IMG/VR virus record: IMGVR_UViG_3300031949_000113 | Coordinates: 1 to 35,275 of that record | Direction: 5' to 3' (one strand) | From: a virus | Taxonomy: Duplodnaviria > Caudoviricetes | DNA: 35,275 bases | Part shown: positions 1 to 35,275 of the stretch, piece by piece | Layout of the letters: each line of letters opens with the position of its first letter | Numbering within the stretch: the first letter of the stretch is position 1 | Notes under the pieces: model-generated | The model's input: the letters and a program-made list of their open reading frames with translations, nothing else | Told to the model about the DNA's origin: nothing | Database searches by the model: none | Position numbers and translations under genes: made by a program

Positions 1-70
1 GCAGTCTTTTTATGCCCGCGAAATTGATCGAATTTGGTGCGAATTGGTGCAACATGTAGATTGACAAACA

Positions 71-547
71 ATGCGCGGAAGAAAACCGAAGCCGACAGCA
101 AAGAAGAAACTCGAGGGCAATCCTGGTAAGCGCAAGTTGAACAAGCGCGAGCCGAAACCGGCTATGTCCGCAAATATTGCGCCGGCGCAATTGGATGCAG
201 CCATGAAAGCGTTCGCCGATCGCTATTTGCATCTGCTTCAGGAGATGCTGATTTTCACGGATGTGGATCAAGCGGCGTTCGAGCTGATGAGTGTGCACTA
301 TGCAACCGCGTGGCGCGCGGCGGAAATTTTGCAGACGAGTGACCTGGTGCTAAAGGATAAATTTGGACAGCTGCATAAACATCCCGCGCTGCAGATCATG
401 CGCGATAACAGTGCCTTGTTCCGATCGTATGCCGCCGAGTTCGGGATGACGCCCAGCGCGCGATCGCGGATCGCGGTGCCACTGCCCGAAGCGCCGTCAC
501 AATTGGAGATGGAATTATTTGGCGCGGAGGCCGTAGTCAGTGGATGA
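71..547 (+). CDS. terS: Terminase small subunit, P27 family
   Basis: N-terminal GRKPKPT..GNPGKR and C-terminal HPA..FGMTPSARSR motifs; overlaps terL start (ATGA). Confidence 0.93.
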   Translation: MRGRKPKPTAKKKLEGNPGKRKLNKREPKPAMSANIAPAQLDAAMKAFADRYLHLLQEMLIFTDVDQAAFELMSVHYATAWRAAEILQTSDLVLKDKFGQLHKHPALQIMRDNSALFRSYAAEFGMTPSARSRIAVPLPEAPSQLEMELFGAEAVVSG

Positions 548-2211
548 TCGCATGGCAAGCGGATCAATATATTGCGGATGTGATCGGCGGCAAACAAATC
601 GCGTGTCACTGGGTAATAGCTGCTGCGCAGCGGCACATGAACGATCTGGCGCAGGGGGCCGCGCGGGGATTGCGATTCGATCGGGTGGCCGCCGAACGTA
701 TGCTCAAGTTTTTTTCCATTCTCAAACATTCGAAGGGCGAATGGGCCGGGCAGCCGATCCGGTTGGAGCCGTGGCAACAATTCATGCTGTGGATGTTGTT
801 CGGCTGGAAGCGCGCGGATGGGACGCGACGATTTCGCACGGCGTATATCGAGGTGGCGCGCAAGAATGGCAAAAGCACGATCGGGGCGGGGGTGGGGCTG
901 TATCTGTTCTCCGCCGATGGCGAGCCAGGCGCGGAGGTTTACAGCGCGGCGACGAAGCGCGATCAGGCGCGCATCACACACAGCGAGGCAACGCGGATGG
1001 TGCGCTCGTCGCCAATGCTGCGAAAGCGGGTGCGAACGTTCAAGGACAATTTGAACATCGAGGGCACGGCATCGAAGTACGAACCATTGGGCGCCGACGC
1101 CGACACGATGGATGGATTGAATGTACACGCGGCGATCATCGACGAGGTGCATGCGCACAAAACACGTGAGACCTGGGACGTGCTCGACACGGCGACGGGC
1201 GCGCGGCGGCAGCCGCTGCTGTTCGGAATTACGACGGCGGGCTTCGATCGACAATCGCTATGCTGGCAGTTGAATGAATACAGCAAAAAGATTCTCGACG
1301 GCATCATCGAAGACGATTCTTTTTTCGGACTCATCTATACGTTGGATGAAACCGACGATTGGCAGGACGAGGCGTGTTGGATCAAGGCGAATCCGAATTT
1401 AGGCGTATCGAAAAAACTCGACGACCTGCGGCGCAAAGCGGAGCGCGCGAAGCAGATGCCGGCTGCGTTGAATTCGTTCCTGCGCTTGGAATTGAATGTC
1501 TGGACGCAATCAGAAATCAAGTGGATGAATATGGAGCACTGGCGGAAGTGCGGCAATCTGCTGGTCGATTTGGATGCGTTGAAGGGCCGCAAATGTTACG
1601 CGGGCCTGGACTTGTCGAGCACGATCGACGTGACGGCATTCGTGTTGGTGTTTCCACCGGCGCAGGATGGCGAATCCTATCGCGTGCTGCCGCGGCTATG
1701 GATCCCCGACGAAAATATGAAGAAGCGCGTGCACGACGATCGCGTGCCGTACGATGTCTGGCAGCGCGCGGGCTATCTCGTGGCAACGCCGGGCAACGTG
1801 ATCGATTACGATTTTATTTTCATGCAGGTGCTGCAGGATTCCAAGATGTTCGATCTGCAGGAGATCGCATTCGATCGCTGGGGCGCGGCGCGGGTCGTGC
1901 AGGTGCTCATGAATATGGGCCTGACGTGCGTCGAGTTCGGCCAGGGCTTCGCGTCGATGTCGCCGCCGATGAAGGAAGTCGAGCGATTGGTGTTGGCGCA
2001 TCAGATCGAGCATCCGAACAACCCGGTGCTGACGTGGATGGCGGATAACCTGGTTGCGGCGGAAGATCCGGCGGGTAATATCAAGCCGGACAAACATCGC
2101 TCGAGGGAAAAAATCGACGGCATGGTGGCCATGATGATGGGCCTCGATCGGGCCATGCGGCGGGTGAAGCCGATGAGCGTATATGAGGAGCGGGGATTGC
2201 GGACGCTCTAA
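544..2211 (+). CDS. terL: Terminase large subunit
   Basis: 555 aa; Walker A VARKNGKS, Walker B IIDEVH, ITTAG coupling motif, nuclease GLDLSST and KIDG motifs. Confidence 0.97.
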   Translation: MIAWQADQYIADVIGGKQIACHWVIAAAQRHMNDLAQGAARGLRFDRVAAERMLKFFSILKHSKGEWAGQPIRLEPWQQFMLWMLFGWKRADGTRRFRTAYIEVARKNGKSTIGAGVGLYLFSADGEPGAEVYSAATKRDQARITHSEATRMVRSSPMLRKRVRTFKDNLNIEGTASKYEPLGADADTMDGLNVHAAIIDEVHAHKTRETWDVLDTATGARRQPLLFGITTAGFDRQSLCWQLNEYSKKILDGIIEDDSFFGLIYTLDETDDWQDEACWIKANPNLGVSKKLDDLRRKAERAKQMPAALNSFLRLELNVWTQSEIKWMNMEHWRKCGNLLVDLDALKGRKCYAGLDLSSTIDVTAFVLVFPPAQDGESYRVLPRLWIPDENMKKRVHDDRVPYDVWQRAGYLVATPGNVIDYDFIFMQVLQDSKMFDLQEIAFDRWGAARVVQVLMNMGLTCVEFGQGFASMSPPMKEVERLVLAHQIEHPNNPVLTWMADNLVAAEDPAGNIKPDKHRSREKIDGMVAMMMGLDRAMRRVKPMSVYEERGLRTL

Positions 2212-2237
2212 GAGATTGGAGATTAGTCCTCCAAGAA

Positions 2238-2471
2238 ATGAGGATTTCAAGATTGGATCGCTTTGATGGGCTGCTGCTGATCGGGATGCTGCTGATGTCA
2301 ATCGGGATCGGGTTGTTCGATCCGCGCGTGGGCATCGTGGCGATCGGCGCGACATGCATTATCTTCGCGATCGTGGGAGCGCGGGCGGAGAGCCGGGCGC
2401 ATCCTTCGACGCCGGCGGAAAATGTTGCGGCGAGTCGCAAGGAAAAATCGAGATTGGAGATTAGAGATTGA
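2238..2471 (+). CDS. Small two-TM membrane protein between terminase and portal
   Basis: 77 aa with two hydrophobic segments; stop overlaps the portal TTG (TTGA); common position in HK97-like phages. Confidence 0.7.
   Translation: MRISRLDRFDGLLLIGMLLMSIGIGLFDPRVGIVAIGATCIIFAIVGARAESRAHPSTPAENVAASRKEKSRLEIRD
2450..2470 (+). repeat. (GAGATTR)3 array containing portal SD and TTG start
   Basis: GAGATTG GAGATTA GAGATTG; a 2-unit array also lies at 2212-2225. Confidence 0.9.
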
Positions 2472-3763
2472 GCGGATTGCTCGTGCGGGCGATGGGCGGT
2501 GAGCGGCAGGCCTCGCTGGAGATGAGTCCGGCGCTGCTGAAGACGCTGCGCAGTGGGGGCATATTATCAGGGCCGGTGGCCGGCGTGCCGGTGACGGCCG
2601 ATAGTGCGCTTTCGTTCGCGACGGCTTTCGCCTGCGTGCGCGTGCTGGCCGAATCGGTATCAAGCCTGCCATTCATTCTCTATCGGCGACGGGCCGATCG
2701 AGGCAAGGATCGCGCAATCGATCATCCACTCTATCCAATGCTGCATGATGCGGCCAATGATGAGATGAGTAGCCAGCAATTCTTCGAAGCGATCATGACG
2801 AATGTCGTGTTGTGGGGCAATGGCTGCGCGCGATTGGTGATCGACAATCGCGGCCAGGTGCGCGAGATGTGGCCGTTGATGAGCCGCTACCTGCAGATTC
2901 GCCGAATCAATGGCGAATTGATCTACGACTATAGCGCACCCGATTTGCGGCAGCGATTTGCACGCTGGGAAATCTTGCATGTGCCCGGCCTCACGCTCAA
3001 TGGCAGCACGGGATTGAGCGTGCTGGGTTATATGCGGCGCGCGATCGGATTGGGCCTGGTACTCGATACCTTCTCCGAGAATTTTTACGAGAACGGTGCG
3101 CGACCAGGCATTGCGCTCGAACATCCGGGCACATTGAGCAAGAAGGCCTACGATAATTTGAAGGACTCATGGATTGAGCGACACGGCGGGCTCGAGAATG
3201 TCAATAAGCCGGCCATCCTCGAAGAGGGCATGAAGCTCACGACATACGGAATGCCACTTGACGATGCGCAATTTTTGCAGCTGAAGAAATTTCAGGCGGA
3301 GGAAGTGGCGCGCATGTTTCGGGTGCAGCCGCATAAGGTCGGGATTCTCGATCATGCGACGTTTTCAAACATCGAGCATCAGGGGTTGGAATTCGTGACG
3401 GATACGCTGCGACCATGGTTGGTCCGAATTGAAAAACGCATTCCGCTCGATCTGCTCTTCATCGAGGAGCGCGGAATTTATTTCGCGGAATTCATGGTCG
3501 ATGCGCTGCTGCGCGGCGATTTGCTGAGCCGGTATCAAGCGTATGCCATCGCGCGGAACTGGGGTTGGTTTAGCGCCGATGATGTGCTCGAAATCGAGAA
3601 TCGGAATCCGCTGCCGAACGGGCAGGGGGAGCGGTATTTGACGCCGTTGAATATGGCGCGGCATGAGAATCTTCTACCGGTGGTGGAAGAATTGGAGCCA
3701 GAAGGTAATCTGGATTCCCGTTTTCACGGGAATGACAATGGCAACGGGAACGGGAGGCATTAG
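2468..3763 (+). CDS. Portal protein, HK97 family
   Basis: AFACVRVLAESVSSLP, ILEEGMK, ARMFRVQPH, ATFSNIEHQ and YLTPLNM motifs; TTG start with GGAG 8 nt upstream. Confidence 0.96.
   Translation: MSGLLVRAMGGERQASLEMSPALLKTLRSGGILSGPVAGVPVTADSALSFATAFACVRVLAESVSSLPFILYRRRADRGKDRAIDHPLYPMLHDAANDEMSSQQFFEAIMTNVVLWGNGCARLVIDNRGQVREMWPLMSRYLQIRRINGELIYDYSAPDLRQRFARWEILHVPGLTLNGSTGLSVLGYMRRAIGLGLVLDTFSENFYENGARPGIALEHPGTLSKKAYDNLKDSWIERHGGLENVNKPAILEEGMKLTTYGMPLDDAQFLQLKKFQAEEVARMFRVQPHKVGILDHATFSNIEHQGLEFVTDTLRPWLVRIEKRIPLDLLFIEERGIYFAEFMVDALLRGDLLSRYQAYAIARNWGWFSADDVLEIENRNPLPNGQGERYLTPLNMARHENLLPVVEELEPEGNLDSRFHGNDNGNGNGRH
3710..3736 (+). repeat. dRS3/CGTC-type palindrome in the portal C-terminus
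   Basis: CTGG-ATTCCC-N8-GGGAAT-GAC, encodes LDSRFHGND. Confidence 0.85.
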
Positions 3764-3764
3764 G

Positions 3765-5054
3765 ATGCCGGCATTCGGAACACACAAAACAAACGTGGTC
3801 GATGTCGCGTGGGACGCGGGCGCGCAGGAAAAGAAAGTCCGATTGGGCGAGAAGCGCGCGTATTACGCGAAGATTTACGCCTGGTACGATCCGGCGCTCG
3901 ACGAGGCCAATAAGGGGACCTACAAATTCATCCATCACGAGGTCAACGGCGACGGCGATGCGGGGGATGCGGTAACCAAGGCGTGCACGTCGGGCATCGG
4001 CGTGTTGAATGGTGGAATGGGCGGGACGACGATCCCGAAGGCCGATCGCCAGGGCGTGTGGGATCACTTGGCGAAACATCTGCGCGACGCGGGAAAAGAA
4101 CCGCCACCGTTGAACGGAGAAATGCAAGAGGGTGCGCCACAGAGCCACGGAGACACGGAGAGCATGAATTTGTGGAGAATGGCGAGCACGGAGGTGTGGG
4201 CGATTTGGCAGAATGCCCTACAGAGGCTCCTAGCGGCTGGATTCACGCCCGAGGCGCGCGGGAATGACTTGCAAGCATTGACAAGGCCTGGTCCGAAGTC
4301 GGGGCGCGTGGCACGCATCCCCATTATGGGATCGCTCAGCAAGCGCGATTCGTTCTGGTCCGCGTTATTTGGCGGCGCATCTTACGAAGGCATTGTCAAA
4401 GCGGTGCGCGAGGCCGCGGCCGATGAATCGATCGGCACGATTTTGCTGGACATCGAATCGCCAGGCGGGACGGTGTCGGGCGTGCTCGACGTGGCGGCAG
4501 AGATCCGCAAAGCGCGCGAAAGCAAACACGTCGTCGCGCTGGCGAATGGCTTGATGGCGTCGGCGGCCTATTGGATCGGCAGCCAGGCCGATGAGATTTT
4601 CTCGACGCCCGATGCGCTCGTCGGATCGATTGGCGTATTTTCGATTCACAATGATTGGTCGAAATTCATGGAGCGGATCGGCATCACGCCGACGTATGTG
4701 CACGCCGGCAAATATAAAGTGGAGGGCAATCCCAATCAGCCGTTGAGTGACGAGGCGCGCGCGCAGATGCAAATCATCGTCGACGATGCGTATGAGATGT
4801 TCATCGCCGACGTGGCGAAGGGCCGGAACGTGACGTCGGCCAGCGTGCGATCGGATTATGGCGAGGGGCGGGTGTTGACAGCGAAAGATGCAAAGGCGGC
4901 GGGGATGATCGATCGGATCGCGGGGGTTGATGAGACGATGCGGCGATTGAGTGGGATGAAGGCGGAACTGGATTCCCGCGTTCGCGGGAATGACGAAGTA
5001 GGCAACAGCCTGGCGTTGAAGCGCCGACGGCTTGAATTGCTTAAAAAATTATAG
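3765..5054 (+). CDS. Prohead protease, S49 (SppA-like) family, with extra N-terminal domain
   Basis: LDIESPGG, ASAAYWIGS, GSIGV and AGKYK motifs. Likely start is ATG 3765, just after the portal stop (GGAGG upstream), not 3663. Confidence 0.92.
   Translation: MPAFGTHKTNVVDVAWDAGAQEKKVRLGEKRAYYAKIYAWYDPALDEANKGTYKFIHHEVNGDGDAGDAVTKACTSGIGVLNGGMGGTTIPKADRQGVWDHLAKHLRDAGKEPPPLNGEMQEGAPQSHGDTESMNLWRMASTEVWAIWQNALQRLLAAGFTPEARGNDLQALTRPGPKSGRVARIPIMGSLSKRDSFWSALFGGASYEGIVKAVREAAADESIGTILLDIESPGGTVSGVLDVAAEIRKARESKHVVALANGLMASAAYWIGSQADEIFSTPDALVGSIGVFSIHNDWSKFMERIGITPTYVHAGKYKVEGNPNQPLSDEARAQMQIIVDDAYEMFIADVAKGRNVTSASVRSDYGEGRVLTAKDAKAAGMIDRIAGVDETMRRLSGMKAELDSRVRGNDEVGNSLALKRRRLELLKKL
4968..4994 (+). 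repeat. dRS3/CGTC-type palindrome in the protease C-terminus
   Basis: CTGG-ATTCCC-N8-GGGAAT-GAC, encodes LDSRVRGND. Confidence 0.85.
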
Positions 5055-5065
5055 GAGGCATGGCC

Positions 5066-6508
5066 ATGAGTGCAGTAAATGTACGCGAATTGATGCACCA
5101 GCGCGAGGCGCTTCGCAGCCAGAAAAAAGCGTTGGGCGATCAGGGAACGGCGGTGTTGGATAAGGCCGCGGCCGAGAAGCGCAGCCTGACGATCGACGAA
5201 GAGAAGATCGTCAACGAGATCGAGGCGAAGGTCGATCAGATAGTGTCGGACATGGACCGGCTGAGCGCCGACATCACCCGGCGCGAGAAGTTCGTCGCCG
5301 AAGATGAGCCGGCGGCCAACGGCCAGCGGCCAGCGGCGCGGCCTGATCCGTCAATCGGGATGACGGCGAAAGAGGTGCAGCGCTATTCACTGGTGCGAGC
5401 GATTGCCGCCGCCGCCGATCCGACGAATCCGCGCGCGTGGAAGGATGCGCAATTCGAGTTGGAGTGCAGCCAGGCGCAGGCGGAGAAGTTGAATATGAAG
5501 CCGCAGGGGTTCTTCGTGCCGGACGATGTCGTCATGTCGCGCCATCCGGTGCGCGTGTTCCGGCCGGGCGTGGGCTGGCAGTATCACGATCTGCGGGCCG
5601 ATTTCACGACCGGCTCATCGGTGGGCGGCGATCTGATCGCGACGGATCTGTTATCGGGATCTTTCATCGACATGCTGCGCAATCGCATGATGGTGATCCG
5701 CGCGGGCGCGCGCACGCTGGCGGGGCTGGTCGGCAACGTGGCGATTCCGAAGCAGACGGGCGGCGCGACGGCGTATTGGGTGACGGAGGGCAACGCGCCG
5801 ACTGAGAGCAACCAGGTGATCGATCAGGTGGCGCTCACGCCGCACACGGTCGGGGCCTGGACCGATATCACCCGGAAGCTGTTGAAGCAATCCTCGATCG
5901 ACGTCGAGGCCTTCGTGCGCGAAGATCTGGCGATGGTCACGGCGATGGCGATCGATCTGGCTGCGCTGACGGGCGATTCGGGCAGCGATGAGCCGGAAGG
6001 TATTCTGAATACGACGGGCATCGGCGCGGTGTTTGCGGGCGGCGCGGCTACCGATGGCACGAATGCCGATGGCGCGCTGCCGGTACTGGCCGACATCATC
6101 AACTTGGAAACGGAAGTGGCGACGGACAACGCCGACGTGGGATCGCTGGCGTACATGAGCAATGCCGTCGTGCGCGGCTATCTCAAGCAGAAGCCGCGCG
6201 TGGCGAGTACCGATTCGGCGATGATCTGGGGGAACGATGTGGCGGCGCCGCTCAATGGCTATGCCGCGTACATCACGAATCAGCTGGTGCACACGCTGAC
6301 GAAAGGCGCGGCGACGGATCTTTCCGCGATCATCTTCGGCAACTGGGCGGATCTGTTCATCGGCATGTGGGGCGGCCTCGACGTGTTGGTCGACCCGTAT
6401 ACGGGCGGGACGGCCGGCACGGTGCGCGTGGTCGTGTTGCAAGATGTTGACGTGGCGATCCGGAATGCGCAATCGTTCGCGGCCGGCGATGATTTCAGTG
6501 TTGGATAA
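5066..6508 (+). CDS. Major capsid protein, HK97 fold with N-terminal coiled-coil delta domain
   Basis: AYWVTEG, ITRKLLKQSS, IIFGNWAD and VDPYT motifs; GGAGG 7 nt before ATG 5066 (alternative start 5060). Confidence 0.96.
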   Translation: MSAVNVRELMHQREALRSQKKALGDQGTAVLDKAAAEKRSLTIDEEKIVNEIEAKVDQIVSDMDRLSADITRREKFVAEDEPAANGQRPAARPDPSIGMTAKEVQRYSLVRAIAAAADPTNPRAWKDAQFELECSQAQAEKLNMKPQGFFVPDDVVMSRHPVRVFRPGVGWQYHDLRADFTTGSSVGGDLIATDLLSGSFIDMLRNRMMVIRAGARTLAGLVGNVAIPKQTGGATAYWVTEGNAPTESNQVIDQVALTPHTVGAWTDITRKLLKQSSIDVEAFVREDLAMVTAMAIDLAALTGDSGSDEPEGILNTTGIGAVFAGGAATDGTNADGALPVLADIINLETEVATDNADVGSLAYMSNAVVRGYLKQKPRVASTDSAMIWGNDVAAPLNGYAAYITNQLVHTLTKGAATDLSAIIFGNWADLFIGMWGGLDVLVDPYTGGTAGTVRVVVLQDVDVAIRNAQSFAAGDDFSVG

Positions 6509-6512
6509 AGCT

Positions 6513-6540
6513 GAGATCAGAGATTAGAGATTAGAGATTG
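6513..6540 (+). repeat. (GAGATTR)4 array after the capsid gene
   Basis: GAGATCA GAGATTA GAGATTA GAGATTG. Confidence 0.9.
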
Positions 6541-6547
6541 TGATCAG

Positions 6548-6571
6548 CCTCTCCTCAGAGATGGGGAGAGG
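6548..6571 (+). promoter_or_regulatory. GNRA hairpin after the capsid gene, overlapping the next RBS
   Basis: CCTCTCCTCA-GAGA-TGGGGAGAGG, 10-bp stem including one G-U pair. Confidence 0.5.
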
Positions 6572-6585
6572 AGGAGAATCGATCG

Positions 6586-6849
6586 ATGAAAATCAGATTA
6601 ACGCGGAACACGGTAGTCAATGGCACGCAGCGCAGCGTCGGCGAGGAAGTCCCGGTCGAGATCAAGATCGGCCAGAGTTTGATCGCGATGGGTAAGGCGG
6701 TCGAGGTCAAGGCCGAGCCGGCTGCGGAGAGCGAACCGCCGATCGAGGCCGGGCTGCACCTGCAGGGCGAGGCGCTCATCGAGACGGAATTGATAACGGA
6801 TCCGCTGATTGTGTCACGCAAATCCGCAAAGAAGCAAAGAAAAAACTAG
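6586..6849 (+). CDS. Small head-associated hypothetical protein
   Basis: 87 aa, MKIRLTRNT..GEEV..LIAMGKAVEV pattern typical of small genes after MCP; strong RBS. Confidence 0.75.
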   Translation: MKIRLTRNTVVNGTQRSVGEEVPVEIKIGQSLIAMGKAVEVKAEPAAESEPPIEAGLHLQGEALIETELITDPLIVSRKSAKKQRKN

Positions 6850-6857
6850 GAGGCAAC

Positions 6858-7316
6858 ATGAAGGACACAACTTATAAAATGGCGCGGTTGATGCTGGTCA
6901 TGGCGATCGCGCTGATGTTGGTGACGGGCTTGTTCCTCTACGTCGATCGGGCGACCGCCGATGCGCCGTATCAACCGGGGCACACGGTGCAATCCTACGC
7001 GCGCTATACGCTGATCACGGCGAACGGCATCACGACCACCGCGGCCGGCACCGGCACCGGCGTGCGGATTGCGGGCTACGATTACGCCGATTGTTTTGCG
7101 GCGATCGATATCGCTTCGGCGCAGACCGTGACGCTCGGCTTCCAGGGCAGCGCTGATGGCACGAACTATGCGCCGATCGTCACACTGACGGCGGTGGCCG
7201 GCGATACTACGATCATGACGCGGACGGCGGTTATCGGCGACTATTTCAGGCCGGTGATCTCGCTCACGTATGCGAATCCAGTGACGGTGAGCGTAAAGTG
7301 CGTGATGAAGAATTGA
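6858..7316 (+). CDS. Hypothetical protein with N-terminal signal/TM segment and beta-rich, decoration-protein-like domain
   Basis: GGAGG RBS; hydrophobic ARLMLVMAIALMLVTGLFLYV followed by ATA-D; then GTGV..GY..TLGFQGSADGTNY beta-strand pattern. Confidence 0.75.
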   Translation: MKDTTYKMARLMLVMAIALMLVTGLFLYVDRATADAPYQPGHTVQSYARYTLITANGITTTAAGTGTGVRIAGYDYADCFAAIDIASAQTVTLGFQGSADGTNYAPIVTLTAVAGDTTIMTRTAVIGDYFRPVISLTYANPVTVSVKCVMKN

Positions 7317-7326
7317 TCGGAGTCCG

Positions 7327-7905
7327 ATGACGTATCGCGTAATCACGCTGCCGACGATCGAGCCGATCCTGCTCGAGGAAGCCAAATCACAATGCCGCGT
7401 CGACATCGACGATGACGACGCTTATATCGAGTCGTTGATCGGCGCGGCGCGGCTCTATTGCGAAAAGATCGACTGGCGATCCTATCTGACGCAGACGATC
7501 GAGCTATGGCTCGATCGCTGGCCAGATGATGCGGAGATCTCCATCCCCCGGCCGCCATTGCAGAGCGTGTCGAAGATCGAATACTACAACACGTCCGATA
7601 CGGTGGCGACGTTCGCGGCGACGAGTTATTTTGTCGACGTGGTGAGCGAACCTGGCCGGGTAGCGCTGCGCTATAACAAACCATGGCCGAGCACGACGCT
7701 GCGGCCGACGAATGCGATTTGCGTGACGTATGTCGCCGGTTGGACGGCGGCGGCGCTGGTGCCGAAAACGATCAAGCAAGCGATGCTGCTGCTGATCGGG
7801 CACTGGTACGAAAACCGCGAGAGCACGACGGTCGGGGCGGTGAGCCGCGCGATCGAGTTCGGAGTGATGGCGCTGCTGGGGATCGATCGGGTGTTCCGGT
7901 TTTGA
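7327..7905 (+). CDS. Head-tail connector (gp6-like / phiE125 gp8-like)
   Basis: EPILLEEAKSQCRVD..DD..I..LI.AAR, PPLQSV and IKQAMLLLIGHWYENRE motifs. Confidence 0.93.
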   Translation: MTYRVITLPTIEPILLEEAKSQCRVDIDDDDAYIESLIGAARLYCEKIDWRSYLTQTIELWLDRWPDDAEISIPRPPLQSVSKIEYYNTSDTVATFAATSYFVDVVSEPGRVALRYNKPWPSTTLRPTNAICVTYVAGWTAAALVPKTIKQAMLLLIGHWYENRESTTVGAVSRAIEFGVMALLGIDRVFRF

Positions 7906-7906
7906 T

Positions 7907-7965
7907 CTGGATTCCCACCTACGTGGGAATGACTGAGGATAGATTCCCGCCTGCGCGGGAATGAC
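7907..7965 (+). repeat. Two tandem dRS3/CGTC-type palindromes (intergenic)
   Basis: ATTCCC-N8-GGGAAT at 7911-7930 and 7943-7962. Confidence 0.88.
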
Positions 7966-7977
7966 TGAGGAGGAAAC

Positions 7978-8613
7978 ATGATCGAGGGATCATTGCGAAC
8001 GAGTGGGGCGGTGAGCGCGAAGGTGATGCGGGCGCCGCGCGCGCCGGTGATGTGGCGATTGAGCAATGCGCTGCGATGGGCATACATCAAAGCGTGGATC
8101 GGGGTGATGATCTTCGCGCCGATTGCGCGCCGCTTCGGGTTGATGATCGCGTGGGGCGAGTTGTCGATCGTGCTCGTCAAGCGCGACGGGCGACGGATTC
8201 AATATGGCGTCGTGTCGCGGCGGTTGGTGACGGATGCGTTCGTGGCGTATGTCGTCGATGATTGGGACGGTGGCGCGAACGTGATCGATCTCTTCAATTA
8301 TCACGGCTGCGGCACGGGCACGACGGCGGAAGCGGCCGGTGATACGGCGCTCGTCACCGAATCAACGACGGCGCTGAATCCCGACAGTACGCGCGCGACC
8401 GGCACGAAATCGCAGCCGGCGGCGAATCAAATGCGCAGCGTCGGCACGGTAACATTTGATGCGAGCGCGGCGATCACGGAACATGGTGTTTTCACGCAGG
8501 CCGCGACCGGTGGCGGGACGTTGATGGATCGATCGGTATTCAGCGCAATCAACGTGGCGAGCGGTGATTCGATTCAGTTCACGTATACGCTGACGTTGAG
8601 CAGCGGCGGCTAA
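7978..8613 (+). CDS. Putative virion structural protein (neck/fibre module)
   Basis: 211 aa; GTGTTAEAAGDTAL.TE and ITEHGVF..GTLMDRSVFSAINV.SGDSIQFTY patterns seen in phage fibre-associated proteins; GAGGAGG RBS. Confidence 0.75.
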   Translation: MIEGSLRTSGAVSAKVMRAPRAPVMWRLSNALRWAYIKAWIGVMIFAPIARRFGLMIAWGELSIVLVKRDGRRIQYGVVSRRLVTDAFVAYVVDDWDGGANVIDLFNYHGCGTGTTAEAAGDTALVTESTTALNPDSTRATGTKSQPAANQMRSVGTVTFDASAAITEHGVFTQAATGGGTLMDRSVFSAINVASGDSIQFTYTLTLSSGG

Positions 8614-8620
8614 TAACGGC

Positions 8621-10096
8621 ATGGCGCTAGAAGATTTCACCGGCTGGGATGAAAATGACCCGGGCGCCGATTTGAGCGTGGCGGCGAATGTGATCACAGG
8701 CGTCGCAGTTGTCGGCCCGAATGGCGTTTGCGTTGACAAAAATTATGGCGCGGGCTATTTCAGTGGGGCATTCACGCATTACATCGAATTCCGATTCAGC
8801 GCCGCGAGCAATTCCATCATGGGGATTTGGGCGCTGTCAGATACCGACGACTGGGTGTATAGCGATCTCGCCAATGACGGGTTGTGTCTCTATCTCTATG
8901 CCGGCGATGCGACGCTGTATCTCGAAAAAAATGGCGCTTATGATGACATTCTGGCTGTTTCGGCGAATACGACCTACTATCTAAAAATCGTCAGAGATGG
9001 CTCAAATAATGTTACAGTCTATGTCTACGGCGATTCCGCGCATACTGACCTCATTGCGACCAGCAGCGCGATTGCCTACAGCCAGGCGGCAGATTATCTT
9101 TCATTGGCCTGGAATGAGTGGGGCGGCACGTGGAGCGGAACGATCAGCAATTTGGATATCGGCGCCGCCGGCGGGACGCAATATCCACTATCGATCGCGG
9201 GCACGCTGACGAGTGCCGGCGCGATCGCGAAACAAGATCGGACCGTCAAAGTGGGCGCCGTGGCGAGTGCCGGCGCGATCGCGAAACAAACAGCGATGGC
9301 GCGCACGGGCGCGATGAGCAGCACAGGCCTGTTAATGCGATTGATCAATGCGATCCGCGCAGGAACGTTGACGAGCGATGGCACGATCGGGAAACAAACG
9401 GCGACGGCGCACGCGGGAACATTGGCCAGCAGTGGCGCGCTGGCTACGATCAAAACATTTTTGCTGAGCGTCGCAGGCGCGATCGGATTGAGCGGCGCGA
9501 TCGCGCGGCAGACAAATGCACAGCGCGCCGGGACCATGACGAGCGATGGCACGATCGGGAAACAAACGGCGACGGCGCAAGCGGGAACATTAGCTAGCAG
9601 TGGCGCGCTGGCGACGATCAAAACATTTTTGCTGAGCATCGCCGGCGCGATGGGATGGGATGGTGCGCTCGCGCGACAGACGAATGCGCAACGCGCGGGA
9701 ACCGTCACGAGCGACGGCGCGATCGTGAAACAAACGGCGACGGCGCAATCGGGCGACCTGGCCAGCAGCGGCGCGCTAGCCGCGATTCGCACGGTGTTGA
9801 TGAGCCTGGCCGGCGCGTTGGGTTGGGATGGCACGCTCGCGCGGCAGACGAATGCGCAGCGATCAGGAACCTTGATCAGCAGCGGCGGATTGACGAAGCG
9901 AATCGCGCGGGCGCTCACCGGCGCGCTCAGTTCGATCGGGACGCTGATTCAATCGTTGATCGGACCGAGCACACGCGGATCGGTCATTGTGGCCGACGTC
10001 GCGTTGGGCGCGGCCAGCGTGCTCGATGCGGCGCTGGGGGCGGCGAGTGTGCTCGATGCGGCACGGGGATCGGTCATCGTGATGGATGGTATCTAA
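8621..10096 (+). CDS. Putative fibre protein: N-terminal lectin-like beta-sandwich plus repeated stalk
   Basis: Aromatic-rich beta N-terminus (~185 aa), then GTL.S.GA..KQT units arranged as three 56-aa repeats. Confidence 0.75.
   Translation: MALEDFTGWDENDPGADLSVAANVITGVAVVGPNGVCVDKNYGAGYFSGAFTHYIEFRFSAASNSIMGIWALSDTDDWVYSDLANDGLCLYLYAGDATLYLEKNGAYDDILAVSANTTYYLKIVRDGSNNVTVYVYGDSAHTDLIATSSAIAYSQAADYLSLAWNEWGGTWSGTISNLDIGAAGGTQYPLSIAGTLTSAGAIAKQDRTVKVGAVASAGAIAKQTAMARTGAMSSTGLLMRLINAIRAGTLTSDGTIGKQTATAHAGTLASSGALATIKTFLLSVAGAIGLSGAIARQTNAQRAGTMTSDGTIGKQTATAQAGTLASSGALATIKTFLLSIAGAMGWDGALARQTNAQRAGTVTSDGAIVKQTATAQSGDLASSGALAAIRTVLMSLAGALGWDGTLARQTNAQRSGTLISSGGLTKRIARALTGALSSIGTLIQSLIGPSTRGSVIVADVALGAASVLDAALGAASVLDAARGSVIVMDGI
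9362..9865 (+). repeat. Three imperfect 168-bp tandem repeats inside the fibre gene
   Basis: ACGAGCGATGGCACGATCGGGAAACAAACGGCGACGGCGC occurs at 9371 and 9539 (168 apart); a third diverged copy follows. Confidence 0.9.
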
Positions 10097-10099
10097 ATC

Positions 10100-10396
10100 A
10101 TGGCAAATACTTATTTGCTCGGCCAGCAGATCCGATTGAGCGCGGCCTATAAAAATAGCGCAGGCGCCGCGGCGGACCCGACGACGGTGACATTCAAGAT
10201 CAAATCGCCGGCGGGCACGACGACGACGCTGGTCTATGGCACCGATGCGGCAGCCGTCAAGGATTCGACGGGCAACTATCACGTCGATCGGACACCGGAC
10301 GCAGCGGGCGAGTGGTCGTATAAGTTCATCGGGGCCGGGACGATCATCACGGTCGGCGAGGGATGGTTGGTGATCGATGCGGGTCGGGTGGGGTAG
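10100..10396 (+). CDS. Small Ig-like/beta-sandwich virion protein
   Basis: 98 aa; ADPTTVTFKIKSPAG..STGNYH....AGEWSYKF.G pattern. Confidence 0.7.
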   Translation: MANTYLLGQQIRLSAAYKNSAGAAADPTTVTFKIKSPAGTTTTLVYGTDAAAVKDSTGNYHVDRTPDAAGEWSYKFIGAGTIITVGEGWLVIDAGRVG

Positions 10397-10423
10397 TAAT
10401 TAGTAATTAGAGATTGGAGATTG
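10394..10423 (+). repeat. Heptamer array (TAGTAAT)2 plus (GAGATTG)2 before the head-closure gene
   Basis: Read directly from the sequence. Confidence 0.88.
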
Positions 10424-10424
10424 A

Positions 10425-10745
10425 ATGCGCGCAGGAGAATTGCGACAGCGGATCACGATTCAACAGAATATGCCGACGCGAGATGAGTTCAACGCGGAGG
10501 TTGAATCGTGGTCGGATGTGGCGACGGTGTGGGCGAATATCGAAACGCTGAGCGGCGCGGAGTTCGTGACGCAGCAGGCCGCCGGCGCGATGCTGACGCA
10601 TCAGATCACGATCCGGCGCATGAGCGGACTGCGGCCGACGATGCGCGTGCAGACCGGTGCGCACACGTTCGAGATCACGGCCGTGCTCGATGACCTGGCG
10701 CAGCATCAGATTAAATTGATGTGCTGGGAGATCGTCGGCGCATGA
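10425..10745 (+). CDS. Head closure / head-tail adaptor (SPP1 gp16-like)
   Basis: MRAGELRQRITIQ, W.DVATVWA, ITIR and MRV motifs. Confidence 0.92.
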   Translation: MRAGELRQRITIQQNMPTRDEFNAEVESWSDVATVWANIETLSGAEFVTQQAAGAMLTHQITIRRMSGLRPTMRVQTGAHTFEITAVLDDLAQHQIKLMCWEIVGA

Positions 10746-11245
10746 CCGATCATATCGTCGTCACGGCGAAAGTGCAGGGCAGCGAGACGCTGCTGAAAGA
10801 GCTGGCCGCGCTGGGCGGCAATGTTAAATCGACCGCGCGCTCGGCGATGCGGGCGGGCGCGAAGATAATACAGGTCCAGGCCGAGAGCAATGCGGCGAGC
10901 CTGGGCCAGCGTGCGGGAAAGCACACGCGGATCCAGGCGACGCAGCGCGTACGCGGGGTGATCACGATGGCGGTGGCGCCGTCGAAGAAGAAGTGGTGGT
11001 TCCGCTATTTCGAGACGGGCACGACCCGCCACGAGATCACCGGTGCGCCATTGGTGTTCGAGGGCGATGCCGGCCTGGTCATCATCGGCGGGGTGAATCA
11101 TCCGGGGATGGCGGCCAAGCCGTGGTTACGGCCGGCGTTCGACGAAAAACAAAACGAGGCCGTCGCGAAAGTCGGCGATTATTTGCGCGAGGCGATCGAA
11201 ACGCGACGGGCCATTGTGGAGGGCGGGGATGAAGAGGAAGTGTGA
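10742..11245 (+). CDS. HK97 gp10-like tail component
   Basis: AMRAGAKII, YFETGT and HPGMAAKPWLRPAFD motifs; ATG 10742 overlaps the upstream stop. Confidence 0.9.
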   Translation: MTDHIVVTAKVQGSETLLKELAALGGNVKSTARSAMRAGAKIIQVQAESNAASLGQRAGKHTRIQATQRVRGVITMAVAPSKKKWWFRYFETGTTRHEITGAPLVFEGDAGLVIIGGVNHPGMAAKPWLRPAFDEKQNEAVAKVGDYLREAIETRRAIVEGGDEEEV

Positions 11246-11262
11246 AGTGACTAAAGTGGGAA

Positions 11263-11670
11263 GTGACTAACGTGGCGACGATTGAGGAGGCGGTGGTGGA
11301 CCGGATGATGGCGTATACGGCGCTGACGACGTTGATCGCGGCGCGGTTGTATCCGCTGGTGATTCCGCAGGACGCGCCGCTGCCGGCGATCGCGTATCAG
11401 AAAATCTCGTCGCCGAAAACGCAGGCGCATCCGGGGTCGTCGCACCTGGCACATTCGCGATTCCAATTCACCATCGATGCCGAGACCTATTCGAGCGCAA
11501 AGGCCGTCGCCACGGCCGTTAAAAATTGCTGGAATTCATTTCAGGGGACCGTTGACGGCGTGCGGATCGATCATTGCTCGATCGAAAATGATAGCGACAC
11601 GAGCGGCGAGCGGCAGGCGGTGGTGACGCCGGTGGTGCGGATCGATGTGTTGATGTGGCATTACGAGTAA
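11263..11670 (+). CDS. Tail completion/terminator protein (DUF3168-like)
   Basis: RLYPLVIPQ..LPAIAYQKIS and RFQFTI.A.TY..AK motifs; position before the tail tube gene. Confidence 0.88.
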   Translation: MTNVATIEEAVVDRMMAYTALTTLIAARLYPLVIPQDAPLPAIAYQKISSPKTQAHPGSSHLAHSRFQFTIDAETYSSAKAVATAVKNCWNSFQGTVDGVRIDHCSIENDSDTSGERQAVVTPVVRIDVLMWHYE

Positions 11671-11672
11671 AT

Positions 11673-11714
11673 GAGATTAGAGATTAGAGATTGGAGATTA
11701 GAGATTGGAGATTT
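11673..11714 (+). repeat. (GAGATTR)6 array containing the glycosyltransferase SD and TTG start
   Basis: Six 7-bp units, the last GAGATTT. Confidence 0.92.
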
Positions 11715-12571
11715 TGATCTTCACGCCGACATGGATGCGAGCCGATGGCGTCGATGCGATGCGGCCCGAGACGCGGATTTCGATCGAGGGGCAGCAGATC
11801 GGATGTCCCTGGACCTGGCTGGTCAATTACGATAATCCGTATCCGATCGGCGATCTGCGCAATGTGCTGCACCAGTATCAGCAGGCGCAGGTGGCGGTCC
11901 TCGAGCGCGGCAGCGACGTGCTCATCACGATCGAGCACGATCACGAATTGCCGGACGCGGGCGCGCTGCAGCGGATGATCGATACGCCGGGTGACGTGAT
12001 CTATGCGCCGTATTGGCTGCGGCATGATACGCGGCAGATCAATCTCTATCAGCGATCGGGCTGGCATGCGCTGGGCCAGAGCCTGACGGTTTATCCCGAC
12101 GAGCTGGCCGAGGCGCGCCAAGCGACGACGTGGCCGGTGAGCGGCGCCGGCTTCGGCTGCACGCTCTTTCGGCGGCCGGTGCTCGAGGCCATTCCATTCG
12201 AGGCGAGCACGGCCGAGAATTTCTCGCCGGATCTGGGCTTCGCCGAGCACGCCCTGCGCCGGCGCTACGAGAGTGTGGCGCGGATGGATGTCCCGGTGGC
12301 GCATCGCTGGAGGGGATCGTGGTGGGATCCGTGGGGCCACCGGCTGACGGATCCGGATCGCAGCGATTTGATCGACGGGCAATGGCAGATCGATTACTGG
12401 CTAGGACACGAACAATATCTATGCGTCCAATGCCAGTGGGATACGCTGCGCGGGCTGGAGGCGGCGCGCGCGCGGGCGTTGAACTGTGCGCGCTGTCATC
12501 CGCCGATCGACGCGGCCGAGCCGTCGCCGATCCTCGTGGCGGATCGATGGGGACGAATCAGTAAATCATAG
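11705..12571 (+). CDS. Glycosyltransferase-like (GT-A fold) protein with C-terminal Cys-rich domain
   Basis: ILIFTPT start, IEHD (DxD-like), GAGFGCTLFRR.VLE, PDLGFA and VAH motifs; C-terminal CVQC...CARC. Confidence 0.75.
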   Translation: MEILIFTPTWMRADGVDAMRPETRISIEGQQIGCPWTWLVNYDNPYPIGDLRNVLHQYQQAQVAVLERGSDVLITIEHDHELPDAGALQRMIDTPGDVIYAPYWLRHDTRQINLYQRSGWHALGQSLTVYPDELAEARQATTWPVSGAGFGCTLFRRPVLEAIPFEASTAENFSPDLGFAEHALRRRYESVARMDVPVAHRWRGSWWDPWGHRLTDPDRSDLIDGQWQIDYWLGHEQYLCVQCQWDTLRGLEAARARALNCARCHPPIDAAEPSPILVADRWGRISKS

Positions 12572-12580
12572 GAGGCTGAA

Positions 12581-13012
12581 ATGAGTGATGCAATTGCGGC
12601 ATTTGGGACGCTGTTGAAAATGTCGAATGGCTTGACCGGGACGGCCGAGATCTTCACGACGATCGCGGAAGTGGGGGACATCGACGGGCCGAGCATGTCC
12701 GTGGACACGATCGAGGTGACGTCGCACTCGTCGCCGAGTGCACGCAAGGAATTTATTGCGAGTCTCATCGATTCGGGTGAGCTGTCATTCCCGATCTGGT
12801 TCGTGACGGATGATCCGACGCACGACGAAACGACCGGCCTGCAGAAGATCATGAACGATCGGGTCGTGCGGAATTTCAAGATCGTCTATCCGGACGCGGC
12901 GTCGGTGACGTTTGCGGCGCTGGTGACAAAATTCGGCGTCAAATCTCCGGTGGCCGGGGTGCAGAGCGCCGATGTGACGCTGAAGATCTCCGGCGTGTGG
13001 ACGTGGGCGTAG
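12581..13012 (+). CDS. Major tail tube protein
   Basis: IAEV.DIDGP.MSVDTIEVT..S....KEFIASL.D.GE and TLKISG motifs; GGAGG RBS. Confidence 0.93.
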   Translation: MSDAIAAFGTLLKMSNGLTGTAEIFTTIAEVGDIDGPSMSVDTIEVTSHSSPSARKEFIASLIDSGELSFPIWFVTDDPTHDETTGLQKIMNDRVVRNFKIVYPDAASVTFAALVTKFGVKSPVAGVQSADVTLKISGVWTWA

Positions 13013-13014
13013 TA

Positions 13015-13042
13015 GAGATTAGAGATTAGAGATTGGAGATTG
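13015..13042 (+). repeat. (GAGATTR)4 array before the tail chaperone
   Basis: GAGATTA x2, GAGATTG x2. Confidence 0.92.
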
Positions 13043-13044
13043 CG

Positions 13045-13464
13045 ATGGGGCTATTGACACGCGAGGCGATTCTCACGGCGCTGGATATTGTGACGGAGCG
13101 GGTGGCCGTGCCGGAGTGGGGCGGCGACGTGCTCGTGCGCGGGCTGACGGGCGCGGAGCGCGATGGCTATGAGGCGACGCTCGTCAAACTACGCGGCACC
13201 GATGCGACGATCAATTTGGCGAACGCGCGCGCGAAACTCGTGGCCTGCTCGATTGTCGATGAGGCCGGCGCGCTGGTGTTTACGGAGCGCGATGTCGCGG
13301 CATTGGCGAAGAAATCGGCCGCGGCACTGCAGCGGGTCTTTGATGTAGCGCAGCGCTTGAGCGGGTTGTCGGCCAGCGACGTCGAGGAATTGGTAAAAAA
13401 ATCCGAGAACGGCCAGAACGGAAATTCTGGTTCCGACTTGCCGGACACCTGGGCTGCACCGTAA
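13045..13464 (+). CDS. Tail assembly chaperone (gpG-like)
   Basis: LLTREAIL..V.VPEWGG.V.VRGLTG.ERD and LSGLS..DVEEL.K motifs; ATG 13045 has GGAG 6 nt upstream. Confidence 0.92.
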   Translation: MGLLTREAILTALDIVTERVAVPEWGGDVLVRGLTGAERDGYEATLVKLRGTDATINLANARAKLVACSIVDEAGALVFTERDVAALAKKSAAALQRVFDVAQRLSGLSASDVEELVKKSENGQNGNSGSDLPDTWAAP

Positions 13465-13775
13465 GCGAATTACAAGCGCAATTGTCATCGATTGAATTCG
13501 CCGAATGGATGGCGTATTTTTCGATCGAGCCGTTCGGCGAGGAGCGGGCGGATTTGCGCATGGCGACGATCGCGTGTTTGATCGCCAATGCGAATCGAGA
13601 CGAGAAGAAACGCCGCGAGCCATACACGGTACAGGATTTCATGCCACGATTCGACCCTAATCCCGGCGCGATCGACCCTCACCCCGGCCCTCTCCCTGAT
13701 GGGGAGAGGGAGAGGCGGCAGACATGGGAACAGCAGAAGGCGATGATGATGGCGTTGATGCCGCCGAAGAAGTAA
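13045..13775 (+). CDS. Tail assembly chaperone gpGT-like fusion produced by -1 frameshift
   Basis: After the A7 run at 13395-13401 the -1 frame reads IRERPERKFWFRLAGHLGCTVSELQAQLSSIEFAEWMAY without a stop, joining ORF 13482..13775. Confidence 0.88.
13395..13401 (+). other. Programmed -1 ribosomal frameshift slippery site A-AAA-AAA
   Basis: GTA AAA AAA TCC in the gpG frame; fits X XXY YYZ. Confidence 0.85.
13675..13712 (+). repeat. BoxC-like 38-bp repeat, copy 1
   Basis: ACCCTCACCCCGGCCCTCTCCCTGATGGGGAGAGGGAG. Confidence 0.88.
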
Positions 13776-13778
13776 TTA

Positions 13779-13799
13779 GAGATTGGAGATTGGAGATTG
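13779..13799 (+). repeat. (GAGATTG)3 array containing the tape-measure SD and TTG start
   Basis: Read directly from the sequence. Confidence 0.92.
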
Positions 13800-15596
13800 A
13801 GCACACTGGCGACGCTGAATGTGGTGTTGAATGGCGACGTGGGCGGATTCCTGAAGGCGATGAAGGATTCCGAGAGCCAGGCATCGTCATCATCTAATCT
13901 TATTTCGCGGGCGCTGGGCGGAATCGGCGACGTCGTGAAAGTGGCGGCGGGCGTGGCGGTGGCGGGCATTACCGCGGCGATTGGGGCGGCGGCGACGGGA
14001 GTCGTCGCTTTTCAGTCCTGGGGCAAGCAGCTGGATGATCTCAGCGACGTGCTGGGGACGACGGCGGACGAGAGCGCGGGGCTGGCGGTGGCGATTAAAA
14101 TCGTGGGCGGCGACGTGGGCGGTATCACTGCGCAGATGGCCAAGCTCGTCAAAGGCCTGGGGGAGACAGAAGGCAAGCTGGGGCCAACCGGCAAGCTGAT
14201 GAAATCATTGGGGATCGCATTCGAAGATGCGAACGGCAAGATGCTGCCCTCGACGACGATCCTGACCTCGATTGCGGATAAACTCGCGGTGATGCCGGAC
14301 GGCCTGGAGAAAACGAAGATCATGACGCAGCTGTTCGGTAAATCGGGCAAAGATTTATCCGACACGTTGAATGCGCTGGCGAATGGCGGGCTGGCGGCGG
14401 CGGAGGAGAAGGCGCGCGCGCTCGGCCTGGCGATCGGCGAGGAGGGCGTCGGGAAATCGATCGAGTTCGGGAAATCGATCGAGACGATCAAGCTGGCGGC
14501 GGAGGGCGTGGCCGTGTCGATCGGATCGATGGTGATGCCGGTGCTGCTGCCGTTGATCGAAAAATTCAGCGAGTGGGGTGTGAGCGTGATGCCGCAGGTG
14601 CGGGCGGGCATCGAGGCGGTGTTCGGTTGGATTCAGGCGAACGTCGGCCCGATCATTCAAGCGCTGATCGGATGGCTGCAGCAGGCGGTGGCGTGGGTGA
14701 CGGCGAATTGGCCGAAGATCCGTGATACCGTCGTCGGCGCGTTCGAGCAGGTGCGCGCGGCGATCGAGCCAATCATCAACGCGATCAGTGCGGTTGTCAC
14801 GGCCGTGTTTGGCGCGATCGGGACATTCCTCAATACGCACGGGACGGAGATCCGAACGTTCCTCGAAGGCGCATGGAATGGGATTCAAGAAATTTTGACG
14901 GGCATTTGGAATGTGATTAGCACGGTCGTGACGGGCGTCTTCAATGCGATCCGTGATTTCCTGGCCACGCATGGCGCGACGATTCAGGCGAGCCTGCAGT
15001 TGGCATGGGATACCATTCGCACGATTGTCGATACGGTGATCCACGCCATGCAGGGCATCATCGACACGGTGATGGCGATCATTCACGGCGATTGGTCGAA
15101 AGCGTGGGAGAGCATCAAGGATGTCGTCGAGACGATCTGGAACGGGATTAAAACGCTGTGGACTAATTTTTGGACGGGGATCGATAACATCCTGAAATCG
15201 TTCGGGGTGAATGTGGGCGAGGCCTGGCGCAATCTGTGGAATGGCGTGCGCGAGTTCTTCGAAGGCATCTGGAACGGGATTCGCAAATTTTTCGTGGACG
15301 CGATCAACAGTGTGATCGATCTGATTAATGGACTCATCGATTCATTCAACGATTCGATCGGGAAATTCCTGGGACCGATTCAGCGACTGCAGCGGATTTC
15401 GCTGGCCGGCATGTTGAGCCTGACGCCGGAAATCAAAGGCGGAATGAATCTGAACGCGCTGCTGGGCGGCGAATTGACGGGGCGCGCGACGAACGCGACG
15501 ACGGATCAGCGATCATATACGTTGAATGTGTACGCGGCCGGGCTGCCCGAGGATATCGCGCACGATTTTGCGATGCTGCAGGCGTTGGGGGGATGA
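13797..15596 (+). CDS. Tape measure protein
   Basis: 599 aa, Ala/Gly-rich helical, QLFGKSG motif and periodic Trp repeats; follows the chaperones; TTG start. Confidence 0.93.
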   Translation: MSTLATLNVVLNGDVGGFLKAMKDSESQASSSSNLISRALGGIGDVVKVAAGVAVAGITAAIGAAATGVVAFQSWGKQLDDLSDVLGTTADESAGLAVAIKIVGGDVGGITAQMAKLVKGLGETEGKLGPTGKLMKSLGIAFEDANGKMLPSTTILTSIADKLAVMPDGLEKTKIMTQLFGKSGKDLSDTLNALANGGLAAAEEKARALGLAIGEEGVGKSIEFGKSIETIKLAAEGVAVSIGSMVMPVLLPLIEKFSEWGVSVMPQVRAGIEAVFGWIQANVGPIIQALIGWLQQAVAWVTANWPKIRDTVVGAFEQVRAAIEPIINAISAVVTAVFGAIGTFLNTHGTEIRTFLEGAWNGIQEILTGIWNVISTVVTGVFNAIRDFLATHGATIQASLQLAWDTIRTIVDTVIHAMQGIIDTVMAIIHGDWSKAWESIKDVVETIWNGIKTLWTNFWTGIDNILKSFGVNVGEAWRNLWNGVREFFEGIWNGIRKFFVDAINSVIDLINGLIDSFNDSIGKFLGPIQRLQRISLAGMLSLTPEIKGGMNLNALLGGELTGRATNATTDQRSYTLNVYAAGLPEDIAHDFAMLQALGG

Positions 15597-15628
15597 CTCA
15601 CGCAAAGAGGCAAAGGGGCAAAGAATAA

Positions 15629-18034
15629 ATGAGTGGGCTGTTTACGATGATGGCGCCGGCGGCGGGAACGAACCGGGTGTTGAATCCGAGCGCGGAGGCG
15701 GCGGGGAATTATACGACCGTCTCCGGTCTGATCGGGCCGCCGACGATCACGCGCGTCACGGATCTGGCGCGACATGGAATCTATTGTTACAAATTGATTC
15801 TGACCGAAACGAACCAGGGCATCGCACTGACCACACCGGCGTTGAGCAATGCCGTGCATGCGGTGAGCTGTTATGCAATCGCGCCGGCCGATATCCAGAG
15901 CATCATGGTGTCATGTGACGGCGGCTCTCATTACAATCTCATGACGGCCCTTCGGGTTGGCGCGATTTGGACACACTATATCGGTAGCGTGCCCGCCATT
16001 CAATGCAATGGCTCGACGGCGACCCTGATCAAGATCGCAGGCACGGGCGGCGGGTGGGGAGGCGGAACATTCTATTTGGACGGAGTGCAGGTCGAGGCGG
16101 GCGCGGGGCCGACGACGTACATCGACGGGGATCAACCGGGGTGCACGTGGGCGGGGGAGTTCCACGCGAGCGCGAGCACGCGAGATGCGCTGTATCGCGG
16201 CGGCGGCGCGGAAGTGAATCTCGACGATTACGGGGTGACGGTATTCCGCGCAGTCGCGGGATTGGGGCTGCCGCCGATCACAAATAATTTGCAGGATTAC
16301 GCATTGCTGCCCGGCGCGCAGTTTCAGTCGACACGGATTCAGCCGCGTATCATCGATCTAGTGGTGTCGGCGAGTGCTACGACGCTGGCCGGGCTGCTGG
16401 CGAAGCGGCAGGCGTTGATCGATCTCTTGAGCCCGATCGGGGCCTACGGGGTGCAGCCGATCCGGTTAGGATATTGGGGCAATCCCGATCGGCCAGTCTA
16501 TTTGAATGCGCGCTACGTGCAGGGATTGCAGTTTGCCAATGTCGAGGGCTTCATCGAGCAGCCGGTGATCCGGCTGCTGTGCGAGGATCCATTCTGGTAT
16601 GAGGATGATCAAGAGCAGGCCGCGCTGGATTATAGCCAGAGCGTGAGTGACGCGGATTTTGCGCTGCGGCGCGATAACGGTGAATGGCAATCGCTCGGCA
16701 CGGGCTTCAGCGGCGGCGGCGTGAATGTCATCGCGATCGATCAATCGCGCGGGCGGATCTATTTCGGTGGATCGTTCACGAGCGCCAACGGCGTGAGCGT
16801 AAATCGGATCTGCTATTGGAACGGGTCCACTTTCGTGGCGCTGGGCAGTGGCCTCAATGCGAGTGTGATCAGTCTGGCCATCGCGCCGAATGGCGATGTT
16901 TGGGTGGGCGGAGAATTCGGGACGGCGGGCGGATCGACTGCGTATGGATTGGCGCGCTGGAACGTGGCCGCTGAGACATGGACCGGGTTCACCAACGGCG
17001 TCGGCACCACCTACATCAACGCCATCGCGATCGATCACAATAACAACGTCTACATCGGCGGCTATTTCACCAATTTCGATGGCATCGCCGCAGCCGATTA
17101 TGTGGCGAAATATAATGGCAGCACGTGGGCGGCGCTGGGCACGTCGCCGTTTGATGTGCAGCAATTTCCGCGGCGCTATCATTCCCTGGCGTGCGATGCA
17201 GATGGCAATTTGTACGCGGGCAGTCGGGCGACGACGGGACCGGCGACGGTGTGCGCACTTTATAAATGGAATGGCGCCACGTGGACGACGATCGGATCGA
17301 CGGATAGCATCGTCAACAGCGGTGTCAATGCGCTCGCATTCGACGCCGGCGGCAATTTGTATATCGGCGGACGATTCGGATCGATTGGTGGGGTGACGGC
17401 GAGCAATGTTGCGCTGTGGAATGGTCAGGCGTTCATCGCATTGGGCAGCGGGGTCGGCGTCGAGGTGCACGATCTGGTGCTGGCCGGCGACGTGCTCTAT
17501 GTCGGCGCGAATGCGGTCGGATTGGCGAGCGCGGATTTTTTCGCGGCCTGGAATGGATCGGTCTGGATCATGGTCGATGTCGATCTGCCGGCGACGTCGC
17601 TGGTGCTGGCCATGGGGGCACTCGGCGAGCGACTGTTCATCGGATTCGATCAGGGCGGGACGGCGACGGCGGCGGCGATTAATACTGTGACATGCGGCTC
17701 GACGATCGAGACCTATCCGATCGTGACCTTTGTCGGACCGGGCACGCTCGAATGGCTGGAGAATCAAACGACTGGCAAGCGGCTCTATCTCAATCTGACG
17801 GCGCAGGCCGGCGAGACGATCACGATCGATTTGCGGACGGGCGCGAAGACGATCGTTTCGGATTGGCGCGGATCGATGATGACGGCGCTGCTGCCAAATT
17901 CGGATTTCGGATCATGGCATCTGGCGCCCGGCGCGAACACGATCGCGGCATATGTAACGGGCAGCTCGGGCGCGACGATGTTGATCATGCGGTGGACGCC
18001 GGTGCACGGGAGTGTGGATGGAGTGCATGCGTGA
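15629..18034 (+). CDS. Distal tail (Dit)-like protein with N-terminal CBM-like domain and inserted beta-propeller
   Basis: TNRVLNPSAE..FYLDGVQVE (CBM-like); GLGLPP..RIQPR.I.L and LLCEDPFWY (Dit N-part); W/YNG.TW..LG repeats; YPIVTF.GP..GETITID..LAPGANTI (Dit C-part). Confidence 0.82.
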   Translation: MSGLFTMMAPAAGTNRVLNPSAEAAGNYTTVSGLIGPPTITRVTDLARHGIYCYKLILTETNQGIALTTPALSNAVHAVSCYAIAPADIQSIMVSCDGGSHYNLMTALRVGAIWTHYIGSVPAIQCNGSTATLIKIAGTGGGWGGGTFYLDGVQVEAGAGPTTYIDGDQPGCTWAGEFHASASTRDALYRGGGAEVNLDDYGVTVFRAVAGLGLPPITNNLQDYALLPGAQFQSTRIQPRIIDLVVSASATTLAGLLAKRQALIDLLSPIGAYGVQPIRLGYWGNPDRPVYLNARYVQGLQFANVEGFIEQPVIRLLCEDPFWYEDDQEQAALDYSQSVSDADFALRRDNGEWQSLGTGFSGGGVNVIAIDQSRGRIYFGGSFTSANGVSVNRICYWNGSTFVALGSGLNASVISLAIAPNGDVWVGGEFGTAGGSTAYGLARWNVAAETWTGFTNGVGTTYINAIAIDHNNNVYIGGYFTNFDGIAAADYVAKYNGSTWAALGTSPFDVQQFPRRYHSLACDADGNLYAGSRATTGPATVCALYKWNGATWTTIGSTDSIVNSGVNALAFDAGGNLYIGGRFGSIGGVTASNVALWNGQAFIALGSGVGVEVHDLVLAGDVLYVGANAVGLASADFFAAWNGSVWIMVDVDLPATSLVLAMGALGERLFIGFDQGGTATAAAINTVTCGSTIETYPIVTFVGPGTLEWLENQTTGKRLYLNLTAQAGETITIDLRTGAKTIVSDWRGSMMTALLPNSDFGSWHLAPGANTIAAYVTGSSGATMLIMRWTPVHGSVDGVHA

Positions 18035-18058
18035 ATAGTCAGTAGTAAATAGTAATTA

Positions 18059-18072
18059 GAGATTGGAGATTG
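18059..18072 (+). repeat. (GAGATTG)2 array before the hub gene, preceded by degenerate AATAGTA heptamers
   Basis: Read directly from the sequence. Confidence 0.85.
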
Positions 18073-19167
18073 ATGAACACGCAGAATGGGACGGAGTATG
18101 AGATCTGGCTGCAGCGGGATGATGGGCGGCGGCTGATGTTGATCGAGGATGCGGCGGCGTTCGAGTACGCGAAGACGATCAACGATGTGGGCCGCTTCAC
18201 GATCACGCTGCCGGCGGATTTCGATCCAGTGCTGATCGAAAGGGATCGGCGCGTATCGTTTTGGCGCAAGCCGCTCGGCGGAGCGATGCGGCGAGATTTC
18301 GCTGGGCTGCTGACGTGGTGGCAATACAGCGACGATGAGCAGGGCCGAACGACGCTGAAAATTGCCGGGCCGTCGTTGAATGGACTGCTGAAGCGGCGGA
18401 TCGTGGCCGGCGCGGCCGGCAGCTCGGAGGCGGAGAAGACCGATCAAGCGGACGATCTCATTAAAGCAGTGGTCCGCGAGAATCTGGGCAGTCTGGCGGC
18501 AGCCGCGCGACAGATTCCATATTTGAGCGTGGAGGCGAATCTCACGCTCGGGCCATCATTGAGCAAAGGTTTTGCATGGCGAAATGTATTGGAGGTGCTG
18601 AAAAACGTGGTCGATGCGGCGCGCACGAATGGCAGCGAGATCTATTACGATATCGTGTCGATCGACGATAGTGATTTTCAATTTCGCACTTATCTGAATC
18701 AGCCGGGGACGGATCGATCGGGCTGGCTGATTCTATCGAGCGAGGCAGGCAATTTGAACAAGCCGACGCTGACGATCGATAGCGACAATGAGATCAATGC
18801 CGCTTATGCGGGCGGACAAGGGCAGGGGGATCTCCGCACGATCGAGACGGCGGAGGATACGGCGCGCAGTGGATTGAGCACGCTGGCGCGGGCGGAGAGT
18901 TTCGCGGATGCGCGCAATGATAGCAGCGCGGCGGGGGTGCAGGCGGTGGCCGACGCGGCGCTGGCGCTGGGCCGGCCACTGACGCGGTTCGCGGGGCAGC
19001 TGGTCGATCAGCTGGGCACGCGTTACGGTGTCGATTGGTTTCACGGCGATCGGGTGACGGCGAGTTATCGTGGCCGGCAATTTGGATGCCTGGTGCGGAG
19101 CGTGCACGTGAGCATGGCGAGCGGCGGGGCGGAGACGATCGAGGCGCGGTTGGAAGGAAGTAATTAG
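18073..19167 (+). CDS. Tail hub / Tal-like minor tail protein (Gp37-like)
   Basis: NDVGRFTITLP, AYAGGQGQG..R, E.F.DAR and YGVDWF.GD.VT motifs; follows Dit (alternative TTG start 18070). Confidence 0.85.
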   Translation: MNTQNGTEYEIWLQRDDGRRLMLIEDAAAFEYAKTINDVGRFTITLPADFDPVLIERDRRVSFWRKPLGGAMRRDFAGLLTWWQYSDDEQGRTTLKIAGPSLNGLLKRRIVAGAAGSSEAEKTDQADDLIKAVVRENLGSLAAAARQIPYLSVEANLTLGPSLSKGFAWRNVLEVLKNVVDAARTNGSEIYYDIVSIDDSDFQFRTYLNQPGTDRSGWLILSSEAGNLNKPTLTIDSDNEINAAYAGGQGQGDLRTIETAEDTARSGLSTLARAESFADARNDSSAAGVQAVADAALALGRPLTRFAGQLVDQLGTRYGVDWFHGDRVTASYRGRQFGCLVRSVHVSMASGGAETIEARLEGSN

Positions 19168-19187
19168 AGATTGGAGATTGGAGATTG
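19167..19187 (+). repeat. (GAGATTG)3 array containing the tail-tip gene SD and TTG start
   Basis: Read directly from the sequence. Confidence 0.92.
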
Positions 19188-20405
19188 GATACATTGTTGA
19201 CGGAGTTGGTGGCGCGGGTGGAAATGCTGACGCGGCGGGTGGAGGCGTTGAGCACGATCGAGCTGAATGGCCGGGAGGCCGGCCTCGCGGATGATTTCGA
19301 TCAATACGGGCGCGATCAGATCGTGAATCAAATGCATCTCGGCCTGAGTTTCTTGAGTGTGCTGAAAGGCGATTCATTGGCCGATTCGCAATTATACGGC
19401 TATGGGCCGGACGTGGTGATCGATACGGCTCATTACCTGCAGGGGGCCGGGGCGATCCTGTACGATGCCGTGAACGATTTCGCTTACCGTGAGTTGACGC
19501 CCGACCTCGATTTCACCAGCGCGCTCCAATTTCAATCGACCGATTTCATTGCCTGCGCCGTGTACTGCACGACATCGGCGACGGTCCGGTTTTTGTTCGA
19601 GCAGGTCGAATACAATTCCAGTCAATACAGCGCCGACTGTGTGGCCGGCTGGAACTATATCGCGTTCAAGCGCAGCTTAGCAACTGGCAGTGTCAATTGG
19701 GTGCATATTAACAACATAGACCTAAAGACCACCGCGTTGAGCGGTCAGGCGTGGATTGACGACGTGCGCATCGTGCGCGCCGATCCCAACGATACTGAGA
19801 GTTTCAACGACACGGGCCGTGAATGGGATTTCGACGGCGGAATCTGGCACATCTATGACGACGTGCCAGATGTGCCGTACGCGCTCGGTCAGATCGATGT
19901 GCGCAGCGCCGGCACGCGCGGGGTGGCGCTCAAGGTTGCGCCGACGGCGACAAATTATTTCGAAGCGGGAGTGTACGCGCGTGAGGATGGCGCGGTCGGT
20001 TTGTTGGCGTTTGCGAGCGACGGTGACAATGGTTATGAAATCAAGGTCGACACGGCCGGCAACACGCTCAAATTACTGCGCTGGATCGGCGGATCATCAA
20101 GCGAACTGGCAAGCGTGGCCTACACGAGTGCGCCGAACACGCGCTATCGACTCGGTATGGAGCGCACGACTGACGGGTATCTGAAGGGGCACATCTCTAG
20201 CGTTGGCGGGCCGCTGTTTACGGCTGAGCATCTGTGGTTGTACGTGGCTGATTCAACCTACACGTTCGGCAAGCTGGGTGTGGTGAGCTACGGGGTCAAC
20301 AGCCGGTTTTTCCAGGTGCGGGCGGGCGCGTTCGCGCGGGCGCTGGTGGCGAGCTACGCGGACGAGGCGGACACGCTCGATGGATTACACGCGAGTGAGA
20401 TTTGA
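19185..20405 (+). CDS. Putative receptor-binding / tail-tip protein with lectin-like domains
   Basis: N-terminal coil (LVARVEMLTRRVEALST.E), beta-rich body (GWNY..F, WIDDVRI, GKLGV), terminal ADTLDGLHASE fibre motif. Confidence 0.75.
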   Translation: MDTLLTELVARVEMLTRRVEALSTIELNGREAGLADDFDQYGRDQIVNQMHLGLSFLSVLKGDSLADSQLYGYGPDVVIDTAHYLQGAGAILYDAVNDFAYRELTPDLDFTSALQFQSTDFIACAVYCTTSATVRFLFEQVEYNSSQYSADCVAGWNYIAFKRSLATGSVNWVHINNIDLKTTALSGQAWIDDVRIVRADPNDTESFNDTGREWDFDGGIWHIYDDVPDVPYALGQIDVRSAGTRGVALKVAPTATNYFEAGVYAREDGAVGLLAFASDGDNGYEIKVDTAGNTLKLLRWIGGSSSELASVAYTSAPNTRYRLGMERTTDGYLKGHISSVGGPLFTAEHLWLYVADSTYTFGKLGVVSYGVNSRFFQVRAGAFARALVASYADEADTLDGLHASEI

Positions 20406-20424
20406 GGGGGAGAGAAGATTGGAG

Positions 20425-20453
20425 AGAGCGGCCGGGGGGCCGCTCTTTTTTTT
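20425..20453 (+). terminator. Rho-independent terminator ending the late operon
   Basis: AGAGCGGCC-GGGG-GGCCGCTCT followed by a T-run. Confidence 0.85.
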
Positions 20454-20481
20454 GTCCGCAGATTTTCGCAGTGGGCGCAGA

Positions 20482-20535
20482 TTAGGGAGTGCGGCGGGCG
20501 GGGTTGGTGATGGTGACGGTGAAGTCGGTGGACAT
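20482..20535 (-). CDS. Possible 17-aa micro-ORF MSTDFTVTITNPARRTP
   Basis: TAAGGAGG immediately upstream; last ORF before the convergent terminator. Confidence 0.35.
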   Translation of the reverse strand: MSTDFTVTITNPARRTP

Positions 20536-20543
20536 GGGCCTCC

Positions 20544-20597
20544 TTATCGGCGGATGGGGGGATTCGAGATTCCAATTATGGGTATGTCTGCGGACAT
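20544..20597 (-). CDS. Possible 17-aa micro-ORF MSADIPIIGISNPPIRR
   Basis: ATG overlaps the ATPase stop (TGATG). Confidence 0.3.
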   Translation of the reverse strand: MSADIPIIGISNPPIRR

Positions 20598-22540
20598 CAG
20601 ACAAGGGTCGCCAGGATCGCGCCGAGTTCCTGGCTGGCTTTCTGGTAGGCGCTGCCGCCGTGGACGCCCCAGACGTGCTCAATGATCTTGCTGATGGGCA
20701 TGCGCTCTTTGAGCAGTTGGCGGATTTGATCGCGCCGGGTCGGGTCCACGTCCGGCGCCCCTTCGGTTTCCCCTTCCGGGCCGCTTCGAATGCCCCTTCC
20801 ATTTGACCGGTTGCCGCTTCCATTGCCCCTTCCTGGCGCCCCTTCCGAAGGGGCGGAAGTGGCTAGAATGGCTCTGACGTCGGCTTCGGTGGTGTTGGGG
20901 ATGGCGACAGCCTGGGTGCGGACCGGACCATTCAGCAAGGCGACGCCGGGCGGCAGGTCTTCGACGAGCCGGGCGTGGTCGGGGTCGAAGCCAATCAGGC
21001 GGGCCTGGGCGGCGGTGGTCTGAAACGCATAGCGGCTGCTGAAGGCGTCGCGCATCAGGGAGCCATTGAACAGACTGGCGGGCATGCCCTGGCTGGCGAT
21101 GAGGGCGAACATCTGGAACTTGCGACCCTCGAGCACGATGCGACTGGAGAGGGAGAGGGAGGCGGGCAGCGATTGAAACAGGATCGGCGCTTCGTCGAGG
21201 AGCAACATCATGGCGCGCTCGGTATGCAGGTGGCCGTCAATGCGGCGCTTGAGTTCGCGCTCGATCGCGGTGAGTGACTTTTGAATATCGGCGACGGTGG
21301 TGAAAGCGGCGGCGCCGGGCAGATCTTCGACGATGGAGCCATGCAAATCCCAGATCACGACGTCAGCGCCCACCATCCGGCATTGGAGATAGACGCAGCG
21401 GAGCAGGGTGGACTTGCCCTGGTTGGGGCGGCCAATGATGGCGACGCTGAGCAGGTTGGTGAGGCCGCCATAGATCGGACCGCCGGCGCCGTAGCCGAGC
21501 AGCAGGTGATTGCGGTCGGGCTGCCAGCGCGTGAGGAGCTGGGCGAAGGCGGGGGCGGTGGGGAGTTGGAGTTGACCCTCACCCCGGCCCTCTCCCTGAA
21601 TGGGAGAGGGAGCAGGGAGCAGCGGCACGGCGTCGGATTTGGGGAAGACGCCGATCGCTTCGGCGATGCGGACGAGCTGCTCGCGGCGCGAGTGGTCCAG
21701 TGTCATCGACCAGCGCAGCAGGTCTTCGGCGGTCTGCGCGTCGACGGGTTGGCCGCGGCCGGCGGTGAGCATGTGCGGGCCGATCATCTGCTGGGGATCG
21801 ATCACGTCGCCGGTCTGGGTGAGGATGAGGGCGCGCGTGTTGTTCGGGCCGACGCGGATGGTCGAGGCGCGCACGTCGATGGCATGGGCCAGATTTTTGA
21901 AGACGCGATAGCTGAGACGGATCACGAGATAGGTCAGGCCCGCGCACAGGCCGATAAAGAGCAGCGTCATGACGAATTCTTTGACGCCGGCGAGCGTGGC
22001 TTCGGTCTGACGACGATTCGATTCCACCTGGGCCGCTTCGCTCGTGGCTTTGACGGCGATCGCCGTGGCGGTGGCGTTGATGAGGTCGGCGTCTCTGGTG
22101 GCGGTCTGCGCGCGGGCAATGGCGATCGCGGTCTGGGTGCGCTCGACGATCAGTGCGTCGGCCGTCTGTTGCGCGCTGATGGCCTGCGCCGTGGCGGTCG
22201 CTTTGAGATCCTGCGCGATGGCGGTGCCGGTGGCGTGCAGATGCTGCATGGCGCGCGTGGCTTCGAGCACGGAGGCGTCCTGGGTTTGCTGGCCGGCGAG
22301 TTGGGCCAGGGCCGCGGCTTGAGCCAGATCGATCGCGCGCTTGGTGAGTTGGATGCGATCGTTGGCGGCCTGGGCGACGGCGGTCATGTCGCCGGATTGA
22401 AGCGTCGCTTCGATCTGGGCGCTCTGCAGACGACAGGTCGCGGAGTTGGCGTGCTGATCGCACGGATCGGCATAGCCGCCGGCGGCGCCATCGCAGGCGA
22501 CGAGGAGGAGCAGAGTTAGAGTTAGAGTCAATCGGCGCAT
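20597..22540 (-). CDS. Lipoprotein-anchored FtsK/HerA-like ATPase with coiled coil, TM helix and C-terminal HTH-like domain
   Basis: Likely start 22540 (TAATG overlap), 647 aa. MRRLTLTLTLLLLVAC lipobox, Ala/Thr/Gln coil, TM FVMTLLFIGLCAGLTYLVI, Walker A GRPNQGKS, Walker B LLLDEAP, EGRKF..LIASQ. Confidence 0.85.
   Translation of the reverse strand: MRRLTLTLTLLLLVACDGAAGGYADPCDQHANSATCRLQSAQIEATLQSGDMTAVAQAANDRIQLTKRAIDLAQAAALAQLAGQQTQDASVLEATRAMQHLHATGTAIAQDLKATATAQAISAQQTADALIVERTQTAIAIARAQTATRDADLINATATAIAVKATSEAAQVESNRRQTEATLAGVKEFVMTLLFIGLCAGLTYLVIRLSYRVFKNLAHAIDVRASTIRVGPNNTRALILTQTGDVIDPQQMIGPHMLTAGRGQPVDAQTAEDLLRWSMTLDHSRREQLVRIAEAIGVFPKSDAVPLLPAPSPIQGEGRGEGQLQLPTAPAFAQLLTRWQPDRNHLLLGYGAGGPIYGGLTNLLSVAIIGRPNQGKSTLLRCVYLQCRMVGADVVIWDLHGSIVEDLPGAAAFTTVADIQKSLTAIERELKRRIDGHLHTERAMMLLLDEAPILFQSLPASLSLSSRIVLEGRKFQMFALIASQGMPASLFNGSLMRDAFSSRYAFQTTAAQARLIGFDPDHARLVEDLPPGVALLNGPVRTQAVAIPNTTEADVRAILATSAPSEGAPGRGNGSGNRSNGRGIRSGPEGETEGAPDVDPTRRDQIRQLLKERMPISKIIEHVWGVHGGSAYQKASQELGAILATLV
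21575..21612 (+). repeat. BoxC-like 38-bp repeat, copy 2
   Basis: ACCCTCACCCCGGCCCTCTCCCTGAATGGGAGAGGGAG. Confidence 0.88.
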
Positions 22541-22932
22541 TAGAAGCCCCAATCGCGGAGGGTGTCGGGGTCGATCACCCTCACCCCGACCCTCTCCCTG
22601 ATAGGGAGAGGGAGCACGGCCGGCGCTGGGTTGGTAATTGGTAATTGGTAAGTGACGGGTGATGGTGGCTCGATCGGTTTGGGCGTGTCGAGTTGGAGAT
22701 CGAGATGAAAGTGTTTGGCGATCAGCGCGACGATGAGGCGTTGGCGCAAGAGGCCGAGCAGGGCCAGGCCGAGCAGGGCCAGGCCGACGAGGCATTGCGT
22801 GAGCATCGATGCGATCTGCGCGGCGACGGCGACGAGCGAGACGCTGGCCAGCGCGCCGGCGAGCGAGACGACGGCGGCGGCCAGCGCTATCAGGGCAACG
22901 ACGAACAGGGGGATGAGCAGGATCGCCAACAT
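22540..22932 (-). CDS. Multi-pass membrane protein
   Basis: 130 aa, first ~70 residues almost entirely hydrophobic; translationally coupled to the ATPase. Confidence 0.75.
   Translation of the reverse strand: MLAILLIPLFVVALIALAAAVVSLAGALASVSLVAVAAQIASMLTQCLVGLALLGLALLGLLRQRLIVALIAKHFHLDLQLDTPKPIEPPSPVTYQLPITNPAPAVLPLPIRERVGVRVIDPDTLRDWGF
22577..22614 (+). repeat. BoxC-like 38-bp repeat, copy 3
   Basis: ACCCTCACCCCGACCCTCTCCCTGATAGGGAGAGGGAG. Confidence 0.88.
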
Positions 22933-22934
22933 GC

Positions 22935-22979
22935 TTAGTGGCCACCAGTGTAAGATGGATATGGAGTTGAGTTAGACAT
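22935..22979 (-). CDS. Possible 14-aa leader ORF MSNSTPYPSYTGGH
   Basis: GAGG RBS 5 nt upstream; stop 2 nt before the membrane-protein ATG. Confidence 0.35.
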   Translation of the reverse strand: MSNSTPYPSYTGGH

Positions 22980-23011
22980 GGTTGCCTCACGATCTTGGAG
23001 GCAGTGGGGTG

Positions 23012-23092
23012 TGCTACAATGGGCGCAGCCCGGCACTGCCGTGACAGTTTCGGGTGAGAGCCGCATGATTGGCGGATCCAATCATGCGGCTC
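23012..23092 (+). ncRNA. Putative antisense RNA unit 1 (extended -10 promoter plus two hairpins)
   Basis: TG-C-TACAAT 23012-23020; CCCGGCACTG..CAGTTTCGGG hairpin; perfect 15-bp stem 23058-23072/23078-23092. Confidence 0.55.
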
Positions 23093-23097
23093 GACGT

Positions 23098-23301
23098 TTA
23101 CAGGCAGGCCGCATAAGCGGCGCGGACAGCATCGAGGGCGGCCGGGCGATCGGCGAAGGGGCCGACGAAATCGGTGTTGCCTTCGATGTCCCACTTCAGA
23201 CAGCCGTGCCAGCCGGCGGCGTCCTGCCAGATGACGCCGAGGCAATCGGCGGTGAGGTTGAAGGTTTCGGCGTTGGTGAGAGAGTTAGGATCGGGTGACA
23301 T
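23098..23301 (-). CDS. Hypothetical protein
   Basis: 67 aa, AGGA RBS, fits operon packing. Confidence 0.6.
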   Translation of the reverse strand: MSPDPNSLTNAETFNLTADCLGVIWQDAAGWHGCLKWDIEGNTDFVGPFADRPAALDAVRAAYAACL

Positions 23302-23310
23302 GGTGATTTC

Positions 23311-23655
23311 CTAGAGCAATTTTGGGGGCGCGGGCCAGGTGCGGGCCAGGGTGTAAAAACCACCGAAGGGCAGACGGATCGGATCGGCTGCGGCAGCGGC
23401 TGGCTTGTACGGCTCGGGCAGATATTTCAGCACGGTGCTCCATTCGATATCTGATGGATATTCATAGGGGCGATAGATGCTCAGGCGGAAGCCGTGATCG
23501 CCGAGCCAGATTTCGATCGATAAGCCACCATCCAGCATGACCGTTTCACCGTGGCCGGAAAGTTCCGACTTGGCGATGAGACTATTTAGGATCATCGTCA
23601 GCCGAGGTCGGCTCGATGGGGCCAGCGGACTCGGGGTGTAATGACGTTTGGTCAT
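23311..23655 (-). CDS. Hypothetical protein
   Basis: 114 aa, ATGA overlap with the upstream gene. Confidence 0.7.
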   Translation of the reverse strand: MTKRHYTPSPLAPSSRPRLTMILNSLIAKSELSGHGETVMLDGGLSIEIWLGDHGFRLSIYRPYEYPSDIEWSTVLKYLPEPYKPAAAAADPIRLPFGGFYTLARTWPAPPKLL

Positions 23656-24665
23656 GAGGTGGCTCCAAAATCTCGATTGTGGATCGAGAGGAATTCTTCC
23701 TGGGCGGCGGTCACTTCGGCGATGAGACGCTGGCGCTCGCGCCAGGCGGCATCGCGTTGGCCGAAGTATTTGCCGGTCTCCAGGTCCTGGCGAAATTGGT
23801 AGAGCGCGGCCGAGGTGACTCGGCAGCGCTGGCGGGCGGCGATGAGTTCATCGGATTCGGGTTCGACGACTGGCCGCGGCGCTGCTGGCGCTGCTGGCGG
23901 CGGTTCGTGGTGATTGAGGCAGCAGGTTATGGCGTAAGTCAAGGCCCCATTGCGGGTGCGGAATTTGATGAGGCCGTTGTCGCCACGGCGTTGCATCTCG
24001 CTCAGCCAGGCCTCGAGGCGGACGACGGTGCACCAGGCATCGGCGAGCACGGCGGCGCGCTTCTCGCCGGTGACGGTGTGCTGCGTGCACCAGCGTTCGA
24101 CGGCGGCGCGCCGATCGGGTTCGGAGATTTTCTCCGATTCCTCTTCTTCTTCAGGATCGATCTGATCGATCTGATCAGATGATCTGATCAGATCAGAAGA
24201 AGAAGATCGCAATTCGGAGAGATTCTCTCCGGCATACATAAGGATGCCAGGGGAATTCTCCGAGGGGGCAAGTCGCAATTGCTGTGTCGCCGGTAGGGAG
24301 TCGGATCGGGATGGAAGCCGATCGTGGAAGTCCGTGGAAGCGGCGAGTGGATGCACAGCCAGGCGACCGATGTCGGTGATGCGCCAAGATTGATGGGGGT
24401 GGCTGCCGGTGTGGGTGGCGAAGCCGTACTGTTCGAGGTCGGCGAGCAGCGGGTCGAGCGTCTTGCGCGGGTCGCGGACTTTGAACATGAAGGCGAGCCG
24501 CGCGGTTTTGATCGCGGCGGGTTTGGCCTGGTCGATCAGTGATAGCCGAAATTGTCGATCGAGGACCATCAGGCAGAGCACGCCGAGGTGGCCGATCTGG
24601 CCGACCAGAGTGCTGACGGCGACGTCGTCGGGATCGTAACGGTCGGTGAACGAGTGAGTGGTCAT
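23652..24665 (-). CDS. Putative replication initiator protein
   Basis: 337 aa; N-terminal wHTH-like region (LADLEQYGFA..WRITD.GR) and a low-complexity middle encoded by DNA repeats, as in phage O-like initiators. Confidence 0.6.
   Translation of the reverse strand: MTTHSFTDRYDPDDVAVSTLVGQIGHLGVLCLMVLDRQFRLSLIDQAKPAAIKTARLAFMFKVRDPRKTLDPLLADLEQYGFATHTGSHPHQSWRITDIGRLAVHPLAASTDFHDRLPSRSDSLPATQQLRLAPSENSPGILMYAGENLSELRSSSSDLIRSSDQIDQIDPEEEEESEKISEPDRRAAVERWCTQHTVTGEKRAAVLADAWCTVVRLEAWLSEMQRRGDNGLIKFRTRNGALTYAITCCLNHHEPPPAAPAAPRPVVEPESDELIAARQRCRVTSAALYQFRQDLETGKYFGQRDAAWRERQRLIAEVTAAQEEFLSIHNRDFGATS
24123..24262. repeat. Putative replication origin: iteron-like palindromes and GATCTGATC repeats
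   Basis: GGAGATTTTCTCCG, GGAGAGATTCTCTCCG and GGGGAATTCTCCG, plus GATCGATCTGATCGATCTGATCAGATGATCTGATCAGATC. Confidence 0.6.
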
Positions 24666-24768
24666 GGTTCAAATACCAACCATTTCATGGATCAGGTGTC
24701 GATAATGTTCGGCGCAGATCTGGCAGTAGCCCGGGCGCTGCGCCGATTCGGCGATGGCGTCCATGTCG

Positions 24769-25095
24769 TCAATCGGGGCCAGCCGGATCGTGCACAGCCG
24801 GCAGCATCGAAAATAAGGCGGGCTGATCGCCGGCGGCCGAGGCGGGCTTGTGTTTGGCGAGGTCCTCGGCAAGCCGCAGCTTCTTGAGGTCGATGTTGAC
24901 ATTGCCTTGCATGCGCTTGAGGGATCGATCCAACAGGACGACGTGAGCCTCGCCGGTGGGCTGGTTGTCGGGGCCGACGGTGAGGGCGATGTAGCGACAG
25001 CGCGCGCCGATGTCGAGGCCCTGGGCGTCGACGATGGCGAGGACGTCGTTGAGATGGTAGATCGGGACGGGGCTGGGATTGAGATGGATGATCAT
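24769..25095 (-). CDS. Hypothetical protein
   Basis: 108 aa, ATGA overlap with the ParB-like gene. Confidence 0.7.
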   Translation of the reverse strand: MIIHLNPSPVPIYHLNDVLAIVDAQGLDIGARCRYIALTVGPDNQPTGEAHVVLLDRSLKRMQGNVNIDLKKLRLAEDLAKHKPASAAGDQPALFSMLPAVHDPAGPD

Positions 25096-26687
25096 CGTTT
25101 GGTCGCTTTCTTTTTCGGTGTGCGCTTCTGGATTCCCGCTCGCTTCGCGGCGGGAATGACGGAGGCGGCGGGGAGCAGCGTGGCGTCCCAGCCGGGCGGG
25201 TAAGTGATCTTGTATGTGTACGCGAAGGCGAGCAGTGCTTCGCGCGTTTCGGACAGATCGTTATCCATCGATTTGCTGGCATAAGTGAGTTGGTTGCAAC
25301 CGTCGAGAATAGCTTCGGCGAGCCAGGCGCGCAGCTGGGTTGGTGTGTTTTTGCTGGTCAGTCCATCTTTGTCGATGTCCAAATTGCCGCGATAGCCAAT
25401 CTGGCCGCCGATTGTTTCGACTATCAGGCGCAGTGTGCGCGGCTGCGTGGGCATCAGCGACATGAGCGACGTGGCGCAGATAGCAAGGGCGGCCTGGGCG
25501 CGTTCACGTACGACTTTATATTCGCGCTGCCGATCGTTGTAGCTCACCTGCGGCTTCACGGCCGGTTTCGATTTTTGTCGGGCCACCGCGGCGGCAAGCA
25601 CTTCATCGGCCTGGCTGGAGAGGATAGCGATGACGGCGGTTGGGCTACCGGTCACTTGTTGGCGGCGCATGCGCTCGCCGTAGTCTTTGGGCTGGGGCGC
25701 GGGCACGAGGCGGATGGCGTCGGAGTGAGTGGCGAGCACGGCGCGGGCCTGATCAAGATCGTGAACGATCTTCACTTTCTCATCGGGCGCGGCGACGGAA
25801 AGTTTTCTTTCTTTCGCTATGCGCGCGACGGCCTGGCTGTTCCAGGCGGTTTCTTTGGCGGTGAAGCAGGCGGGCCGAATGCAATAGCGGCGATAATCGA
25901 GCACCTTATTGAAGGGGCAGCTGTCGCAGGCGGGCAGGGGCATTTGAGTGCCGCCCATGTCGGCGGATGTTTTCGGGTCCCAGTTCATCGGCCAGTAGGC
26001 GGCATTGATGTGTTTGGCGATCGGGTCCACGGCTTTGATGAGCGCATGGAGGAAATGCGACTCGGGCTTTATAACGGGCCGGTCGCCTTCGTCAGTCCGA
26101 TCGGGCGCGTGTTCCGGCGCGCCCTGGCCGGCCTGCGCGATCGCCAGGCATTTCTTTTCGCCGAGGAGATGGACGTAGGGGATGAGGCGGCGGGCCAGGC
26201 GCTCGGGCAGTTGGCCGGCGGCGACGAGGGATTGAATCGGCGCGGGCAGCTCGAGCAGGGAGAGGAGGTGACTGACCGCCGATTGGGATTGCAAGCCGAG
26301 CAGTTTCGCCGCGGCGGATTGCGTCGCTTTGAATTGATCGATGTAGTTGCGCAGCAGCAGCGCACGCTCGATGGCGGAGAGGTCGCGGCGGGCGATGTTT
26401 TCGATCGCCATCGTCTCGAAGAGGGCCTGGTCGGTGACCTCCGCAATCTCGCAGGGCATGGGCAGGCCGGGGCGATAGAGGATCCAGGCGGCGCGGCGGC
26501 GATGGCCTTCGACGAGCTCATAGCGGCCGGGGCGATCGGGGTGGGGGCGGGCGCGGGGGGTGTGGATGAAGCCGATCGTTTTGATTGAGTCGAGATCAGT
26601 CAACGAGTCGGGCGTGAAGTCTAGGCGCGTCGGCGGCTGGTAGCGATTGGAGTCGACGAGGGCGGGGTCAATCAGTTGGCGGGTCAT
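25092..26687 (-). CDS. ParB/Spo0J-family protein with Cys cluster
   Basis: Start 26687 (ATGA overlap). YELVEGHRRR.A, IENIARRDLSAIERA, HTH QSAVSHLLSLLELP, ACDSCPFN..YCIRPACF. Confidence 0.9.
   Translation of the reverse strand: MTRQLIDPALVDSNRYQPPTRLDFTPDSLTDLDSIKTIGFIHTPRARPHPDRPGRYELVEGHRRRAAWILYRPGLPMPCEIAEVTDQALFETMAIENIARRDLSAIERALLLRNYIDQFKATQSAAAKLLGLQSQSAVSHLLSLLELPAPIQSLVAAGQLPERLARRLIPYVHLLGEKKCLAIAQAGQGAPEHAPDRTDEGDRPVIKPESHFLHALIKAVDPIAKHINAAYWPMNWDPKTSADMGGTQMPLPACDSCPFNKVLDYRRYCIRPACFTAKETAWNSQAVARIAKERKLSVAAPDEKVKIVHDLDQARAVLATHSDAIRLVPAPQPKDYGERMRRQQVTGSPTAVIAILSSQADEVLAAAVARQKSKPAVKPQVSYNDRQREYKVVRERAQAALAICATSLMSLMPTQPRTLRLIVETIGGQIGYRGNLDIDKDGLTSKNTPTQLRAWLAEAILDGCNQLTYASKSMDNDLSETREALLAFAYTYKITYPPGWDATLLPAASVIPAAKRAGIQKRTPKKKATKR
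25128..25160 (+). repeat. dRS3/CGTC-type palindrome (14-nt spacer) in the ParB C-terminus
   Basis: CTGG-ATTCCC-N14-GGGAAT-GAC, encodes VIPAAKRAGIQ on the minus strand. Confidence 0.8.
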
Positions 26688-26995
26688 GGGTTGCTCCGAG
26701 AAATGGTGATGCTGATGACGGGCGGGATGTCGCGCTCGACGTAGATCTCGACGGTGGTTTCGCAGATCTCGCATTGAGTGGTGAGAGAGCCCTGCATACC
26801 TTCGGAAAAATCGACGACGAAAGCGATGCGGCTTTTGCAATGCGGGCAATCGGCGATGATGCGGCTGCCGCGATCGTAGAATGGAATGCCATGCGGTCCG
26901 GATCGGAGTGTGAACCGATCGCGTTCCTGGCGCTCTTTGGCGCGCTCTTCCAGGATTTCACGGTGAATGTCGGCGAGGGTAGGGGTGGTGGTCAT
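26684..26995 (-). CDS. Zinc-ribbon (CPxC..CxxC) protein
   Basis: CPHC..VD.SEG.Q....CEIC; GGAGA RBS before ATG 26995. Confidence 0.75.
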   Translation of the reverse strand: MTTTPTLADIHREILEERAKERQERDRFTLRSGPHGIPFYDRGSRIIADCPHCKSRIAFVVDFSEGMQGSLTTQCEICETTVEIYVERDIPPVISITISRSNP

Positions 26996-26996
26996 A

Positions 26997-27338
26997 TCAA
27001 TCTCCATTGGTGGTCTTATGGTTAAAACGTTTTGGGCATTTCGATTCGTGATGCTTGAGCCAGTAGTGGCCGATGAGGCGGTCGCAGTATTGACAAGGCT
27101 CTTTGGCGATGGGACGTTTGGGCGATTTCGCGGTGCGCGCGGGCCGTGCTTGCTCTGGCGACCGGCTGACCCGTTTGCGGTGGGGCGTGTCGCCATCGGG
27201 TGGCGCCGGATTTTTTTTCAACAGGTTGCGCAGCTGATCGACGAAGGGTTCTGGGTCATCGAGGATGCGCTCGATGTCCATATCGTCGAGGCTGAGGGTG
27301 TGAACGTTGATGGTTTTGGGGTGAGAGGAAATGAACAT
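26997..27338 (-). CDS. Hypothetical protein with basic linker and C-terminal zinc finger
   Basis: CQYC.......LKHHESKC; fits operon packing. Confidence 0.72.
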   Translation of the reverse strand: MFISSHPKTINVHTLSLDDMDIERILDDPEPFVDQLRNLLKKNPAPPDGDTPHRKRVSRSPEQARPARTAKSPKRPIAKEPCQYCDRLIGHYWLKHHESKCPKRFNHKTTNGD

Positions 27339-27340
27339 GG

Positions 27341-27880
27341 TCAGGCTCCTAACACGAATTCGCGGAGGGCGTATTCGGCGCGATCGAGTTCACGATAGTC
27401 GAGGACGAGGACGCGATAGCCCAGCGCGCGCAGGCGAGCGAGTTTGAGTTCGTCGTTGGCGGCGCGGGTGCCCGGATAACGCGGGTCGTCGAAGAGCGGG
27501 TCGTAGTGCGGCTTGCCATTGATTTCAATGGCGAGCATCAGGGCGGGGAGGGCGATGTCGATCGATCGGAACGGTTCCGCTTCGTATTCGCGGAAGTAGT
27601 CCTGGTCGAGCGTGAGGCCGAGTCGACCGAGCATGGCCATTACTTGTTGTTCGTGCGATGACGGATGCTGCAGACGCCAGGCACGACACAGGTGATAGAG
27701 TTTGGCGTAGCCGTGGCGGCGCATGAATTCGATGGCACCGCGATGGCCGGCGGCGGCGAGCGATGCGGGCTTGACGTGGGCGCGGGCGTGCTGTTGCGAT
27801 TCGCGGGTGAATTGGGCGGCGCGGGCGAGACCGCCACGGCGGGACGCTTCGCGGCGTTGTTCGATCGTGAGGGCGGTCAT
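27341..27880 (-). CDS. DUF559/Vsr-like PD-(D/E)XK nuclease-domain protein
   Basis: PSSHE, REY, IDIA, LAIEING..H, D..K...L...GYRVL motifs; N-terminal RRGG/HRG repeats. Confidence 0.82.
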   Translation of the reverse strand: MTALTIEQRREASRRGGLARAAQFTRESQQHARAHVKPASLAAAGHRGAIEFMRRHGYAKLYHLCRAWRLQHPSSHEQQVMAMLGRLGLTLDQDYFREYEAEPFRSIDIALPALMLAIEINGKPHYDPLFDDPRYPGTRAANDELKLARLRALGYRVLVLDYRELDRAEYALREFVLGA

Positions 27881-28071
27881 GATTGGCCGCCGATCTGCGT
27901 CAATTGATATTGCGCTTGCAGCGCGGCCGCTTGCTGCGCCGCGTCAGTTTGGGCGGCGGCGACGGCGGTGGCGAGTTGGGTCGCATCGGCGAGGCCGGTC
28001 ACGGCGCGGCCGGCGACGACGAAGAAGAGATCGGGATTGGTGGCGTAGGGATTGTTCGGTTGTGGTTGCAT
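27877..28071 (-). CDS. Small Ala/Gln-rich hypothetical protein
   Basis: 64 aa, GGAGG RBS, ATGA overlap with the next gene. Confidence 0.7.
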   Translation of the reverse strand: MQPQPNNPYATNPDLFFVVAGRAVTGLADATQLATAVAAAQTDAAQQAAALQAQYQLTQIGGQS

Positions 28072-28099
28072 GTGGCCTCCAGTTTTAGTTTTGAGTTTG

Positions 28100-28177
28100 T
28101 GCTACAATGGAGGCGAAGAGACGAGCACCAAATGTTTCTCTTCGCCTCGATCGCCGCTGTTGAAGCCAGCGGCGATC
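28100..28177 (+). ncRNA. Putative antisense RNA unit 2 (extended -10 promoter plus two hairpins)
   Basis: TG-C-TACAAT 28100-28108; 12-bp stem 28110-28121/28137-28148; 11-bp stem 28149-28159/28167-28177. Confidence 0.55.
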
Positions 28178-28183
28178 TTCGTT

Positions 28184-28552
28184 TTAGAATTCATCTTCAT
28201 CTTCATCTTCATCGTCGTCGGGCATCATCGATAATGCCAGACCGTGCGGAATGGAAACGATGATGTCGTCGACGAGAATGGGCATGCCCTGGGCATCGAG
28301 ATCGCGTTCGACATCGGCGCGCAGCAGGTTGAAGCGCGTGACGATGTGATCAATCATGCGCGATCGTTCGTCGAGCGTGATGGCCGAGAGATCGAGGAGA
28401 TAGATTGGCATGTTGGGCTCGCCCGGCAAATTTGCAAATGTCGGCAGCGGCCCCTGCAGTGGGATATCATTCAGGCGCCCGAAAATTTTTTGCCAATCGG
28501 CGGCGCGTGGGCTGGATTCGACGATGGTGGCGGTGGTCTGATTGAGATTCAT
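28184..28552 (-). CDS. Hypothetical protein with acidic C-terminal tail
   Basis: 122 aa, AAAGGTG RBS, ends DDDEDEDEDEF. Confidence 0.75.
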   Translation of the reverse strand: MNLNQTTATIVESSPRAADWQKIFGRLNDIPLQGPLPTFANLPGEPNMPIYLLDLSAITLDERSRMIDHIVTRFNLLRADVERDLDAQGMPILVDDIIVSIPHGLALSMMPDDDEDEDEDEF

Positions 28553-28600
28553 GATTCACCTTTCGTGAGAGGGGGCCGATCGGGTTCGGCCTTCGTTTTT

Positions 28601-28831
28601 CTATTGATCGATGATCAATGGATCGGTTAGCATCGTGATTTGCCATGGCCAGAGTTCATCTTCGGACCAGCCGTTTTCAAGCGCAATGGCCTTGCAGCCT
28701 AATTCGCCAGCGCGATCGAATGAATTGATCTCAGTGACGACCGTCGCGGTATAGCTGCTGGCTTTGCCGCGCACAGTGACGATGTAGACGGCATCGTCGA
28801 GAGCGAGTTCCAATTCCTTTGATTGTGGCAT
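28601..28831 (-). CDS. Hypothetical protein
   Basis: AAAGGA RBS before ATG 28831 (alternative start 28885). Confidence 0.65.
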   Translation of the reverse strand: MPQSKELELALDDAVYIVTVRGKASSYTATVVTEINSFDRAGELGCKAIALENGWSEDELWPWQITMLTDPLIIDQ

Positions 28832-28900
28832 TTGAGTTTCCTTTCTGGAGGGGAGCCGATCGGGTTCGGCAGCCCGATCGGTCATGTTTGCCCCTTGCGA

Positions 28901-28928
28901 GTGGGGCGACCGCAAGGGTCGCCCCTAC
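28901..28928 (-). repeat. GTAG-type REP-like palindrome
   Basis: Minus strand GTAGGGGCGACC-CTTGC-GGTCGCCCC. Confidence 0.7.
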
Positions 28929-28972
28929 GTATTGTTTGAGGACGGGTCATGTTCCGATTGATTGCCTCCCTG

Positions 28973-29042
28973 TGATAGAATGAGGTGGGCGCGGGCTTTT
29001 CCCTCACGCGCCACATTCGCGGCGATGGTCGCGCATCGCCGC
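28973..29042 (+). promoter_or_regulatory. Extended -10 promoter plus two hairpins (unit 3; probable integrase promoter/leader)
   Basis: TG-A-TAGAAT 28973-28981; GTGGGCGCG..CGCGCCAC hairpin; 9-bp stem 29019-29027/29034-29042. Confidence 0.55.
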
Positions 29043-29062
29043 ATCCTCCGAGGGAAAATACC

Positions 29063-29950
29063 ATGAGTGCCGTAATCGAGGATTGGATCAATTGGCTGCG
29101 GTTGAGCGACCACAGCGAGACGACGGTGGCTGCCTACCGGTGGGAGATCGAGCATCTGCGCCGGTGGCGCGCCGACACCCACATCGACGGTTTAGGACGA
29201 TCGGACTTGCTGGCGTATATGGCCGAGCGGCGGCTGCTGCCTGGCCGGAAGGAGGAGCAGCTCAGCACGAGCGCGTTGAAGCGGACGGTGAATGCGCTGC
29301 GCTCGTACTACGCTTTCATCGGCTCGACGATCGCGGCGGAGCTGCCCCTGCCCAAACCTAAGTTGCGCGTGCAGCGCTGGCTGAAGTTCGATCAGGCGAT
29401 GGCGTTGCTGTCGGTCTGCGATACGAGCCGGCCGAAGGGCAAGCGCGATCTGGCGATGCTGACGCTGATGCTCGATACCGGACTGCGCGCGGCGGAGGTG
29501 TGCCGGCTGCGCGTGGATCAGGTGGATGTCGCCAGTCAGTCGCTGCACGTGGTGTGCAAGGGAGGCGATGATGAGACGGGGGATTATTCGATCGAGACGG
29601 CGAATTATCTGTCGGCCTGGCTCGCCAGTCGTGAATCGGTGGCGCGCTGCCCGAATGTGTTCGCGTCGTTCAATGGTCAGAATTACGGGGGGGCCTTGAC
29701 GACGCCCGGGCTGCGATGCCTGTTCCGTGCGCTGGGGGAGCGCGCCGGGCTGCCTCATCTGGCGCCGCACGACTTGCGGCGCACGTTTGCGACTTTGACG
29801 ACGCTGTTGGGCGCGCCAGGCCGCGCCGTGCAGGAGGGCGGCCGCTGGCACGATTTGAAGCTGGTGGAGCTTTACACGCGGTCGATTACGTCCAAGCTGA
29901 TTGTGCGATATTCGCCGGTCAGTTATCTGGTGCGGGGAGGGGCATCTTAA
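29063..29950 (+). CDS. int: Tyrosine recombinase / integrase (XerC/D-like, no obvious arm-binding domain)
   Basis: RDLAM..LMLDTGLR..E, KGG, PHDLRRTFAT, GRW and terminal Y; ATG 29063 with GAGG upstream. Confidence 0.93.
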   Translation: MSAVIEDWINWLRLSDHSETTVAAYRWEIEHLRRWRADTHIDGLGRSDLLAYMAERRLLPGRKEEQLSTSALKRTVNALRSYYAFIGSTIAAELPLPKPKLRVQRWLKFDQAMALLSVCDTSRPKGKRDLAMLTLMLDTGLRAAEVCRLRVDQVDVASQSLHVVCKGGDDETGDYSIETANYLSAWLASRESVARCPNVFASFNGQNYGGALTTPGLRCLFRALGERAGLPHLAPHDLRRTFATLTTLLGAPGRAVQEGGRWHDLKLVELYTRSITSKLIVRYSPVSYLVRGGAS

Positions 29951-29980
29951 GCAGATGGCTTAAGCTTCCAGAGGCAGAAT

Positions 29981-30021
29981 CTGTAGCCCTTGGTTACAGG
30001 TTCGAGTCCTGTACGGCTCAC
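29981..30021 (+). other. Putative attP core: 3' half of a tRNA (Lys-like)
   Basis: T-arm ACAGG-TTCGAGT-CCTGT, acceptor strand ACGGCTC plus A, no 5' half. Inverted CTGTAG/TTACAG flank a 7-bp CCCTTGG spacer. Lies 30 nt after int. Confidence 0.8.
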
Positions 30022-30029
30022 TGAGAGAC

Positions 30030-30098
30030 TGACCGAGCTCGAGGTGAGCACCCGCGAGGGATAGAGCAGGGTGATGGGGTCCGATTCCCCATCGGTTG
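30030..30098 (+). ncRNA. tRNA-like structured element lacking an anticodon loop
   Basis: TGACCGA/TCGGTTG closing stem, GCTC-GAGGT-GAGC arm, CCC-GCGA-GGG hairpin, TGGGG-TCCGATT-CCCCA T-arm-like hairpin. Confidence 0.45.
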
Positions 30099-30196
30099 TG
30101 TAGCTATTCTGTTTTTAATGTGCGGCGCTTCTCTACTCTTTCGACGGTAATAGAGTTGCGCTGTCCTCTGAAGGACAGAGTAGCGAATGAGCGCGA

Positions 30197-30409
30197 TCAG
30201 TTCGACGACTGATCGCGCTCTTTTTTATAGGCTTCGACGGAGGCGGTGGGAACTAGAAATGCAGTATTTTTGCCGCCTGGCAGTTTGAAAGCGCCTGGGA
30301 ATTTTCCGGCCGCAATCCAATTGTGAATTGTCTTGGGTGTGACCTGGAATAATTCGGAGATCTGCTTGGTGTTCATGAAATCTGACGCTTTCGATTGAGT
30401 CTGTGTCAT
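30197..30409 (-). CDS. HTH DNA-binding protein (excisionase/AlpA/Cox-like)
   Basis: FMNTKQISELFQVTPKTIHNWIAAGKFPGAFKL; adjacent to attP. Confidence 0.88.
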   Translation of the reverse strand: MTQTQSKASDFMNTKQISELFQVTPKTIHNWIAAGKFPGAFKLPGGKNTAFLVPTASVEAYKKERDQSSN

Positions 30410-30435
30410 CTGAGACTCCAGTGATTGATGACAAG

Positions 30436-30465
30436 AGTATATTACGAATGTGCGTAGTTTGTCAA
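30436..30465 (-). promoter_or_regulatory. Strong leftward sigma70-type promoter
   Basis: TTGACA-N18-TATACT upstream of the HTH gene; imperfect palindrome TACGAATGTGCGTA in the spacer. Confidence 0.75.
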
Positions 30466-30500
30466 GCTTTTCATGAATCTTTTAAGGATCGGAGGCTGCA

Positions 30501-30971
30501 ATGGACATCTTGATCTGGAAAGGCGAGGGTGCTTTTCAAGATGAAGTCGTAGGCGAGTCGCATTATCAACCGGCGTTGAAGCGGATCGCGGCCGGCGAGA
30601 AGCGCAAGCGGGTGATGGCGCGCCTGGTCTGTGAGCCTGAAAATCAATATGATAAGGATGCGGTGCGCGTCGACGTCGACGGGAAAACAGTCGGACATTT
30701 GCCGCGCGAGCGGGCCAAGTTGCATCATCAACGATTGAAGCGGTTGAATCAGCCGACGGCGATCGTCGAATGCGAGGCGGTGATTGTGACGGGATCGCAG
30801 GGAATCAGCGGGGTCTTTTTGGATTTGCCTTTTACGGTGCGCGGTGATCCGGCTGCGAAAGAGCCGGTCGCGCCAAAGTCGGCGAGTGTCGCATTGGAAT
30901 TCAATCCGATTGTTGCTGCGAAATCTGAATCGATCTTACGACGATTGCTGCGCCAGGTGCGGGGCAAATGA
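30501..30971 (+). CDS. HIRAN-domain-like protein
   Basis: EVVGESHYQ, L..EPEN.YD.DAVRV..DG..VGHLPR; GGAGG RBS. Confidence 0.85.
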   Translation: MDILIWKGEGAFQDEVVGESHYQPALKRIAAGEKRKRVMARLVCEPENQYDKDAVRVDVDGKTVGHLPRERAKLHHQRLKRLNQPTAIVECEAVIVTGSQGISGVFLDLPFTVRGDPAAKEPVAPKSASVALEFNPIVAAKSESILRRLLRQVRGK

Positions 30972-31044
30972 ATTGCGCCGGCGCAATGGACAGCCGCACT
31001 CGGGCGGATCGCGGCGGGTGCGGCTGAGGTGGGGGGCAGGGGGA

Positions 31045-31374
31045 TTACTCGGTGATTTTGCGGGGGCGGCCGCCCCTGCGACCATTGGCGGCGCTGGAGA
31101 TAGATTTGCGATCGGATTTGATCGAGCCTAGCGCGGCACCGGCCGCCGACACATGAGCACTATCCATCTCATTGGTGACTTCATCAACGTCCAGATTCTC
31201 ACCATAGATTGATTTCAGCCGGCGGGCGATGGTTTTCCATTCCTCGGTGCTATGCTGTTCAGTCTCGCAGATTCCATAGCGTGCCGCGTACACCATCGCG
31301 GCGGCGAGTGTGAATCCAACAGAGGCATTCGGGTTTTGTATGAGCATCTGGCGGTAGTGCTGTTCGTCTCTCAT
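31045..31374 (-). CDS. Hypothetical protein with C-terminal basic ANGRRGGRPRK motif (possible autoregulator)
   Basis: GAGGAG RBS before ATG 31374; AAGAALGSIKS.RK..SSAANGRRGGRPRK. Confidence 0.78.
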   Translation of the reverse strand: MRDEQHYRQMLIQNPNASVGFTLAAAMVYAARYGICETEQHSTEEWKTIARRLKSIYGENLDVDEVTNEMDSAHVSAAGAALGSIKSDRKSISSAANGRRGGRPRKITE

Positions 31375-31388
31375 TGATTGCTCCTCTA

Positions 31389-32027
31389 TCATCCACATTG
31401 GCAATGTTGATCGCAGTATCTACAATCGAGGTGCACGGGTTCCTCGTCGCAACGCGGGCAGGGTTCCCACAATTGACCACCACCATTATGGCGCGGCCGG
31501 CGCGTGGATTGTGGCAGCGTGGCGGCAACGGCGGATTGATATTCGGCATTGGTCAACGTCGGAGAGATCGTCGCGGCCTGCGCGCGGATGCTGGATGGTT
31601 CCAGATTGAGCGCCGCGCGATAGGCGTTGGCCGTGGCCTCGCACTGCATATAACCCAGCACATCGAATGCGCCGGCTGCGTGCATCGTGATCATTTCGGA
31701 TTCCATCATCTCGATTGCGTGTTCGTACTGCTGACGGTTGGTCTCGCCGGTTTTCAGTTGCCGGCGCAGTTCGGTGACAGCCTGCTGATGATTCATGGGT
31801 TTAGCTGCCTGGTTGAGAATCTCGAATTTGTGCATAAAATCGTTCTCGGCATTGAACCAATCCAATTTGCCGGTTTTCTCGTCGCGGATTTTTGCGCAGT
31901 AGCATTCGTGAATGTTATCCCACTGGCGATCCACGACAACGCCGCGTGTGAAATATTCTCGATCGTAGACAAATTTCCATGCGAATACACGATCACCCGT
32001 TGAAATCATCGTCGCGTTAGGATTCAT
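31389..32027 (-). CDS. Hypothetical protein with C-terminal Cys cluster
   Basis: 212 aa, AGGAGA RBS, ends CPRC......DCRYCDQHCQC; lower GC than the genome body. Confidence 0.75.
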   Translation of the reverse strand: MNPNATMISTGDRVFAWKFVYDREYFTRGVVVDRQWDNIHECYCAKIRDEKTGKLDWFNAENDFMHKFEILNQAAKPMNHQQAVTELRRQLKTGETNRQQYEHAIEMMESEMITMHAAGAFDVLGYMQCEATANAYRAALNLEPSSIRAQAATISPTLTNAEYQSAVAATLPQSTRRPRHNGGGQLWEPCPRCDEEPVHLDCRYCDQHCQCG

Positions 32028-32056
32028 CGTATCATCTCCTATCTGAGTATGATCTG

Positions 32057-32085
32057 ATTATAACCTATCGCTAGGTATCTGTCAA
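32057..32085 (-). promoter_or_regulatory. Consensus sigma70 promoter with palindromic operator in the spacer
   Basis: TTGACA-N17-TATAAT; ACCTA-TCGC-TAGGT at 32063-32076. Confidence 0.85.
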
Positions 32086-32228
32086 TAGGCAAAATGCGAT
32101 TTTTGGTCGATTCGGCAAAACTCTCATCTGGTGTTCGGTTTTGTTCTATCGCGGAGATCGGCGCGCTGGAGCCAGGATAGGGCGTTATCGCGCCGGGGCG
32201 GGTCAATTTCGGGCGATGGGCATGTTTG

Positions 32229-32237
32229 TGATATAAT
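32229..32237 (+). promoter_or_regulatory. Extended -10 promoter (candidate late promoter)
   Basis: TG-A-TATAAT followed by a structured region. Confidence 0.6.
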
Positions 32238-32432
32238 CCCCATTATGGACACCGACAGCGGCCTGACAAGCCGAAACTCAAACTTAGCGGGGAAAAACGA
32301 CGTCACACTGTCGGTGATGTTGGCTCAGAACGCGCGTTCGACCTTCGGGCGGCGCGTTCTGCGTTGGGGTGCATGAGATTTGAGACGGGAGCACTGCACC
32401 GCATGTGTTAGAGATTGAGTGATACTTGTCAC

Positions 32433-32462
32433 TTGCACGGAATAGAATTTCCGTTCTATAAT
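32433..32462 (+). promoter_or_regulatory. Promoter overlapped by a LexA-box-like palindrome
   Basis: TTGCAC-N18-TATAAT; AGAAT-TTCC-GTTCT at 32444-32457, one mismatch to AGAAC-N4-GTTCT. Confidence 0.6.
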
Positions 32463-32468
32463 CCACCT

Positions 32469-32672
32469 ATGTTGAACGCGGCCCAGATCGCCCAGATCGA
32501 TAATGCGCTGCATCTGCTTCGAGACGAGAGCGGGCAGGGCGAAGTCGTGTTGAAGATGGTCAATGGTGAGATACTAAATTTTGTGGAGCGCCGGCCGGTC
32601 ATCCGGATGGTGATTACGGACCGGAGTCCGCCCGCACCGAAGATCATACCGACGCTGCATACCACGGGCTGA
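32469..32672 (+). CDS. Small DUF2292/YezD-like protein, probably leaderless
   Basis: I..AL..L....G.GEV.L...NGEI..VE pattern; ATG 6 nt after TATAAT, no SD. Confidence 0.62.
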   Translation: MLNAAQIAQIDNALHLLRDESGQGEVVLKMVNGEILNFVERRPVIRMVITDRSPPAPKIIPTLHTTG

Positions 32673-32687
32673 CAGTGCCAAAGCAAC

Positions 32688-32720
32688 GGGGCCGATCGAG
32701 CAATCGATCGGCCCTTTTTA
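32688..32720 (+). terminator. Rho-independent terminator in front of the lysis cassette
   Basis: GGGCCGATCGA-GCAA-TCGATCGGCCC-TTTTTA. Confidence 0.85.
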
Positions 32721-32743
32721 TTTCCGCAGACATGGAGGGCGAG

Positions 32744-33028
32744 ATGTCACAAGAGCCATTGGTGATCGCGCTGTTTCTGGCCACGGTGAGCAATCGATTG
32801 GTCGAGGCGCTCATCGTGCCGCTGTACGAGCATTTCAAATGGGACAAGTTCACGCTGCTGTATGTGGCGTGGGTCGTCGGTGGCCTGGTGGTGTTCGCCT
32901 CCGGCGTCAATCTGTTCACGACTTATCTGCCCGATTCGACGCTGGGCCAGGTGTTCACGGCCGTCGTCGCCGGCGGCGGCGCGAATCTGATTGCGGATGT
33001 GTTCCATGCAAATCACGCCAATGCTTGA
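32744..33028 (+). CDS. Putative holin (3 TM)
   Basis: Hydrophobic 94-aa protein; GGAGG RBS; GQVFTAVVAGGGANLIAD holin-like C-terminus. Confidence 0.78.
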   Translation: MSQEPLVIALFLATVSNRLVEALIVPLYEHFKWDKFTLLYVAWVVGGLVVFASGVNLFTTYLPDSTLGQVFTAVVAGGGANLIADVFHANHANA

Positions 33029-33335
33029 TCTCACATCGATCCTGATTCAGATCCCGCTGGTCGGTGCATTCATCTGGTTCGCCCTGAAATTAAATGCGAG
33101 CCACCAGAGAACGATCGATAAATTGATCGCGGATGGTCGCGTGTCCAGTTTGAGCGTGATGACGGATTGGCGAAATTATCTCAGCAAGCGCGACGAACAA
33201 TGGCTACAATTTCTGGTCGATCAACGCGATTCGCAGAATAGAACGCTCGATACGTTCGCGCAGCGGTTATCGGATTTGTCGAATGTGGTGTCCGATTTGG
33301 ATCAACACATCCGCAGCAAGCAGGCGTTGGAGTGA
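33021..33335 (+). CDS. Single-TM coiled-coil protein (BhlA/UviB-like holin or lysis accessory)
   Basis: ILIQIPLVGAFIWFAL then a coil with RDEQW; lies in the lysis cassette. Confidence 0.72.
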   Translation: MLDLTSILIQIPLVGAFIWFALKLNASHQRTIDKLIADGRVSSLSVMTDWRNYLSKRDEQWLQFLVDQRDSQNRTLDTFAQRLSDLSNVVSDLDQHIRSKQALE

Positions 33336-34274
33336 ATGATGTTGCCTCGACGCGGATTCCTGAAACTGGCGGGCGCGATGGCGCTGGCCGGTTGTCTGCC
33401 GCCGACGCCGACGCCCTCGCCGGTAGCGACGCCGACGCCGATCACGTCGCCGTTACGATTCGCGTCGACGGTGGTCAGCAAGTTGGGGATTCATTCGATC
33501 GGGCCACGTAACACGGGGGTGCACGATCTATTCGATCGGCTCGAGGCGGCGGGCCGGCAGATTGCAATCGTGAAATGCCGCGATGATATGGGCGTGGCGA
33601 ATCTGGCGGCGAGTCATTGGCCGCAGGCGATCACGATCGGGGCGTTTACAGATTACGATGGCGCGCTGAATTTCGATGAGGATGATTGGTCGGATTTTCG
33701 AGAGCGCGCGCGGCGCAATCCATCGATCCGATATTGGGAGTTGTTGAATGAGATTGATGGGGAATGGATCACTCAAGCCGATCTCTATATCCGGCTTATG
33801 CCGCGCTTTGAAGACGAGGGTTGGCGCCTGGTCATGTTTAACTGCGCGACGGGCACGCCACATTATCCGCGGGATGATGGTGGCGTGGCGTACGCGCAGA
33901 TCGCGCGGGCGTGCGCAGCGGGCCAGGCCGGCGGGCATATCGTCGGAGTGCATGGCTATGGATTCGATCGAGCGAATGAATTGCTTCGGCATCGATCGCT
34001 GGCACGATATTTGATCGAGCAGGGAGCACGGACGAAGATCGCGCTGACGGAGTTCGGGCCGTGGGAGGGAACGTTCGAGGGGACGGCGGATTTCATGGGC
34101 TGGTGCACATCGATTGATCCGGCGCTGATGCAAGATGAGGACATGATCGGCGGGGCGTTGTGGACGCTGGGCGGCGGGTGGGCGGATTACACGCCGGCGA
34201 TGCCGGCGTTGACGGAGTATCTGGCGACGGTAACGCGACACTATGCAGTGCAGTTGCCGATGGTGATGAGATGA
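33336..34274 (+). CDS. Tat-signal lipoprotein with putative clan GH-A glycoside hydrolase domain
   Basis: PRRGFLK twin-arginine motif, LAGC lipobox, PT linker, WELLNE, GVHGY, IALTEFG, C-terminal YAVQLPMVMR. Confidence 0.78.
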   Translation: MMLPRRGFLKLAGAMALAGCLPPTPTPSPVATPTPITSPLRFASTVVSKLGIHSIGPRNTGVHDLFDRLEAAGRQIAIVKCRDDMGVANLAASHWPQAITIGAFTDYDGALNFDEDDWSDFRERARRNPSIRYWELLNEIDGEWITQADLYIRLMPRFEDEGWRLVMFNCATGTPHYPRDDGGVAYAQIARACAAGQAGGHIVGVHGYGFDRANELLRHRSLARYLIEQGARTKIALTEFGPWEGTFEGTADFMGWCTSIDPALMQDEDMIGGALWTLGGGWADYTPAMPALTEYLATVTRHYAVQLPMVMR

Positions 34275-34876
34275 GTAATCCGGTGCTCAAACAAATCAAT
34301 AAAATCGAAGCGCTGCTCGATGCGGTACAGCGCGAGGTGCTGGCTACGCGCGCGATGGTGCAGAGCGGTGGCAATGACAATCAGTTGATGGCCGGCTTCG
34401 CCTGGCCGTCGTCATTCCGGCCGGCGCACATCACGCAATTCTTCCGTGCCAATCCGCAGGACTATGCAAAGTTCGGGCTGCCGGGGCACGAGGGCCTGGA
34501 CATTCGCAGCGGCGTCGATGGACAGGCGCTATGCATCGCGGCGGGTGTGGTGGCGCGGGTCGATGCGTGGCCGAACACGGGCGCGTATGGGTATAGCGTG
34601 CGCGTCTATCATGCGGAGTTGAAAGCAACGAGCATCTATGCGCATCTCGATCCACTCGTCAGCGTGCCAGCGGTGGGGACGATTGTCGCAGCGAGCAGCG
34701 TATTGGGTCGCTGCGATAGCACAGGCAACACGCGGGCAGCGCATTTGCATTTGAGTATCAAGGATGTATATGGTGCGTTCGCCGATCCGCTGATGTATTT
34801 GTCTGAGGCGTATCGCGCGGCGGGCGGGACGCAGGCATTGCCGGCAATCGGCGCGCCGATCATGAGGCAATCATGA
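34271..34876 (+). CDS. M23-family peptidase (endolysin)
   Basis: HEGLDIR (HxxxD), YG..VRV, YAHL, STGNT..AHLH (HxH); ATGA overlap. Confidence 0.9.
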   Translation: MSNPVLKQINKIEALLDAVQREVLATRAMVQSGGNDNQLMAGFAWPSSFRPAHITQFFRANPQDYAKFGLPGHEGLDIRSGVDGQALCIAAGVVARVDAWPNTGAYGYSVRVYHAELKATSIYAHLDPLVSVPAVGTIVAASSVLGRCDSTGNTRAAHLHLSIKDVYGAFADPLMYLSEAYRAAGGTQALPAIGAPIMRQS

Positions 34877-35257
34877 ATGCCGACTCGTGCGCTTCGACCA
34901 TGCGCTGCGCCAGGTTGTCCGACGTTGATCGGGGCAGGGCGCTATTGTGAGCTGCATCAGCGCGCCAGGCCGGATCGAGATGAGCGACCATCGTCGCATG
35001 AGCGTGGCTATGGTGCGACATGGCGGAGACTGCGCATCAGGCAGTTGCGAGCGCATCCGCTGTGCGCTGATCCATCCGGTGAACATCAGCAGCTGAACGA
35101 GGTGGTACAAGCGATCGATGTCGATCACATCATCCCACGTGCGGATGGCGGAACAGATGAGGAGAGTAATCTGCAATCACTCTGTCATTCGTGTCATTCG
35201 CGGAAAACGGTTAGGCAAACAGGATTCGGGCGAGGGAAAGGCGGATCAAATCTCTAG
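34877..35257 (+). CDS. HNH endonuclease (HK97 gp74-like, packaging-associated)
   Basis: RPCAAPGCP..YCELH, RGY...W, HPLC, VDHIIP..GG....NLQSLCHSCHSRKT. Confidence 0.95.
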   Translation: MPTRALRPCAAPGCPTLIGAGRYCELHQRARPDRDERPSSHERGYGATWRRLRIRQLRAHPLCADPSGEHQQLNEVVQAIDVDHIIPRADGGTDEESNLQSLCHSCHSRKTVRQTGFGRGKGGSNL

Positions 35258-35275
35258 ACATCGATCGATAGAGAC

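Follow-up and report, generated by a model that had tools for sequence, protein, structure and literature searches.

Background

The closest described systems are the TraB proteins of Streptomyces. According to two papers, TraB binds to clt repeats of 8 bp and delivers double-stranded DNA (PMC12857230, PMC4447253), and a third places the clt of pWTY27 in an overlap of 16 bp with traA (PMC3583192). Plasmid-phages that conjugate and also form particles are described in PMC4170104, and PMC4447253 raises the idea that SpdB2 homologues on actinophages might spread phage DNA. That actinophages carry Tra-like motors is already known: such motors are found in tailed phages as ZL12 gp71 and in six further records, with five actinophage names in all.

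The DNA analysed here, called the window, is the whole stretch of 35,275 nucleotides. It is a near-complete 35-kb temperate siphophage genome whose plus strand carries terminase, portal, capsid and tail genes (Pfam/PHROGs). On the other strand lies a large ATPase gene coupled to a small membrane gene, a module for which the original prediction proposed a role in the transfer of DNA from cell to cell. The reading preferred here, with a chance slightly above even, is that of a TraB/clt-like pump that would transfer double-stranded phage DNA into an adjacent cell without involving a virion.

Architecture of the motor protein

The ATPase gene (20597..22540, minus strand, ATG start at 22540) encodes a protein of 647 residues in which a lipoprotein signal, a helical ectodomain, a transmembrane (TM) helix, an FtsK/HerA-type ATPase, a linker and a three-helix helix-turn-helix (HTH) follow one another. 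All the parts announced by the original prediction, namely the lipobox, the Cys pair, the coil, the TM helix, the ATPase and the C-terminal helices, were found as described. The signal peptide with its lipobox LVAC at residues 13-16 (22493..22540, minus strand) shows the basic N-region, hydrophobic stretch and lipobox cysteine that characterize bacterial lipoproteins by pattern, and Cys16 would be the lipidated residue. The anticipated conservation of the lipobox was borne out: of 22 full-length homologues, 20 show the pattern, whereas 5000 shuffles of the N-termini gave a mean of 1.2 (maximum 6); the Cys27/Cys36 pair is kept in 18 of the 22. The following region, residues 34-186 (21983..22441, minus strand; 153 aa), contains 27% Ala, 13% Thr and 12% Gln and is predicted from its composition and from the model to be helical and outside the cell. 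It leads into a single TM helix at about residues 183-207 (21920..21992, minus strand), where a hydrophobic peak is followed by R208, R212 and K215; this helix has the same place in 18/18 of the first full-length rows compared. This long lipoprotein form is present in five other phage records (G002, G003, G004, G005 and G406).

The model of the 647-aa protein (pTM 0.48) displays one helix at 34-103 and another at 112-226, the break between them (104-113) being of low confidence. On the basis of this secondary structure, rather than of the coordinates, the Ala/Thr/Gln-rich region is likely a two-helix hairpin. In the wider family, the N-terminus carries either the lipobox pattern (31/123, some surely false) or else a first hydrophobic helix, and a second helix often comes 5-60 residues after this first anchor, so that both anchors likely sit in one membrane. 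The long form is thus likely an expanded outer hairpin. A helix spanning two membranes, from the lipid to the TM segment, was rejected: many relatives have their anchors only a few residues apart.

The ATPase domain (residues 325-562; 20855..21568, minus strand) belongs to the FtsK/HerA superfamily, as had been proposed, with intact catalytic motifs on a RecA-like fold: a Walker A GRPNQGKS at 370-377, a Walker B DE at 449-450, the arginine finger R473 and the Gln sensor Q484. The cluster-representative search returned 719 proteins at E <= 0.001, of which the best 150 of 719 were used. G375, K376, D398 and R433 are invariant in 123/123 homologues, D449/E450 are found in 122/123 and R473 in 119/123. 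A GTPase assignment, which had a Walker A match as its whole basis, was rejected. A REP-like hairpin (21576..21617) forms an in-frame insertion in the gene; it lies outside the proposed mechanism and is absent at this place in P0003, a relative 71% identical to the window ATPase. No Pfam or PHROGs family above cut-off was recovered for the ATPase, and tblastn revealed no relative among 50,697 GenBank phage records and only seven weak Streptomyces matches among plasmids; a metagenome scan (1/64 parts) gave Walker A noise only, and its nine loci were set aside.

The profile matches of the motor are to EccC (4e-14), TcpA (2e-11) and FtsK (7e-10), and the fold matches name the same three proteins. 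EccC comes first in both, which would suit another function, that of a membrane complex directed at entering DNA or at the envelope (superinfection exclusion, assistance in genome entry or EccC-like protein export), the repeat array described below being then an autoregulatory operator for the HTH. Phage lipoproteins often serve exclusion, and an extended -10-like motif, TGTGCTACAAT, lies upstream of the module in antisense orientation (23010..23020, plus strand) and is common to the window and G002, in both at a like distance from where the membrane gene starts. The protein nevertheless has a single ATPase domain, and neither a WXG100 nor another type VII gene is present among the 44 window proteins. 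The vicinity of the 3' end of the last gene would moreover be a poor location for an operator meant to repress, and the same gene and array also exist on integrative elements devoid of virion genes. Exclusion or export was judged improbable on these grounds, and a pump for phage DNA remains the preferred function.

An inverted array inside the motor gene

The search for 8-mer recognition repeats suggested for this locus was successful, and the repeats were found inside the ATPase gene itself; their recognition by the motor is predicted. Nine [GC]GAAG[CGT]GG words, two on the plus and seven on the minus strand, form an inverted array of 105 bp (20758..20862), a candidate clt-like loading site located in the codons of the linker between the motor and the HTH. 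A repeat finder had flagged short repeats at 20757-20833. In the direction of the gene, two words point back and seven forward, and all five relatives possess 6-9 copies at the same place, the backward copies mostly first. With patterns allowing only G or C at the first base, the 170-nt linker window holds 6-9 copies in 6/6 phages against 0.02-0.16 expected. In an unbiased 7-mer scan, the array ranks first among the clusters of the genome, alone or in a tie, in 5/6 phages and fifth in G004, a genome rich in similar heptamer repeats. In the window, the array is complete and uses a variant word peculiar to it, GGAAGGGG.

An amino-acid repeat was rejected as the source of the array in 7/7 loci: when the protein was kept and the codons were redrawn, none of 20,000 synonymous resamplings reached the observed count. 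The array is therefore a DNA-level feature. One frame per orientation holds 38/46 copies, the copies of the window using three frames, and 15 of the 28 tallied gaps between words measure 12 nt. When all IMG/VR contigs were scanned at the DNA level alone for the inverted pattern, again restricted to G or C at the first base, 85 loci were returned. Those with at least five inverted copies lie inside a gene of the family in 8/9 cases (four previously collected, one new distant member and three near-copies of one further phage), the only exception being a giant-virus contig, against 1/76 for loci with fewer copies. The same-direction triple pattern was found at 123 viral loci (12/64 parts), a single one with the family gene, the very one having inverted copies. 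In the wider family, at least five copies of any word are observed in only 7/28 loci, some of them with other words. The scattered copies elsewhere in the genome follow base skew with a strand bias equal to that of permuted words, and a KOPS-like genome polarity was rejected on this basis.

Covariation between the HTH and the first base of the array words

The C-terminal HTH (residues 600-646; 20603..20743, minus strand) is predicted to bind the array of its own gene. Its model (pLDDT 88) consists of three helices with no strand and no wing, and the chain ends with helix 3. The best fold matches are the HTH domains of Tc3 transposase, Sin and Tn3 resolvase, with middling Z scores of 5.2-5.5; Foldseek gave no significant match for this domain.

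The residue located after a Gly-Gly turn and before helix 3 tracks the first base of the array word. Where it is Arg (G002, G003, G004, L020, L083), 30/30 copies start with G, and where it is Asp or Glu (G406, G005, L076, L242), 24/24 copies start with C. Loci with Ser are mixed in the window (6 G and 3 C) and in L081 and L082, while the L235 group has 5 G. This rule was drawn from the first seven loci; L076, L083, L242 and cases known only as proteins were added later and fit. In the latter, the peptide words of G type versus C type number 0 versus 4 in P0020 (Glu) and 1 versus 2 in P0009 (Asp), and G exceeds C in all ten Arg proteins with such words. The acidic residue arises four times on the tree, at least three of these events being forced by well-supported branches (L242 is outside the tree); four contrasts by themselves do not make a sign test significant. 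No array accompanies the Arg of L017, and L075 and L080 show either different words or none at all, so that the rule is confined to this class of words.

Genes coupled to the motor

The coupling of the ATPase to a membrane gene, also part of the original prediction, was confirmed. The upstream gene (22540..22932, minus strand) encodes a membrane protein of 130 aa ending in DWGF, and its stop overlaps the ATPase start as TAATG; three of the four relatives with upstream DNA have a membrane gene directly adjoining the ATPase start, with a product ending in DWGF or DWGW. The copy of the window is shorter than these by 14-23 residues and more diverged. It aligns to the profile of the relatives over the last 13 columns only (probability 42%), a homologue search with it retained 0/1333 candidates, and the prediction of a complex between this protein and residues 178-565 of the ATPase was uninformative (score 0.00). 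By analogy with Spd proteins, this gene would encode an accessory subunit. No SpdB2-like gene was found in the window; an SpdB2-like layout (TM, coil, HTH) is present near the gene in G003 and G004, with no sequence match to plasmids.

The 14-codon reading frame upstream (22935..22979, minus strand) does exist, has a good ribosome-binding site and begins 47 nt ahead of the membrane gene, in another frame. Its interpretation as a leader peptide was not upheld: the codon score is negative (-3.8), and it is more likely the displaced, out-of-frame N-terminus of the membrane gene. The region is identical in a second assembly (depth 64, 0 differences), which may come from the source sample and so is not independent. 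An ATT.TAGCACA motif precedes the 14-codon frame by 41 nt in the window and the start of the membrane gene by 36 nt in G002, and was not found in G003, G004 or G406. Downstream of the ATPase, four of the five relatives encode a signal-peptide protein that is rich in Ala/Gln and has a late TM helix, and the fifth has an overlapping gene of 231 aa whose start is hydrophobic; the window has no match to the Ala/Gln-rich gene and offers only about 190 bp before a convergent terminator.

This copy may thus be partly eroded, with a displaced start of the membrane gene and a missing third gene. Pushed further, such observations lead to the view that the module was functional in an ancestral or donor element and is now idle cargo, decaying in the window phage. 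The shortened core of the membrane protein and the two REP-like insertions, the second of which was detected by repeat search inside the membrane gene (22578..22619), go in the same direction. They are opposed by an ATPase frame that is intact with all its motifs, by the 71% identical relative, by an array that is complete with a variant word of its own, and by a membrane gene that keeps a possible ribosome-binding site along with its TAATG overlap. Decay is accordingly given little credit, and a functional DNA pump is still favoured.

Phage context and partition genes

An integrase gene is present at 29063-29950 of the window. ARAGORN predicted no tRNA, and a tRNA-3'-like stretch behind the integrase was spotted by eye only. 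Among the five related records, which are 47-86% complete, Pfam identified a terminase in 4/5, with a capsid match in the one lacking it, and an integrase in 4/5; two of the five are classed as proviruses. The purely episomal life that had been envisaged does not agree with the integrase of the window and with these proviruses. The motor is not the packaging motor, as originally stated: the window has a terminase, and the relatives carry three different terminase types. Head modules differ among the carrier phages, and the ATPase gene therefore moves between backbones.

The module had been placed at the end of a ParB/replication operon. The ATPase and membrane genes do lie downstream of the ParB-like gene (26687-25092) and on the same strand, but the case for a single operon is weaker than stated because between them and the preceding gene there is a gap of 119 nt containing a 15-bp hairpin. 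The proposed link with ParB was not recovered in the relatives either: ParB is present in 1/5 records (G002, together with a ParM-like protein), G406 has a ParA with an RHH protein, and no Par gene was found in G003 and G004. Whichever Par type these phages have, ParB, ParM, ParA or none, the array accompanies the ATPase, and its identification as a ParB centromere was rejected.

This situation bears directly on the main rival of transfer between cells, namely segregation or tethering within the cell line. In this scenario, the motor would bind the same array and, as FtsK/SpoIIIE does, act where the septum closes, either clearing the excised circle or retaining it for the daughters, and no DNA would leave the lineage. 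The same anatomy fits, and in the window, G002 and G406 the ATPase gene is part of the replication/partition arm. There is also a precedent for binding to a motif in one's own gene: in PMC4170104, the SpdA2/sps pair is credited with an effect on stability and not on transfer. Against segregation, the array follows the ATPase and not the type of Par system, and integrating phages have no need of such a device while integrated. The long outer helix, the lipid anchor and the disulfide pair would be superfluous for sorting DNA within one cell, and no KOPS-like polarity exceeds base skew. Segregation was hence regarded as unlikely, although more credible than exclusion or decay, and the delivery of DNA to a neighbour is retained as the preferred explanation.

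Host and chromosomal relatives

The host is likely a member of the Chloroflexota. The sole named match of the family is a Chloroflexota MAG, the family profile matched 11/401 Chloroflexota genomes, a narrower profile matched 10/401 genomes of one class of this phylum (3-4 candidates being scored per genome in both cases), and a second cluster of the protein atlas is commonest in Chloroflexota. This host is deduced rather than observed because no full-length long lipoprotein form was found among the matches in the 401 + 401 genomes sampled. Filamentous growth of the host would be a further step of deduction. In PMC7332563, the filaments of Chloroflexales are described as sharing septa with channels, which provides by analogy a possible route for phage DNA.

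The chromosomal copy L052 contains six GGAAGTGG words and has an integrase, a Cro-type HTH and a rolling-circle Rep as neighbours. Its contig of 13.7 kb ends at the integrase, has methyltransferase genes beyond and holds no virion gene. This arrangement is the Int-Rep-Tra layout of AICEs, as presented in PMC3218068. Two further chromosomal copies reside among housekeeping genes, with a primase-polymerase or a serine recombinase.

Proposed mechanism and significance

In the proposed mechanism, the motor with its lipoprotein signal and single TM helix would assemble as a ring in the host membrane, and its C-terminal HTH would bind the inverted 8-mer array within the motor's own gene. With both anchors in one membrane, the 153-aa helix would fold back as a hairpin of about 11 nm reaching into the wall. 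With an array pointing both ways, a single site on the circle would serve to load motors in both directions, and these motors would then drive the phage's double-stranded DNA, once excised, through a septum or into a cell in contact. The direction and the target of transport, as well as transfer between cells, are postulated here from the likeness to TraB.

A more ambitious formulation, put forward tentatively and with a chance somewhat below even, is that of a temperate Chloroflexota phage lineage endowed with a virion-free route. This lineage would rely on a one-gene conjugation unit combining a lipid-anchored, wall-spanning needle, its own inverted loading site and a minimal HTH whose code of one residue to one base is retuned between phages, each of them pumping only its own genome along the filament. 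If true, temperate phages of an abundant and poorly cultured phylum would spread without particles, beyond the reach of receptor-based defence, and relaxase-free conjugation of double-stranded DNA would not be confined to actinomycetes. The motor gene contains its own candidate loading site, and any DNA acquiring this gene would therefore become self-transmissible. Such a property would explain the presence of the gene on unrelated phage backbones and on small integrative elements. The residue-base covariation offers in addition a cheap test of cargo choice by these motors, requiring a 54-residue domain and 105 bp of DNA.

Comparison with known systems

No paper on this Chloroflexota family, on the lipoprotein form or on an intragenic inverted array was found in the literature search, most subscription journals being outside its reach. 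The closest labelled relatives are the pRL2-11-like ATPases of Streptomyces linear plasmids (1.7e-25), for which the same search found no function. As in the phage module, a small upstream gene overlaps theirs; they differ by another C-terminus, the absence of a detected array and a long branch. In a 27-row tree, whose branches are long, the pRL2-11-like protein and 16 family rows stand together on one side of a branch supported at 92/91. Seven Tra proteins, FtsK and TcpA fall outside, and the TraB rows do not form one group.

The motor shares its fold with chromosomal FtsK/SpoIIIE and with TcpA of pCW3. In contrast to FtsK/SpoIIIE, it has no FtsK_alpha or FtsK_gamma match and no genome-wide oriented sites. 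Unlike that of TcpA/VirD4 coupling proteins, its surroundings include neither a relaxase nor mating-pair genes among the 44 window proteins searched with Pfam and PHROGs, about 20 of which have no family at all. The actinophages Galactica, Hiyaa, Spocter and Keanu, the Thermobifida phage P1312 and the plasmid-phage ZL12 are similar in being tailed, in having virion genes of their own and in carrying a Tra/FtsK-like gene beside membrane genes. Their motors are nevertheless distinct, scoring 1e-4 to 6e-4 against the family profile, with no lipobox form and no array in the motor gene.

The comparison with Streptomyces TraB/Tra (pSVH1, pSG5, pJV1, pSN22, pIJ101, pWTY27 and the AICEs) is the most instructive. 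Membership of the TraB group, to which the original prediction had compared the motor, is contradicted by the separate branch and by an HTH without a wing; TraB proteins score 8e-10 to 2e-3 against the family profile, weaker than TcpA and FtsK. TraB has two TM helices and a winged HTH, whereas the phage motor has a lipid anchor, the 153-aa outer helix and one TM segment, and ends with a three-helix HTH. The clt repeats are direct and placed behind the gene, whereas the phage array is inverted and wholly intragenic. The same cluster scan located repeats right behind traB in pSN22, pJV1 and pSG5 and not in pIJ101 (3/4 plasmids), these clusters being taken as clt by their position. The likely Chloroflexota host is a further difference. 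Both systems nonetheless associate an FtsK-like motor anchored in the membrane with a DNA-binding domain at the C-terminus (predicted in the phage protein), a nearby array of 7-8-bp repeats and coupled small membrane genes, without a relaxase or type IV secretion machinery; both are also found on Int-Rep-Tra elements. Since motor, anchor, HTH and own array occur together, the logic of TraB/clt is matched, and the balance tips modestly towards a phage motor that would work like TraB while belonging to a family of its own.

Replication and integration

A gene of 337 aa located at 24665-23652 on the minus strand of the window has no family match, and an inverted GATCAGA array lies inside it, at about 24150-24200. 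This array is a DNA-level feature and is also found in a gene of the related phage G002 that bears a DnaA_N domain. On the basis of these sequence features, the 337-aa gene likely encodes a replication initiator carrying its own origin. The GC skew of the window is positive in all of its 35 one-kb bins, whatever the strand of the genes, a uniformity that fits one-directional replication. Directly behind the integrase gene, a sequence resembling a tRNA 3' end (GGTTCGAGTCC, 29990-30025) is probably the attP core, and no tRNA was detected by ARAGORN. A HIRAN-domain gene (30501-30971) is also close to the integrase.

Sequences surrounding the module

Just upstream of the ATPase and membrane genes, an extended -10-like motif is followed about 40 nt further by a 15-bp hairpin of -28 kcal/mol (23010-23095, plus strand), and a short antisense RNA may be encoded there. 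The motif is common to G002 and occurs once more in the window, at 28098. At the other end of the module, a short ORF remnant (20482-20538, minus strand) lies 3' of the ATPase stop codon, ahead of a bidirectional terminator at about 20428-20454. A REP-like hairpin is present in three copies (13676, 21576 and 22578), two of them in frame within the module genes, and many similar copies are found in other contigs of the assembly that holds the module region letter for letter and possibly comes from the source sample of the window.

Other genes of the window and its relatives

A beta-propeller (Rax2-like) region is inserted in the 801-aa distal tail protein (15629-18034). The gene adjoining that of the M23 peptidase (33336-34274) resembles genes for Tat-signal lipoproteins and is common to the related phage G003. 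In G003, a Hint/intein-like domain is located close to the C-terminus of the tape-measure protein (L043:9960-13781). Genes for Prokaryotic E2 (family D) and ThiF/E1, predicted to constitute a ubiquitin-like conjugation cassette, are carried by G003 (L042:16163-19076) and by a further relative, G004 (L046:5621-8262).

Near the ATPase gene of four related loci, a gene displays the layout of the Streptomyces plasmid transfer protein SpdB2, with about three TM helices, a coil and a C-terminal HTH (L042:7536-8453, L046:16874-17599, L033:2873-3763 and L032:2800-3927). Two of these four genes contain their own DNA-level repeats, as do the membrane genes of the phages Galactica and P1312, which have Tra-like motors, and of the Streptomyces plasmid pSN22.
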